Below, one piece after another: positions 1 through 64,000 of a DNA stretch of 64,000 nt. Within the stretch, counting starts at the first letter, position 1; each line of letters begins with the position of its first letter. The notes under the pieces are model-generated. The model ran no database searches and was not told where the DNA came from. It saw only the letters and a list, made by a program, of their open reading frames with translations. The stretch comes from Bacilli bacterium (GTDB lineage: Bacteria; Bacillota_I; Bacilli_A; RF39; UBA660), in NCBI GenBank assembly GCA_017410525.1, contig JAFQQQ010000002.1, forward strand, positions 205,591-269,590, given 5' to 3'. The translations under genes and the position numbers were made by a program.

Positions 1-473
1 TATTCAATTAAATGATCCGCTTGAGCAACACCTGTATTAAATAGTAGGCTATTACCAAACATTTCTTCTTTTCTTGCTGTATATTTACCTTCGAGTAAGT
101 TTCCTGTAACTATTACATATTTAACTCCATTTTCAGCAAACTTCCTATACATATCATTTAATTTAGATATTTGTTCATATTTAGAACCGAATCTTAAATC
201 AGATATAACTCCAATTTTAGTATTAGAGTCTAAATCCTCGTCAATCTTATATGTATATTGTTTAGATAAATCGGGATTGTTATTTATTTTTATTTCAATC
301 TTATCTGATTTTTCATAAACTTTAACAATTATCTCTTGATCTTTTAGTTTTGAAATATATCCATATAAGGCGAAATCGCTTATTTCTAGTTCTTTACAAA
401 GATTTTCTACTGTAGAACCTTTTTCTAAAACATCTTTTAAATAATCTAATATTTCTTTTTCTGTTTTTGCCAT
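1..473 (-). CDS. CDS truncated by the window edge: N-terminal HTH-like region followed by a metallophosphoesterase-like region with degenerate motifs
   Basis: My reverse-complement translation from the ATG (CAT at 471-473) reads MAKTEKEILDYLKDVLEKGSTVENLCKELEISDFALYGYISKLKDQEIIVKVYEKSDK...IGVISDLRFGSKYEQ...YVIVTGNLLEGKY... and stays open to position 1. GGAGG (RC of 480-484) lies 6 nt upstream. ISDLRFGS and VTGNLLEG resemble calcineurin-type motifs I/II, but with H->R and D->N. Not in the supplied ORF track. Confidence 0.6.
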   Translation of the reverse strand, partial: MAKTEKEILDYLKDVLEKGSTVENLCKELEISDFALYGYISKLKDQEIIVKVYEKSDKIEIKINNNPDLSKQYTYKIDEDLDSNTKIGVISDLRFGSKYEQISKLNDMYRKFAENGVKYVIVTGNLLEGKYTARKEEMFGNSLLFNTGVAQADHLIE

Positions 474-676
474 AATTTACCTCCATAAAAAACAAAAAGA
501 GAACACAAAATCAAAAAGCGCTCTCTTTAAATGATAAATAGAATGATTTTAATATAAGATTTAGTTTATTCATGTTCTCACATCCTACTACTATTCTAAA
601 CTGATTATAACACTTCTCTAACTCATAAACAAGTCTTTTTTTGATTTTTTTTCATAATCTTTATTAGAGGTGAATT

Positions 677-1852
677 ATGAAAAAGATTTTAATGTGTTTT
701 ATTTGTTTATTTATGGTAATTCCTTTTGTTAATATGTATGCAGAAGAAGTTAAGGAAGAAAAAAGTAATGTGTTAGCTAAAAACGCTAAAAGTGCTATTT
801 TACTTGAAGAAAGTACAGGTGAAATACTTTATGAGTTTAATTCTCATGAGAAATTAGAGCCTGCAAGTATGACTAAGATGATGAGTTTATTACTTATAAT
901 GGAAGCTATAGAAAAAGATGTAATAAAGTGGGATCAAATCATAACAGTATCATCTAATGCTTCTGGTATGGGTGGAAGTCAAATACTTCTTGAAACTGGT
1001 GAAAAGATGAGTGTTGATGACTTAGTTAAAGGTGTTGCTATTGCTTCGGGTAATGATGCAGTAGTTGCTTTAGCGGAAGCAATTGCTGGAACAGAAGAAA
1101 ACTTTGTAAAAATGATGAATGATAAATTAGTTGAATTAGGACTTAAAGATAGTAATTTTAAAAATTGTCATGGATTAGATGAGGAAGGCCACTATTCAAG
1201 TGCTTATGATATGGCCCATATTGCTCGTGAACTTGTTAAACATGAAAAGATATTAGAATATTCTAGTATATATGAAACATATTTAAGGGAGGGTACAGAT
1301 AAAAAAATATGGTTAGTTAATACTAATAAATTAGTTAGATTTAAAAGCGGTGTAGATGGACTTAAAACTGGTTATACAGAAGGAGCAGGATTTTGTTTAA
1401 CTGCTACAATGAAACAAAATGATATGAGAGTTATCGCTACAGTAATGGGGGAACCTGATAGTCAGACAAGAAACAATGAAGTATCTTCTATGCTTGATTA
1501 TGCTTTTGCTCAAGTAGGAATAAAAAAGGTATTGTCAAAAAGTAGTGTGGTTGAAAAAATAAGTTTATCAAAATCTAAATTAGATGAAATAGAAATTGTT
1601 CCTGTTAAAGATGTTACAGTTTTATACAAAAAGGTAGAAGGAGAAATAACTCCTACATATGAAATAAAATTAGATGAAGTTAGTGTTCCTATAAAAAAAG
1701 GTGATGTAGTAGGAACTTTATATGTTATGAATAATGATGAAGTAATAAATGAAATAGATTTAACTGTTAAAGAAGATGTGGAAAAGTGTAATTTATTTGA
1801 ATTATACTGGAAATATTTAAAAAATATAATAGGTGGTAATATTAAGTTTTAA
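677..1852 (+). CDS. Serine-type D-Ala-D-Ala carboxypeptidase (peptidase S11, low-MW PBP)
   Basis: Signal peptide; SxxK (ASMTKMM), SGN (IASGNDA) and KTG (LKTGYT) motifs; RBS AGAGGTG upstream. Confidence 0.9.
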   Translation: MKKILMCFICLFMVIPFVNMYAEEVKEEKSNVLAKNAKSAILLEESTGEILYEFNSHEKLEPASMTKMMSLLLIMEAIEKDVIKWDQIITVSSNASGMGGSQILLETGEKMSVDDLVKGVAIASGNDAVVALAEAIAGTEENFVKMMNDKLVELGLKDSNFKNCHGLDEEGHYSSAYDMAHIARELVKHEKILEYSSIYETYLREGTDKKIWLVNTNKLVRFKSGVDGLKTGYTEGAGFCLTATMKQNDMRVIATVMGEPDSQTRNNEVSSMLDYAFAQVGIKKVLSKSSVVEKISLSKSKLDEIEIVPVKDVTVLYKKVEGEITPTYEIKLDEVSVPIKKGDVVGTLYVMNNDEVINEIDLTVKEDVEKCNLFELYWKYLKNIIGGNIKF

Positions 1853-1942
1853 GAGATGAGAATCTCTTTTAATTTTAAATGGCGAAATATTTACTTTTTT
1901 TTATATGAGTGATATAATCTTTATAAGAATAAGGAGGTATGT

Positions 1943-3559
1943 ATGAGAGAAGTATATATATTTGGACATAAAAAGCCTGATACAGATTCAGTAACTTCAG
2001 CTATAGCCTTATCTTATTTGAAAAATCAGATAGGTATTAAATCTAAACCTGTGGTATTAGGAGATATAAATAAAGAGACTCATTTTGTGTTAAAATATTT
2101 TAATATAGAAAAACCAGAATACTTAGAAGATGTTAAACTACAAATAAAAGATTTAAATTATTATAAAGATTGTTACGTAAGTAAGTTTGACTCGATTAGA
2201 AAAACATATGACTATATGGGAAGCAAAAATATTACGGGTGTTCCTATTGTAGATAATGAAAAAAAGTTTATAGGTCTTCTAACTTCTAAAATGATTGGTT
2301 CCGAATTAATAAATGGTAATTTTACTAAATTAAATACATCCTATGATAATATTTTGGATGTGCTTAAAGGGGAAGAAATTCTAAGATTTGATGACGAAAT
2401 AAGTGGTAATATATTAGCTGCTTCTTTTAGAAGTACAACTATTTTAAATACAGTAGAATTTAGAAAAGATACAATAATGATTATAGGAGATAGGCATAGC
2501 GTTATAGAAGCTGCGGTTAATAGTTATATAAAATTGTTAGTAATAGTAGGTAATTTAGAAATAAAAGAAGAACACTTATCTATTGCTAGACAAAATAAGG
2601 TAAATATTATAAGAACTCATTTTGATACATTTCATACAGCTAAATTGATAGGTTTATCTAATTATGTAGATAATTTACTTACTGATACTAGAACTATTAG
2701 TTTTAACGAAAATGATTACTATGATGATTTTAAAGATAAAAGTGTAAAATTAGGGCACAATAACTATCCAGTAATAGATGATAGTGGAATATGTTTAGGA
2801 CTTATAAGAATTACTGATATTAAAAATATGAATAGAAAACAAGTAATACTTGTAGATCATAATGAGGCTGTTCAAAGTATTGATGGGCTTGATGAAGCAG
2901 AAATATTAGAAATAATAGATCACCACAATATTAGTTCATTAACAACTAAGATGCCAATCAATTTTAGAAATATGACAGTAGGTAGTACTAATACAATTAT
3001 TTATTCGATATTTAATGAAAGTAATATAAATATTCCAAGTGACATTGCTGGTATTATGTTAAGTGGTATTATTTCTGATACATTAAAGTTTACTAGCCCA
3101 ACAACTACTGAATATGATAAATATGTAGCTTATAGACTTGCAGATATTGCTCAAATTAACATAGATGTATATTCTAATAAAATGTTTAAAGCGGGAACTG
3201 ATTTAAAGGGAAAAACAATTCAAGAAATTATTCAAGGGGATATGAAAATATATGAATCTAATAATGAAAGAATTGCTATATCACAAGTAATAACTTTAAA
3301 TTCAGAAGATATATTAGAAAAACGAGAAGAATATATTAAGAAAATAAATGAGATGAAAGAAAATAGAGGTTACGATATAATGGTAGTATGTGTAACTGAT
3401 ATAATTAAGGACGGTTCATATATATTCTTTGATGAATCAAGTAAAAGTGAGATCGCTAACGCGTTTGGATTTGAAGAAATAGAACAAGGTTATTTTTTCT
3501 CAAAATGTTTATCTAGAAAAAAACAATTAGCGCCCCTAATTATGAGTGTAGTAAAATAG
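1943..3559 (+). CDS. CBS-domain-containing family II (DHH/DHHA2) inorganic pyrophosphatase
   Basis: GHKKPDTDSV at the N-terminus, DHNE and DHH motifs, a long CBS-like insertion, and a C-terminal DHHA2-like region. 538 aa fits the CBS-PPase subfamily. Confidence 0.8.
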   Translation: MREVYIFGHKKPDTDSVTSAIALSYLKNQIGIKSKPVVLGDINKETHFVLKYFNIEKPEYLEDVKLQIKDLNYYKDCYVSKFDSIRKTYDYMGSKNITGVPIVDNEKKFIGLLTSKMIGSELINGNFTKLNTSYDNILDVLKGEEILRFDDEISGNILAASFRSTTILNTVEFRKDTIMIIGDRHSVIEAAVNSYIKLLVIVGNLEIKEEHLSIARQNKVNIIRTHFDTFHTAKLIGLSNYVDNLLTDTRTISFNENDYYDDFKDKSVKLGHNNYPVIDDSGICLGLIRITDIKNMNRKQVILVDHNEAVQSIDGLDEAEILEIIDHHNISSLTTKMPINFRNMTVGSTNTIIYSIFNESNINIPSDIAGIMLSGIISDTLKFTSPTTTEYDKYVAYRLADIAQINIDVYSNKMFKAGTDLKGKTIQEIIQGDMKIYESNNERIAISQVITLNSEDILEKREEYIKKINEMKENRGYDIMVVCVTDIIKDGSYIFFDESSKSEIANAFGFEEIEQGYFFSKCLSRKKQLAPLIMSVVK

Positions 3560-3641
3560 TGTTAAACCACTATTTTTTTCTATTTATCAATTGATATTAA
3601 CTCTTTTCTATGATAAAATTAATAAAGAATGAAGGTGTATT

Positions 3642-4163
3642 ATGGAAGTTTATGTACCAGATATTTATCAAGAAAATATATATAAATTAAATTATGAAAC
3701 TCTACTTTCTAGGGGGATTAAATGCTTGTTTTTTGATTTAGATAATACTATAGCTAAAGTTAAAGATACAATGCCTAAAGATGCTGTAAAAGAATTATTT
3801 GATAATTTAAAAAGAAAAGGTTTTAAAATACTTATTACTTCTAATAGTATTAAGGCTAGGGTAAAACCATTTGCAGAAGAATTGAAAGTAGATTATATAT
3901 CAAGTTGTAAGAAACCTAATATAGAAAAAATAGATGAGTTTATAAAAAATAGTAAATTTGGATTAGATGAGATAGCTATAATAGGGGACTCTATGATGGA
4001 TGATGTAGTATGTGGAAACACAATAGGTATAACTACTGTACTATTAGATCAAATGAGTAAAATGGAATTTCCTATTGCTCGTTTAAAAAGAATTAAAGAA
4101 AAAAGAATACAAAAAAAATTAAGAGATAAAAATCTGTTTACTAAAGGAAGATATTATGTCTAA
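3642..4163 (+). CDS. yqeG: YqeG-family HAD phosphatase
   Basis: FFDLDNTI (HAD motif I), ITSNS, GDSMMDD. Sits immediately upstream of yqeH, as in Bacillus. Confidence 0.8.
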   Translation: MEVYVPDIYQENIYKLNYETLLSRGIKCLFFDLDNTIAKVKDTMPKDAVKELFDNLKRKGFKILITSNSIKARVKPFAEELKVDYISSCKKPNIEKIDEFIKNSKFGLDEIAIIGDSMMDDVVCGNTIGITTVLLDQMSKMEFPIARLKRIKEKRIQKKLRDKNLFTKGRYYV

Positions 4164-5145
4164 ATGTATAGGTTGTGGAGTAAAATTACAAACTATAAAT
4201 AATAAGACTCTAGGTTATACTACTAATTTAGATAATAAATTATGTGAAAGATGTTTTAGAATAAGAAATTACAACGATTATAAATTTGTTATAAAAGATA
4301 ATACTGATTATATAAATATTTTAAAAGATATAAATAAGACTAATGATTTAGTAGTGCTTGTAGTAGATTTATTTAATATAAGTCAATATTTAAATGATAT
4401 ATCAAAATATATAGATAATAACGTCTTACTTGTATTAACTAAAAGAGATATATTACCTAAATCTTGTTATGATGAAAAGTTTAAACAATACTTTAAAAAT
4501 TATAATCTAAATATATTAGATACAGTAGTAGTAAGTAGTAATAAAAATTATAATTTAGATACACTTTATGAAAAAATAAATAGTTATAAAACAAGTAATA
4601 AAGTATATGTAGTGGGGTTTACTAATTCTGGCAAAAGTACTTTGATAAATAAAATAATTTATAATTATTCAAATAATGATATGGTTATAACTACTAGTAA
4701 TTTACCATCTACTACAATTGATTCTATAACTGTTAAAGTAAATGATGATTTAATTTTAATAGATACTCCAGGACTACTTGATGATGCAGATATAATTAAT
4801 TTTATAGATTCAAAAACTCTAAAAAGAATTATTCCAAATAGAGAAATAAAACCTATTACATATCAAATAAAAGATAAACAAACTATATTAATAGATGAAT
4901 TAGTTAGGTTAGATTTAATAGATAAAAATAATATGACTGTTTATATGTCTAATAATTTGGAAATAAAAAGATTATTTAAAGATACAAACGATTTAAAAAA
5001 TTTAAAAAAACATGAGTTAGATATAAGCGATGATAATGATGTGGTAATACAGGGGCTTGGATTTATAAAATTCACACATAAATCAAAAATAGTTTTATAT
5101 ACAAAGGAAAATGTTGCTGTTTATGTTAGAAAGAACTTAATATAA
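4156..5145 (+). CDS. yqeH: Ribosome-biogenesis GTPase YqeH (circularly permuted)
   Basis: Zinc ribbon CIGCG...CERCF. The G4-like TKRD precedes G1 GFTNSGKST and G3 DTPG. Overlaps yqeG by 8 nt. Confidence 0.85.
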   Translation: MSKCIGCGVKLQTINNKTLGYTTNLDNKLCERCFRIRNYNDYKFVIKDNTDYINILKDINKTNDLVVLVVDLFNISQYLNDISKYIDNNVLLVLTKRDILPKSCYDEKFKQYFKNYNLNILDTVVVSSNKNYNLDTLYEKINSYKTSNKVYVVGFTNSGKSTLINKIIYNYSNNDMVITTSNLPSTTIDSITVKVNDDLILIDTPGLLDDADIINFIDSKTLKRIIPNREIKPITYQIKDKQTILIDELVRLDLIDKNNMTVYMSNNLEIKRLFKDTNDLKNLKKHELDISDDNDVVIQGLGFIKFTHKSKIVLYTKENVAVYVRKNLI

Positions 5146-5154
5146 GGTGATAAT

Positions 5155-6000
5155 ATGAAAAATAAAACAGAAAAAAATAATAATTTATTTATAATAATTT
5201 TATTTGCTATTGTGTTAGTTTTAGTATTGTTTTTGCCTAAAATTTATGAGTTTATAGAAGCTGAGAAGTTACCTGAAGTAGAAAAAAAAGAAGAAAAAGA
5301 AGAAACGGAAGAAAAAATAGTAAATGAAGAAACATTGAAAAATATACATTTTCCAATAATGAGAAATAGCGTTTATGATTTTAATACGTATTATAGTTTA
5401 GATAAGTTTACTATTTCAAATATGTCTAATAATGATATATTATATAATGCTTTTATGGATATATATGAAGGCAATATGACAACGTCAAATATTACTGGCA
5501 GTTGTACATCAACACCAAAACAATTTAGTGTGGATTATCTAGAACTTAGAATTAAAAATATACTTGGTAAAAATGTAAAGTATAATTTAGAATCATTCTA
5601 TGTACCAGAAGATTCAACTAGTAACTATAAGGGAACTTGGGTTTATGATAGTATTAATGGTAGATTTATTTATAATGGTTTATGTTCTTATAAGGCAACC
5701 AATACTAAGTATTATAATTTAGAAGAATTAATAAGTGCTAAATACAAAGATAGCGATATTGTTGTAAATTATTATGTAGGATTTGCTAAAGTAGTAGATA
5801 ACAACTATGTAATTTATAGCGATGCTGGCATGACAAAAGAAATACATAATGGAACATTTACTTCTTTAGAAGATTTAAATAATATATTTAAATCAATTAA
5901 TAAAAACAATAAAAAAATATATAAATATGTATTTAAAAACACATTGTGTAGTTATAATGAATATTGTTTATATGAAGGAAAATGGGTAAATGAAGTTTAA
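5155..6000 (+). CDS. Membrane-anchored hypothetical protein
   Basis: N-terminal TM segment LFIIILFAIVLVLVLFLP, a Glu/Lys-rich linker, then a globular region. No family recognised. Confidence 0.6.
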   Translation: MKNKTEKNNNLFIIILFAIVLVLVLFLPKIYEFIEAEKLPEVEKKEEKEETEEKIVNEETLKNIHFPIMRNSVYDFNTYYSLDKFTISNMSNNDILYNAFMDIYEGNMTTSNITGSCTSTPKQFSVDYLELRIKNILGKNVKYNLESFYVPEDSTSNYKGTWVYDSINGRFIYNGLCSYKATNTKYYNLEELISAKYKDSDIVVNYYVGFAKVVDNNYVIYSDAGMTKEIHNGTFTSLEDLNNIFKSINKNNKKIYKYVFKNTLCSYNEYCLYEGKWVNEV

Positions 6001-6289
6001 TAATGATGGTTTTAATGAAAGAATGAATTATATTCATAATTCTAATGATTTAAATAAAATAAAAAACAATCCAAATAACTTTGATAATTCGTTTGCTAAA
6101 ATGAGAACAGAAGAAAGAAGAAATTTAGTGACTACAATTAATCATGATAAAGTATTAGTAACTGAGGAAGTTAGAGGTAATAAAGATAATTTCTTAATTA
6201 GAAATAACAATATAAATAGAATAAATGCAAAACCTAATATTAATAACCCAGTAAGTAATGCGTTAAATAGAAATATGTTTAAAAGATAG
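5990..6289 (+). CDS. Asn-rich hypothetical protein
   Basis: 99-aa ORF overlapping the upstream gene by 11 nt, followed by hairpin AAGATAG/CTATCTT plus a T-run at 6282-6306. Low complexity. Confidence 0.45.
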   Translation: MKFNNDGFNERMNYIHNSNDLNKIKNNPNNFDNSFAKMRTEERRNLVTTINHDKVLVTEEVRGNKDNFLIRNNNINRINAKPNINNPVSNALNRNMFKR

Positions 6290-6327
6290 GTTGCTATCTT
6301 TTTTATATAAAAATTTAATTTTATGTA

Positions 6328-6356
6328 TTGTAATTTAAAAAAAATTATAATATAAT
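6328..6356 (+). promoter_or_regulatory. Sigma-A-type promoter for the ABC-2 exporter operon
   Basis: TTGTAA (6328-6333), 17-nt spacer, TATAAT (6351-6356). Confidence 0.5.
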
Positions 6357-6507
6357 TAAGAAGACGTTTTGCAAAGAATCTACAATTTATTAAAAAACAA
6401 CTAGATGGCTACATTTAAAAATGTGGTTTTTTGTGTTATGTAAAAGAAAAGAAAGGAGAGTATGGATGATAAATTGTTGATTCTTTCTAGGAAGGAGTTG
6501 AATAAAA

Positions 6508-7488
6508 ATGTCATTCATCGAGGTTAAACATATAAATAAATCATTTAAGGTACCTATAAAGTCTAATGGAAGATTTGGCGCTTTAAAAACTTTCTTTAGT
6601 AGAAAATATAATTATATTAAAGCTATTAATGATATTTCGTTTTCTATTAAGAAAGGAGAAATAGTTGGTTACATTGGTCCAAATGGGGCAGGTAAGTCTA
6701 CAACAATAAAAATGTTATCTGGAATACTTGTGCCTGATAGTGGTAGTATTGTAATTGACAAAATGACACCTTGGAAGGATAGAAGAAAATATGTATCTAA
6801 AATAGGTGTTGTATTTGGCCAAAGAAGTCAATTATGGTGGGATATACCAGCTATTGATTCATTTAATTTGCTTAAAGATATTTATAAATTAGATGATAGG
6901 GAATATAAAAAAACATTAAATGAATTAATAGAGTTATTAAACTTAAAAGATATAATAAATATACCAGTAAGAAATTTAAGTTTAGGTAATAGAATGAAAT
7001 GCGAAATAGCGGCATCACTCATTCATAAGCCTAAAATACTATTTTTAGATGAACCTACTATAGGGTTAGATGCAATATCTAAAAAAACAGTTAGAGAATT
7101 TATAAAAAAGATAAATAGACAAAATAAAGTTACAGTAATATTAACGACTCATGATATGGCAGATATAGAAGCTCTAGCTAAAAGAATTATTTTAATTGGT
7201 AAAGGTAAATTATTATATGATGGATCACTTTCTAAATTAAAAAGAAAATATGATTATTTAAGAAAAATAACGGTAATAACTAAAGATAAAATAAAAATAG
7301 AAGAAGATTATATAATAGAAGAAAAAAATATTGACGGTGGAATTGAATTTATAATAGACATAAGAAAAATTGAAATAAATGATTTTATAAAACTAGTATC
7401 ATCTAAAATATCTATAAGTGATATTGATATAGATAGTGGTAATATTGATGAATTAATTGTTAAATTATATGAGGATTTTAAAATATGA
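6508..7488 (+). CDS. ABC transporter ATP-binding protein
   Basis: Walker A GPNGAGKST, signature LSLGNRMK, Walker B ILFLDEPT. Confidence 0.9.
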   Translation: MSFIEVKHINKSFKVPIKSNGRFGALKTFFSRKYNYIKAINDISFSIKKGEIVGYIGPNGAGKSTTIKMLSGILVPDSGSIVIDKMTPWKDRRKYVSKIGVVFGQRSQLWWDIPAIDSFNLLKDIYKLDDREYKKTLNELIELLNLKDIINIPVRNLSLGNRMKCEIAASLIHKPKILFLDEPTIGLDAISKKTVREFIKKINRQNKVTVILTTHDMADIEALAKRIILIGKGKLLYDGSLSKLKRKYDYLRKITVITKDKIKIEEDYIIEEKNIDGGIEFIIDIRKIEINDFIKLVSSKISISDIDIDSGNIDELIVKLYEDFKI

Positions 7489-8288
7489 AGTCTTATATAA
7501 CATATTTTAAATTAAAGTTTAAAACAGGACTTCAATATAGAGCTGCTGCTTTAGCAGGTATGGCTACTCAAGTATTCTTTGGATTTGTATATGTTTCAAT
7601 ATATATAGCATTCTATGAATCTGGTAGTGGTAATTTACCTATGGAATTAAATGAACTTGTAAGTTATGTTTGGATTAGCCAAAGTTTGTTAGCCCTTGTT
7701 TATATGTGGTATAAAGATAAAGAAATATTAAATATGATTAAGTCAGGTAACATTGCTTATGAATTATGTAGACCTCAAGATTTATATTTTATGTGGGCAA
7801 GTAAAATACTTGGAGAAAGACTTTCCAGTTGTGCTTTAAGATTTTTACCAGTAATTCTATTTGCTTTATTACTTCCAAGTCCATATAATTTAGATTTAAG
7901 TATTACATTACCTAGATTATTGTTATTTATGGTTGTAATGATATTATCAATTATACTTATGACAGTGCTTGTACTTTTATATCATGTAATTTGTTTAATT
8001 ACTTTAGATGACAAAGGTATAGTAAATATATTCATGGTGTTATCAGATATATTATCAGGCATGGCAATACCAATACCTTTCTTTCCAAGTTATCTTAAAA
8101 ACATATCTAATATATTACCATTTAGATATATAACTGATTTTCCATTTAGATTATATGTAGGAAATATTAGTATCAATGAAGGATTGTTTGGATTAGTAAT
8201 ACAAATCATATGGATAATAATACTTGTTATAATTGGTAGATTTATAACAAAAAAATCACTAAAGAAAGCAGTTATACAAGGTGGTTAA
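7485..8288 (+). CDS. ABC-2-type permease
   Basis: Polytopic membrane protein. ATGA overlap with the ATPase gene. Confidence 0.75.
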   Translation: MKSYITYFKLKFKTGLQYRAAALAGMATQVFFGFVYVSIYIAFYESGSGNLPMELNELVSYVWISQSLLALVYMWYKDKEILNMIKSGNIAYELCRPQDLYFMWASKILGERLSSCALRFLPVILFALLLPSPYNLDLSITLPRLLLFMVVMILSIILMTVLVLLYHVICLITLDDKGIVNIFMVLSDILSGMAIPIPFFPSYLKNISNILPFRYITDFPFRLYVGNISINEGLFGLVIQIIWIIILVIIGRFITKKSLKKAVIQGG

Positions 8289-8289
8289 T

Positions 8290-9066
8290 ATGGGATTATA
8301 TTTTAAATACTTTAAAATTCATTTTAAAAGTGAATTGCAATATAAACTATCTTTCATAATGTCATTTATAGCGCAATTCTTCGTATTCTTTGGTTATTAT
8401 TTTACAATTATTTGTTTATTTGATAAGTTCTCAAATATAAAAGGATTTACTCTCTATGAAGTGTTATTAACTTTTGGGATAATACAATTTGGATTTTCAT
8501 TTTGTGAGACATTTTTTAGAGGCATTGATCAATTTGATTATTTAATATTAAAAGGAAATTTTGATAGATTACTTTTAAGGCCTATAAATATTTTATTACA
8601 AGTGTTTTGTGAAGAAGTGAGTTTTATAAAATTATCTAGATTATTACAGTCTATTATAGTACTTATAATCGCAATAATAAAAATTGATGTAGTGTGGAAT
8701 ATAGAAAATATCATAACTTTAATATTTATGTTAATTAGTTCTATATTTATATTCCTAAGTATACTGATAATTACTGCTGCTTATTGCTTTTATACAGTAA
8801 AAGGCTTAGAAGTTAGAAATGTATTAACTTATGGATGTAGAGAGATGGCACAATATCCAATAGGTATATTTAGAAAAGGGTTTGTTATATTCTTTACTTG
8901 CATTGTACCTTTTGGATTTATAAATTATTATTCGCTTATGTTTATATTAGGTGATGTAACAAATAAATTATTAATAATTTCTCCTTTAATAACTCTTGTT
9001 TATTTAATACCAAGTGTTATAATATTTTATAAGGGTATGAAAAGATATTCTAGTGTAGGGAGTTGA
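8290..9066 (+). CDS. ABC-2-type permease (second subunit)
   Basis: Polytopic membrane protein. I prefer the ATG at 8290 (AAGGTGG RBS) over the track start at 8281. Confidence 0.75.
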   Translation: MGLYFKYFKIHFKSELQYKLSFIMSFIAQFFVFFGYYFTIICLFDKFSNIKGFTLYEVLLTFGIIQFGFSFCETFFRGIDQFDYLILKGNFDRLLLRPINILLQVFCEEVSFIKLSRLLQSIIVLIIAIIKIDVVWNIENIITLIFMLISSIFIFLSILIITAAYCFYTVKGLEVRNVLTYGCREMAQYPIGIFRKGFVIFFTCIVPFGFINYYSLMFILGDVTNKLLIISPLITLVYLIPSVIIFYKGMKRYSSVGS

Positions 9067-9070
9067 TAAA

Positions 9071-9568
9071 ATGGAATATTTAGATTTATATGATGAAAAA
9101 GGAAATTTAATTGGTGAAAAAATACTAAGAACTAAAGGTATGAAACCACAAGATGATAAATATATAAAAATAGTTCTAGTATTTATAAAAAATGATGAAA
9201 ATAAATTTTTAATGCAAAAAACATCAAAGGAAAAAGGTAGTGTTTGGGCAACTACTGGTGGACTTGTTTCGTCTGGATATACTCCAGATGAAACAGTCGT
9301 AAAAGAAATAGAGGAAGAATTAGGTTTAGTAATAGAATTTAAAGAGTTAAAACACATAGAAACAATAAAAAGAAAACATGTTTTTCAAGATACTTACTAT
9401 TTAGAAAAAAATATAAATATTGAAGATTTAAAAATTCAAGAAGAAGAAGTAGAATTCGTTAAATGGTTAAGTGTCGGTGAAATAAATGAATTAATAAAAA
9501 ATGGTGAATTTAGAGAGGGTAATATTCTTGCTTTCAATAATTTATTAGAAAAAGAAAAATTAATATAA
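9071..9568 (+). CDS. Nudix hydrolase
   Basis: Nudix-box-like GGLVSSGYTPDETVVKEIEEELGL. Confidence 0.75.
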   Translation: MEYLDLYDEKGNLIGEKILRTKGMKPQDDKYIKIVLVFIKNDENKFLMQKTSKEKGSVWATTGGLVSSGYTPDETVVKEIEEELGLVIEFKELKHIETIKRKHVFQDTYYLEKNINIEDLKIQEEEVEFVKWLSVGEINELIKNGEFREGNILAFNNLLEKEKLI

Positions 9569-9630
9569 AAAATTTTTCTTTTTTTATAGAAAATAGTATG
9601 CATTTATGATATAGTTTAAGTGGTGGTACT

Positions 9631-10149
9631 ATGTATATTATTTCTGATGATATAAAACTTTCAGTATTAGAAGATAAGGAAGAAAATTATAAGTTATTAG
9701 AAAAATGGTGTAATAGAGAAGAAATATATAAACATTTCGAGCAAAGAATTTTAAAATATGATGAAATAGTTAATAAATATAAACCAAGGTGTAATATAAA
9801 TGCAGAAGTTCCTGTTTATATGATATATTATAAAAATAAAAAGATAGGGATTATTCAATATAAAAATATAAAGTCCAATACTTATGAATTTGATATTTTT
9901 ATTGGTGAAGTCAATCTGCACAGTAAAGGTTTGGGAGAAAAAGTAATAAAACTTATAACTAATTATTTGATTGATAATAAAGGCGCCGAAACATTCTTGC
10001 TTTGTCCGTTAAAAGAAAACGAGAAGGCTATAAAATGTTATAAAAAATGTGGATATAAAATAGTGAAAGAATATAAAGATTTTAATACGATTGGTGAAGA
10101 GAAAGAATATGTTATGATGGAGTATAATTATGAAAACAATTCTTTATAA
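9631..10149 (+). CDS. GNAT N-acetyltransferase (resembles the AAC(6')-like subgroup)
   Basis: FIGEVNLHSKGLGEKV acetyl-CoA loop and a KCGYK tail. The subgroup assignment is from memory only. Confidence 0.6.
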   Translation: MYIISDDIKLSVLEDKEENYKLLEKWCNREEIYKHFEQRILKYDEIVNKYKPRCNINAEVPVYMIYYKNKKIGIIQYKNIKSNTYEFDIFIGEVNLHSKGLGEKVIKLITNYLIDNKGAETFLLCPLKENEKAIKCYKKCGYKIVKEYKDFNTIGEEKEYVMMEYNYENNSL

Positions 10150-10636
10150 TTATGATAATTTGAAAGAAGAAAATATAAATAGAACAACTAGAAGAGCAAA
10201 AGCACTTATAATTAATTCTCAGGATAAAATATTGTTTGCTCATTCAAAAAATAATTATTTTTTTGTAGGTGGTAGAGTAGAAGAAAATGAAACATTTGAT
10301 GAATGCATTGTTAGAGAAACAAAAGAGGAAACAGGAATAGATTTGCCTTTAGAAAAAAGAGAACCTTTTTTTACTATAACTTATATGAATAAGGATTATC
10401 CTAGCTTAGGTGTTAATACTAAATCAATTACTAATTACTATTTAGTTAAGTGTGATACTAAACCTGATTTAAATGAGATAACTTTAACAGAAGAAGAAAA
10501 AAATAATAATTTTAAATTAGTTTATATTCATAAAGATAAAGCACTTGAAGAATTAAATAATAATTTAGATAATTGTTCTAATAAAAATGTAGTTAGGGAT
10601 ACAATAGAAGTTATGAAAGAATATTTAAAAATATAA
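10130..10636 (+). CDS. Nudix hydrolase
   Basis: Canonical Nudix box GRVEENETFDECIVRETKEETGI. Confidence 0.8.
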   Translation: MKTILYNYDNLKEENINRTTRRAKALIINSQDKILFAHSKNNYFFVGGRVEENETFDECIVRETKEETGIDLPLEKREPFFTITYMNKDYPSLGVNTKSITNYYLVKCDTKPDLNEITLTEEEKNNNFKLVYIHKDKALEELNNNLDNCSNKNVVRDTIEVMKEYLKI

Positions 10637-10657
10637 TAAATTAATTCAGGAGGGTTT

Positions 10658-11158
10658 ATGAAAAAATATATAGATTGTGATGGTGTTATTTTTGATTCTG
10701 AAATTTGGTTATTTGATGATGAATATAGAAGTTTAAAAATTAAAGATGAATTTAATAAAATAAAATATATTCAAACTAAAGATTGGAATGAAATATTAAG
10801 AAAAAGCGGAATTATAAATGATGCAATTAATATTTTAAAAGAATTAAGAGATTTTGCTATTTTAACAAAAGTACATTCTATGGAAAATGAAGGAGTAGCT
10901 AAAATAAAATTGTTTAGAAGTCTAGATATCAAAAACGAAATAATACTTGTGCCATATACTTTGAAAAAAACAGATGTAGTAGATCCTTGTGGTAATATTT
11001 TAGTAGATGATACAGTTCATAATTTAGATGATTGGAAAGAAGAAGGTGGAATACCAATATTCTTTAATAAAGATAACTTAGATATAGATGGATGGGGAAA
11101 AGAAAATAAAAAATATCCTAAAATTAAAAGTTTAGATTATTTAAAAAAGATAAAATAG
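10658..11158 (+). CDS. HAD-superfamily 5'(3')-deoxyribonucleotidase-like protein
   Basis: YIDCDGVIFD (DxDxV motif I) at the N-terminus, VDD near the C-terminal part. Size is about 165 aa. Confidence 0.5.
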   Translation: MKKYIDCDGVIFDSEIWLFDDEYRSLKIKDEFNKIKYIQTKDWNEILRKSGIINDAINILKELRDFAILTKVHSMENEGVAKIKLFRSLDIKNEIILVPYTLKKTDVVDPCGNILVDDTVHNLDDWKEEGGIPIFFNKDNLDIDGWGKENKKYPKIKSLDYLKKIK

Positions 11159-11167
11159 GAGATAAAT

Positions 11168-11752
11168 ATGAAAATAGTTTTAGCGACAACATCAAAATTT
11201 AAAAATGAGATAATGGATACAGTAGGTATCAAACATTCTATGATTGAAAGTGATTTTAATGAAGATTTAGTTAGTGAAAAAAATGTATATGAATACGTAA
11301 AGAAATTAGCGCTAGGTAAAGCAAGTAGTGTTAAAGAAAAAGTAAATAATTCTATAATTATAGGTCTTGATACTATTAACTATGTAGATGGTATTATTCA
11401 AGAAAAACCTAAAGATTTAAATGATGCTAGAAAAAATATAGAAATGTGTAGAAATAAGACTACTAAAGTAATAACTGGTATATGTATTATTGATCAAAAA
11501 ACTAATGAAATAATAAATACATATGCAGAGACTAAAGTAACTTTAAGAGATATAGATGATATAGATATTGATTATTATATGGAAAATGAACCTAATATTA
11601 TGTATGCGTCTGGATTTATACTTGAAACTATATTATCTAATTTTATAGATAAAATAGAAGGTAGTTACTATAATATATTAGGAGTACCAGTTGAAATAAT
11701 ATATAAATATATTAATGATATGGGATATAATTTAAAGGATATGGAGGAATAA
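11168..11752 (+). CDS. maf: Maf-family nucleoside triphosphate pyrophosphatase
   Basis: MKIVLATTS...GLDTI...GSYYNILGVP pattern typical of Maf/YhdE. Confidence 0.8.
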   Translation: MKIVLATTSKFKNEIMDTVGIKHSMIESDFNEDLVSEKNVYEYVKKLALGKASSVKEKVNNSIIIGLDTINYVDGIIQEKPKDLNDARKNIEMCRNKTTKVITGICIIDQKTNEIINTYAETKVTLRDIDDIDIDYYMENEPNIMYASGFILETILSNFIDKIEGSYYNILGVPVEIIYKYINDMGYNLKDMEE

Positions 11753-11754
11753 TT

Positions 11755-12084
11755 GTGGAACAAATATATAATAAATTAGTTAGGGATAATATACCAGAAA
11801 TAATAGAATCTAACGGAGAAAAACCTATAATAAGTATATTAGATGATAATAGATATAAAGAAGAATTAGAGAAAAAGTTATATGAAGAATATTTAGAAGT
11901 AATAGATTCTAGTTATAGTAGTAGAATAGAAGAATTAGCTGATATGTTAGAAGTCATTAGTGCTCTTGCTAAATTAGAAGATAAGACTTTGGATGATGTA
12001 GTGGAAGTAGCTAAAGAGAAAGTAAAAAAAAGAGGAGCTTTTGATAAAAAAATATTTTTAGAGAAGGTTATAAGCGATAAATAG
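11755..12084 (+). CDS. MazG-like / phosphoribosyl-ATP-pyrophosphohydrolase-like NTP pyrophosphohydrolase
   Basis: YNKLVRDNIPEII start and EELADMLEV helix pair. GTG start with a GGAGG RBS. Confidence 0.65.
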   Translation: MEQIYNKLVRDNIPEIIESNGEKPIISILDDNRYKEELEKKLYEEYLEVIDSSYSSRIEELADMLEVISALAKLEDKTLDDVVEVAKEKVKKRGAFDKKIFLEKVISDK

Positions 12085-12173
12085 ATTTCTTTGAATGTAG
12101 AAATCTTTTTATAATAATTTGATTTTTAATTTAAACCATGATAGTATAATAGTCAATTTAAATGGGGGATATT

Positions 12174-13415
12174 ATGAATGAAAAATACTTAATTATTAAT
12201 GCTGGTAGTTCATCTTTAAAATTTTCTTTATATGAAATTCCAGAAGTAAAAGAAATTGTAAATGGTTGCGTAGAAAAAATAGGAAATGAAGATAGTTTTT
12301 ATACTTTAAAATATGACGATAAAAAAGAAGAAAAAGTAAAAGTAATTATGAATCATACTCAAGCTGTAGAAACTATGCTTTATGAGTTGTTAATAAATAA
12401 TTTTATAAGTGATGTTAATGAAATAAAAGGAGTAGGACATAGAGTACTACATGGTGGAGAAAAATATTTTGATTCAGTTGTAATTGACGATGAAGTTATA
12501 AACGATATAGTCGATTTAACTAAATTAGGGCCACTTCACCACCCAGGTAATTTATCAGGAATACTTGCTATGCAAAAAGCAATACCACATATACCACAAA
12601 TAGCTGTATTTGATACTTCTTTTCATCAAACAATAAATGAAGAAAATTATATATATCCTATACCATACTCTTGGTATAATGAAAATGGAGTAAGAAAATA
12701 TGGCTTTCATGGGACTAGTCATAAATATATTACGGAAACTATGCAACAATATTTAGATAAAAAAGATGTTAACTTAATAATTTGCCATATTGGTAGTGGA
12801 GCTAGTATGTCTGCAATAAAAAATGGTAAAAGCTGTGATACAACAATGGGTTTAACTCCACTAGATGGACTTATGATGGGTACTCGTTCAGGCTCTATTG
12901 ATCCATCAATTATTGAATATATTTGTAAAGAAAGAAATTTAACTGTATCTGAAGTTACTAATATTTTAAATAAAGAAAGCGGTTTAAAAGGAATAAGTGG
13001 CGTAAATGATTTCAGAGATGTAACAGCTTTAGCTAAACAAGGAAATCATAATGCAAAATTAGCTATAAAATTATTTGAAAAATCAATAGTTAAATATATC
13101 GCGCAATATTATTTTGAATTAAATGGTGATGTAGATGCTATTATATTTACTGCAGGTGTAGGAGAAAATATGTCCTACGTTAGAGAAGATATAGTTAATC
13201 TTATTTCAAAACCAATGGGTATAAAAATTAATAAAGAAATTAATGATAACATTGCTAAGTTTAAGCAATATCAAAGTGGTGTTATAACAACAGATGATTC
13301 TAAAATTAAAGTAATGGTTATACCTACTAATGAAGAATTAATGATATTAAAGGATACTGTTAGATTAACTAAAAAATCAAAAGATTTAAATAAAGAGAAA
13401 AAATTAACTAAATAA
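12174..13415 (+). CDS. ackA: Acetate kinase
   Basis: INAGSSSLKF, HRVLHGG, FDTSFH, GFHGTSH and GVGEN motifs. I prefer the ATG at 12174 (GGGGGA RBS) over 12162. Confidence 0.95.
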   Translation: MNEKYLIINAGSSSLKFSLYEIPEVKEIVNGCVEKIGNEDSFYTLKYDDKKEEKVKVIMNHTQAVETMLYELLINNFISDVNEIKGVGHRVLHGGEKYFDSVVIDDEVINDIVDLTKLGPLHHPGNLSGILAMQKAIPHIPQIAVFDTSFHQTINEENYIYPIPYSWYNENGVRKYGFHGTSHKYITETMQQYLDKKDVNLIICHIGSGASMSAIKNGKSCDTTMGLTPLDGLMMGTRSGSIDPSIIEYICKERNLTVSEVTNILNKESGLKGISGVNDFRDVTALAKQGNHNAKLAIKLFEKSIVKYIAQYYFELNGDVDAIIFTAGVGENMSYVREDIVNLISKPMGIKINKEINDNIAKFKQYQSGVITTDDSKIKVMVIPTNEELMILKDTVRLTKKSKDLNKEKKLTK

Positions 13416-13436
13416 TAATATTTTAAGGAGGGAGAT

Positions 13437-14075
13437 ATGAAAGTAATTGAGTTGGAAGAAAAATATATTTTAGAATATATAAAATATATGATTTCTAGTT
13501 TTAAAACAATACCTATAGAAATAAATAATGCTAAATATCATCATAATACAAGTTATTCTGATGTACCTTTGGTTTTAAAACAAGGTATTTTGTCGGTGTC
13601 AGAATTAAATAGATTAGGTATAAAAAAATATTCTCCTGAAATATTAAATTTATGGAGTGACATAGAGTCACATATTAATGGTATAGATTCAATATCATTA
13701 TCTGTAGTTGGTTTAAAAGATTTATATGTAGATGAATTTGAATATGATCCGTTTATACCAACAAAAGTAGATTTGAATATTTCAAGTGATATATCTACAC
13801 TAAGATCAAGTATACATTATGGAAATGAATTTTTATGTTATGAAAATATAGGAATTGATAAAATAAAATCAATTGATATAAGATTACTAGAATTAATTGA
13901 AAAAAGAAAAGATTTTACAATAAAAGATATAATAAATAAATATAATTGTTTAAAGGATGTTGCATTAGCAATTAAAGAAAATAACTTAGATATTCCTTTT
14001 AGAGAAATGTCTAATGATAATTGTGCATTAGATATAACTAAAGTGTCAGAGATGCCTAAATTAATTTTAAAATAA
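13437..14075 (+). CDS. Hypothetical protein
   Basis: 212-aa ORF with a GGAGGGAG RBS. Terminator CAAATGAAA/TTTCATTTG plus T-run lies just after the stop. No family recognised. Confidence 0.55.
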   Translation: MKVIELEEKYILEYIKYMISSFKTIPIEINNAKYHHNTSYSDVPLVLKQGILSVSELNRLGIKKYSPEILNLWSDIESHINGIDSISLSVVGLKDLYVDEFEYDPFIPTKVDLNISSDISTLRSSIHYGNEFLCYENIGIDKIKSIDIRLLELIEKRKDFTIKDIINKYNCLKDVALAIKENNLDIPFREMSNDNCALDITKVSEMPKLILK

Positions 14076-14147
14076 AGCAAATGAAAAAATTTCATTTGTT
14101 TTTTTAAAATATTTATATATAATAGAGATAGAAAAAAGGTGATTTAA

Positions 14148-14324
14148 ATGATATATATAGTAAGACATGGACAGACGGATTATAATGTAGAAGGTAGATA
14201 TGGTGGTAGGATAGGTGTAGAATTAAATATTAAAGGAATTGGGCAATCACATATCATTCATAATGAATTAAAGAATATAAAGTTTGATAATGAAAAACTA
14301 AAAGAATTACAAAAATATATATAA
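14148..14324 (+). pseudogene. Truncated histidine-phosphatase (PGAM/CobC-like) gene remnant
   Basis: My translation is MIYIVRHGQTDYNVEGRYGGRIGVELNIKGIGQSH..., which carries the RHG catalytic motif. It stops after 58 codons, whereas family members run about 190-210 aa. A start-less reading frame follows to 14503. Confidence 0.6.
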
Positions 14325-14522
14325 TAGTTCATGACAATATTGATTTTGACTCTTATTTTTCAAGTTATATATTATCTAAAATACTTCAAAGTTTAAACAC
14401 AAATGCTATTTTTACTATTTTTGATGATTATAATATTGGTGATGATGATAGAAAAATAATAGATGGTTATAAAAAAGAAAAAAATAGAATTAAACAAAAA
14501 TAGAAAAAAATGTAAAAAGGTG

Positions 14523-14551
14523 TTGACAAACAAAAAAAATTAGAGTATTAT
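14523..14551 (+). promoter_or_regulatory. Sigma-A-type promoter of the leader and RSH operon
   Basis: TTGACA (14523-14528), 17-nt spacer, TATTAT (14546-14551). Confidence 0.6.
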
Positions 14552-14593
14552 TTAATGTAATATTTTTATCTTTTTAGACAAAGGAGGAATATT

Positions 14594-14740
14594 ATGGTTA
14601 ATTGCTTTAACATAGAAAGATCAGTGATAAAATCAAAATCTAATGTTATTTGCAACAGCTTCTGCTGCAATACTTTAGTATGCTTTTCAATTCTTTCTTG
14701 TCTAAATGAAAAGATGAAAAGCGATATAGCAAAGTCTTAA
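14594..14740 (+). CDS. Small Cys-rich ORF (48 aa, 6 Cys) within the operon leader; either a RiPP-type precursor or an attenuation leader peptide
   Basis: My translation is MVNCFNIERSVIKSKSNVICNSFCCNTLVCFSILSCLNEKMKSDIAKS. A strong RBS AAAGGAGGAATATT precedes the ATG. The TAA stop (14738-14740) lies in the apical loop of the terminator hairpin. Below the size cutoff of the supplied track. Confidence 0.55.
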   Translation: MVNCFNIERSVIKSKSNVICNSFCCNTLVCFSILSCLNEKMKSDIAKS

Positions 14741-14772
14741 TGACTTTTCTTGTCGCCTTTCATCTTTTTTCT
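14709..14772 (+). terminator. Intrinsic terminator / attenuator between the leader ORF and the RSH gene
   Basis: Outer stem AAGATGAAAAGCGA (14711-14724) pairs with TCGCCTTTCATCTT (14753-14766): 13 bp plus 1 mismatch. Inner stem AAAGTC/GACTTT spans 14731-14747. A TTTTTTCTT run follows. The competing pairing is GCTTTTCA (14682-14689) with TGAAAAGC (14715-14722). Confidence 0.7.
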
Positions 14773-14803
14773 TATAAAAATATAAAAGGAAAAGGAGGGA
14801 TTT

Positions 14804-16237
14804 ATGATAACTATTGAAAAATTATTAAATCATGTAAATACTTATAATCCTGGAGAAGAAGAAATTATAAGAAAAGCTTATGAGTATGCTGATTATTTAC
14901 ATGGAAATCAAATTAGACAAAGTGGAGAACCATATATTACACATCCTTTGAATGTTGCTTATATTTTATCTGAAATGCATGCAGATAGAGATACAATATG
15001 TGCTGCACTCTTACACGATACTCTAGAAGATACAAATACAACTAAAGAAGAAATAGCTGATTTATTTAATAAAGAAATAGCTAACTTAGTAGACGGAGTA
15101 ACAAAGATAAGTAAAATGAATTTTTCTAGTAAAGCAGAACAAAATTTAGCAAACACAAGAAAAATCATAACAGGGCTTACAGAAGATGTAAGAATAATAA
15201 TAATAAAATTAGCCGATAGACTTCATAACATGAGAACTTTAGAATTTAAATCTGAATTTAAGCAAAAAGAAAATTCTTTAGAAACAATGGAAATATTTGT
15301 ACCGCTTGCTTATTATATAGGTGCTTATAGAATAAAAAGTGAGCTAGAAGATATATCTTTTAAATATTTAAAACCAGATAAATATAAAGAAATAGAACAT
15401 AGAATAAATAACTCTAGTATTGAAAATAATAATTGCTTAAATGAAATGTTATTGAATATAGAAGAAATATTAAATAATGAGTCAATACCACATGAAATAA
15501 AAGTTAGAACAAAAAATATATATGGAATATATAAAAGAATAGATAATGGAGAAAACAAAATAAGTGATATACACGATTTATTATCTTTAAAAATAATGGT
15601 AGATGATATAAAAAATTGTTATATAACACTAGGTCTTATACATGATAAATATCATCCAATAAATGGAAGATTTAAAGATTATATTTGTAATCCTAAAACA
15701 AATCTATATAAATCTTTACATTCTACAGTATTTGGGCCTAATGAAAAATTAGTACAAACACAAATAAGAACATTTGATATGGATAAAATAGCATCCTTTG
15801 GTTTAACAGCATATTGGGATATAAATAAAGGTGATGCAAGATATACTATGCAACAAGATTTAAGAGATAATTTTCAATTTTTTAAATCATTATCAGATAT
15901 AAATGTTATGTTTAAGGATAATCAAGATTTTGTATCTCAAATAAAGAATGAATTATTCGCAAATAAAATTTATGTGTATACTACTAACGGTAAAATAATA
16001 GAATTACCTAAAGGATCAAATATTATTGATTTAGCTTGTTATATGGACATAGAAAATGTATTAATAGGAGCTAAAGTAAATGATGAAATAGTTCCTATTG
16101 ATTATATTTTAAAAAATAAAGATAGGGTAATACCACTTATAGATGAATTATCTTATGGATATAGAGAAAGTTGGATAGAAAAAGCGAATACAGTTTATGC
16201 TAAAAAGAAAATAAAGGGGTTAATAGAGAGTAGGTAA
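14804..16237 (+). CDS. RelA/SpoT homologue: HD hydrolase + RelA/SpoT-type domain + TGS, lacking the usual C-terminal regulatory domains
   Basis: HD region: YITHPLNVA...LLHDTLEDT...ADRLHNMRT. Synthetase-like region: RTKNIYGIYKRI...RFKDYICNPKTNLYKSLHST...VQTQIRTFDM...ASFGLTAYW. TGS-like region: IYVYTTNGKIIELPKGSNIIDLACYM. It is 477 aa, against about 730 aa for typical long Rel proteins. Confidence 0.8.
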   Translation: MITIEKLLNHVNTYNPGEEEIIRKAYEYADYLHGNQIRQSGEPYITHPLNVAYILSEMHADRDTICAALLHDTLEDTNTTKEEIADLFNKEIANLVDGVTKISKMNFSSKAEQNLANTRKIITGLTEDVRIIIIKLADRLHNMRTLEFKSEFKQKENSLETMEIFVPLAYYIGAYRIKSELEDISFKYLKPDKYKEIEHRINNSSIENNNCLNEMLLNIEEILNNESIPHEIKVRTKNIYGIYKRIDNGENKISDIHDLLSLKIMVDDIKNCYITLGLIHDKYHPINGRFKDYICNPKTNLYKSLHSTVFGPNEKLVQTQIRTFDMDKIASFGLTAYWDINKGDARYTMQQDLRDNFQFFKSLSDINVMFKDNQDFVSQIKNELFANKIYVYTTNGKIIELPKGSNIIDLACYMDIENVLIGAKVNDEIVPIDYILKNKDRVIPLIDELSYGYRESWIEKANTVYAKKKIKGLIESR

Positions 16238-16240
16238 AAA

Positions 16241-17401
16241 ATGTTATTTAGATTAGTTGCAATTCGTTGTCATAAAAATATAATTTTCTGTGACAGTTTT
16301 AATGAAAACTTTGAAAAAATACAATTAGCAATTCCATCAGAACTTTTCAACTCATTAGGACTTAAAGTAGGTAGTGTAATTTCTACAAATTATCAAATTA
16401 CTAAAAATAAATATGGAAATGATTTGTATTTCATAAATGATGTACAAAATGTATCAAATCATAATAAAAATATATCTTTTAAATCTATAAATACAAAATT
16501 ATCATCCATGAATCAATCTAGTTTTATTAGTGCATTAAATGGTGGAGTTAATTTAAAATATTGGGAAATGAAACAAAAACTTTTAGAAGAAATTAGAAAA
16601 TTTTTAGTAAATAGAAGTTACATAGAAGTAAATACTTCATTGTTAATGGATAATAGAGGTACTAGTACTGTTAACCCTATGCAAGTAAATGGTAAATACT
16701 GTGGTAATAAATATTTAAAAATAACTCATGAATTAGAATTAAAAAAAATTTGTTATCTTACTTTAAAATCATTATTTGAGATAGGATATGTAACAAGAGA
16801 TGTATATTCTACTAGTAAATCTGCTAATCAATATTTAACATTTGAATTAGTTGCACCTATAGAAGATACATTAACAGCAGAAGAATTATATATTTATGTT
16901 TATGAGATTGCAATTAAGTTGGCTGAATCATATGGTATTTCTTATAATGAGATATTTAATAAAATAGAAACAGTGGATGTTTTAAAATTATATTTATCAA
17001 ATCATAAAAAGATTGATAAGAAAGAATTCCTTGAGTTTTATAAAAAACTATTAGAATTAGAAAAAAATATAATATATGTAAATGCGCCTACCAATACTCC
17101 TTTAGCGAAAGAATCAGAATACGGAATACCTTTAGAAACAAAATGGGCTATAGGAAATAGGGGTATAGGTCATGGATATTATGATCAAAATCAGTTATCG
17201 GTTATAGAAAATTTATTTGAATTACAAAAAGATGCACTAAAAGAAAAAGGGATAGATTCCAGTGTTGATAAAGAATACTTAATGACTTTAATGTATGCAG
17301 GTATAGATACAAAAAGTTTAAATATAGGGATTGATAGATTTATGTATAAATTTTTAGGTTTAGATCACGAAGAGAAAGCAATAAAAATATTAGGATTATA
17401 G
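16241..17401 (+). CDS. Divergent class IIb aminoacyl-tRNA-synthetase paralogue (Asp/Asn/Lys-RS-like: OB fold plus a compact catalytic core)
   Basis: N-terminal OB-fold-like pattern (LFRLVAIRCHKNIIFCDS...KIQLAI...GSVISTNYQI). Motif 1-like IRKFLVNRSYIEVNTSLL. Degenerate motif 2, GYVTRDVYSTSKSANQYLTFELVAP. Motif 3, LNIGIDRFMYKFLGL. Confidence 0.6.
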   Translation: MLFRLVAIRCHKNIIFCDSFNENFEKIQLAIPSELFNSLGLKVGSVISTNYQITKNKYGNDLYFINDVQNVSNHNKNISFKSINTKLSSMNQSSFISALNGGVNLKYWEMKQKLLEEIRKFLVNRSYIEVNTSLLMDNRGTSTVNPMQVNGKYCGNKYLKITHELELKKICYLTLKSLFEIGYVTRDVYSTSKSANQYLTFELVAPIEDTLTAEELYIYVYEIAIKLAESYGISYNEIFNKIETVDVLKLYLSNHKKIDKKEFLEFYKKLLELEKNIIYVNAPTNTPLAKESEYGIPLETKWAIGNRGIGHGYYDQNQLSVIENLFELQKDALKEKGIDSSVDKEYLMTLMYAGIDTKSLNIGIDRFMYKFLGLDHEEKAIKILGL

Positions 17402-17411
17402 AGGTGAACAA

Positions 17412-18671
17412 ATGAAAGAAGATAAAATATTATTTTTGTATCCGCCGACAGTTTATGCTAACCATAGTATGTTTAAGCATTTTACTTATTTTGGCGAAAC
17501 GATAGATGTTATAAGTAGATATTATAAAAATATAAAAGTTTTAGACTGTGCAGTTGAACAAATAGAACAAAAGATAATATTTAATAATTTTAAAGATAGT
17601 AATTTATTAGTAATGGAAATAGAACCTTATAACATAGATGTTGCACTATCTTTAGGAAAATTATATAAATCATTCAACAGTAAAGGAAAAATTATAGTAT
17701 ATGGTACTGCAATTACAATAATGCCCAATTATTTTATGAAACAACATTTATTTGATTATATAATTAATGATGGTAATTTTGCTGTTGGTATATTGGGGGT
17801 AATGAATGAAATTTTAAATACAGAATATCCTTATGAAGTTAAGAGTAAATATTATGAATTAATAAATGGTGAGTATATAATGAAGGGTGATAATTTTCAA
17901 CTTCCAATAAAAGATTGGGGTGTTGGATATAATAAATTATTACCATTAGAAAAATATAAATTTTATAATAATGGTATGTTTGAATTAACTGTTCAAACCG
18001 GTTGCCCTTTTAATTGTTCTTTTTGTTCTGAAAAAATATTATTTGATAAGTATTGTGGAACAAAATATAGAGATGTTGAAGATATTATTAAAATAATGAA
18101 AAATATTAATGACGATTTTAATGAAATATATTTTTCTGCTACAACAATGACAGCAAATAGAAAATGGACTGAAAATTTATGTACTAGATTAATTGAAGAA
18201 GGTAATAAAATGCCTTGGAGAACAGTTACTAGAATTGATTGTGTTGATGAAGAATTGTTAAAATTAATGAAAAAATCAGGATTAAAGAAAATTTGTTTTG
18301 GTGTTGAAACGTTTGATGATAAATTATTAGAAGAGATAAATAAAAAACAAAATGCAAATAATGTAATTAATATATTAAAATTATGCAATAAATTAGGTAT
18401 TAAAGCCAAAGCTTTACTTATGTTGGGTATACCAGGACAAACAGCAAAAAATGTTTTTGATACAGTGAAAATATTAAAAGATTTAAATGTGGAATATAGA
18501 TTTAAAGAATATTCTCCTATTCGTGAAGCACATATATTAGATTCTAAAAATTCTGATATCTCTGATATGATTCCTATTTTTAGTAGATATGAATATAGAA
18601 CAAGTAGTATTCCTGGAATAACTAGTGAAGAATATATGGAATTACTTTTTCCTACAGAATATGTGAGGTAG
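17412..18671 (+). CDS. Radical SAM enzyme with an N-terminal B12-binding-like domain (class B type)
   Basis: CPFNCSFC (CxxxCxxC) at about residue 198, preceded by a Rossmann-like ~150-aa domain (ILFLYPP...LLVMEIEP...IIVYGTA). Confidence 0.75.
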   Translation: MKEDKILFLYPPTVYANHSMFKHFTYFGETIDVISRYYKNIKVLDCAVEQIEQKIIFNNFKDSNLLVMEIEPYNIDVALSLGKLYKSFNSKGKIIVYGTAITIMPNYFMKQHLFDYIINDGNFAVGILGVMNEILNTEYPYEVKSKYYELINGEYIMKGDNFQLPIKDWGVGYNKLLPLEKYKFYNNGMFELTVQTGCPFNCSFCSEKILFDKYCGTKYRDVEDIIKIMKNINDDFNEIYFSATTMTANRKWTENLCTRLIEEGNKMPWRTVTRIDCVDEELLKLMKKSGLKKICFGVETFDDKLLEEINKKQNANNVINILKLCNKLGIKAKALLMLGIPGQTAKNVFDTVKILKDLNVEYRFKEYSPIREAHILDSKNSDISDMIPIFSRYEYRTSSIPGITSEEYMELLFPTEYVR

Positions 18672-18678
18672 ATTAGCA

Positions 18679-19707
18679 ATGATTGAACATTTAAAAAGTG
18701 GTTTGTCAATATCGACACATTTAGGTTGTGGATTAAAGTGCTCGTATTGTATTTTGTCAACCATGGACGGTTTTAATGAGGGCCCGGTATTACAAATTAA
18801 ACCCAAGGATTTAATATTTAAATTATTTAATGAATATGAATTTTATTGCAAAAATAAAACACCTTTAATGTTAAATAATAGAACAGATCCATTTTTACCA
18901 ACTGTAACACCGTATACTTTAGAAATTTTAGATTTATTAATTGAAAAGCAAGTCGAGTCTCCAATTATAATAATTTCAAAGTTTGCGCCGCCTACAGTTT
19001 TAAAAAAATATTTTTCTTTATTAAATATTTGTTACTTTTATTCTTATTCTGGTATAGATACTGATTTTAACTATAATAAACTTAAAAGTGATTTACAACT
19101 AATAAAAAATGTTGTTCCTAGGTCTTCTAGATTTCATTATTTTAGACCGATAATACCAGGAGTGAACGATGATTTTGAATTTATGAAAAAAATATTAAAT
19201 ATATTTAGTGAAAATGAATTTGATGCCACTGTAATTGCTGGATTTAGGGTAACTAATCTAAATAAACATTTAATAAAAAAGGAAACGATAGATGTTGAAA
19301 AAATTGATTATAATCATAAATTAGTAGATAGTAGTATATATGAAATAAATAAAATATTTAATGCCGAAAATTATCGTATATTTAGACATACTAGTTGTGC
19401 TATAGCAAACCATTTTAATTCTTTTAACAAATTAAATTATTTTTCAAAATGTGGTCATTGCTTTGAATCATGTCCTAACTATGACAACTGTTTAAATAAA
19501 AGAATAAATATTAAAGATATTTTAAAAGAACTTAAAGAAAAATTTGGTAATGAATATAATTTTAAAATTAAAGATAACAAAATTGAAATATTGTCTTTAT
19601 GTACTCAAGAATTAGTTGCTTATATAAAAAATGCTTATGGGTGTGAGATTATTGCAACCAATGTTAAATTATCAAAATCTGAAGAGGTGATTTTAGGTGA
19701 AAAATAA
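18679..19707 (+). CDS. Radical SAM enzyme (compact, with a C-terminal Cys cluster)
   Basis: GCGLKCSYC near the N-terminus. A later cluster, CAIANH...CGHCFESCPNYDNC, could hold an auxiliary Fe-S cluster. Confidence 0.65.
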   Translation: MIEHLKSGLSISTHLGCGLKCSYCILSTMDGFNEGPVLQIKPKDLIFKLFNEYEFYCKNKTPLMLNNRTDPFLPTVTPYTLEILDLLIEKQVESPIIIISKFAPPTVLKKYFSLLNICYFYSYSGIDTDFNYNKLKSDLQLIKNVVPRSSRFHYFRPIIPGVNDDFEFMKKILNIFSENEFDATVIAGFRVTNLNKHLIKKETIDVEKIDYNHKLVDSSIYEINKIFNAENYRIFRHTSCAIANHFNSFNKLNYFSKCGHCFESCPNYDNCLNKRINIKDILKELKEKFGNEYNFKIKDNKIEILSLCTQELVAYIKNAYGCEIIATNVKLSKSEEVILGEK

Positions 19708-20248
19708 TATTATAGTGGGATGCGATTTACATAATACTTTGTTATTAAGCAATGAAGCTTGGATAAAAGCATTTATAAGTCTTAATTCTAAATTGGATAT
19801 AAATGAAATTTCTAATTTTATATATAGTAAAAAATCAAGAAAAGAAATGGCTAGATTATATAATATTGATTATAATGTATTATTAAATACTTATCATAAA
19901 AATTGTATTCCTAATATAAAATTATTAAATTTTATTAAAGAACTTAAAGTTAAAGGGTTTCCTATTGTTTTAATTTCTTCATCAAGCGAAGAAAAAGTAA
20001 AAAAAGATTTAGAGAAACTAAAAGAATATATTTCTTTTGATAAAATTTATACAAAAGAAACATTTTCTAAAAGTGTTTCTAAAGATTGGGATATGGTTAT
20101 AAAAGAATATAGAGCAAAATTTATGGTATATATAGGAAATGACTATGATGAAGATATAATACATAATGATAAAGTAATATCTATTCTTTCAGGACATTTT
20201 TTTACAGAATTGAAAAAAAACGGTTTTTTAGAAGAAAGAGGTAAATAA
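19697..20248 (+). CDS. HAD-superfamily protein with variant motif I
   Basis: GCDLHNTL (DxH instead of DxD), LISSSS (motif II), GNDYDEDI (motif IV). GTG start overlaps the upstream gene by 11 nt. Confidence 0.55.
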   Translation: MKNNIIVGCDLHNTLLLSNEAWIKAFISLNSKLDINEISNFIYSKKSRKEMARLYNIDYNVLLNTYHKNCIPNIKLLNFIKELKVKGFPIVLISSSSEEKVKKDLEKLKEYISFDKIYTKETFSKSVSKDWDMVIKEYRAKFMVYIGNDYDEDIIHNDKVISILSGHFFTELKKNGFLEERGK

Positions 20249-20250
20249 AA

Positions 20251-21168
20251 ATGGAAATATATTTAAAAAAAGAAGATATAGAAAGTTATCTAATAAATCA
20301 GGAAGAAAATATAAAAAACATGATTGATAATTTAGATTCAAGTTGGCCACATTATAATGCAGTGAAAAAATTATTAGAAGAGACTATGTTAGAAATAAAA
20401 AGAAAAGATATACATTGTAATGCTGTTTTATCTTCTACTAAGCATGAACGAAAAATAGAAAAATATGTAAATTGGGTTGAGGTTTATAGACTAGCAAATT
20501 ATCATTTTTCAAAATATACTAGTAGTAATACTTCTTATAGTGAAGGATTGTTTTCAACATTACTTGCGTTAAATAGTATGTATATACATAATAAAAAAAT
20601 TAAGGATATTGGAATAATTGGTTGTGGTCCAGGAAGAAGCGTTTTAGATTTTTCTTTAGCTTATCCAGATGCCACTATTTATGGTTTAGATTATTCCTTA
20701 GTTTCCTTAGTTTTAGCAAGAAATATTGTTAGTACAAATAATAAAAATATTGAGATTATAAGAAGAGATGATGAAGTAGTATTAGATAAAGTTGAAAGCT
20801 TTAATAGGACAAATTGTAAATGGGGAATGTTTGATTTAACTAAATCTAATTTAAATGAAAAATTTGATATCGTAGTATGTTCAAATGTAATAAATTTAAT
20901 GCCTAATCATAAAGATGCTATAAATAAAATTTATGATATGATAAAACCTAATGGATATTTAATATATGCTGATTTAACTGGTTGGAGATTAGATAGAAAG
21001 AAAGAACAACAATTACTTTCTGATAAAAAAGCTATAAAAAATAGTTTTGAAAACGTAGGCTTTGAAACTATAGAATGTTTTGATGGTGGACCATATATAG
21101 AAAAAGAAAATAAAGATAATTTCACGTTTTATAAACAAACTTATTATATAGGAAGGAAGGTAAAATGA
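20251..21168 (+). CDS. Class I SAM-dependent methyltransferase
   Basis: IGIIGCGPGRSVLDF (motif I), GLDYS, VVCSNVINLM. Confidence 0.75.
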   Translation: MEIYLKKEDIESYLINQEENIKNMIDNLDSSWPHYNAVKKLLEETMLEIKRKDIHCNAVLSSTKHERKIEKYVNWVEVYRLANYHFSKYTSSNTSYSEGLFSTLLALNSMYIHNKKIKDIGIIGCGPGRSVLDFSLAYPDATIYGLDYSLVSLVLARNIVSTNNKNIEIIRRDDEVVLDKVESFNRTNCKWGMFDLTKSNLNEKFDIVVCSNVINLMPNHKDAINKIYDMIKPNGYLIYADLTGWRLDRKKEQQLLSDKKAIKNSFENVGFETIECFDGGPYIEKENKDNFTFYKQTYYIGRKVK

Positions 21169-21824
21169 AAAATATAATATTATTAAGTGGACCTGATAAA
21201 ACAAAATATTTTGCTAAGGAAATATCAAAAGAAATAAAAAATAACGTTACGCATCCAACAAATATGGTTGTAATACCGGCTGATCCAAATAATTATGAAA
21301 AAAATGATAAACAATTTAAAGGGAATGAAAGTGTAGTTGGAGTATTTAAAACATTTAAAAAAATATTTCCAGATATAAATATTGTTTTGTTAGATAATAG
21401 AGTAGATTCTACAAGTGGATTAAACAAGTTGAAGAAAGCAGATATTATTTATCTACTTGGTGGAAATCCTTTTATTCAATTAGAATACTTGCAAAAAAAT
21501 AATTATAGTGATACAATATGCAGCACAAATGCATTGGTTATGGGAGTTAGTGCTGGATCAATGAATTTAGCTGTTGATTCTTATTATTCTAAAGATGAGG
21601 ATTATCCAGAAAGTGTAATTTATAAAGGATTAGGAATTGTTGACATGACTATAGATCCACATTTTGATATTAACAATGAAGAACAGGTTAAAGAAATAAA
21701 AGTTAATTCAAAAGATAGAAAAATTATTGGTTTACCAAATGATTCAGCAATAATTGTTTCAAATAATAATATAAAATATATTGGTGATATTTATTTATTT
21801 GAAAATGGTGAATTAACTAATTAA
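21165..21824 (+). CDS. Peptidase S51 (dipeptidase E / cyanophycinase-like) family protein
   Basis: LLGGNPF, GVSAGSMN (nucleophile Ser context), DPHF. ATGA overlap with the methyltransferase gene. Confidence 0.6.
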   Translation: MKNIILLSGPDKTKYFAKEISKEIKNNVTHPTNMVVIPADPNNYEKNDKQFKGNESVVGVFKTFKKIFPDINIVLLDNRVDSTSGLNKLKKADIIYLLGGNPFIQLEYLQKNNYSDTICSTNALVMGVSAGSMNLAVDSYYSKDEDYPESVIYKGLGIVDMTIDPHFDINNEEQVKEIKVNSKDRKIIGLPNDSAIIVSNNNIKYIGDIYLFENGELTN

Positions 21825-21855
21825 TTAGTTAGTTTACAAGATAGGGGGAATTGGA

Positions 21856-23433
21856 ATGAATTGGGCATTAGAAGAAGCAAAAAAATTAGTTGAAAAGCAT
21901 CCTGAAAAGGAAGAATTTGTAATCGCATCGGGGGTTAGTCCATCTGGATTTATACACATAGGAAATTTTAGAGAAATCGTTACTACATTTTTTGTAGGTA
22001 AAGAATTAGAAAATTTAGGGAAAAAAGTTAGATTTATATTATCGTTTGATGATTTTGATAGATTTAGAAAAGTTCCTAAAGGAATGCCGGAAAGTTATAG
22101 TAAGTATATAGGAATGCCTTATACTAGTATACCTAGTCCATTTAGTGAAAATAAAACTTATGCTAAAGAAATGGAAGATATATTTGTAAGTGAATTAAAT
22201 AGACTAGGAATTAATCCTGAAACCATATCTCAAACAGAACAATATAAAAGTGGAAGATATGATGATAAAATTAAATTAGCTATGGAACAAAGAAAAAAAA
22301 TATTTGATATAATGGCTAATTATAAAACTCAAGAATTTACAGAAGAAGATAGAAATAATTATTATCCTATAAGTTTATATTGTGAAGAATGTGGTAAAGA
22401 TTCAACAACTATATTAAATTATAATGATGTAACAGGTGATGTAGAATATAAATGTACTTGTGGGCATCATCATATTCAAAATATAAATAAATGTGGTAAT
22501 ATAAAGTTACAATGGAAAATTGATTGGCCAATGAGATGGCAAAAAGAAGGGGTAATTTTTGAACCAGGTGGTAGAGATCATTCTGCAGAAAATGGAAGTT
22601 ATGCTGTATCAAAAGAAATATCTAAACGAATTTTTGAATATGAAGCACCATCCTATGTAGCCTATGATTTTATTGGTATTAAAGGCGCTAATGGTAAAAT
22701 GGCTTCATCAACAGGAAATGTTTTAACATTAACTGATTTATTAAGTGTTTATGATAAAAATATAATATTATGGTTTTATGCCAAAAATAGACCTAATCAT
22801 CAATTTAATATAGCGCTTGATGAAGATGTATTAAGATTCTATACAGAATATGATAGGATGGTAAAAGCATATTTTGAAGGTAAATTAGATGATAAAAATT
22901 CTAGTATTATATCATTAACAGGAGTAACTAGTGGGTATGTTAATAATCCTAATTTTGGATATATAGCAAACTTTTTACCGATGGTAAGTTATAAAGAAGA
23001 AGCACTTGCAAAATTATTAAGTAAAGAAAATATTGATTGTTCTACATTATATTTTAAAAATAGATTACTAAGAGCAACCAATTGGTTAGAAAAATATAAT
23101 AATAGTAAAATAAAAGTGTTAGATGAATTTAATCAAGAATATTATGAAACATTAAGTGATGAAGAAAAAGAATGGTTAGAAAAAACTTTAGTTGTTTTAC
23201 AAAATGAATATGAAACTACTCAGGATTTACAAACAGATTTATATGCTATTGTAAAAAATGGTATAGAAGATTCTAAAGAATTAAAAAATAAACAAAGAAG
23301 ATATTTTCAGATAATTTATAATTTAATTATAGGAAAAGATAATGGACCAAAAATGGGATTATTGCTATCTGCAATGGATTATGAAGTTGTAAAATCTAAA
23401 TTGCAAAAATCAAAAGAAAAAAAATTAAGATAA
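21856..23433 (+). CDS. lysK: Class I lysyl-tRNA synthetase (LysK-type)
   Basis: SGFIHIGNFREI (HIGN), GKMASSTGN (KMSKS-equivalent), Cys-rich insertion YCEECG...CTCGHHH. 525 aa. Confidence 0.8.
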   Translation: MNWALEEAKKLVEKHPEKEEFVIASGVSPSGFIHIGNFREIVTTFFVGKELENLGKKVRFILSFDDFDRFRKVPKGMPESYSKYIGMPYTSIPSPFSENKTYAKEMEDIFVSELNRLGINPETISQTEQYKSGRYDDKIKLAMEQRKKIFDIMANYKTQEFTEEDRNNYYPISLYCEECGKDSTTILNYNDVTGDVEYKCTCGHHHIQNINKCGNIKLQWKIDWPMRWQKEGVIFEPGGRDHSAENGSYAVSKEISKRIFEYEAPSYVAYDFIGIKGANGKMASSTGNVLTLTDLLSVYDKNIILWFYAKNRPNHQFNIALDEDVLRFYTEYDRMVKAYFEGKLDDKNSSIISLTGVTSGYVNNPNFGYIANFLPMVSYKEEALAKLLSKENIDCSTLYFKNRLLRATNWLEKYNNSKIKVLDEFNQEYYETLSDEEKEWLEKTLVVLQNEYETTQDLQTDLYAIVKNGIEDSKELKNKQRRYFQIIYNLIIGKDNGPKMGLLLSAMDYEVVKSKLQKSKEKKLR

Positions 23434-23456
23434 ACTAAATTTGTTTATCTTTTTTG
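23428..23456 (+). terminator. Intrinsic terminator closing the operon
   Basis: AGATAAAC (23428-23435) pairs with GTTTATCT (23443-23450), followed by TTTTT. Confidence 0.7.
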
Positions 23457-23514
23457 TGTTATAATAAGATTGTAGGGGATAAGTATAATGAAAAAAATTA
23501 TTTAAGGAGGAAAT

Positions 23515-23997
23515 ATGATAAGAGAAGCTTTAGAAAAAGATGCTGAGAGAATTGTATATATTAATGTAATGTCTTGGAAAAATACGTATAAACATATTTT
23601 TCCACAAGATTTTTTAGATAGTCTTAATCCTATGAGTATTGATAATATTGAAAAATGTAAGAAAAAAATAAATCAATATATAGTATATGAAGTTGATAAT
23701 AAGGTAGTAGGGTTTGCTAGATTTGGATTAAATAAGAAAAATTATGGTAATGAGTATGGAGAAATACATGCTTTATATTTAGATGATAATTATAAGGGAA
23801 TGAATATAGGAACTGAGCTTGTAAAGTATATATTTGAAAAATTGAAGTCAACATATAAATATGTCTTGATAAGTACTTTAGTTGAAAATAATGCTAATAC
23901 ATTTTATAAAAAATTAGGTGGAAAATTTATAGGTCAAAGTGAATTTGAATTAGAAGGTAAAAAATATTTAGAAAATGTATATGAATATGTTTTATAA
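23515..23997 (+). CDS. GNAT N-acetyltransferase
   Basis: ALYLDDNYKGMNIGTELV acetyl-CoA-binding loop. 160 aa. Confidence 0.75.
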   Translation: MIREALEKDAERIVYINVMSWKNTYKHIFPQDFLDSLNPMSIDNIEKCKKKINQYIVYEVDNKVVGFARFGLNKKNYGNEYGEIHALYLDDNYKGMNIGTELVKYIFEKLKSTYKYVLISTLVENNANTFYKKLGGKFIGQSEFELEGKKYLENVYEYVL

Positions 23998-24059
23998 TTG
24001 ATATAAAAATATATATAACTATAATAAGAAAGATTTCTATTTTTATAGAAATAAAAAAG

Positions 24060-24767
24060 GTGTTTATGAATAAATTTTTAAAAGATATAGAATTTGATAA
24101 TGAATATATAAATTCATGTATAACTAAAGTAGATAATAAATTAAAAGAATATATAAACAATAAAATATTACCTGAATATGATTTAAATGATGAAGGTCAT
24201 AATAAAAATCATATAGAGTTTGTTCTTAAAAGAGCGCTTGAACTAAGTAAAAATTATGATATAAATTACAATATTTTATATGTGTCTGTTAGTTTTCATG
24301 ATATTGCTTGTCATATAAATAGAGAAGAACATGAAGTTTTATCTGCTAATATAGCTTATAAAGATGAATTTTTAAATAAATTCTTTAATAAAGAAGAATT
24401 AACTATAATAAAAGAAGCAATAGAAGACCACAGGGCATCTTCAGATAAAATACCACGTAATATATATGGAAAAATATTATCTTCAGCTGATAGAAAAGTA
24501 GATATAAAAACATATTTGATTTCCTCTTTATTCTTTCAAGTAACAGATATTAGTAATTTAGATATGAATGAAGCAATAGAACAATCTTATAATCATGCTA
24601 TTAAAAAATTTGGTAAGAATGGGTATGCTACTAATAAGTTTTACGTAGATGACAAAAGATATAAAGAATTTCTTACAAACTTACAATATCTAATTGATAA
24701 TAAAGATGAGTTTTATAAATTAGCTGAAATAGTATTTAATGAAGTTAAAAGCAATAAAAAGAATTAA
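24060..24767 (+). CDS. HD-domain phosphohydrolase
   Basis: GHNKNHIEFV ... VSFHDIACH (H...HD). Terminator AGATAAAC/GTTTATCT at 24869-24889. Confidence 0.65.
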   Translation: MFMNKFLKDIEFDNEYINSCITKVDNKLKEYINNKILPEYDLNDEGHNKNHIEFVLKRALELSKNYDINYNILYVSVSFHDIACHINREEHEVLSANIAYKDEFLNKFFNKEELTIIKEAIEDHRASSDKIPRNIYGKILSSADRKVDIKTYLISSLFFQVTDISNLDMNEAIEQSYNHAIKKFGKNGYATNKFYVDDKRYKEFLTNLQYLIDNKDEFYKLAEIVFNEVKSNKKN

Positions 24768-25001
24768 ATTTGAAACATATATATTTTTTATACATAAAAA
24801 AGACTATTTCATACAAACATATTGATTTTTAACTAAAAAAATATATTATATAATTAAATATTTAATTTAGATAAACATTTAGTTTATCTTTTTTATTATT
24901 TTTTAACACATTTTTGTTGAAATGAGTTGTTGGAATGTGCTAAAATATATTTGTAATTAAAGATATGTTGCAGATTATTAAATCGATTGGGGGAAACGAT
25001 T

Positions 25002-26807
25002 ATGGAAAATAAAAAATTTGTTTTTGATAAGGAAGGCAGTAAAAAAATTACGGGATTTGCTTCTATAGATAAACCTTGGAATAGATTTTATAGAAAAGAA
25101 CCTATTAGAGAAATTAAGTTAAATCAAACTATTTATGATATGGTATTTGGTGAAAACATTAATAATATGGATGACGATGCTCTGGGATATTTAGGAGTTA
25201 GCTTAACTTTCAATCAATTAAAAGCTAAAGTTGACCAATTTGCAGATGCGTTACTTAAATCTGGTTTAAATAGCGGTGACGTAGTTTTAATGGGGGTTTC
25301 TAATTCTCCTGAATCTATCATAGCATTATTAGCATTAAATAAAATTGGTGTAGTTTCTAAGTGGTTTGATATTAGAGCAAGTGAAAAAGATATAGAAACA
25401 TATGCAAAATCAAGTAATTGTAATTATATGATTGCATTCGATATGTTAATACCTAAAATAGAAAAAACATTATCGAATGTGGATTTTAATAAAATAATAA
25501 TAATAAATCCAACAGATTCTTTACCAAAAATTAAACAAGAATTATATAAACTTCAATGTAAGAAAAATGGAACATATGTAAAAATGCCTTCGGATAAGAG
25601 ATTTGTTAGGTTTAATAATTTTATGAAATTAGGAAGCAATAATTCAAAATTAGAAAGTGTCCAATTTGATGCCACAAAACCTTCAATTATGATACAATCA
25701 AGTGGTACTACGGGTAAACCAAAAACTATAGTTCATTCTGATTCTTCTTGTGTTAATTGTACTCATAAAATGGCTTATACAGATTTACCGTTAGGTAGAG
25801 GTAAAAAGATGTTAGTAGCTTTACCGCCTTGGATTGCATATGGATTAGGTAATGCCATAATAATGCCTTTATCATATGGAACTAAGGTAGAACTTAGCCC
25901 TAATTTTGATCCTAATGCTGTATTAAAAAATATAGGTAAGTTTACTATTTCTTTTGCAGCTCCATTTCATTATCGTTATTTAAAAGAACATTTTTCAGAA
26001 TTAACTGAAAAGCAAAAAGAAGCTTTTAAAATGGTTGAATGCTTAGCGTCTGGTGGAGACAAAATGTCTATAGAAGAAAATAACGATTTTGAGAAGACCT
26101 TTGGCGTTGTACTTATAAATGGTTATGGTAACAATGAAGGTTGGGGGGTATTAACTGTAAATCCTACACTTCATAATAAATATGGTACAGTTGGTATACC
26201 TAAATTTGGCGATTTAGTAATCAGTTATGATACTGACAATGAAAAAGAAAATGCATATGGTGAGTGGGGAGAAATATGCTCATTAACTGATACTTCAATG
26301 TTGTATTACGAAGATAATTTAGAAGAAACTAAAAAAACTTTACAAACTCATCCAGATGGTAAAGTTTGGATACATACTGGAGATTTAGGTTTTATAGATG
26401 AAGATGGTTTTATTCATTTAGGTGGAAGAGCTAGACGAGTTATTGTAAGGCTAGGATTTAAAATATCTGCATATACAATAGAAGATAAATTATCTGAACA
26501 TCCAGCAGTAAAAGAATGTGTTGCGGTTTCTGTAAAAGATGCTGAAGAAGAACATGTTCCAATGGTATACATAATTTTAAAAGACGAGTATAAAGCATTA
26601 TCTGATACAATAGAAAATGATATATATGTAAAATTGTCACAAGAATTAAAAGAATATGAAATACCAAAATATTTTAGAATTGTTGATAGTTTACCATATA
26701 CTCAAAATGGTAAATATGATTTTGTTTCTTTAGAAAAATATGGTAACGAATATGTTGATAGTTTAGATTCAAACGATAAAATATTTAAAAAGAAAATAGG
26801 TGATTAA
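25002..26807 (+). CDS. AMP-dependent acyl-CoA/acyl-adenylate ligase (ANL superfamily)
   Basis: QSSGTTGKPK AMP-binding motif, GYGNNE, TGDLGFIDEDGF, and GK near the C-terminus. ATG at 25002 preferred (GGGGGAA RBS). Confidence 0.85.
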   Translation: MENKKFVFDKEGSKKITGFASIDKPWNRFYRKEPIREIKLNQTIYDMVFGENINNMDDDALGYLGVSLTFNQLKAKVDQFADALLKSGLNSGDVVLMGVSNSPESIIALLALNKIGVVSKWFDIRASEKDIETYAKSSNCNYMIAFDMLIPKIEKTLSNVDFNKIIIINPTDSLPKIKQELYKLQCKKNGTYVKMPSDKRFVRFNNFMKLGSNNSKLESVQFDATKPSIMIQSSGTTGKPKTIVHSDSSCVNCTHKMAYTDLPLGRGKKMLVALPPWIAYGLGNAIIMPLSYGTKVELSPNFDPNAVLKNIGKFTISFAAPFHYRYLKEHFSELTEKQKEAFKMVECLASGGDKMSIEENNDFEKTFGVVLINGYGNNEGWGVLTVNPTLHNKYGTVGIPKFGDLVISYDTDNEKENAYGEWGEICSLTDTSMLYYEDNLEETKKTLQTHPDGKVWIHTGDLGFIDEDGFIHLGGRARRVIVRLGFKISAYTIEDKLSEHPAVKECVAVSVKDAEEEHVPMVYIILKDEYKALSDTIENDIYVKLSQELKEYEIPKYFRIVDSLPYTQNGKYDFVSLEKYGNEYVDSLDSNDKIFKKKIGD

Positions 26808-26862
26808 ATCTATTTTCTTTTTTGTCGTTTTATGATATACTGAAATCATAGGAGGGTAAGAA

Positions 26863-29082
26863 ATGTTGTTTGGTAATATAAATAATACAATGCTATTTTC
26901 TTTGATTTCAGTTTTTTACATGATTTGCTTTGCAATTGGATTTTTTGCTCGTAAAAAAGTTAAATCTGTAGAATTAACGATATTTAAAGGTCTAATTTTA
27001 ACTAATTTAATTTCGTTGATAGTAGAAATATTATTAGTAATATTGATTTTAAATAATAGTAATTTTTTAAATATAATGTTAAGATTTTTTAATGTGTGTA
27101 TTTTTTCATATGTTTGGTTTTTCGGACTCTATAGTTATTTTGTTTTAAAAAGAAGTAAGGAACTTAATTCTAAAAGCTCTTTATTCGTTCTTTATTTAAT
27201 ATATTATTTTGTCTGTTGTATTGGAATGATGATTTCAAAAGTTGAATTGAATCCTGTAGATTTTATGCAATATTCAAAGGGGCCTAGTGTTCAAGTTTTA
27301 TTTATCGCAGTTGGAATGATTGTAATGGTAACAATTATGATGCTTTTAATAAATATAAAAAATATAAAGAAAATAAAATGCACTCCAATAATTATGTTCG
27401 TTTTGTTTATTGGTATAAATGCCATAATTCAATTTATATGGCCTCACATTTTATTGGCTAATTCTTTATTCAGTTTTGTTACATTTTTAATGTACTTTAC
27501 AATAGAAAATCCAGATATAAAGATGGTAAACCAATTAGAACTCGCTAAAGATCAAGCAGAAAAAGCAAACAATGCTAAAACTGATTTCTTAAGTAATATG
27601 TCTCATGAAATAAGAACTCCATTAAATGCTATAGTAGGATTTAGTCAATGTATAGAAAATGCTACTAACTTAGAAGAAGCAAAAGAAGATGCTAAAGATA
27701 TAGTAATGGCTTCTAATAACTTACTTGATATAGTAAATGGTATACTTGATATAAGTAAGATTGAAGCAGATAAGATGGAAATAGTTAATACTGAATATAA
27801 CCTAAAAGAAATATTAGATAATTTAGTAAAACTTATTATACCTAGAATAGGTGAAAAAGATATTGAATTAAAAACTCATTTTGCTGAAGATTTACCAGAG
27901 GTATTATATGGAGATAGTGGTAAAGTAAAACAAATTATTACTAATGTTTTAACTAATGCTGCTAAATATACTGAACAAGGTGAAATTAACTTTAAGGTTA
28001 ATTGTGTTAACGAAAAAGATAAATGCAGATTAGTTATATCTATAAGAGATACTGGTAGAGGTATTAAAACTGAACAAATAGATAAATTATTTAATAAGTT
28101 CCAAAGACTTGATGAAGACAAAAATACAACTACTGAAGGTACTGGACTTGGACTTGCTATTACTAAGAGACTTGTTGAAATGATGGGTGGTAAAATAGTA
28201 GTTCAAAGTGAATATGGAGAAGGTTCTACTTTTACAATTTATTTAACTCAAGAAATAAGAAATGGTTTATATAAAAAAGAAGAAGTTATAGAAGAAGAAA
28301 TAAGTTTTGATAGTAAAAAAGTATTATTAGTAGATGATAATAAATTAAATATTAAAGTAGGTACTAAAATATTAAGAGAATATAATCTAGATATAACACC
28401 TTGTGAAAGCGGATTTGAATGTATAAACAAAATAGAAAATGATAATAATTATGACATTATACTTTTGGATATTATGATGCCTAAAATGAGTGGTGTTGAA
28501 ACTTTAAAAAGATTAAAACAAATAGATGGTTTTGATACTCCTGTAATAGCACTTACAGCAGATGCTATTCAAGGCAGAGAAAATAAATATTTAGAAGTAG
28601 GATTTAGTGGTTATTTATCTAAACCTATTGAACATAGTGAACTAAAAAAGGTATTATCTAAATATTTAATAAGTGTTAAAAAAGAAGAAATTGAAATATT
28701 TGATGAAATCAAAAAAGATAAAAAAGATATTGATTATTTAAAAGAAAGTGGTATTGATGTAGATAGTAGTTTAGAACTTTTAGGAGATATGGAAACATAT
28801 AATGAAACTTTAAAAGATTTCTTAACTGAATGTGAAACAAGACTTCCTAAAATGAAAGAACACTTATCTAATAATGATTCAAATAATTATGCAATACTTA
28901 GCCATGCTTTAAAGAGTGATAGTAAATATTTAGGTTTTAAAAAACTTGCTGAACTATCTTTAGATCATGAATTAAAAGGTAAAGAAAATGATTTAGAATA
29001 TATTAAAGAAAATTCTAACGAACTTATGGATGAAGCAGAAAAAATAATAAATATTATTAAAAATTATTTAGGAGATGAATAA
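26863..29082 (+). CDS. Hybrid sensor histidine kinase (multi-TM sensor, HisKA, HATPase, REC, HPt)
   Basis: About 6-7 N-terminal TM helices. H-box [11 protein letters not shown] boxes ([20 protein letters not shown]). REC (LLVDDN...[11 protein letters not shown]...K). HPt-like [12 protein letters not shown]. Confidence 0.85.
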
Positions 29083-29461
29083 TATGGAAAAAGCAATTAT
29101 AGTAGCTGATGATTCTATGATAGTTAAAAATATCGTAGAAAAGGCAATTGATGATGAATATATGGTTTTAAAAGCATCAAATGGTAAAGAAGCAATAAAA
29201 CATATTACTGATAAAAAATATGAAATAATTGGAATGTTACTTGATTTAAATATGCCAGAAAGTGATGGATTTATGGTATTAAATTATTTCAAAAACAATA
29301 ATTTATTTAAAAAATATCCAATTGTTATAATATCTGGAGATGATACAAAAGAAACTATAGAAAAAGCTTTTACATACGATATAGTTGATATGCTTAATAA
29401 ACCATTTTCTAAAGATAATGTTAATAGTATGGTTAATAAAATTATTAATTTTAAAAGCTAA
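29075..29461 (+). CDS. Single-domain response regulator (CheY-like REC)
   Basis: [24 protein letters not shown]...NKP. Overlaps the kinase gene by 8 nt. Confidence 0.8.
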
Positions 29462-29592
29462 CTTAACTGAAAAAGTTAAGTTTTTTTATTTACTTAGAGT
29501 TGGATAAATGGTATAATTGTATTAGGGTAAAAGATAATTAATATTGTAATATTTTTTTATGTGGTAACAGTAAAAAAAGGAGAATGTTAATT

Positions 29593-30546
29593 ATGAAAAA
29601 TGAAATAATTTTATTTGAAAATCAAGATGTCAAACTTGATGTAAATATAAAAGATGACACAGTATGGTTAAATGCAAAGCAAATAGCTGAATTATTTGAT
29701 AGGGATTATAAAACAATTAGAAAACATATTAATAATGCATTGGAAGAAGAATTAAAAGATGAAGTGGTTGTCGCAAAATTTGCGAATACCACAAAACATG
29801 GTGCAATTAAAGAAAAAAACCAAACTCATATGGTAGATTATTACAATTTAGATGTAATAATATCAGTTGGTTATAGAGTTAAATCTAAAAATGGTATTAT
29901 ATTTAGAAAATGGGCAAATAAAATATTAAAAGAATATTTATTAAAGGGATATGTAGTAAATCAAAAAAGATTAGAATATTTAGAAAAAACTGTTAAGTTA
30001 ATAGATATAGCTAATAGGATTGATGATGAATTAGAAGGTAATGAAGCTAAAGAAATATTAAAAGTAATAGGGGATTATTCTAAAGCCTTAGATTTACTTG
30101 ATAATTATGATCATAAAGATATTACAAAAGTTAAAGGTAGTATTAGTGATAAAAAGATAACTTACAAAGAATGTATAGAAATAATAAATAAATTAAGATT
30201 TAATAGTGATAGTAAGTTATTTGCGCTAGAAAGAGATAAGGGATTAGAATCTATAATAGGTGATATTTATCAAACATTTGATAAAAAAGATGTATATAAA
30301 AGTATTGAAGAAAAGGCTTGTAATTTTCTTTATATGATTATTAAAAACCATGTATTTATAGATGGTAATAAAAGAATAGGTGCGACATTATTTATATATT
30401 TCTTACAATTTTATAATATTTTATATAAGAATGGTAAACAAGTAATAGATAATAATACATTAGTTGCTTTAACACTCCTAATTGCACAATCTAATCCAAA
30501 AGAGAAAGAATTAATAATAGATTTAGTTATGAATTTCTTGGAATAA
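29593..30546 (+). CDS. RhuM-family N-terminal domain fused to a Doc-type Fic domain
   Basis: N-terminus VWLNAKQIAELF...YYNLDVIISVGYRVKS...FRKWANKILKEYLLKGY matches the RhuM signature. C-terminus carries HVFIDGNKRIGA (Doc variant HxFxDGNKR). ATG at 29593 preferred (AAAGGAGA RBS). Confidence 0.8.
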   Translation: MKNEIILFENQDVKLDVNIKDDTVWLNAKQIAELFDRDYKTIRKHINNALEEELKDEVVVAKFANTTKHGAIKEKNQTHMVDYYNLDVIISVGYRVKSKNGIIFRKWANKILKEYLLKGYVVNQKRLEYLEKTVKLIDIANRIDDELEGNEAKEILKVIGDYSKALDLLDNYDHKDITKVKGSISDKKITYKECIEIINKLRFNSDSKLFALERDKGLESIIGDIYQTFDKKDVYKSIEEKACNFLYMIIKNHVFIDGNKRIGATLFIYFLQFYNILYKNGKQVIDNNTLVALTLLIAQSNPKEKELIIDLVMNFLE

Positions 30547-30552
30547 ATAATA

Positions 30553-30585
30553 AATAGTATTTTGCATTTTTGGCAAAATACTATT
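30553..30585. terminator. Bidirectional terminator between convergent genes
   Basis: Perfect 13-bp stem AATAGTATTTTGC / GCAAAATACTATT with a 7-nt loop, and T/A runs on both sides. Confidence 0.7.
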
Positions 30586-30841
30586 TTAATTTACTCTTTA
30601 AAAAATCTTCAAATACTAAAAGACCATAATGTTTATTATAATAATTAGGAAATTCGTTTAAATGAGCAAGTGCGATTTTAGCTGTTTTAACTAAATCATT
30701 ATTAGTAACATTAGTGTCTATATTTTGAAGTCCATGCTCTAATTCTACATTTATACCTCTTTTAAAATCTTCAAAAGGAAATTTAGAAAAATTTACATTT
30801 AAATATCTTGCTACTCTTAAAATATCATTATCACTAATCAT
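30581..30841 (-). CDS. Small hypothetical protein (ELEHG motif)
   Basis: 86-aa ORF, one of only four minus-strand genes I accept in the window. Contains the GINVELEHG motif. Family not firmly recognised. Confidence 0.55.
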   Translation of the reverse strand: MISDNDILRVARYLNVNFSKFPFEDFKRGINVELEHGLQNIDTNVTNNDLVKTAKIALAHLNEFPNYYNKHYGLLVFEDFLKSKLK

Positions 30842-30910
30842 ATCATCACCTCTATAATTATATTGAATAAATTGAGTATTTATGTTATTATATTCGAAGG
30901 AAGTGATTGT

Positions 30911-32335
30911 ATGAGTTTACCAAATTTAAAAGAGGCTAAAATTAGAACTAATAAAGAAATAAAAATAATAAGAGATGAATATAAAGTTCCCGAAAACATG
31001 AAAACTATAGGTAAAAATAAAAAATATTTTTTAAAAACTTATGGTTGTCAAATGAATGTACATGATAGTGAAAATATAAAAGCTATTTTAGAAGATATGA
31101 GTTTTGAAGAAACTGTTCAAATGGAAGATGCTGATATAATAATTCTTAATACTTGTGCAATAAGAGAAAATGCTCATAATAAGATGTTTGGATTTTTAGG
31201 AAGAGTAAAACATTTAAAACAAAATAAAAAAGATATAATATGTGGTATATGTGGATGTATGGCACAAGAAGAAACTGTAGTAGATGATTTAAAAAACAAA
31301 TATAAATGGGTTGACATAGTATTTGGAACTCATAATATACATAAATTACCTGAAATATTAGAAGAGTCTATAAATAAACAAAAACAAGAAGTAGAAGTAT
31401 TTAGTATTGAAGGTGATGTGTATGAAGGAATACCTGTGAAAAGGGATTCTTTGGTAAAAGCTTGGGTAAATATTCAATATGGTTGTGATAAGTTTTGTAC
31501 TTATTGTATAGTTCCTTATACAAGAGGTAAACAAAGAAGTAGACTTCCTATTGATATAATAAATGAAGTAAAACAATTAGTTAAAGATGGTTACAAAGAA
31601 GTAACTTTACTTGGACAAAATGTTAATGCTTATGGTAAAGATTTAGATATGGATTATACTATGAGTGATTTATTAGAAGAAACTGCTAAAACTGGAATAG
31701 AAAGAGTTAGATTTGTAACTAGCCACCCATGGGATTTTGATGATAAAATGATAGATGTAATAGCTAAATACGATAATATAATGCCTTATATTCATTTACC
31801 TTTGCAATCAGGTAGTGATAGAATATTAAAACTTATGGGAAGACGCTATACAAAAGAAAAGTATTTAGAACTGTTTAATAAAATTAAAAACAGAGTTCCA
31901 AACTGCTCAATAACTACAGATATAATAGTTGCTTTCCCAGGAGAAACAGAAGAAGATTTTAAAGATACATTGGATGTAGTGAACAAATGTAAGTATGATT
32001 CAGCATTCACATTTATTTATTCACCTAGAGTTGGTACTCCAGCTGCTCTTATGAAAAATGATTTAACTGAAGAAGAAAAAAATAGAAGACTATATGAACT
32101 AAATGAAGTAGTAAATAAATATGCGAATGAAGCTAATCAAAAATACCTGGGAAAAGTAGTAAAAGTATTATTAGAAACTCCTAGTGAAAAAGAAGGAAGA
32201 CTTATGGGATATACTGATACTATGAAGTTAGTGAATGTAGAGGCTGATTGTAGTTATCTAGGGAAAATAGTAGATGTAGAAATAATAGACGTTAAAACGT
32301 GGAGTTTAGATGGTAAATTGATTGAAAAAGTATAA
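30911..32335 (+). CDS. miaB: tRNA-i6A37 methylthiotransferase MiaB
   Basis: FLKTYGCQMNVHDSE, the radical-SAM CDKFCTYC motif, and a C-terminal TRAM-like domain. ATG at 30911 preferred (AAGGAAGTGA RBS). Confidence 0.9.
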   Translation: MSLPNLKEAKIRTNKEIKIIRDEYKVPENMKTIGKNKKYFLKTYGCQMNVHDSENIKAILEDMSFEETVQMEDADIIILNTCAIRENAHNKMFGFLGRVKHLKQNKKDIICGICGCMAQEETVVDDLKNKYKWVDIVFGTHNIHKLPEILEESINKQKQEVEVFSIEGDVYEGIPVKRDSLVKAWVNIQYGCDKFCTYCIVPYTRGKQRSRLPIDIINEVKQLVKDGYKEVTLLGQNVNAYGKDLDMDYTMSDLLEETAKTGIERVRFVTSHPWDFDDKMIDVIAKYDNIMPYIHLPLQSGSDRILKLMGRRYTKEKYLELFNKIKNRVPNCSITTDIIVAFPGETEEDFKDTLDVVNKCKYDSAFTFIYSPRVGTPAALMKNDLTEEEKNRRLYELNEVVNKYANEANQKYLGKVVKVLLETPSEKEGRLMGYTDTMKLVNVEADCSYLGKIVDVEIIDVKTWSLDGKLIEKV

Positions 32336-32388
32336 AAAACTATACTTTTTTTAATTTTTTGTGATATAATTTAAATATAATAAAGGAG

Positions 32389-33663
32389 ATGATAGTTGTG
32401 ATATGTAAGAAATGTGGAGCTAATATAGAAGATAATTGTAAGTTTTGCGGAGTATGTGGAGAAAAAGTAGAAGAACTTGTACAAGAACAAAATGTTCAAT
32501 CTGAAAGTATAGTAGAAGAAACGCCAATGGTTGTTCCTTTAATTCAACCAGAGACAGAATCTTTAGAACAAACTGCAATTGTTGAACCAATAGTGCCAGA
32601 AGTTAATATTGAAACAAATGAAAACGTTATTCCAGTAGTAGAACATTCTTTAGAACAAACAGCAGTAGTAGAACCCGTTACACCAGAAACAAATGTTAAT
32701 GAAGTAGTGTCTACACCTGAAGTTAATACTGTACCGGTTACTAACAGAGAGTTGAAGAAAAAAAATAATTCTTGGATTTTTGTAGTGTTAGGAGTATTAT
32801 TAGGATTAATTGCACTTGCTTTGATATATTTTGCTTATTATAAATCATCTAATAGTTCTGTAAGAGTACTTGAAAAGGCTTTAGGTAATTTGGCATTTAA
32901 AGCAGAAAATAGTGGTACTATAGATGCAAAATTATTAATTCAAAGTAATACAGAAGATGCTATGAACTTATCTGCTACTATAAAATATGCTAAACAAGGT
33001 GATGATAATTATAACTTTAATTTAACATTAAATAAATCTATGTTCTTTGATGAAATGAATATATATGCATCAATTTTAGATGAAAGGGTAACTTTATTTG
33101 TTAATTCAAGTTTAATAGATATGTTAGGATTTACTTCAGCAACTCCTTCTATGTGGGTATATATGACTACCACAGAACAGGAATTAGAAATGCAAACTGG
33201 AACTGAAATAGATGAATTAGATGATATAGATTTAAGTGATATTTTAGATGAAAAACATTTTAAACTAATTGGAGAACAAAACAATTTAAATCATTATCAA
33301 TTAGTTATAGATAATGAACTAGTAAATAGAATTAAAACTGAAGCATACAAAGAAGAAGATTTAAAAAGTTTTGGTGATAGTTTAAGTGAATTAACAGAAA
33401 CTTATTATGTAGATTTCTATATTAATAATTCTAATGAATTAGTTAAAATATCTATGGATTTAACAAATTCTTTAAATGATGAATCAATAAAGAGTGCAGT
33501 TATAAGTTTTGAATTCAATAACTTTGGTAGTACTTTAGTACAAATACCTACAGAAGCCCAAAATTCTATTATTGATTTAGAAACTTATATGACGACTTAT
33601 GCTATACAAGATGATGCATATATTGATACATCATTAAATCAGGATTACACATATGAATATTAA
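32389..33663 (+). CDS. Zinc-ribbon membrane-anchored protein
   Basis: CKKCGANIEDNCKFCGVCG zinc ribbon, a repetitive E/V/P-rich linker, one TM (WIFVVLGVLLGLIALALIYF), and a large extracytoplasmic domain. Confidence 0.6.
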   Translation: MIVVICKKCGANIEDNCKFCGVCGEKVEELVQEQNVQSESIVEETPMVVPLIQPETESLEQTAIVEPIVPEVNIETNENVIPVVEHSLEQTAVVEPVTPETNVNEVVSTPEVNTVPVTNRELKKKNNSWIFVVLGVLLGLIALALIYFAYYKSSNSSVRVLEKALGNLAFKAENSGTIDAKLLIQSNTEDAMNLSATIKYAKQGDDNYNFNLTLNKSMFFDEMNIYASILDERVTLFVNSSLIDMLGFTSATPSMWVYMTTTEQELEMQTGTEIDELDDIDLSDILDEKHFKLIGEQNNLNHYQLVIDNELVNRIKTEAYKEEDLKSFGDSLSELTETYYVDFYINNSNELVKISMDLTNSLNDESIKSAVISFEFNNFGSTLVQIPTEAQNSIIDLETYMTTYAIQDDAYIDTSLNQDYTYEY

Positions 33664-33734
33664 AAGTAGTTTTTACTGCTTTTTTTGTGCATTTTTACTA
33701 AACTCTTTCATATATTAAATTGAGGAGTGATTAT

Positions 33735-34265
33735 ATGTCATTATATAAGGAGATAGTTACTAAAGCTGTTATTGGTAAAGGTAAAAAATATTTTAAAGAC
33801 AATTATAGTATTTCTATAGAAAATACTCCAACTACAATACTTGGGTGTTGGGTAATAAATCATAAGTTTAAAGGGTATAAAACAAACGAAAAAATAGGTG
33901 TTAGCGGATCATATGATGTAAATATTTGGTATTCATATGAAAATGATTCTAAAACTGCTGTTGTAAATAAAAATATATCATATAATGATTTATTTAATGT
34001 CAGATTAAAAGAAAATGCAGATCTATCAAATGATACAGATATAATTGTTAGAACGCTTAAACAACCTAATTGTTCTGGAGTAAATATAAATGGTAAGAAC
34101 ATTACTTTTGATATAGAAAAAGAATTAGGTGTAGAAGTAGTAGGAGAAACTAAGGTAAAAATAGCTATTGAAGAAGATGAAGAACCATGGGATGAAATAG
34201 AGGATGAATTAAGTGATAAAGATTTAGAAGAAATAGATAAAGTAAAAGATGATTTTATAAAATAG
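33735..34265 (+). CDS. cotE: Outer spore coat morphogenetic protein CotE
   Basis: YKEIVTKAVIGKGKKYF...ILGCWVINHKF...DVNIWYSYEN...LKQPNC...VVGETKV plus an acidic tail. This aligns by eye with B. subtilis CotE. The miaB-cotE neighbourhood is also as in Bacillus. Confidence 0.8.
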   Translation: MSLYKEIVTKAVIGKGKKYFKDNYSISIENTPTTILGCWVINHKFKGYKTNEKIGVSGSYDVNIWYSYENDSKTAVVNKNISYNDLFNVRLKENADLSNDTDIIVRTLKQPNCSGVNINGKNITFDIEKELGVEVVGETKVKIAIEEDEEPWDEIEDELSDKDLEEIDKVKDDFIK

Positions 34266-34318
34266 TACTATTGTACTTTTTTTCTTTTTTTGGTAATATA
34301 TATTCTGTTGGTGATTTT

Positions 34319-34801
34319 ATGATAAACAAATTAGGACTAAATGAAGAAAGAATGTTATCAGTAGAGAAAATAATAGTAAATACAAAATTAAATTTATTAG
34401 ATGAAGAATTTCTTTTTAATAATGATATTTTTAGCTTAGAATATATAAGACAAATGCACATATTTTTGTTTGGTGATTTATATTATGAAAGGGATTTGAC
34501 TTTTAGAGAATTATCAAATGAAGAAATAAAGTATATAGAAGTTTTACTTAATTCAATTAAACAAATATGTATAAATAAGTATGATTGTGTAGAAATACTC
34601 TTAGAAACATTAGTAAGGCTTTGGGAATTGCAAATATTTAAAGACGGAAATACTAGAACTCTTTTAGGATACTTATCTATATTAAATAAGGCATTTATTT
34701 TAAATTTAGACATAGATTTGAATAAAGAAATAAAAAGTAGAGCTAGTGAATTATATGTCAAAAACCTTGTTAACCAAAAACAGTTGACAAAATCAAAATA
34801 A
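34319..34801 (+). CDS. Fic-domain-like protein with a degenerate active-site motif
   Basis: LQIFKDGNTRTLLGYL occupies the position of HxFx(D/E)GNGRxxR, with His->Gln and the final Arg->Leu. ATG at 34319 preferred over 34271. Confidence 0.55.
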   Translation: MINKLGLNEERMLSVEKIIVNTKLNLLDEEFLFNNDIFSLEYIRQMHIFLFGDLYYERDLTFRELSNEEIKYIEVLLNSIKQICINKYDCVEILLETLVRLWELQIFKDGNTRTLLGYLSILNKAFILNLDIDLNKEIKSRASELYVKNLVNQKQLTKSK

Positions 34802-34837
34802 TTTGTTAATATTATATATAGTGAATGGAGGTGCTTT

Positions 34838-35125
34838 ATGGCAGTTAAAATGAGATTAAAAAGAATGGGAGCTAAAAAAAGACCTTTTTACCGTATCGTA
34901 GTTGCTGATTCAAGATTCCCAAGAGATGGAAGATTTATTGAAGAAGTTGGATACTATAATCCAGTTGAAAATCCAGCGCTTGTAAAAGTGGATAAAGAAT
35001 TAGCTATGAAATGGTTAAATAATGGTGCAACTCCTACAGATACAGTTAGAGATATCTTAAGTAAAGAAGGAATATTAAAAGAATTCCACGAAGCTAAAAT
35101 GGCTAGTAAGAAAGCTGGTAAATAA
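34838..35125 (+). CDS. rpsP: 30S ribosomal protein S16
   Basis: [26 protein letters not shown]...GYYNP. Confidence 0.95.
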
Positions 35126-35127
35126 TT

Positions 35128-35370
35128 ATGGAATTAATTAATTTAACAGAATATTTAGTTAGTGAATTACTACCTAATGTAGAAGGTATAAGTGTTAAGC
35201 AAATAGAATCTGAAACTGATACAGTTATTCAAGTTTTAGTTCCAAATGAATGTATGAGTTTAGTAATTGGTAAAGGTGGAAGTATTGCTAATTCAATTCG
35301 TACAATAGTACAAGCTAGTGCTTATGTTAAAAAAATGGGTAGAGTAAGAATCAATATAGATTCATTATAA
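35128..35370 (+). CDS. KH-domain RNA-binding protein (YlqC family)
   Basis: VIGKGGSIANSIRTIV (GxxG KH motif), immediately downstream of rpsP. Confidence 0.8.
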   Translation: MELINLTEYLVSELLPNVEGISVKQIESETDTVIQVLVPNECMSLVIGKGGSIANSIRTIVQASAYVKKMGRVRINIDSL

Positions 35371-35452
35371 AGTTGGAGTAATCCAATTTTTTTTATTTTT
35401 TAGTTGTAATAACTTCTTTAATATATTATAATTATATATAGGATGTGATTAT

Positions 35453-36253
35453 ATGAAACAAAGAGTAATAAGTGCTACAGTAGCATTTGCGATCTTTATA
35501 CCAATTTTTATTATAGGAAAATTACCTTTTAATTTAGCGTTTTATGTTTTAACTCTTCTTGGCTTAAAAGAGTTTATGAAAGTTAAAGAAAAAGAAAAAA
35601 AATTTCCTGACTTTATAAGACTTATTGCATACCTTTTAATAACACTTCTTTATTTTGGATGTACTTTAGATGGTAATATGGACTTTAGTTTTGATTATAG
35701 AATGGTTGCTGGACTTTTCTTGAGCTTATTGATGCCGGTAGTTTTATATCACAATGAAAAAGTATATAATATAAAGGATGCATTTTATTTGTTAGGTGGT
35801 GTATTTTTCTTAGGTTTTTCTATGTCTTTATTTTCAATGTATAGAGCCAAAGGTTTAGATTTAATAATATTCTTATTTATGATAACTATAATTACTGATT
35901 CATTTGCTTATTTTGGTGGAAGATTAGTAGGGAAAAATAAATTGTTAGAAGTTATTTCTCCTAAGAAAACTTGGGAGGGGACCATTATAGGTAGTTTAGT
36001 AGGTACTTTTGTTTGTACAGTTTATTATTTAACCGTAATAAATCCTGATGTATCCGTGTTTGCCATTTCTATTGTCGTACTATTCTTGAGTTTAATAGGT
36101 CAATTTGGTGATTTATTCTTTTCAGCAATAAAAAGAAAATATAATGTAAAAGATTTTTCTAATATTATGCCAGGACACGGTGGAGTATTAGATAGATTGG
36201 ATAGTATTATATTTGTGATGTTAGCTTTCACATTCTTTGTAAATATTTTATAA
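35453..36253 (+). CDS. cdsA: Phosphatidate cytidylyltransferase
   Basis: Polytopic protein with the C-terminal signature SAIKRKYNVKDFSNIMPGHGGVLDRLDS. Confidence 0.9.
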   Translation: MKQRVISATVAFAIFIPIFIIGKLPFNLAFYVLTLLGLKEFMKVKEKEKKFPDFIRLIAYLLITLLYFGCTLDGNMDFSFDYRMVAGLFLSLLMPVVLYHNEKVYNIKDAFYLLGGVFFLGFSMSLFSMYRAKGLDLIIFLFMITIITDSFAYFGGRLVGKNKLLEVISPKKTWEGTIIGSLVGTFVCTVYYLTVINPDVSVFAISIVVLFLSLIGQFGDLFFSAIKRKYNVKDFSNIMPGHGGVLDRLDSIIFVMLAFTFFVNIL

Positions 36254-36266
36254 AAGGTGATTATTA

Positions 36267-37529
36267 ATGATGACAATTATATATTTTATTTTAATACTTG
36301 GAGTAACTGTTTTTATACATGAATTAGGTCATTTTGTGTTTGCTAAAAGGTACGGAGTTCATGTATATGAATTTTCTATAGGAATGGGTCCAAAATTGTT
36401 TAAGTTTAACAGAAAAAATGATGAAACAAATTATTGTATTCGTCTTTTTCCTATAGGTGGATTTGTTCAAATGGCAGGGGAAGAAGTTGAAGAAGATAAA
36501 AGTATACCTATAGAAAAGAGTTTAAGATCTAAAACTGCTTTTCAAAGATTTATGATTATGGTTGCAGGTGTAATGATGAATTTTATACTTGCTTTTGTAC
36601 TTTTATTTTTCTTAGGTTTATTTAATGATGCAAGTGTTAATAATGTTTATATAGATGGTAGTACAATTCCTAATTTAAACAATAATGACAAGATTGTAGA
36701 AGTAGATGGACACTTTGTAAATAATTACGATAAACTTGCTTTAGAATTAACTATAGCTGCTAAAAAAGATTTCAATATGGTTGTAGAAGATCCTAAAGGT
36801 AACGAAAAAGAAGTTAATGTTCATCCAATTGCTTTAGGTAAAAATGGTTTACCACATAAAAAAGATTTTGGATTTGAAGTAAATAATATAGAGATATCTA
36901 AAAGCAGTTTAAAAGAAGTAAGTGTTGGTGATACTATTGTTTCAGTTAATGGAATAAAAATAACTAACAATTTAGAACTTTTAAATGAATTGGATAAAGC
37001 AAAAGGTGAAATACTATTAACTTTAAAAGATAAAAATAATAAAGAGCGAAATGTTAAAGTAACAGTAAACGAAAATAAAGATGATGAACTATTAGGATAT
37101 AGTTATGGATTCTATATAACAGGAGAAAGAGTTAAAGGTTTATTTGGAGCGCTTAAGTATGCTTGTTTAAAATTCTTTAGTACAGTAGAACAAATGGTAT
37201 TTACAGTATTCTATTTAATTACTGGAGATATTAGTTTAAATATGTTATCAGGACCTGTTGGAATATTTAGTGTAGTAGGAGATGCAGGTAAAGCAGGATT
37301 TAGTAGTGTAATATCACTTCTATCACTAATCTGTATAAATGTAGGTTTTATTAACTTTTTACCACTCCCAGCTTTTGATGGCGGACACATATTATTTATT
37401 ATAATAGAAAAAATAAAAGGTAGTAGAGTTAATCCTAAAGTAGAAAATACAATACATAATATAGGGTTTATATTACTTATGATACTTATGGTTCTTGTAA
37501 CTTATAACGATATAATTAGAATATTTTAA
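36267..37529 (+). CDS. rseP: Site-2 zinc metalloprotease RseP/RasP
   Basis: HELGHF, PDZ-like middle region, and LPLPAFDGG near the C-terminus. Confidence 0.9.
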   Translation: MMTIIYFILILGVTVFIHELGHFVFAKRYGVHVYEFSIGMGPKLFKFNRKNDETNYCIRLFPIGGFVQMAGEEVEEDKSIPIEKSLRSKTAFQRFMIMVAGVMMNFILAFVLLFFLGLFNDASVNNVYIDGSTIPNLNNNDKIVEVDGHFVNNYDKLALELTIAAKKDFNMVVEDPKGNEKEVNVHPIALGKNGLPHKKDFGFEVNNIEISKSSLKEVSVGDTIVSVNGIKITNNLELLNELDKAKGEILLTLKDKNNKERNVKVTVNENKDDELLGYSYGFYITGERVKGLFGALKYACLKFFSTVEQMVFTVFYLITGDISLNMLSGPVGIFSVVGDAGKAGFSSVISLLSLICINVGFINFLPLPAFDGGHILFIIIEKIKGSRVNPKVENTIHNIGFILLMILMVLVTYNDIIRIF

Positions 37530-37538
37530 GGTGATTTT

Positions 37539-38438
37539 ATGTTAAAAGTAGAAAATGTAACAAAATATTATGGGGACTTTAAGGCAGTTGATAAACTGTC
37601 TTTTGAAGTAAATAAAGGAGAAATATTTGGACTTCTAGGAGTTAATGGAGCAGGTAAAACTACAACATTTAGAATGATTATGGGATTACTTGATAAAAAT
37701 GAGGGAAGTATTACTTTAGATGATAAAGAAATTGATTATTCAGTTACTGATGATATAGGTTTTTTAACTGAAGAAAGAAGTTTACTTACAAAACTTACAG
37801 TAAAAGAACAAGCAATCTATTTTGGTACTTTAAAAGGTATGAGTGATGAATCTATAATAGAAAGGCTTGATTATCTATTAAAAAAGTTTGGCATAGAAGA
37901 ATATAAAAATAAAAAGATAAAAGAATTATCTAAGGGTAATCAACAAAAAATACAATTTATAACAGCTATTCTAAACTCTCCAAAATTACTCATATTGGAT
38001 GAACCTTTCGCAGGGCTTGATCCATTTAATATTGAACTATTTAAAGAAGAAATATTAAACTTATCTAAAAAAGGGAGTATTATAATTTTCTCTTCTCATA
38101 GAATGGAACACGTAGAATTATTTTGTAAAAAATTAGCGGTCCTTGTAAATGGTAAAGCTGTATTATCAGGTAATATTAAAGATATTAAAGAAAGTTATAT
38201 GAAAAAGAATATCTTTATAAAGGGAGATGTTGAAATAGATAAGTTAAAGAATGTTAAAGGTGTTGAAGAAGTAATAGAACATTCACAAGAGTATGAAGTA
38301 AAAATATCGAGTAAAGAAGCAATACAAAATGTATTTAAATATATAAGCAAGTGTTTTAATGTGACTAAGTTTGTTGTAGAAGAACCAAGTCTAAATGAAA
38401 TATTTATTTCTAAAGTAGGTGAGTCATATGAGAAGTAA
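37539..38438 (+). CDS. ABC transporter ATP-binding protein (NatA-like)
   Basis: GVNGAGKTT, LSKGNQQK, LLILDEPF. Confidence 0.9.
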   Translation: MLKVENVTKYYGDFKAVDKLSFEVNKGEIFGLLGVNGAGKTTTFRMIMGLLDKNEGSITLDDKEIDYSVTDDIGFLTEERSLLTKLTVKEQAIYFGTLKGMSDESIIERLDYLLKKFGIEEYKNKKIKELSKGNQQKIQFITAILNSPKLLILDEPFAGLDPFNIELFKEEILNLSKKGSIIIFSSHRMEHVELFCKKLAVLVNGKAVLSGNIKDIKESYMKKNIFIKGDVEIDKLKNVKGVEEVIEHSQEYEVKISSKEAIQNVFKYISKCFNVTKFVVEEPSLNEIFISKVGESYEK

Positions 38439-39753
38439 ATTAAATTTTTTAATCAATGTTAGCCTGAAGAAAAAGATAAAATCAAAATGGTTCTTAGTTG
38501 CCAATATTGTTATAGGTTTACTTATAGTAGGACTTATAAATCTTGATAGTATAATTACTAAATTTGGTGGAGATTTTAGTGATTCTACTAAAATTTATAT
38601 ATCAGATGAAACAACTGTTATCGCACCTACATTTGAAGAAGCGCTTAATCTTTATGTAACTAATTTATATGGCATGGAAGAGTCTAAATATGAAGTAGAA
38701 ATAACAGATAAAAAATCTAATGAGATGCAGGAAACAATAAAAGACGAAGAAAATAAATCGTTGTTGATAGAAATCTATTATGATGAAAATAATGATATAA
38801 AAGCAAAATTAATTTCTTTGTCAACACTTGATACTTATGATTATCAAATTATAAGCGGTGCTTTAAATACAACAACTAGTATGTATACATTAAGTTCAAT
38901 AGGACTTACAGAAGAACAATACAATAAAATATTAAAAGGCATTGAAATAGATAGGGTTATATTGGATGAATCCATAAAAACAGAAGATGAAAATATGGAA
39001 ATGATAGTAACTACTGTATTTCCTATTATTATCTTACCATTCTTTATGTTAACTATATTCTTAATACAATTTATAGGAACTGAAGTAAACGATGAAAAAT
39101 CTACTAAGAGTATGGAAATAATAATATCTAATGTATCCCCTAAAACTCATTTTGCTTCAAAAATAATTGCTAATAATTTATTTATATTGATGCAAGTAGT
39201 ATTGATGATAATATATGCTATGGTAGGCATTGGAATAAGAAAGGTAATAGGTGGAGACAATATAATAAATGGTATAGGGACAGAAGTATCTAATATGTTT
39301 AATATGATATTGAATGGATCGTTAGGAGAAAAGTTAGTACCAATAATAATATTTACAATTATACTAATGATACTTACATTTATTGCATATTCACTTCTTG
39401 CGGGAATACTTGCATCTATGACAACTAATGCAGAAGATTATCAGCAAGTACAAGGACCTATGGTTATAATACTACTTATAGGTTATTACTTATCAATGAT
39501 AGCAGGTATGTTTGAAGGCTCTGTGCTTATTAAAATATTATCGTTTTTCCCATTTGTTTCGGCTATTCTTTCGCCGTCATTACTTGTAATGGGACAAATA
39601 GGAGTAGTTGAGATAATCATTTCTACAATAATAATGATAATAACAAACTATTTATTAATTAAATATGGTATTAGAATATACAAAGTGGGTATTTTAAATT
39701 ATTCATCTACTGGTATGTGGAAGAAAATGTTTAAGTCATTAAGAAACAAATAA
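38428..39753 (+). CDS. ABC-2 permease (NatB-like)
   Basis: An N-terminal TM, a large extracytoplasmic loop, then about 5 TM helices. ATG at 38428 preferred (AGGTGA RBS). Confidence 0.75.
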   Translation: MRSKLNFLINVSLKKKIKSKWFLVANIVIGLLIVGLINLDSIITKFGGDFSDSTKIYISDETTVIAPTFEEALNLYVTNLYGMEESKYEVEITDKKSNEMQETIKDEENKSLLIEIYYDENNDIKAKLISLSTLDTYDYQIISGALNTTTSMYTLSSIGLTEEQYNKILKGIEIDRVILDESIKTEDENMEMIVTTVFPIIILPFFMLTIFLIQFIGTEVNDEKSTKSMEIIISNVSPKTHFASKIIANNLFILMQVVLMIIYAMVGIGIRKVIGGDNIINGIGTEVSNMFNMILNGSLGEKLVPIIIFTIILMILTFIAYSLLAGILASMTTNAEDYQQVQGPMVIILLIGYYLSMIAGMFEGSVLIKILSFFPFVSAILSPSLLVMGQIGVVEIIISTIIMIITNYLLIKYGIRIYKVGILNYSSTGMWKKMFKSLRNK

Positions 39754-39822
39754 TTGTTTCTTTTTTATTGAAATCTTGGTATAATTAATTGGAAGGCGAG
39801 CGCTAAATCAGCTGTTTTTTAG

Positions 39823-39861
39823 TACTTTTTTCAAAAAAATAAAAATTTTTTGAAAAAAGTA
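39823..39861. repeat. Perfect 16-bp-stem A/T-rich palindrome upstream of the tRNA promoter
   Basis: TACTTTTTTCAAAAAA (39823-39838) pairs with TTTTTTGAAAAAAGTA (39846-39861); 7-nt loop. Confidence 0.8.
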
Positions 39862-39862
39862 T

Positions 39863-39890
39863 TGTCAAAATACGAAAATTAGGATATACT
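39863..39890 (+). promoter_or_regulatory. Promoter of the tRNA-Ile/tRNA-Glu pair
   Basis: TTGTCA (39863-39868), 16-nt spacer, TATACT (39885-39890), about 22 nt before the tRNA 5' end. Confidence 0.55.
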
Positions 39891-39912
39891 TATATAGTCA
39901 TATCTTTTTGAT

Positions 39913-39989
<77 letters not shown>

Positions 39990-40003
39990 TCTTATTAAAA
40001 TAT

Positions 40004-40080
40004 GGCCGGTTGGTGAAGCGGCTTAACACACATGCCTTTCACGCATGCATTCACGGGTCCGAATCCCGTACCGGTCACCA
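40004..40080 (+). tRNA. tRNA-Glu (anticodon UUC)
   Basis: Acceptor GGCCGGT/ACCGGTC, anticodon stem CATGC/GCATG with loop CTTTCAC, T-arm GGGTCCGAATCCC, CCA encoded. Confidence 0.9.
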
Positions 40081-40090
40081 TATGTTAATT

Positions 40091-40119
40091 AACCCTTGAT
40101 TTTCAAGGGTTTTTATTTT
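40091..40119 (+). terminator. Terminator after tRNA-Glu
   Basis: AACCCTTGA TTT TCAAGGGTT followed by TTTATTTT. Confidence 0.7.
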
Positions 40120-40254
40120 GTCGTTTGAGTTTTGGTCTTGTTTTTGGTCTTGTAACTCGTTTTTTTTTTGAACTTTTTTATTTCCTTTTGTCAATATAAA
40201 ATAAAAAACGAAAAAAACATTGAAAAAAAGATCAAAAATATAGAAGTTTTTAAA

Positions 40255-40351
40255 TGGTGACCGGTAAGAAACCCGGACCCACTTATAGCTATAGTGAATA
40301 CCTGCGTGAGTGTGTGTTAAGATTTGATAAAATAAATTGACCTCTCGCTTA
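40255..40351 (-). repeat. Inverted, internally deleted, decayed copy of the tRNA-Ile(3' half)/tRNA-Glu pair (copy 1)
   Basis: The reverse complement reads TAAGCGAGAGGTC...CTTAACACACACTCACGCAGGTATTCAC...GGGTCCGGGTTTCTTACCGGTCACCA. This aligns block by block with 39949-40080 (TAAGCGTGAGGTC...CTTAACACACATGCCTTTCACGCATGCATTCACGGGTCCGAATCCCGTACCGGTCACCA). Confidence 0.75.
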
Positions 40352-40418
40352 TTTAAAAAAAGTTGATATTTTTTTCTTTTGTGATATAATATAAGAAATT
40401 TTTGTAGGGGGATAATTT

Positions 40419-40700
40419 ATGAAAGAAATCACGTTTTATAGAACATATAGTTATGGTGGTATGGAAGGTAGAAACAAAGAAGTGAGAAATTTTGAAACAG
40501 TAGAGTTAGCTGTTCAAGATGCTCTTAAAGATACTTGGAATGACCAATTTAAATTATATAAAGTAAAAATGATATTTGATGGAAAAATAACAGAAGAAGA
40601 AAAGTACATAGAACCTTTAGTGTGTGGTAGAGATTTAATTTCTGATAATCCATTGAATAAATTAAATTTAGAATCTTTAACTAAACCAAAAAGAAAATAG
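40419..40700 (+). CDS. Hypothetical protein (island ORF)
   Basis: 93-aa ORF with a GGGGGA RBS and an upstream TTGATA...TATAAT promoter. No family recognised. Confidence 0.5.
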   Translation: MKEITFYRTYSYGGMEGRNKEVRNFETVELAVQDALKDTWNDQFKLYKVKMIFDGKITEEEKYIEPLVCGRDLISDNPLNKLNLESLTKPKRK

Positions 40701-40784
40701 TGTTGTATCTTGATTTTTAGATTTTATTTAGTAGTTAACGTTTGTCAAAAAATTTTTAAAAAAACATAAAAAGGAGTTTCTGTA

Positions 40785-41345
40785 ATGAAAGAAAAATTAT
40801 TTAATACAAGTGATGGTATAAAATATAAATTCTCAAGATTTTATATTATTAAAAATAATTATTTATTTAGTACTAGTAATGCTAATTTAGGTCATAATTT
40901 AAAAACTTGTTGTTGTATAAAAAAGTTAGGTTCAAATGTTCGTCCTAAAATTTATTTAGATATAAAAAAGGATAATAAGATAATCATGAAAAACAAACTT
41001 ATAGGTGATTACCAAGCATTAATGGATTTTATAGTGGAACACCAGAATGATTTTATATTTATAAAAGGTTTTAGTAGAGCTAGTATGGCTGAATTTATAG
41101 CAATGCTTAATATCAAAAAGCAGATGAATATTAAACCTGTAAAATTTAAAAATAAAATATTAGAGGCACAATACGAAAGACATTTACTAACAAAAGAACA
41201 ACGCATTGAAGAATTAAATAAAAAATTAGAAAATGGCGCAGAAGTTGATAGTGCTGAGCAATATATGAAAATTACCAATTCAGTATTTGGTATAAATAGA
41301 TATAAGTCTAGACAAAAAATTATACAATTAAGAAAAAATAGTTAG
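40785..41345 (+). CDS. Hypothetical protein (island ORF)
   Basis: 186-aa ORF with an AAAGGAG RBS and a lysine-rich C-terminal helical region. No family recognised. Confidence 0.5.
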   Translation: MKEKLFNTSDGIKYKFSRFYIIKNNYLFSTSNANLGHNLKTCCCIKKLGSNVRPKIYLDIKKDNKIIMKNKLIGDYQALMDFIVEHQNDFIFIKGFSRASMAEFIAMLNIKKQMNIKPVKFKNKILEAQYERHLLTKEQRIEELNKKLENGAEVDSAEQYMKITNSVFGINRYKSRQKIIQLRKNS

Positions 41346-41541
41346 GCTAAATAACTATTTTTTGTTTTAGTCTTATTTTGGTCTTGTGGTTTGGTCTTGT
41401 AAATGGTTACTATTTGTTAAAATTATCAAAATAAACAGTAACAAAAAATGATAAAACAGTAACACGAAATCCCTTTGTTTTTAAGGCAATATGGCATTAG
41501 CCCTTTATTTTCAATAATTTTCTAAAAATAGAAGTTCACAT

Positions 41542-41558
41542 TCCCGTACCGGTCACCA
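41542..41558 (+). repeat. Direct repeat of the tRNA-Glu 3' end (candidate attR-type scar)
   Basis: TCCCGTACCGGTCACCA is identical to 40064-40080. The flanks are also related (TTCAC before; TATGTTAATTA versus TTTATGAATTA after). Confidence 0.8.
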
Positions 41559-41605
41559 TTTATGAATTAGAAACCATTTTATATGGTTTTTTTCTTTATA
41601 TAATT

Positions 41606-41709
41606 GTGAACGCATTGCGTGGTGTGAGTGATTAAGCCTTATATGGTTTTGAGTAAGTATTAATACTAAAATAACTGAATGGAATGAACCTGAATAGACC
41701 TCTCGCTTA
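41606..41709 (-). repeat. Inverted decayed copy of tRNA-Ile 3' half plus tRNA-Glu 5' part (copy 2)
   Basis: The reverse complement reads TAAGCGAGAGGTCTATTCAGGTTCATTCCATTCAG...GGCTTAATCACTCACACCACGCAATGCGTTCAC. The genuine sequence is TAAGCGTGAGGTCGATGGTTCAAGTCCATTCAG...GGCTTAACACACATGCCTTTCACGCATGCATTCAC. It shares the T->A change with copy 1. Confidence 0.7.
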
Positions 41710-41771
41710 AATTAATAATTTATGTTATAATTAAATTGTCATATAAATGATAAGTTGTAAGGAGGAAATAC

Positions 41772-42419
41772 ATGAATAATACTATAGTAACATATGAAAC
41801 ATTCCATGGAAGTGCGAAGAAGATAGCTAATATAATTTCTGATAAATTAAATTGCAAATGTATTAATATAGATACACCTTTTGAAGCTGAAGATTTAAAA
41901 GAAATAGATAATATAATATTAGTATTTAACTTTAGAGGGCCATATACTGCTCAATTAACTAAATTATATTTAAATAGAGTTAAAGAACAGTTAAAAAATA
42001 AAAATGTAATTTTAGTAGGTGAAGGATTATTTTCAGAAAAAGAATTCCCTGTAGTAGCAGATGAAATATACAAAAATAACCCATCAAAAACATTTAACAA
42101 ATTTTTTGTTAATGGACAATTAAGAATGGAAACATTATTTCCAGAAGAAAGAGCTCTACTTAAAAAGTTTAGTGAAATAACTGGTATGGAAATAAAAGAT
42201 ATGGGAGAACTTGATTTGAAGAAAGCAGAAGAAGTTGCTAATGAAATTGAAAGATTGATTGAAACGGATGAATTTAAGACTCCAATAGAAAATGAAACAA
42301 ATGAAAATCAAGGAACAAAGTGGGTTTGTCCAGTATGTGGGTATATCCACTATGGAGATAATCCACCAGAAAAATGTCCTTTGTGTGGAGTACCTAAAGA
42401 ACTTTTTAGAAAAGAATAA
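41772..42419 (+). CDS. Flavodoxin-like domain protein with a C-terminal rubredoxin-type zinc/iron ribbon
   Basis: N-terminus IVTYETFHGSAKKIA (flavodoxin-like). C-terminus WVCPVCGYIHYGDNPPEKCPLCG (CxxC...CxxC rubredoxin knuckles). Confidence 0.6.
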   Translation: MNNTIVTYETFHGSAKKIANIISDKLNCKCINIDTPFEAEDLKEIDNIILVFNFRGPYTAQLTKLYLNRVKEQLKNKNVILVGEGLFSEKEFPVVADEIYKNNPSKTFNKFFVNGQLRMETLFPEERALLKKFSEITGMEIKDMGELDLKKAEEVANEIERLIETDEFKTPIENETNENQGTKWVCPVCGYIHYGDNPPEKCPLCGVPKELFRKE

Positions 42420-42471
42420 AAAAAGTTTGAATAATTAAAATATAAGTAGTATAATTTAATTATTCTTTTAT

Positions 42472-42546
42472 TGCCCCATAGCCAAGCGGTAAGGCAGTGG
42501 ACTCTGACTCCAATATGCGAAAGTTCGAATCTTTCTGGGGCAACCA
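42472..42546 (+). tRNA. tRNA-Gln (anticodon CUG)
   Basis: TGCCCCATAGCCAAGCGGTAAGGCAGTGGACTCTGACTCCAAT...TGGGGCAACCA. The anticodon loop is CTCTGAC. Confidence 0.9.
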
Positions 42547-42549
42547 AGT

Positions 42550-42636
42550 GCAAGAATGGCGGAATTGGTAGACGCACTACTTTGAGGGGGTAGTGACTAT
42601 ATGGTCGTGGGAGTTCAAGTCTCCTTTCTTGTACCA
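42550..42636 (+). tRNA. tRNA-Leu (anticodon GAG), long variable arm
   Basis: GCAAGAATGGCGGAATTGGTAGACGC..., anticodon loop TTGAGGG, variable arm GTGACTATATGGTCGT, T-arm GGGAGTTCAAGTCTCC, CCA encoded. Confidence 0.85.
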
Positions 42637-42638
42637 AT

Positions 42639-42712
42639 GCTGATTTAGTTTAGTGGTAAAACAAAAGCATGGTAAGCTTTAGAGGACTGTTCAATTCAGT
42701 CATTCAGCACCA
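42639..42712 (+). tRNA. tRNA-Thr (anticodon GGU)
   Basis: GCTGATTTAGTTTAGTGGTAAAAC..., anticodon stem AAGC/GCTT with loop ATGGTAA, T-arm GACTGTTCAATTCAGTC, CCA encoded. One T-T mismatch in the acceptor stem. Confidence 0.75.
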
Positions 42713-42717
42713 CTTTT

Positions 42718-42791
42718 GGGAAACTTGCTCAATTGGTTAGAGCGCTTGCTTGACGTGCAAGAGATCAAGGGTTCGAGTCCTATGTTTCTCA
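42718..42791 (+). tRNA. tRNA-Val (anticodon GAC), CCA not encoded
   Basis: GGGAAACTTGCTCAATTGGTTAGAGCG, anticodon stem CTTGC/GCAAG with loop TTGACGT, T-arm AGGGTTCGAGTCCT. The 3' end is ...GTTTCTCA followed by CTA. Confidence 0.8.
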
Positions 42792-42815
42792 CTATTATTT
42801 TTAACCCTTAAACAC

Positions 42816-42844
42816 TTGTTACAAAATATTAGGTATGTTATAAT
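42816..42844 (+). promoter_or_regulatory. Promoter of the P-type ATPase gene
   Basis: TTGTTA (42816-42821), 17-nt spacer, TATAAT (42839-42844). Confidence 0.55.
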
Positions 42845-42946
42845 TATTATAGATAAGAAGTAGTTAACATACCACACAATTAATGGTTTAATTAATGAGA
42901 CTTATCTACTACAGTAGTAAGTCTTTTTATTTTAGAGGTGATTAAA

Positions 42947-45583
42947 ATGTTTTATAATAAAGATATAAAAGAAATAGAAAAAGAATTAAATACAAGCATA
43001 GATGGTTTAACAGAAAATGAAGTAAAAAAGAGGATAGAAAAATATGGTAAAAATATATTACCTAAAAATAAAAAAGATAGTATATTAAAATTATTTTTTA
43101 ATGAACTTAAAGATCCTATTATATTACTTTTGATAGTTGCTATAATTGTTTCTATAATTGCCGGAGAGGTAATAGATGCGCTTGCGATATTTTTTATAGT
43201 TCTTATTGATTTAATTATGGGAACATATCAAGAAAATAAAGCAAATAACACAGCAGAAGCATTAGAAAATCTAGTTAAGCAAGAAGTTAAAGTAATAAGA
43301 AATGGTGAAATAGTAAAAGTTGCATCAGAAGAACTTACAATAGGGGATATAGTTATACTTGAATCGGGAGATAAAATATCTGCTGATATGAGAATTATAG
43401 AAGCGCATAACTTAATGGTTGATGAAGCAATTTTAACTGGTGAAAGTGTTCAAGTAAATAAGAATGGTGAAATTGTTAACATAAGTAATGCTCAAATAAC
43501 TGAACAAGATAATATGTTATTTTCTGGTACTAGTGTAGTTAAAGGTAGAGCTAAAGCAATAGTTGTTTCCATAGGCCTTTCTACTGAAATTGGTAAAATA
43601 GCTAGAAGTATAAATGAAACCAAAGAAGAAAAATCCCCTTTAACAATAAGAGTAGAAAAATTTTCAAAACAAATAAGTGTTTTAGTATTGGTAATAGCTA
43701 TAGTTATAACATTCTTGCTCATTTCAAAAGGAGAAAAACCTGATGCTATATTCTTATCTGTTGTTGCACTTGCAGTGTCTGCTATGCCAGAAGGACTTCC
43801 TTTAGCACTCACAATGGCTCTTACAATAGCTTCAAATAAAATGGCGAAGAAAAATGTAATAGTAAGAAAATTAAAATCAGTAGAATCACTTGGAAGTTGT
43901 ACTGTAATCGCTAGTGATAAAACAGGTACTCTTACAGTAAATGAACAAACTGCAAAAAAAATATTATTACCTAATAATACAGAATACAAAATAGAAGGAA
44001 TTGGTTATAGTACAAAAGGAAAAGTGTTAGGAGATAATATAGAATTTGCTAAAGAAATAGGTTTGCTTGGAACCATTAACAATGAAGCAATTATGACCGA
44101 TGAAAAAATTGTGGGAGATTCTATAGATGTAGCATTCTTGGTAATGGGTAAAAAATTAAATGTAGATACAAAAAATATAAATACTTTAGAAATAATTGCG
44201 TATGAATCAGAAAATAAATATTCAGCAGTTTTCTATGAGTTAGATAATGAAATTTATTGTACTGTTAAAGGTTCATTAGAAGTTGTTAAAAAATTTTGTA
44301 ATAATATAAATTTAATTGATCAAAAAACAACTTCAAACGTACTTGATGAACAAAATGAAATGCTTGCGCGTAATGGTTATAGAGTAATCGCGCTCGCTAA
44401 TGGTAAAATTCATAAGAAAGATAAATATAGTGAAAAAGATATTAAAAATTTAACTTTTATGGGAATGGTAGGTTTTATTGATCCTATAAGAAAAGAGGTA
44501 GTTGATTCTATTGATGAATGTAGAACAGCAGGTATAAAAGTTTTAATGATTACAGGAGATCATCCGTTAACTGCTTTTTCAATTGCTAAAGAATTAAAAT
44601 TAACTGAAGAGTTTTATGATGTAACAACTGGAATAGAAGTAGATGAATATTTTAAAAAAGGAGAAAAAGAATTTGATGAATATGTAAAATCAAAATGTAT
44701 ATTTACAAGAGTTACCCCTTTACAAAAATTAGAAATAGTTGAATCATTAAAAAGACAAGGTGAGTTTGTTGCTGTTACAGGTGATGGAGTAAACGATGCT
44801 CCTGCGCTCAAAGCTGCTAATATAGGTATTGCTATGGGTAGTGGGACTGATATAGCTAGAGAAACAGCAAACATGATAGTAATTGATGATAATTTTAAAT
44901 CGATAGTTGCAGGTGTTAAAGAAGGTAGAATTGCTTATGCTAATATTAGGAAGATAATTTTATTCTTAATTTCTTGCGGCCTTGCTGAAGTATTGTTCTT
45001 CTGTTTATCAATTATATTTGATTTACCAATGCCTTTAGTTGCTATTCAACTTTTATGGCTTAATGTAGTAACAGATGGTATACAAGATTTTGCTTTATCT
45101 TTTGAAAGAGCAGAAGAAGGAATAATGAATGAAAAACCAAGAAATCCTAAAGAACCTTTATTTGATAAAAGTTTATTCGATGGTATTATGCTTTCAGGTT
45201 TAACTATAGGTTTGGTAGTGTTTGCAGTATGGTTCTATTTAATAAGGGTTATTAAAATTGATATAGATACCTCAAGAGGATATATAATGGCTTTGATGGT
45301 ATTTATTCAAAATATACATGTATTTAATTGTAGAAGTGAAAAACAATCCGCTTTAAAAGTGCCAATAAAGAAAAATAAATTAATATTATATGGAGTAATA
45401 TTCTCAATATTTTTACAAATTATAGTTATGGAAGTTCCTATATTATCAAGCTTCTTGAAAACAACTTCAATACCTGTTCTAAATCTAATAGTATTACTTA
45501 TAATGGCCACAATAGTTTTAATAGTATTAGAACTATATAAAAAAATAAAATATAATAAGAAAAATCTAATTAAAGAAAATTAG
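42947..45583 (+). CDS. P-type cation-transporting ATPase (Ca2+-ATPase-like, P2 type)
   Basis: TGES, DKTGTLT, MITGDHP and GDGVNDAPALK motifs, about 10 TM helices. ATG at 42947 preferred (AGAGGTGA RBS). Confidence 0.9.
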   Translation: MFYNKDIKEIEKELNTSIDGLTENEVKKRIEKYGKNILPKNKKDSILKLFFNELKDPIILLLIVAIIVSIIAGEVIDALAIFFIVLIDLIMGTYQENKANNTAEALENLVKQEVKVIRNGEIVKVASEELTIGDIVILESGDKISADMRIIEAHNLMVDEAILTGESVQVNKNGEIVNISNAQITEQDNMLFSGTSVVKGRAKAIVVSIGLSTEIGKIARSINETKEEKSPLTIRVEKFSKQISVLVLVIAIVITFLLISKGEKPDAIFLSVVALAVSAMPEGLPLALTMALTIASNKMAKKNVIVRKLKSVESLGSCTVIASDKTGTLTVNEQTAKKILLPNNTEYKIEGIGYSTKGKVLGDNIEFAKEIGLLGTINNEAIMTDEKIVGDSIDVAFLVMGKKLNVDTKNINTLEIIAYESENKYSAVFYELDNEIYCTVKGSLEVVKKFCNNINLIDQKTTSNVLDEQNEMLARNGYRVIALANGKIHKKDKYSEKDIKNLTFMGMVGFIDPIRKEVVDSIDECRTAGIKVLMITGDHPLTAFSIAKELKLTEEFYDVTTGIEVDEYFKKGEKEFDEYVKSKCIFTRVTPLQKLEIVESLKRQGEFVAVTGDGVNDAPALKAANIGIAMGSGTDIARETANMIVIDDNFKSIVAGVKEGRIAYANIRKIILFLISCGLAEVLFFCLSIIFDLPMPLVAIQLLWLNVVTDGIQDFALSFERAEEGIMNEKPRNPKEPLFDKSLFDGIMLSGLTIGLVVFAVWFYLIRVIKIDIDTSRGYIMALMVFIQNIHVFNCRSEKQSALKVPIKKNKLILYGVIFSIFLQIIVMEVPILSSFLKTTSIPVLNLIVLLIMATIVLIVLELYKKIKYNKKNLIKEN

Positions 45584-45636
45584 ATTTTTTTGTATAAAAA
45601 GAAAAAAATGAATCAATATATAATTGGAGGGATTTT

Positions 45637-46074
45637 ATGAGTAAAAATAATGAAGAAGTAAACGTATTAGATGAATTAAATAAAGGTGCTTGTATGGGTA
45701 GAGATGCCATTCACTTTATAATGGATAAAGTAGAAGATGAAAATTTAAAAAAAGAATTAGATAGACAATATAGAGAATACAAAGAAATAAGTGAAGAAAT
45801 AAATAAAATATATCCTGAATATAGTGAAGACGAACCACATAAAACAAGTGCTATGAATAAGATGATGACTTGGTACGGAATTGAAATGAAAACTTTGATG
45901 GATTCTAGTACTTCTAAAATTGCAGAACTTTTAATGCAAGGAACTAATATGGGAATTATTGAAGGTAGAAGACTTTTAAATGATAAAAATACTGATGAAG
46001 AAATAAATAAATTAGTAGAAAAATATGTACAAGTACAAGAAACTGCTGTAGAAAAATTAAAACCATTTTTATAA
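45637..46074 (+). CDS. Hypothetical helical-bundle protein
   Basis: 145-aa all-helical-looking sequence. It may belong to a ferritin-like/four-helix-bundle DUF; not confidently recognised. Confidence 0.5.
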   Translation: MSKNNEEVNVLDELNKGACMGRDAIHFIMDKVEDENLKKELDRQYREYKEISEEINKIYPEYSEDEPHKTSAMNKMMTWYGIEMKTLMDSSTSKIAELLMQGTNMGIIEGRRLLNDKNTDEEINKLVEKYVQVQETAVEKLKPFL

Positions 46075-46126
46075 TAAGCAATGCTTATTATTTTTTGTTT
46101 GAATATAATTAAAAGGGAGTGATTTA

Positions 46127-47071
46127 ATGGATTATAAATATTATTATTCAAATAATAACGGTAAAGACGATTACGGATTAAAATATGTTGATGAGTGTGG
46201 TAATGGATTAAAGTGTACTGAGTATAAAATACAATATCCACCACAGTGTCAATGTGAACAACCTGGTATGGAGTATATGATGCATCCAAGGCCTGTATTT
46301 GATAACCCTAATTATATAGGTTCTGGTAAATTAAAAGATAAAGTTGCAATCATAACAGGTGGAGATTCTGGTATTGGTAGAGCAGTTGCTATTGCTTATG
46401 TAAAAGAAGGAGCTAAAGTTGTATTACCTTATTTAAATGAACATATAGATGCTAATGAAACTAAACAATATATAGATTCTTTAGGTGGTACTTGTATACT
46501 TATGCCTGGGGATATTAAAGATCCTAACTTTTGTGACTACATAGTTGAAGAAGCAATGAAAAATTTTGGTAAGATAGATATACTTGTAAATAATGCAGGG
46601 GTTCAATTTCAAACAAAGAGTTTGCTTGATATAAGTGATGAACAATTTGATGTAACTATGAAAATAAATATGTATTCTATATTTTATTTAACTAAAAGAG
46701 CACTAAAATACATGCATCCTGGAGCATCTATAATAAATGTTAGTTCAGTAACAACTTTCTATGGTGAACCAGAACTAATAGACTATGTAACTAGTAAAGG
46801 TGCTATAATAGGATTTACTAGGGCACTTTCAACAAACTTAGCAGACAAAAATATAAGAGTAAATGCAGTTGCTCCTGGATACTTTTGGACTGCACTTCAA
46901 CCTGCTTGCTGGGAAGCAGAAAAGATTCCAACGCTAGGTGCAGATGCTCCTATGAAAAGAGCAGGTGAAACATTTGAAATAGCACCTTTATTTGTATATC
47001 TTGCAAGTAGTGATTCTTCATATGTTACAGGACAAACAATGCATATAAATGGCGGACTATATAAAGGATAA
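46127..47071 (+). CDS. Short-chain dehydrogenase/reductase (general-stress YhxC/YdaD-like)
   Basis: ITGGDSGIGRA (TGxxxGxG), NNAG, YVTSK (YxxxK), and the N-terminal extension typical of this SDR subgroup. Confidence 0.8.
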   Translation: MDYKYYYSNNNGKDDYGLKYVDECGNGLKCTEYKIQYPPQCQCEQPGMEYMMHPRPVFDNPNYIGSGKLKDKVAIITGGDSGIGRAVAIAYVKEGAKVVLPYLNEHIDANETKQYIDSLGGTCILMPGDIKDPNFCDYIVEEAMKNFGKIDILVNNAGVQFQTKSLLDISDEQFDVTMKINMYSIFYLTKRALKYMHPGASIINVSSVTTFYGEPELIDYVTSKGAIIGFTRALSTNLADKNIRVNAVAPGYFWTALQPACWEAEKIPTLGADAPMKRAGETFEIAPLFVYLASSDSSYVTGQTMHINGGLYKG

Positions 47072-47127
47072 AAAAGTTGTATAACTTTTTTTCTTTTTGC
47101 TCAATATAAAAAAGAAAGGAGATAGTT

Positions 47128-47352
47128 ATGCAAGAAACTTATAATGCAGTACCAAATATTGTTAGTTCAAAAGATTTAGATTATTTAAGTGATATGTTTA
47201 ATTGGAATTATGGTGCTTATAAAAGTAGTTTGAATGCTTCTAATTCAGTTATGGATGAAAATTTGAGTAATCTATTATTAAAAGCATCTAATATATTTCA
47301 TAGTAATATGAGTAAAGTATTAAATATGATTATGGGAGGTAACAATGAATAA
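47128..47352 (+). CDS. Small spore-coat-associated-like protein
   Basis: 74-aa ORF paired and overlapping (8 nt) with the CotF-like gene. Assignment is by context only. Confidence 0.45.
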   Translation: MQETYNAVPNIVSSKDLDYLSDMFNWNYGAYKSSLNASNSVMDENLSNLLLKASNIFHSNMSKVLNMIMGGNNE

Positions 47353-47659
47353 TAGTATTAGTAATCCTAAAACAGAAGTACCTAAAGGAACAAGTATAAA
47401 TGATAAAGATTATATGAATTCATTACTTGGTACTTTAAAAGAAATGGTTAAAAATTATGCAGTTGCTTTAACAGAAGTAAGTAATGAAACTCTATATAAA
47501 GAATTTAAAAATATGTTTGATGAATATACAAATTTACAAAGAGAAGTTTATGAAGTAATGTTTAGAAAAGGTTGGTACACAATAGAGGTAGCAGAACAAC
47601 AAAAATTAGATAATAAACACCAAATACTAAATCAAGAGTTTATGGATTTACAAAGTTAA
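47345..47659 (+). CDS. Spore coat protein F-like (Coat_F domain)
   Basis: DKDYMNSLLGTLKEMVKNYAVALTEVSNETLY...REVYEVMFRKGWY fits the CotF/YraD pattern. Confidence 0.65.
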   Translation: MNNSISNPKTEVPKGTSINDKDYMNSLLGTLKEMVKNYAVALTEVSNETLYKEFKNMFDEYTNLQREVYEVMFRKGWYTIEVAEQQKLDNKHQILNQEFMDLQS

Positions 47660-47721
47660 AGACTTATGTCTTTTTTTGTATACATAAAAATATTATGTTA
47701 ATACTAATATTGGTGATATGT

Positions 47722-49170
47722 ATGAGTATATGGAATAAGAAAGAAATAAAAAGAGATATACAAAGATTAAATAAAGATATAGAAGTAGATATATTAATTA
47801 TAGGTGCTGGTATTACCGGAATGACTACCGCATACTTTCTGAAAGATAAAAATATATGTGTAGTAGACGCCAATAGGATAGGTCATGGGGTAACTTTAAA
47901 TACAACAGCTAAAATAAATTATTTTCAAGAGAGAGTGTATACAAAAATAAAAAATATTAGAGATGAGAAATCAGCTAAAAAATATCTGAAATCTCAAATA
48001 AGCGCTATTAAAGATATAAAAGAAATAATAGAAAAAGAAAATATAAATTGTGATTTTAAAATGGTAGATTCGTATGTATTTAGTAATAAAGAAAGTGAAA
48101 CACAACCATTAAAAAAAGAAATAGAATTTTTAAAAGAAAATAATATACAAGTAAAACAAAAAGAATTGCCTAATAAAATAACTCAGTACTTATCTTACTG
48201 TGTAAGTGATACATATATTTTCAATCCTATAAAGTACTTAGAAGGAATTTATAAAATATTAAAAGAAAAAAATATAAATATATTTGAAGAAACTAAAATA
48301 TTAAAAATAAAAAAGAAAGATGATTATTATATTTGTTATAGTAATAAATATAAAATAAAGACTAAAAAAGTAATACTTGCTTGTCATTATCCTTATTTTA
48401 TATTACCATTTTTACTACCTTTAAGGTCTCATATAGAAAAATCTTATATAGTTATTAGTAGAGTTAAGAAAGATTTGAATTTTACTTGTATAAGTTCATC
48501 TAGTCCGACTTATTCTTGTAGATTTTATAATGATGGAGATAATATATATCAAATATCTTTAGCAGAATCCCATAATACAAGTATCAAACAAAATGATGAA
48601 TATCACTTTAAAAGAGTTAAAGAAATATTTAATTTGAAAGAGAGTGATATAGTAATAACTTATTCTAATGTAGATATAATGACTCCGGATCATATGCCTT
48701 ATATAGGTAGATTAAAAGATAATATTTATATAGCGTGTGGTTATAATACATGGGGTATGACTAATGGGGTACTAGCTGCTAGAATACTGAGTGATATGAT
48801 ACTAAATAAAGAAAATGAATATGTAGAAGTGTTTAATCCTAATAGAATAAATATTGCTAATATAGTAGATTTACCTAACATAATATTTAGTCAAACAAAA
48901 TCATTCTTTGGGCCTAAATTAGTAAAAAACAAATCATGGTATAACGGTAATATAACCTTTATAAATAAAGAAGGCAAAAGTTTAGCTGTATACAAAGATG
49001 AAAAAGGAAATAATCACATTATACATAATAAATGTCCGCATTTTGGATGTAGTTTAATTTTTAATGAAGAAGAAAAAACTTGGGATTGTCCTTGTCATTC
49101 ATCTAGGTTTGATATAGATGGTAGATGCATTAAAGGACCAAGTAATTATGATATCTCTTATAAAGAATAA
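47722..49170 (+). CDS. FAD-dependent oxidoreductase with a C-terminal Rieske [2Fe-2S] domain
   Basis: VDILIIGAGITGMTTA (GxGxxG dinucleotide fold). C-terminus CPHFGC...CPCHSSRF (Rieske CxH...CxxH). ATG at 47722 preferred. Confidence 0.75.
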   Translation: MSIWNKKEIKRDIQRLNKDIEVDILIIGAGITGMTTAYFLKDKNICVVDANRIGHGVTLNTTAKINYFQERVYTKIKNIRDEKSAKKYLKSQISAIKDIKEIIEKENINCDFKMVDSYVFSNKESETQPLKKEIEFLKENNIQVKQKELPNKITQYLSYCVSDTYIFNPIKYLEGIYKILKEKNINIFEETKILKIKKKDDYYICYSNKYKIKTKKVILACHYPYFILPFLLPLRSHIEKSYIVISRVKKDLNFTCISSSSPTYSCRFYNDGDNIYQISLAESHNTSIKQNDEYHFKRVKEIFNLKESDIVITYSNVDIMTPDHMPYIGRLKDNIYIACGYNTWGMTNGVLAARILSDMILNKENEYVEVFNPNRINIANIVDLPNIIFSQTKSFFGPKLVKNKSWYNGNITFINKEGKSLAVYKDEKGNNHIIHNKCPHFGCSLIFNEEEKTWDCPCHSSRFDIDGRCIKGPSNYDISYKE

Positions 49171-49233
49171 ATACAAAGTATTTATTTTTTTATTTTGGTG
49201 TAGTATAATTTATATAGAAAGTAGAGTGGTTTA

Positions 49234-50241
49234 ATGAAAATATTAGTTACAGGTGGTACAGGTTATATTGGTAGTCATACTTGTGTTGAATTATTAGATG
49301 CAGGATATGAAATAGTAGTTATTGATAATTTATCTAATTCCAAAATAGAAGTAGTAGATAAAATAAAAGAAATAACAGGTAAAGAATTTAAATTTTATGA
49401 AGGAGATTGCTGTGATAAAAATATTTTAACTAAAATATTTGAAGAAAACGAAATATCTGCAGTAATACATTTTGCAGGTTTTAAAGCAGTAGGAGAATCT
49501 GTATTAAAACCTTTAAAATATTATAGAAATAATTTGGATTCAACAATAACTTTATTAGAAGTAATGAGTGAATATAGTATTAAAAAAATCGCATTCTCAT
49601 CAAGTGCTACAGTATATGGCAAACCGGAAACATTACCAATCAAAGAAGATTTCCCACTATCAACAACTAATCCTTATGGAACAACTAAGTTGATGATAGA
49701 AGATATACTTAGAGATTTGTATGTATCAGATAATGAATGGAGTATAGCTATACTTAGATACTTTAATCCAATAGGGGCTCATAAGTCAGGACTTATAGGA
49801 GAAAATCCTAATGATATTCCAAATAATTTAATGCCATATATAGTTAAAGTAGCGACACATGAACTTGAGTGTCTTAGTGTATTTGGAAATGACTATGATA
49901 CAAAAGATGGCACAGGTGTAAGAGACTATATTCATGTAGTAGATCTTGCTAAAGGACATATTAAAGCGTTAGAAAAAGTATTAAAAGATAAAGGTGTAGA
50001 TGCATATAACTTAGGTACAGGTAATGGATATAGTGTTTTAGAAATCGTTAATACATTTATGGATGTAAATAAGATAGATGTTAACTATAAAATAACAGAT
50101 AGAAGACCTGGAGACATAGATGCCTGTTATGCAGATCCAACTTATGCTAAAGAGAAACTTAATTGGGAAGCAAATCTAGGAATTGAAGAAATGTGTGAAG
50201 ATGCATATAACTTTGTTAAAAAATTTAAAGAAGACAAATAG
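49234..50241 (+). CDS. galE: UDP-glucose 4-epimerase
   Basis: MKILVTGGTGYIGSH, SSSATVYG, YGTTK (YxxxK), RPGD. Confidence 0.92.
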   Translation: MKILVTGGTGYIGSHTCVELLDAGYEIVVIDNLSNSKIEVVDKIKEITGKEFKFYEGDCCDKNILTKIFEENEISAVIHFAGFKAVGESVLKPLKYYRNNLDSTITLLEVMSEYSIKKIAFSSSATVYGKPETLPIKEDFPLSTTNPYGTTKLMIEDILRDLYVSDNEWSIAILRYFNPIGAHKSGLIGENPNDIPNNLMPYIVKVATHELECLSVFGNDYDTKDGTGVRDYIHVVDLAKGHIKALEKVLKDKGVDAYNLGTGNGYSVLEIVNTFMDVNKIDVNYKITDRRPGDIDACYADPTYAKEKLNWEANLGIEEMCEDAYNFVKKFKEDK

Positions 50242-50309
50242 TCTTCTTTTTGTTTAAAAAATATTTTCTTTTTAAATAAAGTGTGTTATAATTAATTAGT
50301 AATGAATCT

Positions 50310-50385
50310 GTCTCCTTAGCTCAGTTGGTAGAGCAACTGACTCTTAATCAGTGGGTCTAGGGTTCGAATCCCTAAGGGGACACCA
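50310..50385 (+). tRNA. tRNA-Lys (anticodon CUU)
   Basis: GTCTCCTTAGCTCAGTTGGTAGAGCAACTGACTCTTAATCAGTGGGTCTAGGGTTCGAATCCCTAAGGGGACACCA. A terminator follows at about 50396-50432. Confidence 0.92.
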
Positions 50386-50457
50386 TTGGATATTAAAGAT
50401 TCTTGGTTTAGATTCAAGAATCTTTTTATTATAATTTTGGATTAAAGAGGGATGATT

Positions 50458-50808
50458 ATGAAAAAGAAAGGTTTTACATTAGTTGAATTACTTGCTGTTT
50501 TAGTTATTTTATCTATTTTATCAATTATTGCTACAGTTACGGTTAGTTCTATATTAAATGATTCTAAAAGTTCACTTTCTGATAGGCAAAAAAGAAATAT
50601 AGAAAATGCTGCAGAAACTTATTATTTAAAAGAAGGCATGAACTCTAATGATATGTGTATTAGTGTTGAAGAACTAATAGAAAAAGGATACATTGATAGT
50701 GTTACTGTAAAAGATCCACAGGACAGGAAAGAAATGACTGGATATGTAAAAATAACTTATGCTTCAAATCAATATTCATATAAATATCAAGAAATTTCTT
50801 GTGAATAA
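50458..50808 (+). CDS. Type IV pilin / pseudopilin-like protein (prepilin-type N-terminal methylation motif)
   Basis: KKGFTLVELLAVLVILSIL: the G/F cleavage-methylation site with Glu at +5. Confidence 0.75.
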   Translation: MKKKGFTLVELLAVLVILSILSIIATVTVSSILNDSKSSLSDRQKRNIENAAETYYLKEGMNSNDMCISVEELIEKGYIDSVTVKDPQDRKEMTGYVKITYASNQYSYKYQEISCE

Positions 50809-50850
50809 AAATTAAAAATCTTCTCACAATATTAGTGGGAGGATTTTTTT

Positions 50851-51291
50851 ATGGAAAAAAAAGAATATAAAAAGATAGTAGATAAATATACTCCAGATGA
50901 ACCTAGATTTAGAAATGCATTGATTGCTTTTATAATAGGTGGATTTATGGGAGTGTTAGGTAATTTTTTAGTAGACTTTTATTCATCAACATTTGATTTA
51001 TCTAGTAAGGATGCTAGTGTATTTATGATTATTACTTTGGTTTTTTTAGGATGTTTTCTAACTTGTTTAGGATTTTTTGATAAATGGGTAGGGTTTGCTA
51101 AATGTGGACTTATTATACCTATAACAGGATTTGCACATGCTATGATGAGTGCAGCTTTAGAATATAGAAAAGAAGGTTTGGTAACGGGGATAGGTTCTAA
51201 TATGTTTAAACTTGCTGGTTCGGTAATTATATTTGGCGTTGTTTCAGCATACATATTTGGGCTTTTAAGATTACTTGTAATAGGAGGTTAA
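50851..51291 (+). CDS. spoVAC: Stage V sporulation protein AC
   Basis: YTPDEPRFRNALIAFIIGGFMGVLGNF and 4 TM helices, with spoVAD/AEb directly downstream. Confidence 0.88.
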   Translation: MEKKEYKKIVDKYTPDEPRFRNALIAFIIGGFMGVLGNFLVDFYSSTFDLSSKDASVFMIITLVFLGCFLTCLGFFDKWVGFAKCGLIIPITGFAHAMMSAALEYRKEGLVTGIGSNMFKLAGSVIIFGVVSAYIFGLLRLLVIGG

Positions 51292-51292
51292 T

Positions 51293-52282
51293 ATGACTTT
51301 TAAATATAATAATGTATATATAAATGAAACTAGTACAGTAGTTGGACCCTATGAAGCAAAAGGGCCTTTTTCTAAACTTTATGATAAGTGTTATAAAGAT
51401 TTTTATTTTAACGAAAAGACATGGGAACAAGCAGAAACTAAATTAATACAAGAAAGTGTAGAAATATTATTAAAAAAATCAAATAGGAAAAATAGTAAAA
51501 TTGATGTACATATTGGTGGTGACTTATTAAATCAAATAGTTGCGACTAATTATGCATCTGCTATAATAGGTATACCTTTAATAGGTATATATTCGGCGTG
51601 TGCAACGAGTAACTTAAGTTTATTACTTGCTAGTAATATGATAGAAGCAAATCAAATACAGAATGCTATAGTAACTGCATCCTCTCATAACAATAGTGCA
51701 GAAAAGCAATATAGAAACCCAGTAGAATATGGTGGGCCTAAAAAAGAATATTCAACATTTACAACTACAGGATGTGCTGCTTGTTATTTATCTAATGAAG
51801 AGTCAAAAATAAAAGTAGAGTCCGCAACCCTAGGCACAGTGGTTGATATGGGAATAACTGATGTATTTAATATGGGAGCAGTTATGGCTCCAGCAGCTGC
51901 TAAAGTAATAAATGACCATTTAAAAGATACTGGTAGAAAAATAGAATATTATGATTTAATACTTACTGGTGATTTAGGAGTAGTAGGTAAAATGATTTTA
52001 AAAGATTATATGAAACAGGAATATAATATTACTTTAAAAAATTATGATGATTCTGCTTGTATGATATTTGATATGGATACACAACCGGTTTATATGGGTG
52101 GTAGTGGAGTATCTTGTTTACCACTTGTTGCTTATACACACGTACTTAATAAAATGAAAAAAGGTGAGTTAAAGAAAGTTTTATTAGTTGCTACAGGTGC
52201 TTTAATGAATCCTACTATGTGTAATCAGCACTTATCTATACCTAGTATTGCTCATGCAATTAGTTTGGAGGCGGTTAAATGA
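51293..52282 (+). CDS. spoVAD: Stage V sporulation protein AD
   Basis: STVVGPYEAKGPF, a thiolase-like fold (YSACATS), 329 aa. Confidence 0.88.
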   Translation: MTFKYNNVYINETSTVVGPYEAKGPFSKLYDKCYKDFYFNEKTWEQAETKLIQESVEILLKKSNRKNSKIDVHIGGDLLNQIVATNYASAIIGIPLIGIYSACATSNLSLLLASNMIEANQIQNAIVTASSHNNSAEKQYRNPVEYGGPKKEYSTFTTTGCAACYLSNEESKIKVESATLGTVVDMGITDVFNMGAVMAPAAAKVINDHLKDTGRKIEYYDLILTGDLGVVGKMILKDYMKQEYNITLKNYDDSACMIFDMDTQPVYMGGSGVSCLPLVAYTHVLNKMKKGELKKVLLVATGALMNPTMCNQHLSIPSIAHAISLEAVK

Positions 52283-52629
52283 TACATTTTAATGCTTTTG
52301 TTTTTTGTGGTATAGTTTGTTTAATAGGACAAATAATACTTGACAATACTAAACTTACTCCTGGGCACATTACAACTATATTTGTAATAGTAGGAGCATT
52401 CTTAGATGTATTTAATATTTATGATAAATTTGTGCTTTGGGCAGGTGGTGGAGCTTTAGTACCAATAACTTCTTTCGGTCATTTACTTATACATGGTGCA
52501 ATGGATACTGTAAATAATTATGGTGTAATGGGATTATTTATGGGGATGTTTGATTTAACGTCTTCTGGAATAGTCGCTGCTATTATATTTTCGTTTGTTT
52601 TATCTTTAATTTTTCAACCTAGAGATTAA
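52279..52629 (+). CDS. spoVAE: Stage V sporulation protein AE (AEb-type)
   Basis: 116-aa, 3-4 TM, FVFCGIVCLIGQIILD. ATGA overlap with spoVAD. Confidence 0.85.
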   Translation: MIHFNAFVFCGIVCLIGQIILDNTKLTPGHITTIFVIVGAFLDVFNIYDKFVLWAGGGALVPITSFGHLLIHGAMDTVNNYGVMGLFMGMFDLTSSGIVAAIIFSFVLSLIFQPRD

Positions 52630-52720
52630 ATTTGTGTAAACTTAAAAATAATTTTTCAGAACTTATTGAAATTATAAAAAATATATGTTATAATTTGGTC
52701 ATAAAATAGGAGGTATGTTT

Positions 52721-52861
52721 ATGGCTAAAAGGGGTAGACCTTCAAATAAAGTTATAGCGAAAAGAAAAGTTGCTAAATCTAAAAGTGAATTATCACTATT
52801 AGTAGGAATTTTCTTCGTAGTTTTACTTTTAATACTAGGTTATTTCTTTTTAATTAAATAG
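52721..52861 (+). CDS. Small membrane protein (46 aa), not in the supplied track
   Basis: My translation is MAKRGRPSNKVIAKRKVAKSKSELSLLVGIFFVVLLLILGYFFLIK. RBS is TAGGAGGT. It has a basic N-terminus and one TM. Confidence 0.55.
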   Translation: MAKRGRPSNKVIAKRKVAKSKSELSLLVGIFFVVLLLILGYFFLIK

Positions 52862-53006
52862 AGTTATCTCTATTTTTTTTATTTAATTTTCATAAAAGAA
52901 AAAAGTGTTAAGTTTTTGTGTAAAAATATTGTAAATTTTACCAAAAATACTTGTTTTCGCTTTTTTTATTATGTATAATAAATTTGTATGTTAAAAGGAG
53001 GATTTT

Positions 53007-55640
53007 ATGACAAAATATGTTTATGCCTTTAAAGAAGGTAACAAAGACATGCGAAATTTGTTAGGTGGTAAAGGTGCTAACCTTGCTGAAATGACAGGTA
53101 TTGGACTTCCTGTTCCACAAGGATTTACTGTTACTACTGAAGCATGTATTAAGTATTATGATGATGGAGAAGATATATCTCAAGAAATCAAAGATGAAAT
53201 TTTAAGTCACTTAGAAGGACTTGAAAAAGAATCTGGAAAAAAATTTGGAGATATGGAAAATCCGTTATTAGTATCTGTTAGAAGTGGTGCTAGAGCATCT
53301 ATGCCAGGTATGATGGATACAGTTTTAAACTTAGGTTTGAATGATGAAGTTGCAAAAGGATTTGCTAAAGCTACAAACAATGCAAGATTTGTATACGATA
53401 GTTATAGAAGATTTATTCAAATGTTTGCTGATGTAGTTATGGGATTCCCAAAAAGTTCATTTGAAAGAAAATTTGATGCAATTAAAGAAGAAAAAAACGT
53501 TAAATTTGATACTGAATTAAGTGCTGAAGATTTAATGGAAGTTGTTGAAATTTACAAAAATGAATACAAAAATCATGCTGGTGTAGATTTTCCACAAGAT
53601 CCAAAAGATCAATTATTAGAAGCTGTAAAAGCTGTATTTAGAAGTTGGAATAATGATAGAGCAATCACTTATCGTAGATTAAATGATATTCCATCTAGTT
53701 GGGGAACTGCTGTTAACGTTCAAGAAATGGTTTATGGTAACCGTGGAGATGATTGTGGTACAGGTGTTGCATTTACAAGAAATCCAGCAACTGGAGAAAA
53801 GAAATTATACGGTGAATATTTAATGAATGCTCAAGGAGAAGATGTTGTTGCTGGTATTCGTACACCTCAAACAATTGATACTCTAAAAGAAGTTATGCCT
53901 GATTGCTATGATCAATTTGTAAAAATTTGTAATATTCTTGAAAATCATTACAAAGATATGCAAGATATGGAATTTACTATTGAAAACGGAAAACTTTTCA
54001 TGTTACAAACTCGTAATGGAAAAAGAACTGCTCAAGCTGCTTTAAAAATAGCTGTTGATTTAGTAAATGAAGGAATGATTTCTAAAGAAGAAGCTATTCT
54101 AAAAGTTGAACCAAAACAATTAGATCAATTATTACATCCAAACTTTGATGCTGCAAGCTTAAAGGCCGCTAAAGTAGTTGCAAAAGGTTTAGCTGCTTCT
54201 CCAGGAGCTGCAACTGGTAAAATTTACTTTACTGCAGAAGATGTTATGGAAGCTGCTAAACAAGGTGAAAAAGATATATTATTAGTTAGACTTGAAACTA
54301 GTCCAGAAGATATCGAAGGTATGAATATCGCTCACGGTATTTTAACTATCCGTGGTGGTATGACTAGCCATGCTGCAGTTGTTGCTCGTGGTATGGGTAC
54401 TTGCTGTGTATCTGGATGTGGTGAACTTGTAATAGATGAAGAAGCTAAAACTGTTAAAACAGTTGATGGTAAAGTATACAAAGAAGGAGACTGGATGAGC
54501 TTAGATGGTTCAACTGGTAATGTATACGGTGAACAAGTTAAAACTGTTGAACCAGAAATAAGCGGAGACTTTGAAACATTTATGGGATGGGCTGATAGTG
54601 TTAGAAGACTTAAAGTTAGAACTAATGCTGATTCACCAAGAGATGCAATTCAAGCTCGTAAATTTGGTGCTGAAGGTATAGGTCTATGCCGTACAGAACA
54701 CATGTTCTTTGAAGAAGAAAGAATTTTCAACTTCCGTAGAATGATTGCTGCTGATTCAGTAGAAATGAGAGAAGAAGCTTTAGAAAAAATCTTACCATAT
54801 CAAAGAAAAGATTTTGAAGGATTATTTGAAGCTATGGAAGGAGATCCTGTTGTAATTCGTTACTTAGATCCACCTTTACATGAATTCTTACCTCATACAG
54901 ATGCTGAAATTAAAGCTTTAGCTGAAAGTTTAGGAATGAGTTTTGAAGCATTAAAAAATCGTGTTGAATCATTAAAAGAATTCAATCCAATGATGGGACA
55001 TAGAGGATGTAGATTAGCTGTTACATATCCAGAAATAGCTAAAATGCAAACAAGAGCCGTTATTGAAGCTGCAATCAATGTAAATAAAAAAGGTATGAAC
55101 ATAATTCCTGAAATAATGATCCCACTTGTTGGAGATATTAATGAATTAAAATATGTTAAAAAAGTAGTTTGTGAAACTGCAGATGCTATAATTGCTGAAG
55201 CTGGGGTTGAACTTACTTACCATGTTGGAACAATGATAGAAATTCCAAGAGCTGCTGTTACAGCAGATGAAATAGCTAAAGAAGCTGAATTCTTCTCATT
55301 CGGAACTAATGACTTAACTCAAATGACATATGGTTTCTCAAGAGATGATGCTGCTAAATTCTTAAATGAATACTATACAAAAGGAATTTTTGAAAATGAT
55401 CCATTCGCTAAGTTAGATCAAAACGGTGTAGGTAAACTTGTTGAAATGGCTGCTAAACTTGGTAAATCAACTCGTCCTGATATCCATATGGGTATTTGTG
55501 GAGAACACGGTGGAGAACCAAGCAGTGTTGAATTCTGTCATAAGGTAGGACTTGACTATGTATCTTGTAGCCCATTCAGAGTACCTCTAGCTAGACTTGC
55601 TGCTGCACAAGCCTCTATCAAAGAAGGGATGAATAAGTAA
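53007..55640 (+). CDS. ppdK: Pyruvate, phosphate dikinase
   Basis: GGKGANLAEM, the phospho-His motif GGMTSHAAVVARGMG, GLCRTEHMF, FFSFGTNDLTQ. 877 aa. Noticeably less AT-rich codon usage than its neighbours. Confidence 0.97.
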   Translation: MTKYVYAFKEGNKDMRNLLGGKGANLAEMTGIGLPVPQGFTVTTEACIKYYDDGEDISQEIKDEILSHLEGLEKESGKKFGDMENPLLVSVRSGARASMPGMMDTVLNLGLNDEVAKGFAKATNNARFVYDSYRRFIQMFADVVMGFPKSSFERKFDAIKEEKNVKFDTELSAEDLMEVVEIYKNEYKNHAGVDFPQDPKDQLLEAVKAVFRSWNNDRAITYRRLNDIPSSWGTAVNVQEMVYGNRGDDCGTGVAFTRNPATGEKKLYGEYLMNAQGEDVVAGIRTPQTIDTLKEVMPDCYDQFVKICNILENHYKDMQDMEFTIENGKLFMLQTRNGKRTAQAALKIAVDLVNEGMISKEEAILKVEPKQLDQLLHPNFDAASLKAAKVVAKGLAASPGAATGKIYFTAEDVMEAAKQGEKDILLVRLETSPEDIEGMNIAHGILTIRGGMTSHAAVVARGMGTCCVSGCGELVIDEEAKTVKTVDGKVYKEGDWMSLDGSTGNVYGEQVKTVEPEISGDFETFMGWADSVRRLKVRTNADSPRDAIQARKFGAEGIGLCRTEHMFFEEERIFNFRRMIAADSVEMREEALEKILPYQRKDFEGLFEAMEGDPVVIRYLDPPLHEFLPHTDAEIKALAESLGMSFEALKNRVESLKEFNPMMGHRGCRLAVTYPEIAKMQTRAVIEAAINVNKKGMNIIPEIMIPLVGDINELKYVKKVVCETADAIIAEAGVELTYHVGTMIEIPRAAVTADEIAKEAEFFSFGTNDLTQMTYGFSRDDAAKFLNEYYTKGIFENDPFAKLDQNGVGKLVEMAAKLGKSTRPDIHMGICGEHGGEPSSVEFCHKVGLDYVSCSPFRVPLARLAAAQASIKEGMNK

Positions 55641-55763
55641 TTTAAAACGAAAATCGTTTTAATACCAATAAATATAAGGAATTAATATTGTAAAGATGTA
55701 TAATTCCTTGTAATTACAAATGTTCTTATAGGACAAATAAAAGTAAAAATATACAAAATATTA

Positions 55764-55806
55764 AAGACTAAGATGACTTATAGTTGCAAATCTTAGTCTT
55801 TTTTGT
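55764..55806 (+). terminator. Strong intrinsic terminator about 125 nt downstream of ppdK
   Basis: AAGACTAAGAT (55764-55774) pairs with ATCTTAGTCTT (55790-55800), followed by TTTTGT. Confidence 0.7.
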
Positions 55807-55839
55807 GCTTTGTGCGACAAGAATTTGGAGGTATTAAAA

Positions 55840-56301
55840 ATGCGATTATTGTACACTAAACCAGAATTAAAAGATTTATCCCAAGGATCAAGAATAGCGT
55901 TTGTCAGACAATTTAGATTGATGACACAAGATGAAGTATCGGATAAATTAGGATTAACAGGTGAATGTAAAAGAAGAACAATGACAAGATATGAGAAGGG
56001 AGAAAGAAATCCAAAAGATGATAGAACTTATGAATTATCTAAAATATTAAAAGTTAATTACAATGCAATAAAAAAATATGATTTCAAAGATCAATCAGAT
56101 ATACTTTATACTTTAATGTGGTTAGAAGAGTTGCTTCCTCGTTACCAAATAGATTTATCGAGAATACCAAGCATTAATGATGATAATATCATTAAATTTA
56201 AAGAATTCATCAATGAATGGGAAGAAATGAGGACAAAAAGATTTAAAAGAGAAATTTCTTACGAGCAATATGTTGAATGGAAGTTAAATTTAGAGGTGTA
56301 G
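55840..56301 (+). CDS. XRE-type HTH domain protein
   Basis: IAFVRQFRLMTQDEVSDKLGL...MTRYEKGERNP. ATG at 55840 preferred (GGAGGT RBS). Confidence 0.65.
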   Translation: MRLLYTKPELKDLSQGSRIAFVRQFRLMTQDEVSDKLGLTGECKRRTMTRYEKGERNPKDDRTYELSKILKVNYNAIKKYDFKDQSDILYTLMWLEELLPRYQIDLSRIPSINDDNIIKFKEFINEWEEMRTKRFKREISYEQYVEWKLNLEV

Positions 56302-56305
56302 TAGT

Positions 56306-57166
56306 ATGTTAGAAAAAATAGATTTGTTAAAAATTGATGGTTTTAAAAATCATCCTTATAAAGTTAATGATGATGAATCTTTAAAAGAACTTGCAAGTAG
56401 TATTAAAGAAAATGGATTGCTGAATCCTTTAATAGTAAGATTAAAGTCAAATGGTAGATATGAACTAATATCAGGACATAGAAGAAAAAAAGCAATGGAG
56501 TCAATAGGAATATCAGAAGCGGAAGTATATGTAAAAAAATTGTCTGACGAAGAAGCTACGATAGAAATGGTTGATTCTAATATGTACAGAGAAAAAGTTT
56601 TACCATCAGAAAAAGCGTTTGCATATAAAATGAAATTAGAAGCATTAAAGCATCAAGGTAAATCTTTGTCCCCTAAGGGAACTAAATCTCATACGGTAGA
56701 TGAAATAGATGATACAAAAACTCAAATTTATAGATATGTAAGATTGACTTATTTAATCCCAGAATTATTACAATTAGTTGATGATACTGTTTTAAAGGAC
56801 AAAAGAGCAGTTTTAACGATGGGTTTAAAACCAGCGGTAGAATTATCATATTTAACAAAAGAAGAGCAAAAATTGGTATATATGGGGATTACATACGAGG
56901 ATTTAACTCCAAGTCATGCTCAAACAATAGAAATAAGAAAATTAAGTAAATCAAAAAAATTGGATTTTAATAGTTTAGAAGATATTTTATGTCAAAAAAA
57001 AGGAAATCAAAACGATCAAATATCATTTAATAAAGATAAAATAGAATCGGTTTTACCAACAGAATTATTGAAAAGAGATAAAAGATATATTGAACGATAT
57101 ATAATAAAAGCAATTATAGAGTATAAAAAAATGAAAATTGTTGAAGAAGATGAATTGGATTTTTAA
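56306..57166 (+). CDS. ParB/Srx-fold N-terminal domain protein (ParB-like nuclease family)
   Basis: NPLIVRLKSNGRYELISGHRRKKAM (ParB box GxRR) followed by a helical C-terminus. Confidence 0.75.
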   Translation: MLEKIDLLKIDGFKNHPYKVNDDESLKELASSIKENGLLNPLIVRLKSNGRYELISGHRRKKAMESIGISEAEVYVKKLSDEEATIEMVDSNMYREKVLPSEKAFAYKMKLEALKHQGKSLSPKGTKSHTVDEIDDTKTQIYRYVRLTYLIPELLQLVDDTVLKDKRAVLTMGLKPAVELSYLTKEEQKLVYMGITYEDLTPSHAQTIEIRKLSKSKKLDFNSLEDILCQKKGNQNDQISFNKDKIESVLPTELLKRDKRYIERYIIKAIIEYKKMKIVEEDELDF

Positions 57167-57190
57167 ATAAAGTAAAGAAAGGGTGATAAT

Positions 57191-58015
57191 ATGGTTTTTA
57201 AGGTGGAAAAAAATAAGAATTATACAGTAATGAGTAATTACCATTTGAGAGATAAAAACTTATCTTTGAAAGCAAAAGGCTTATTATCATTTATGCTTAG
57301 TTTACCAGATGATTGGGATTACTCATTAAATGGTTTATGTTCTATATGTAAAGAATCTGAAGGAGCAATAAAAAGTACATTAAAAGAGTTAAAAGATAAT
57401 GGATATTTGGTTATAGAAAAAGTACGAGGGGAAAAGGGATATTTTGAATATAACTATATTATTTATGAACATCCATATACATTAGAAAAGGAGAAAAACA
57501 ATCCAGAGGGTAAAAATCCACCTGTGGATTATCCAATGGTGGAAAATCATACCCAAATAAATACTAATGAACAAAGTATTAAAGAACAAATAGATAGAAT
57601 AGATAAAACCATAAATGAAGATGAGGAAAAAATTTCTTCATCTTTTTCTTTAGAAGAACATCACGCTATAACTAAAGATTTAGTTGAAAGAGAATATTTA
57701 GCAGAAGATGATGTAGAACTATACAAGTATGATAAATTTTTTAAGGAAATTTTAAAAAAACAAAAATTTACTGATGTAATTTCTATAACTCACTATATTA
57801 TTTCTAGTGTTAAAAGTCGGCATTTTATAGATGAGTTTGATAATAAGATAGAGAATAAATTTGGATATTTAAAAACATCAATTGAAAATAATATTGAAAT
57901 GTTTAAAAGACGTGAAATAGAATGGGATGATGAATTAGGATGGTTTAGGGAAGTGGATAACGATGATAAAGAATTAGATTCTTTTTATGACGATTTTGAT
58001 TATGAAATAACATAA
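57191..58015 (+). CDS. Replication-initiator-like winged-helix protein (HTH_36/RepA_N-like N-terminus)
   Basis: YTVMSNYHLRDKNLSLKAKGLLSFMLSLPDDWDYSLNGL...LKELKDNGYLVIEKVR matches the pattern common in element-borne Rep/DnaD-like proteins. The family name is from memory. Confidence 0.6.
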   Translation: MVFKVEKNKNYTVMSNYHLRDKNLSLKAKGLLSFMLSLPDDWDYSLNGLCSICKESEGAIKSTLKELKDNGYLVIEKVRGEKGYFEYNYIIYEHPYTLEKEKNNPEGKNPPVDYPMVENHTQINTNEQSIKEQIDRIDKTINEDEEKISSSFSLEEHHAITKDLVEREYLAEDDVELYKYDKFFKEILKKQKFTDVISITHYIISSVKSRHFIDEFDNKIENKFGYLKTSIENNIEMFKRREIEWDDELGWFREVDNDDKELDSFYDDFDYEIT

Positions 58016-58046
58016 AAAAAGACTAAAATCAGTCTTTAGGAATATG

Positions 58047-58445
58047 TTACTTCTCAATCAATTTTTCGGCAAAACTATGTAGCATTTCAAGGTTTATATC
58101 GCTTAAATTTTTTGCGATTTCAAATATGCTATATAAATTTGAATTTTTTCTGATAATGATGGCATCAACATTTTTTAAGTCATCTTCAGAAAATGTACTT
58201 CCAGTCTGGTTAAATATAGCTTCTTTTAATTGAAAAGAATCTCTAAAACCTAAACCTTTACTAATTTTTTTTAATGTTATACTGCTTATGTTACCGCTAT
58301 GCTTTTTAGACTCTAAATCATTAATTACCATTCTTGAAATTTCGCATTTATCTGCAAATTCTCTAGCACTCATCGTTGGATGAAATGATTTACGATAATT
58401 ATTAATGTAAGAGCCAAGTGCATCTACAAATGCTTTGTCTTCCAT
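58047..58445 (-). CDS. XRE-family HTH regulator (divergent from the downstream + strand genes)
   Basis: MSAREFADKCEISRMVINDLESKK HTH. A minus-strand gene facing a 436-bp divergent control region. Confidence 0.65.
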   Translation of the reverse strand: MEDKAFVDALGSYINNYRKSFHPTMSAREFADKCEISRMVINDLESKKHSGNISSITLKKISKGLGFRDSFQLKEAIFNQTGSTFSEDDLKNVDAIIIRKNSNLYSIFEIAKNLSDINLEMLHSFAEKLIEK

Positions 58446-58687
58446 ATCCTATCGCCTTTCTTTTGTTCTTTTACTACATTACCATTTTACACTTTTTTTG
58501 AATTTTTGTCCACATAACGCTATGAAATTCATTTTTAAAAAATTAAATTATGAAAATGGACATTTTTAATATTATTTGTTATGATAATAATGTAGTAAAT
58601 AGTCTTTAAAAAAATATGGGAGGATAGAAATGTTTAAATCAAAACTTGTGATGCTTTCATTTCTGACCAAAGAAAGGAGGAGCAAGA

Positions 58688-58855
58688 TTGCAAGAGCAAG
58701 AAGGTTCTAATGTTGTTAAAAGCATCAAGATTGAAGTGATAAGTGGGGAAAAAAAAGGTGTAAACTTATTAACGCAGTTTAGTGAGGTAGAAACAATTAG
58801 AATATTAAAGCAGTGTCTTATATCGTTAGAAAGGGAGGCATCACAAAACCAGTAG
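58688..58855 (+). CDS. Possible small ORF (55 aa, TTG start)
   Basis: My translation is MQEQEGSNVVKSIKIEVISGEKKGVNLLTQFSEVETIRILKQCLISLEREASQNQ, with RBS AAAGGAGGAGCAAGA. A competing 26-codon ATG ORF (58630-58710, RBS GGGAGGA) overlaps it. Confidence 0.35.
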   Translation: MQEQEGSNVVKSIKIEVISGEKKGVNLLTQFSEVETIRILKQCLISLEREASQNQ

Positions 58856-58881
58856 TACCGATTAAGGAAGGAAAATGATAT

Positions 58882-59193
58882 ATGACTAAAGAAAGTAATG
58901 AAGTAGTATCAGAAGTAAATGCAGTAATTAGTAGTATTAGAAGTAAGGTTCAACAAGAAGAAAAAATTACAGTAGATGAAATTGATAATTTATCTACTAC
59001 TGTTAATCAACTAATCACTGATTATAGAACAGTATTAAATGACTATCTTGTAATGAACTCTTTAGCAGTAAAACATGATAAGTTTTTAGAAGTAATTGGT
59101 ATTATAGAATTTGCTTCTGCAAATGATGTTAGAATTTTAGATCAAACAATTAAATCCTTAGAAAAGGTTGTTAAAACAATAAAGCAGAGGTAA
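58882..59193 (+). CDS. Hypothetical helical protein
   Basis: 103-aa ORF with RBS AAGGAAGGAA. Terminator ACTGTGTGGA/TCTACACAGT plus T-run at about 59203-59238. Confidence 0.55.
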   Translation: MTKESNEVVSEVNAVISSIRSKVQQEEKITVDEIDNLSTTVNQLITDYRTVLNDYLVMNSLAVKHDKFLEVIGIIEFASANDVRILDQTIKSLEKVVKTIKQR

Positions 59194-59282
59194 ATAAAAT
59201 ATACTGTGTGGAAAAAAATTCTACACAGTTTTATTTTTGGATATTGACATTTATAAAAAAATAATGTATCCTTTTATTGTAA

Positions 59283-59302
59283 GTGGCAGTTCAAACTGAC
59301 AC
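59283..59302. repeat. Palindrome-containing site, left member of an inverted pair
   Basis: GTGGCAGTTCAAACTGACAC matches the reverse complement of 59520-59539 at 18 of 20 positions. It is embedded in a 10-bp outer inverted repeat, CTTTTATTGT (59271-59280) / ACAATAAAAG (59301-59310). Confidence 0.75.
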
Positions 59303-59519
59303 AATAAAAGAAGGAGGGGATTGAAAAATTTGTAATAGGAGAGAGGTATAGAGTTTTTAATGAAGTATCCGAAAATCATGGAAACTATCTCACAATTATC
59401 AACATAAATAAAGACTTAATATATTATTTATTTGATGGTAGCGATCAGGTTCAATGTTTTTCAAGTAGTAGTGAATTTGCAGTTGACCTTATTAAGTTGG
59501 TCTAATTTTTTTAAAATAA

Positions 59520-59539
59520 CTGTCAGTTTGAACTGACAC
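59520..59539. repeat. Palindrome-containing site, right member, just upstream of the 59553 ORF RBS
   Basis: CTGTCAGTTTGAACTGACAC. The core GTCAGTTTGAACTGAC is a perfect 16-bp palindrome. Confidence 0.75.
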
Positions 59540-59552
59540 GAAAGGAACTACG

Positions 59553-59813
59553 ATGAAAAAAATTAAGAAAGAAAGATCAGTACCAAAATGGGTTTTACGA
59601 AATCTACGATTGTATGGGAATTGTTGTTGTGGATACGATTTAATAAAAAAATATGGTGAAAAGAAATTATTAGAAAAATTAGTTAAATTTGGATTTGAAT
59701 GTAGTTTAAGAGTTGTACCAGATCCAGATGCAAGAACAAGAAGAAAAATGAAATATCCACCATCAGCTTACTATATTTTAGAAGTTGATAAGGTACTGAT
59801 TACTAACAAATAA
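59553..59813 (+). CDS. Hypothetical 86-aa protein in the antitoxin position upstream of MazF
   Basis: MKKIKKERSVPKWVLRNLRLYGNCCCGYDLIKKYGEKKLLEKLVKFGFECSLRVVPDPDARTRRKMKY... Its stop TAA (59811-59813) abuts the MazF TTG start. I can see no AbrB/RHH/MazE-like pattern. Confidence 0.55.
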   Translation: MKKIKKERSVPKWVLRNLRLYGNCCCGYDLIKKYGEKKLLEKLVKFGFECSLRVVPDPDARTRRKMKYPPSAYYILEVDKVLITNK

Positions 59814-60194
59814 TTGTTTTTATCAGTAAAGAAAGGTGAAGTTTATTTAATCGATTTGAAGGATACATATTCAAATGTCCAATGTGGGAAAAGACCTTGT
59901 TTAGTCATTCAAAACGATTATGGTAATGAATATTCACCGACAACAATAGTAGTTCCCATTACAACAAAAATTAAGAAGACTTATATGCCTGTTCATGTAG
60001 TTATTGAAAAGGGAAGTTATTCTAATAAGGATCGAGAAATGGTTTTATGTGAATGTATCTTAACAGTATCAAAAGATCAAATAATTAATCATTTAAGAAC
60101 TTTTGATGAAGATACGATGCAGAAAATTGATAAGGCTTTAGAAGTATCATTAGGAATTGGCGTGAAAGGGAGGAATCAAAAATTAAAAAGTTAA
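59814..60194 (+). CDS. mazF: MazF/PemK-family endoribonuclease toxin
   Basis: KKGEVYLIDLKDTYSNVQCGKRPCLVIQNDYGNEYSPTTIVVPITT matches the PemK signature. The TTG start is translationally coupled to the upstream ORF. Confidence 0.8.
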   Translation: MFLSVKKGEVYLIDLKDTYSNVQCGKRPCLVIQNDYGNEYSPTTIVVPITTKIKKTYMPVHVVIEKGSYSNKDREMVLCECILTVSKDQIINHLRTFDEDTMQKIDKALEVSLGIGVKGRNQKLKS

Positions 60195-60265
60195 AAGAGA
60201 CGTATAATGATATTTTTAGTAAAGGTATTGAAAATTATTGGAAGTCTGAAGGTTGTAATAGTAGG

Positions 60266-60832
60266 ATGCAAAAATACTTTAAATTTGCAAACTTACTAGA
60301 TAGTATTAATGTAGTTTTAAAATATATAATGATTATTTGTCTTAATATTATTGCAACAATGACAATTTTTAAACTATCTTCAGGAATTTATTTGACAGAA
60401 ATGGTTAAAGAAACAACAACTTTAACTGTAATGGATATTATTTTTCAACAAGGAGGCTTTATAGTTATTGGTTGTTTATATTTTGTTTTAGGGTTAAGAT
60501 ACGGAAAACGAAATAAAGACAGTTTTGGTAAGATAATGTATAAAGTTTTATATGGTATGCCAATGTATTATTTAATATATCTAAATATGTGTTTGATGGA
60601 TGGTTTAACAGGAATAATGATATTCTTAATTCTTTATTTAATTATTGTTAATATAAACTTTTTAATAAGTAAAAGAATAAAAGAGTTATATAATGTTGCA
60701 ACAGGTAATATTGGAACAGAAGAATATGAAAAAGAATTAGAAGAAGTAGATGTAGTATTTACAAAACAAGAAGTTGAAAATAAGGATAATAAAAAAGGAA
60801 GAGGAGATAAAAAATATGCAAGGAAGCGTTAA
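60266..60832 (+). CDS. Hypothetical membrane protein (about 4 TM) with a charged C-terminal tail
   Basis: Hydrophobic segments [42 protein letters not shown] and [18 protein letters not shown]. No family recognised. Confidence 0.5.
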
Positions 60833-61037
60833 ATGGTTTAGTGATAAATTAGGATATGGATTTATTGTTTGTGAAGATTTAGATGAGGAAGTATTTGTTC
60901 ATTTTAGCGAAATACAAATGGATGGATATAAGTCTTTAAAAGAAGGAGATATTGTAAGTTTTGATTATGACACAGAAGTTGGAAAAGCTAAAAATGTCAA
61001 TGTTATCAAAAATGAAAAGTTAGAAACTTCTAAGTAG
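60816..61037 (+). CDS. csp: Cold-shock protein (CspA family)
   Basis: [50 protein letters not shown] (RNP1-like KGYGFI, RNP2-like VFVHF). ATG at 60816 preferred (GGAAGAGGAG RBS). Confidence 0.85.
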
Positions 61038-61507
61038 TGAATTTTATTGGTGCAGTAGTGCATTATTCCGTTGACTGTGTAGATGAATCTAAAACAGCAG
61101 AAAACGGAAGAGAAATTTGTAGTCAGTATAGACCACTTGTAGAAAAAAGAATTAAAAGATTATTAGCAACACCAATGAACTCTGCAAGTATTGTACTTTT
61201 TACATCTGGAAATAGAAGTAAAAATTCTTTTGAAGAAAAACTAATACAAAGAGTTGCTTGGAATGATGATCAGATAACTAATTTTATGAATAACATTTTG
61301 TTATTAGAACAATATGATAAAATGGCAGGTTTATATTTGAAACTTAAATATATTTATGATAAAACTGATAAACAAATTGCAAAAAAAATGAAAGTAACAG
61401 ATAGAACTTTAAGAACTTATAAAACAAGGGCGTATTTTCAAATTGCAGTGTGGTCTAATAAAGTTGAATATATTTATAACAAAACTTTTCATTTTAATAT
61501 TGATTGA
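61037..61507 (+). CDS. Sigma-70 region-4-like HTH protein (element-type sigma/regulator)
   Basis: C-terminus KTDKQIAKKMKVTDRTLRTYKTRAYFQIA resembles a sigma region 4.2 HTH. GTG start abuts the csp stop. Confidence 0.5.
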   Translation: MNFIGAVVHYSVDCVDESKTAENGREICSQYRPLVEKRIKRLLATPMNSASIVLFTSGNRSKNSFEEKLIQRVAWNDDQITNFMNNILLLEQYDKMAGLYLKLKYIYDKTDKQIAKKMKVTDRTLRTYKTRAYFQIAVWSNKVEYIYNKTFHFNID

Positions 61508-61563
61508 TATATTTGATGTGGAAATATCCACATCCTGCTACATACAAAGGAGTTGAATATTTT

Positions 61564-62712
61564 ATGAAAAAAAGAAATATTTTAATTATTAGTGCATTAA
61601 TAGTAGTATTAGTATCTATTGGTATATATTTATTTATACAACATACAAATAAAATAACTTTAAAGGAATCTAATTTTATTTTTGAACTTGGGGATAAAGT
61701 TCCTTTTGAAGTTGAATATTATTTAAAAGATAAGGATAAAGATAAAATATCAAATTCAAAAATAAGATTTGAAAATGATGCAATGTTTGATACTTCAAAC
61801 AATGAAATTAGAACAATAGATTCAAAGTTTTTAGATGTTGGAAAATATAAAATGTATATTGAGTATAAGGATACTAAGTATCACTTTAATATTAAAGTGA
61901 AAGATACAACAGCACCTAATTTTATTGATTTTATGGATGAAATTATATTAGAACAAAATGCTGTAAATGTAGATTTGTTAAAATATTATGAAGCATCTGA
62001 TTTAAGTAGTTTAACGATAAGCATTGAAAGTGATTATGATATTGAAAAAACTGGTGAATATAAAGCAATAATTAAATCTAAAGATGTTTATGATAATATA
62101 GTTACAAAAGATGCAACAATTAAAGTAATTTCTTATGATGATTTAAAAAATACAGAAGTAACGAAATGCTTAGATGGTACAATATTTAAAAGTGAAAAAA
62201 GAATTGAATCAGAAAAGAAAAAAATAGAAACTAATCAATCTAGTTCTAATAATAATACAACCCCTAAAATAGAAATAGTTGATAATAACAACAATAGTAA
62301 TAATTCAAAGAATGAATCAAATAACAATAGTTCTAGTTCATCATCTAATAATACTCCAACTATTGTTAATGCTACATATAGAACAGATATTTCAAATGAA
62401 ATAGTAAATAAGATAAATGAATATCGTAAAAATAATGGTCAAACTGTGTTACCTGTAACTTCTGAAGCACAAGCTGAAGCTGACAGGAGAGCAAAGGAAA
62501 TTGTATCAAATCCTACTCATGAAGGTTCTTCTTATGGTTTTGGGGAAAATATAGGTGGAGGAGGAATTGGTACTGATTTCTTCACATTATGGAAAGAAAG
62601 TTTTTCCCACAATAACGCAATGTTAAGAGAGCAAAATACAGCAATAGCAGTAAGTATATATCAATATAATAATCAATGGTATGCAGTTGCTGTTTTTAGA
62701 ATGAATTATTAA
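61564..62712 (+). CDS. Membrane-anchored secreted protein with a C-terminal CAP/SCP (YkwD-like) domain
   Basis: N-terminal TM (ILIISALIVVLVSIGIYLFI), a middle beta-rich region, an Asn/Ser low-complexity linker, then YRKNNG...AEADRRAKEI...HEGS...GENIG...WKESFSHNNAML. ATG at 61564 preferred (AAGGAG RBS). Confidence 0.7.
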   Translation: MKKRNILIISALIVVLVSIGIYLFIQHTNKITLKESNFIFELGDKVPFEVEYYLKDKDKDKISNSKIRFENDAMFDTSNNEIRTIDSKFLDVGKYKMYIEYKDTKYHFNIKVKDTTAPNFIDFMDEIILEQNAVNVDLLKYYEASDLSSLTISIESDYDIEKTGEYKAIIKSKDVYDNIVTKDATIKVISYDDLKNTEVTKCLDGTIFKSEKRIESEKKKIETNQSSSNNNTTPKIEIVDNNNNSNNSKNESNNNSSSSSSNNTPTIVNATYRTDISNEIVNKINEYRKNNGQTVLPVTSEAQAEADRRAKEIVSNPTHEGSSYGFGENIGGGGIGTDFFTLWKESFSHNNAMLREQNTAIAVSIYQYNNQWYAVAVFRMNY

Positions 62713-62747
62713 AATTTCTCAATATGGGAAATTTTTTTATGCAAGAA

Positions 62748-62769
62748 ATTATGTGGAATTCCACATAAT
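62748..62769. repeat. Perfect 22-bp palindrome ATTATGTGGAATTCCACATAAT
   Basis: Read directly and self-complementary over 62748-62769. Half-site TTATGTGGAA recurs at 62792-62806 and, inverted, at 62844-62858. Confidence 0.85.
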
Positions 62770-62791
62770 ATTTTTTATGTAGAACTTTTAG

Positions 62792-62858
62792 TTATGTGGA
62801 ACTTTTATAAAAAACATCTTGTAATTAAGGCGTTTCTATTATAAAAAGTTCCACATAA
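62792..62858. repeat. 15-bp perfect inverted repeat pair TTATGTGGAACTTTT / AAAAGTTCCACATAA, 37 bp apart, abutting the recombinase gene 3' end
   Basis: 62792-62806 and 62844-62858 are exact reverse complements. Confidence 0.85.
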
Positions 62859-62865
62859 TTTTTTT

Positions 62866-63867
62866 CTATTTCATATTATTTTTCAACCAACTATCTAAAT
62901 TGTCTTTTTTAGTATTACTATATTTACTTTTAGTGTTTATCGTTTCTGAATTTCTAAGAATTTCTTGTCTTTGCTTTTTCGAATCTGGAGTTGCATATAT
63001 CTCTGTTGATGTTATTGAACTATGACCTAGAAATTCTTTAACATATAAAAGCGGAGTTCCATTATTATACAAATGTGTTGCTTTGGTATGTCTAAAACTA
63101 TGAGGATGATAATTTCCATTGAATTTATCTGGATATATTAAATTTAATTTTAAAACTATTTTTTTAATCATTTTATTAATACTATATCTTGAATATTTTT
63201 TCTTATAATTAGAATAAAATAAATAATCATCTCCATAGTTAATATAAAATTCTTTTAAATATTTATTGATTAACTTTACTAATTCTTGACTGATAGGTAC
63301 AATTCTAGTTTTATTACCTTTGCCATATAAAGTAATACTTGCATTATCAGATAAATTTAAGTCATCTAATTTAATATTTATTAATTCAGTTACTCTTGCC
63401 CCTGTTTCATAAAGTACACATATCATCGTTAATTTTTTTAAATCTTTGATACTGTTTAAATAATTTATCATTGTTTTTATTTCATTTTCTGTAAAATATG
63501 ATATCATTTTATTAGGAACCTTTTTATTCTTAATACTAAGAATTTGAGAACAAGATCCAAATAAATCAGGTTCGTTTATTTGGACATACTTGTAAAATGA
63601 TTTTATACAAGCAAGTCTTTGGTTCCTAGTTTGTATTGAAACAGTTCTATCTGTTTCTAACCAATCTAGAAATTGGATTATTACTTCCTTAGTAATTGAT
63701 TCAATTTCTATTTTATTTGGTTTAATATTTTTTTCTTTATTCATAAATTCTAACAACAAATAAAATGTAGTTGAATATGATGATTTAGTGTTCATTGAAT
63801 AATTACATTCACCAATTAAATAACTTGTAAGAAATTCTTGAACTAATTTACTAAATCTATTAGTCAC
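62866..63867 (-). CDS. Tyrosine site-specific recombinase (XerC/D / phage-integrase family)
   Basis: SAM-like N-terminal domain. ETGARVTEL (catalytic Arg context), HSFRHTKATHL (HxxR), LGHSSITSTEIYA (catalytic Tyr). GTG start. Confidence 0.85.
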   Translation of the reverse strand: MTNRFSKLVQEFLTSYLIGECNYSMNTKSSYSTTFYLLLEFMNKEKNIKPNKIEIESITKEVIIQFLDWLETDRTVSIQTRNQRLACIKSFYKYVQINEPDLFGSCSQILSIKNKKVPNKMISYFTENEIKTMINYLNSIKDLKKLTMICVLYETGARVTELINIKLDDLNLSDNASITLYGKGNKTRIVPISQELVKLINKYLKEFYINYGDDYLFYSNYKKKYSRYSINKMIKKIVLKLNLIYPDKFNGNYHPHSFRHTKATHLYNNGTPLLYVKEFLGHSSITSTEIYATPDSKKQRQEILRNSETINTKSKYSNTKKDNLDSWLKNNMK

Positions 63868-64000
63868 CTAAATCACCCCCTCATATAAACTTTTAGAAAA
63901 AGTATCATTAGCATCGATAATTTTATTTTTATTATAATCAGTAAAATGAAGATAGTATTCTGTTTCATGAATACTTTTATGTCCCATATATTTATAAAGA
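63868..64000 (-). CDS. C-terminal end of a second tyrosine recombinase (5' part beyond the window)
   Basis: My reverse-complement translation is ...LYKYMGHKSIHETEYYLHFTDYNKNKIIDANDTFSKSLYEGVI*. It shows the LGH...T..YxH catalytic-Tyr motif. The TAG stop (63868-63870) abuts the GTG of the downstream recombinase. Confidence 0.7.
   Translation of the reverse strand, partial: LYKYMGHKSIHETEYYLHFTDYNKNKIIDANDTFSKSLYEGVI

Follow-up and report, generated by a model that had tools for sequence, protein, structure and literature searches.

A motif array behind the CAP gene of a Bacilli bacterium as one probable end of a recombinase-in-trio transposon

The array of direct and inverted repeats described here, in a window of 64 kb (the whole stretch of 64,000 nucleotides that was analysed), is probably an end of a recombinase-in-trio (RIT) transposon whose insertion point immediately follows the CAP gene terminator, a reading to which we give a probability of about 0.8. 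The RIT element could be identified and its boundaries delimited. The array is the ritC-proximal end, the other end being located beyond the window (Table 1), and the element is a separate unit of ~3.2 kb nested inside the XRE/ParB/Rep-like/CAP island. This mobile unit is constituted, in order, of a 20-22-bp palindrome, a 6-bp spacer, an inverted repeat (IR) of ~93 bp, the genes ritC-ritB-ritA on the minus strand, and a second ~93-bp IR. On either side of it stands one copy of an imperfect 6-bp direct repeat, which is present only once in the unoccupied site. For annotation, this assigns the motif array to a small nested transposon and not to the surrounding island.

Table 1. Features of the ritC-side end of the RIT element and of its immediate surroundings, in window positions.
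Feature	Position	Strand	Remark
CAP gene terminator, hairpin and T-run	62713-62739	+	Host-island DNA; target context just upstream of the insertion point
Outer 6-mer AAGAAA, palindrome-side junction	62743-62748		Imperfect direct copy of the target 6-mer AATAAA
Accessory palindrome TTATGTGGAA / TTCCACATAA	62749-62768		22 bp with the flanking A/T (62748-62769)
Inner 6-bp spacer TATTTT	62769-62774		Between inner palindrome arm and half-site a
Half-site a, TTATGTAGAAC	62775-62785	+	Outermost half-site of the ritC-side IR
Half-site b, TTATGTGGAAC	62792-62802	+	Direct with a; a to b, start to start, 17 bp
IR interior, 45 bp	62803-62847		Imperfect hairpin inside
Half-site c, GTTCCACATAA (plus-strand letters)	62848-62858	-	Inverted relative to b; followed by a T-run to 62865
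ritC-side terminal IR, ~93 bp	62773-62865		Partner ~3.06 kb further on, window-equivalent ~65.83-65.93 kb, past the window end
ritC, 333-aa Xer-like tyrosine recombinase, third gene of the trio	62866-63867	-	Pfam Phage_integrase and SAM-like domain
ritB, 3' part	63868-64000	-	Cut by the window end; ritA and second IR outside the window

Each ~93-bp IR contains three TTATGTnnnn half-sites at fixed spacing, with a and b in direct orientation and c inverted. The palindrome is an additional pair of half-sites, 6 bp outside one IR, made of two c-type half-sites placed back to back. Together, the inner palindrome arm, the spacer and half-site a form a dif-like core, TTCCACATAA-TATTTT-TTATGTAGAA. In contig L001, the two IRs are identical save for one 1-nt indel. 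Half-site a had been regarded in the preliminary description as degenerate; the sequence is indeed present, but since the same variant is found at both ends of the element, it is not a decayed copy.

The perfect 22-bp palindrome ATTATGTGGAATTCCACATAAT was confirmed in the window sequence at 62748-62769. The 15-bp inverted pair reported with it was also retrieved, as TTATGTGGAACTTTT (62792-62806) and AAAAGTTCCACATAA (62844-62858), the latter copy stopping 7 nt short of the stop codon of the recombinase ORF (62866-63867, minus strand). Counting both strands, the exact 10-mer TTATGTGGAA occurs four times in the 64 kb, against 0.31 ± 0.56 expected from 100 dinucleotide-preserving shuffles, none of which contained four or more (0/100), and all four matches fall inside 62749-62858, that is within 110 bp. 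The cluster at 62748-62858 is thus highly non-random. With one mismatch allowed, 17 matches were obtained (10.45 ± 3.33 expected; 17 reached by 5/100 shuffles), five of them inside the cluster. The 12 others, including 58508-58517 and 61514-61523, are a chance-level number, and two related copies that had been counted with the array are thus statistically unsupported as members of it, although both sequences exist: TGTCCACATAA at 58507-58517, in the XRE region, and GATGTGGAAATATCCACATC upstream of the CAP gene, whose coordinates are 61515-61534 and not 61516-61535 as first given. Both copies also occur in islands free of the trio, and are therefore unrelated to the RIT element. The CAP-upstream palindrome is present in 10/10 such islands, with a central base change in one of them, and the XRE-region site is unchanged in seven, mutated in one and not found in two. 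We found no evidence for the earlier suggestion that the same protein regulates the CAP gene and the XRE promoters.

The recombinase genes, of which two had been announced, are actually three, the second being cut by the window end and the first lying outside the window. In contigs L001-L003, an identical ritC is preceded by genes of 316 and 327 aa; in L001, the trio occupies one strand at 2683-3666 (327 aa), 3656-4606 (316 aa) and 4607-5608 (333 aa), and all relatives show the same layout. The best heterologous matches of RitA, RitB and RitC were the first, second and third genes of the trios of pHG1 and Bacillus sp. S3, with respective E-values of 5e-39/6e-42 for RitA, 5e-29/2e-29 for RitB and 1e-66/3e-71 for RitC, while cross-position matches gave E-values of 1e-15 or weaker. 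The catalytic R...HxxR...Y signature is present in RitA (GLRISD, HSLRH, TMSYLD), RitB (GLRVSE, HDLRH, TEYYLH) and RitC (GARVTE, HSFRH, TEIYAT). All three proteins were matched by Pfam Phage_integrase and had Xer models as best-scoring ones (XerC 79-167 bits, XerD 86-164 bits), none of them reaching the XerC and XerD equivalog cut-offs of 335 and 330.

Canonical RitA has two sequential core-binding domains (PMC8138268). With 327 aa and a catalytic domain starting at residue 140, the RitA described here has room for one core-binding domain only, not for two. For comparison, the catalytic domain of pHG1 RitA begins at residue 231, behind a SAM-like domain (126-204) that is itself preceded by a further 125 residues. 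RitC is known for an extra conserved C-terminal helix (PMC8138268). The alignment of our RitC with that of pHG1 reaches residue 330/333, and the RitC C-termini have in common, as judged by sequence alignment, the motif L-x-x-W-L (NLDSWLKNN, ALLEWLHSL, ALLTWLSEL).

Natural empty sites were obtained from trio-free islands, located in metagenome contigs via a look-up of the cold-shock protein. Ten metagenome copies of the island had neither the recombinases nor the exact 10-mer, and nine of these share the CAP/157-aa junction, without the palindrome and with AATAAA once. The comparison with an empty-site junction, suggested in the preliminary description, thus separated the array from the island. 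The empty CAP site reads TTTTTTTATGC AATAAA AAAATCAATCC, and the filled one ...ATGC AAGAAA (palindrome...element) AATAAA AAAATCAATCC; one empty copy (L037) and one filled contig (L003) came from the same sample, ERZ28653904. The CAP gene terminator, which folds as a 9-bp stem followed by T7, is unchanged in the empty sites L035-L044. A second pair was found in a related lineage, at a site designated locus X, with TTAGTT once when empty and TTAGTT...TTTGTT when filled. At this locus, the trio occurs in both orientations, the palindrome always stands on the same chromosomal side, the palindrome centre flips with the trio, and the sequence of the inner spacer differs among samples. The accessory palindrome belongs to the inserted DNA, and L029 and L031, which represent further loci of this lineage, carry it without any change. 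Related copies were found in at least 20 distinct flanking contexts, identical or near-identical elements sit at different loci, and numerous contigs of 3.0-3.16 kb terminate at the repeats. No circle junction was detected in any contig, and a megablast search of plasmid and phage collections with the element gave no match.

The architecture of the ends is conserved among relatives. From the first base of a to the last base of c, 27 distinct repeats all measure 81-84 bp, and TTATGT is invariant. The variable positions of the three half-sites co-vary with one another and with those of the palindrome across ~10 related lineages. For the b/c column pairs 24/78, 25/77 and 27/75, both sides had changed in 14, 10 and 6 of the 27 sequences, respectively. 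In 6/8 lineages, position 7-8 distinguishes half-site a from b, c and the palindrome, and the palindrome arms are always c-type. The spacing between palindrome and a is 6 bp at all palindrome-bearing ends that were parsed, and a scan for CATAA-N6-TTATG recovers the same cores. In the L011/L054 lineage, the first 10 positions of a, b and c are the same, which indicates that heterotypic cores are not universal. Consensus folding of the IR interior revealed no conserved central hairpin beyond the b/c pairing. Fourteen complete copies were available. A single palindrome is found in 12 of them, on the ritA side in seven and on the ritC side in five. The outer 6-mers of these 12 are direct and at least 5/6 identical in ten copies, L029 and L054 matching at 3/6 and 4/6 only; as the 6-mers are A/T-rich, a 5/6 match is only moderately improbable (~0.07 per pair, by rough estimate). 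The two other copies, L024 without palindrome and L047 with two, have outer 6-mers that are not direct repeats, and they are not explained by simple circle integration. The idea that the palindrome centre always has one orientation with respect to the coding strand, considered for the P0095 lineage, was dropped as the P0106 lineage shows the opposite.

Several other explanations of these data were weighed. The preliminary description took the array for an att site (core and arm) or an iteron-type origin of the XRE/ParB/Rep-like/CAP island. Its idea of a recombination site stands, in that the site is that of the adjacent tyrosine recombinases, but the attribution to the island is barely credible. 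Integrase-type genes are indeed adjacent, direct and inverted copies of the 10-mer are clustered, and genes for a ParB-like and an HTH_36 Rep-like protein are present in the island; however, the ten island contigs have neither array nor recombinases, the array recurs inverted beyond the trio, as a terminal IR rather than a lambda-type core/arm site, and it moves with the trio to unrelated chromosomal loci. As for iterons, the array lies 4.7 kb from the Rep-like gene (57191-58015). DnaA boxes were rejected as well, as TTCCACATAA resembles TTATCCACA loosely only and the array is missing from the trio-free islands. It is also very unlikely that the palindrome is a pre-existing landing pad or the footprint of an earlier visit, outside the mobile unit. 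Such a pad would account for a palindrome placed outside the IR and at one end only, for the copy without palindrome (L024), and for the solo palindrome-like sites, with other specificity bases, located less than ~600 bp from three RIT copies (L019:1329, L005:2999, L012:7120). However, no palindrome is present in the empty sites of two independent loci, a given lineage has its palindrome unchanged at different loci that share nothing but the 6-mer in their flanks, and the presence of a specific 20-bp sequence at every target would be beyond chance. Slightly less tenable still is a palindrome acting as a mere intrinsic terminator (hairpin and T-run) that insulates the element: 62748-62769 with ATTTTTTATG was the sole terminator-like site flagged by a terminator scan of 61400-63000, but the palindrome arms copy the half-site of the element and co-vary with it, their distance to half-site a is fixed at 6 bp, the palindrome is found at either end, and the empty site already provides the CAP gene with a terminator. 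A secondary insulating role may nevertheless exist.

Two further readings concern the IRs, and both are unlikely, the second slightly more so than the first. One is that the IRs serve mainly for inversion of the trio in place, as an invertible switch, which would give the two orientations seen at locus X. Recombination between inverted repeats inverts the segment between them, the outer junctions of the two orientations at locus X are identical, and the polarity of the inner spacer and of the far outer 6-mer is reversed, all of which is compatible with such a switch. However, the palindrome centre flips with the trio while its side remains the same, a pattern that a single IR x IR inversion cannot yield, and the many distinct insertion loci and the clean empty sites correspond to true transposition. 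Inversion may occur as a side reaction of the RIT element. The other reading is that the active form of the repeats is a folded single strand, in which b pairs with c and the palindrome forms a hairpin, as in the attP of CTX phage or the attC of integrons; a hairpin-ended intermediate has been suggested for Sphingobium RIT elements (PMC5737581). In the window, the flanks of b and c extend the pairing to a stem of ~19 bp, the whole end folds (z = -5.4), and b and c co-vary. Complementarity beyond the 10-11-bp half-sites is nevertheless not conserved in relatives, e.g., in the P0095 and L008 lineages, and covariation extends to half-site a, which has the orientation of b and no sequence to pair with, so that recognition of duplex DNA by proteins fits better. 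Covariation otherwise cannot separate inverted protein sites from stems.

As regards the movement of the RIT transposon, we tentatively propose that the palindrome is a mobile adaptor, which in a circular form would create two equivalent heterotypic dif-like cores usable in either permutation, the Rit proteins dividing the a-type and c-type half-sites among themselves. The half-sites would be putative binding sites of the three Xer-like Rit recombinases. A heterotypic core, CATAA-N6-TTATG, would be made of the outermost a-type half-site, the 6-bp spacer and a c-type palindrome arm, with strand exchange presumably taking place inside the spacer, and the dif-like core would be the crossover site of the circular intermediate. 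Excision as a circle would bring the palindrome between the two IRs and generate the two equivalent cores, the predicted circle joint being ...GTTCTACATAA-AA(G/T)AAA-TTATGTGGAATTCCACATAA-TATTTT-TTATGTAGAAC... Depending on the core used for integration, the palindrome would then come to lie on the ritA side or on the ritC side of the element. The target would be an A/T-rich 6-mer similar to that of the element itself and adjoining a T-tract, typically the tail of a terminator; at the CAP locus, the predicted target sequence is TTTTTTTATGCAATAAAAAAATC. The outer 6-mer at this locus is likely the crossover (overlap) region, and the 6-bp overlap may set both polarity and target choice. If true, this would be the first concrete mechanism of RIT transposition: the element would encode its own Xer/dif-like system and direct it to the T-tracts of terminators.

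RIT elements occur widely, on bacterial chromosomes as well as on plasmids. A 2023 survey states that their transposition was never reproduced, and lists target specificity, empty site and movement as not tested (PMC10214605). A full-text literature search found no later mechanistic work on RIT elements; in PMC12306157, the same abbreviation denotes rho-independent terminators. From the locus and its relatives come natural empty/filled pairs whose junctions are resolved to the base; they also define the inserted unit, including a palindrome at either end, the 6-bp duplication, the T-tract target and the dif-like set of half-sites. These defined junctions and half-sites turn the open question of RIT movement into specific experiments, and give clues to a poorly understood class of transposons. 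The element is of a known kind, and the mechanistic detail is new as far as checked, although part of the end anatomy may already be described in Ricker et al. 2013.

Among other systems, we compared XerC/XerD-dif and the elements exploiting it (IMEX such as the CTX phage, and the pdif modules of Acinetobacter plasmids). The dif site has separate XerC and XerD arms, and E. coli dif, GGTGCGCATAA-TGTATA-TTATGTTAAAT, resembles the present core in its 11-bp arm, 6-bp spacer and 11-bp arm, in the CATAA ending and TTATGT start, and in the two arm types. XerC/XerD-dif is a single 28-bp site at the replication terminus and depends on FtsK, whereas here the recombinases are element-encoded, three in number and scored far under the XerC/XerD equivalog cut-offs, the sites are multi-copy and placed in long IRs at transposon ends, apparently not at a chromosomal terminus, and the targets are T-tracts without recognisable arms.

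Tn554, strand-biased circularizing elements (SE) and GInts also encode several tyrosine recombinases and show 6-bp junction sequences that vary from copy to copy. SE and Tn554 carry over 6 bp from the donor flank (PMC10214605), which is reminiscent of the variable inner spacer at locus X. This likeness is descriptive; the element has no TnpC, Srap or Tfp-like fourth protein, its ends are long IRs, and the 6-mer is duplicated (one copy when empty, two when filled). With Tn916 and CTnDOT, whose type of integration involves coupling sequences, it shares the putative circular intermediate, a putative mismatch-tolerant 6-bp crossover region and a preference for A/T-rich targets, but those are large conjugative elements with a single integrase, arm-type sites and Xis, and without such terminal IRs.

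The archetype of RIT elements is ritABC of Cupriavidus metallidurans CH34, with copies on pHG1 of C. necator H16. RIT elements were reportedly described by Van Houdt et al. in 2009 and 2012, the main descriptive paper being, it is said, that of Ricker et al. 2013. The likeness of our element to them lies in the three adjacent tyrosine recombinase genes on the same strand, in A-B-C order and orthologous position by position, in the flanking IRs, the palindrome beside one repeat and the multiple copies and loci, and in the TTATG(T/C) half-sites, which are common to this element and to the distant trios of pHG1 and Bacillus sp. S3. It differs in its RitA (327 aa vs 410-420 aa in canonical RitA, with no room for the extra N-terminal core-binding domain), in its IRs (~93 bp with three half-sites vs 28-51 bp in the RIT papers compared), in its host, an uncultured low-GC member of the Bacilli, and in that the inserted unit, the 6-bp duplication and the target are defined from natural empty/filled pairs. 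Plasmid pHG1 has been named as RIT-rich, and a palindrome beside one repeat has been noted for proteobacterial RITs (PMC3414803). In pHG1, we found a 32-bp palindrome adjoining the ritA-side repeat.

The exact 10-mer TTATGTGGAA, searched on both strands, had 4 matches in the 64-kb window, all within 62749-62858, for a shuffle expectation of 0.31 ± 0.56 (none of 100 shuffles held 4). With one mismatch allowed, 17 sites were found against 10.45 ± 3.33 expected; 5 lay inside the cluster, and the 12 outside it, including those near 58508 and 61514, are at chance level. All sequences listed in the preliminary description were found in the window, the palindrome upstream of the CAP gene being moved from 61516-61535 to 61515-61534. 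With a probability of about 0.95, the array is the end of a nested recombinase-in-trio (RIT) element, as regards both identity and boundaries. The exact RitC sequence was found on three metagenome contigs, where it is encoded by the last of three tyrosine recombinase genes on one strand, with products of 327, 316 and 333 aa (RitA, RitB, RitC); the window is cut off within ritB. By BLASTP, the three proteins paired with genes 1, 2 and 3 of the trios of pHG1, the Cupriavidus necator H16 megaplasmid, and of a Bacillus sp. S3 plasmid (E-values, respectively, of 5e-39 and 6e-42 for RitA, 5e-29 and 2e-29 for RitB, 1e-66 and 3e-71 for RitC), and matches across trio positions were far weaker. pHG1 is rich in RIT elements (PMC3414803, PMC2864759). 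The R/HxxR/Y residues are kept in all three proteins, for which the best-scoring models were Xer, with scores far under the Xer cut-offs. In canonical RIT elements, RitA has 410-420 aa and its catalytic domain begins at about residue 225-231, whereas RitA of the window lineage (327 aa) has this domain from residue 140 and therefore lacks the extra core-binding domain, a feature of the RitA subgroup (PMC8138268).

Inverted repeats of ~93 bp, which begin with TTTTATGTAGAAC and end with CACATAATTTTTTT, flank the trio on contig L001; their sole difference is one 1-nt indel. The ritC-side repeat holds the direct half-sites a (TTATGTAGAAC) and b (TTATGTGGAAC) and the inverted half-site c (GTTCCACATAA), and all three recur inverted upstream of ritA; TTATGTAGAAC, previously described as degenerate, is thus a proper half-site. 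We compared the end anatomy of about 10 lineages, using 27 distinct repeat sequences. From the first base of a to the last base of c, the repeats measured 81-84 bp, and TTATGT was invariant; the bases after it varied by lineage (GGAA, AGAA, TGAA, TAAG, CTAA, GAAG), a, b and c changing together. Such co-variation could reflect a hairpin, and the b/c column pairs indeed showed both-sided changes in 14, 10 and 6 of the 27 sequences. However, half-site a co-varied too, though it has the same orientation as b and nothing to pair with, and pairing outside the half-sites was not conserved among relatives, which favours half-sites read as duplex DNA by proteins. The distant pHG1 and Bacillus trios have TTATG(T/C) half-sites too, and in pHG1 a 32-bp perfect palindrome stands against the ritA-side repeat, matching the "overlapping palindromic sequence" mentioned for RIT elements (PMC3414803). 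Also, a stretch of ~35 bp between the ritA-side c and the ritA start (L001:2632-2682, ~65.79-65.84 kb in window terms and outside the window; ..AAAATWGTATTGTATTCATAAAAWAAGGAG) is conserved between lineages with different half-sites, with an equivalent in all relatives. With its promoter-like TTGTTA-17-TAAAAT, it may serve ritABC as promoter or operator; a protein bound at c would then be in a position to autoregulate the trio.

Empty sites were sought via the cold-shock protein of the surrounding island, which is on record in many contigs, and 10 island copies without the trio were found. In nine, AATTTCTCAATATGGGAAATTTTTTTATGC AATAAA AAAATCAATCC and then a convergent 157-aa gene come after the CAP stop; L038, the tenth, has a divergent island and another gene downstream. 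The filled allele, in the window and in L001, reads TTTTTTTATGC AAGAAA (insert) AATAAA AAAATCAATCC, the insert being TTATGTGGAATTCCACATAA TATTTT repeat-ritC-ritB-ritA-repeat ...CTACATAA. The comparison with empty junctions proposed in the preliminary description thus gave nine junctions that lack the insert and carry the 6-mer once. Therefore, the palindrome belongs to the inserted DNA, and the mobile unit lies between imperfect direct copies of a 6-mer that was present once in the target. The array had been read as a recombination site or an iteron set of the surrounding island. The former was right in kind but not in owner, which is the nested RIT element, since the nine trio-free islands with this junction lack the palindrome; the iteron reading is rejected, the array being the end of that element. 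Sample ERZ28653904 contained an empty scaffold (L037, 311 kb) and a filled contig (L003, 3.3 kb) for the CAP locus, so that both alleles coexist, which points to a mixture of strains or to insertion and excision that are still going on. A second empty/filled pair came from a related lineage, at a locus (locus X) with a 265-aa gene on one side and a gene for a nucleoside phosphorylase on the other: the empty site reads TCACTTT TTAGTT GTAAAAAAAAA and the filled one TCACTTT TTAGTT (element and palindrome) TTTGTT GTAAAAAAAAA.

In the window element, only the ritC end has the 22-bp palindrome, which is separated from the outer edge of the repeat by 6 bp. Among 14 copies with both ends visible, 12 had one palindrome (ritA end, 7; ritC end, 5), L024 had none and L047 had one at each end. 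Of the 12 copies with a single palindrome, 10 had outer 6-mers in direct orientation that matched at 5 or more of the 6 positions; in L024 and L047, unlike most of these 12, the outer 6-mers were not direct repeats. Wherever an end without a palindrome was parsed, at least three T stood right before the 6-mer; these are target DNA, as the empty sites show, and mostly come from the tail of a terminator hairpin. The palindrome bases were in every case those of the half-sites of its own lineage, and its distance to half-site a was always exactly 6 bp, so that arm, spacer and a read CATAA-N6-TTATG. The arms are always c-type at positions 7-8, where half-site a differs in 6 of 8 lineages; by sequence, this is therefore a putative core with two unlike arms, as in E. 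coli dif, whose two arms differ. Solo palindrome-like TTATG...CATAA sites occur within ~600 bp of three RIT copies (L019:1329-1348, L005:2999-3018, L012:7120-7136), with specificity bases other than those of the resident element; such sites may have been left behind by other RIT lineages that used the same intergenic hot spots.

These ends could be produced by a circle in which the palindrome sits between the repeats (repeat-6-palindrome-6-repeat), and either of two equivalent cores would recombine with the target. Similarity of the 6-bp overlaps (TTTGTT and TTAGTT at locus X, AAGAAA and AATAAA in the window) would set polarity, one junction keeping the target 6-mer and the other that of the element. 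Indeed, the CAP locus and locus X each have one target-type and one element-type 6-mer at their junctions. At locus X, the trio was found in both orientations with identical outer junctions; the palindrome was always on the phosphorylase side, and its asymmetric centre (AA/TT) flipped with the trio, the pattern expected from the circle model. The model does not account for the copies with zero (L024) or two (L047) palindromes, and we hold the proposed crossover and circle tentatively, at slightly less than even odds. Samples that agreed in locus and orientation also differed in the inner spacer (TTTGTT, TTTTAT, CATATT), which hints at repeated exchange at the spacer-bearing core and recalls Tn554 and SE elements, which carry over 6 bp (PMC10214605).

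RIT elements have been known since 2009, so that the array, as the end of such a transposon, is in itself nothing unusual. More than 1,000 RitC homologues were found; among the best 120 (80-93% identity), many were on contigs of ~3.0-3.16 kb. A genome scan gave 14 related loci (75-91% identity), nearly all in MAGs of uncultured Bacilli; here too, several were on ~3-kb contigs with the repeats at their ends, as is typical when a repeat present in many copies interrupts assembly. Searches with individual RitC variants placed copies in at least 20 distinct flanking contexts. Accessible studies give short RIT inverted repeats (28-51 bp), note the palindrome only in passing, and state mobility, target and empty sites as untested (PMC3414803, PMC5737581, PMC10214605). 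Ricker et al. 2013 aside, we found no description in the accessible literature of a short-RitA lineage of uncultured Bacilli, of the three-half-site repeat, or of a palindrome that travels with the element and is found at either end, nor, in the accessible RIT literature, of the 6-bp duplication and T-tract target.

The window (25% G+C) is chromosomal DNA of a spore-former, in which spoVA genes and a pyruvate phosphate dikinase gene extend to 55640, and the island adjoins the latter. Past the RIT element, the island continues with three genes without assigned function and an HTH gene. The left part differs in L035 (YhcG_C, CotE-like), and the right flank differs between contigs (HsdR, ABC transporter or others); from this variation, the island itself looks mobile or mosaic. 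The 86-aa ORF beside the MazF/PemK gene had no Pfam match; the two genes probably form a type II toxin-antitoxin pair in which this ORF encodes the antitoxin.

Features of the island and of the RIT end in the window
Feature	Position	Strand	Remark
XRE regulator, ParB-like, HTH_36 Rep-like, divergent XRE regulator	from ~55.8 kb		start of island, in this order
MazF toxin, cold-shock protein, sigma-like protein			after divergent XRE regulator, in this order
86-aa ORF and MazF/PemK toxin gene	59553-60194		ORF stop 59813, toxin start 59814
Palindrome GATGTGGA-AATA-TCCACATC	61515-61534		between sigma-like ORF and CAP ribosome-binding site
Secreted CAP-domain protein	61564-62712		last island gene before RIT
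ritC, tyrosine recombinase	62866-63867	minus	

The outlying motif copies had been tentatively linked to regulation of the CAP gene and the XRE promoters by the protein that acts on the array, an idea that gained no support, as both copies occur in trio-free islands. GATGTGGAAATATCCACATC, before the CAP gene, was found in all 10, with one base altered at its centre in a divergent island. The XRE-region site TGTCCACATAA was unchanged in 7, mutated in 1 and not found in 2. Thus, neither is tied to the presence of the window RIT insertion. The palindrome before the CAP gene shares ATGTGGAA with the RIT half-site. It forms an 8+4+8 hairpin (DNA fold -7.7 kcal/mol, z = -4.6) and may act on the CAP gene as operator or attenuator.
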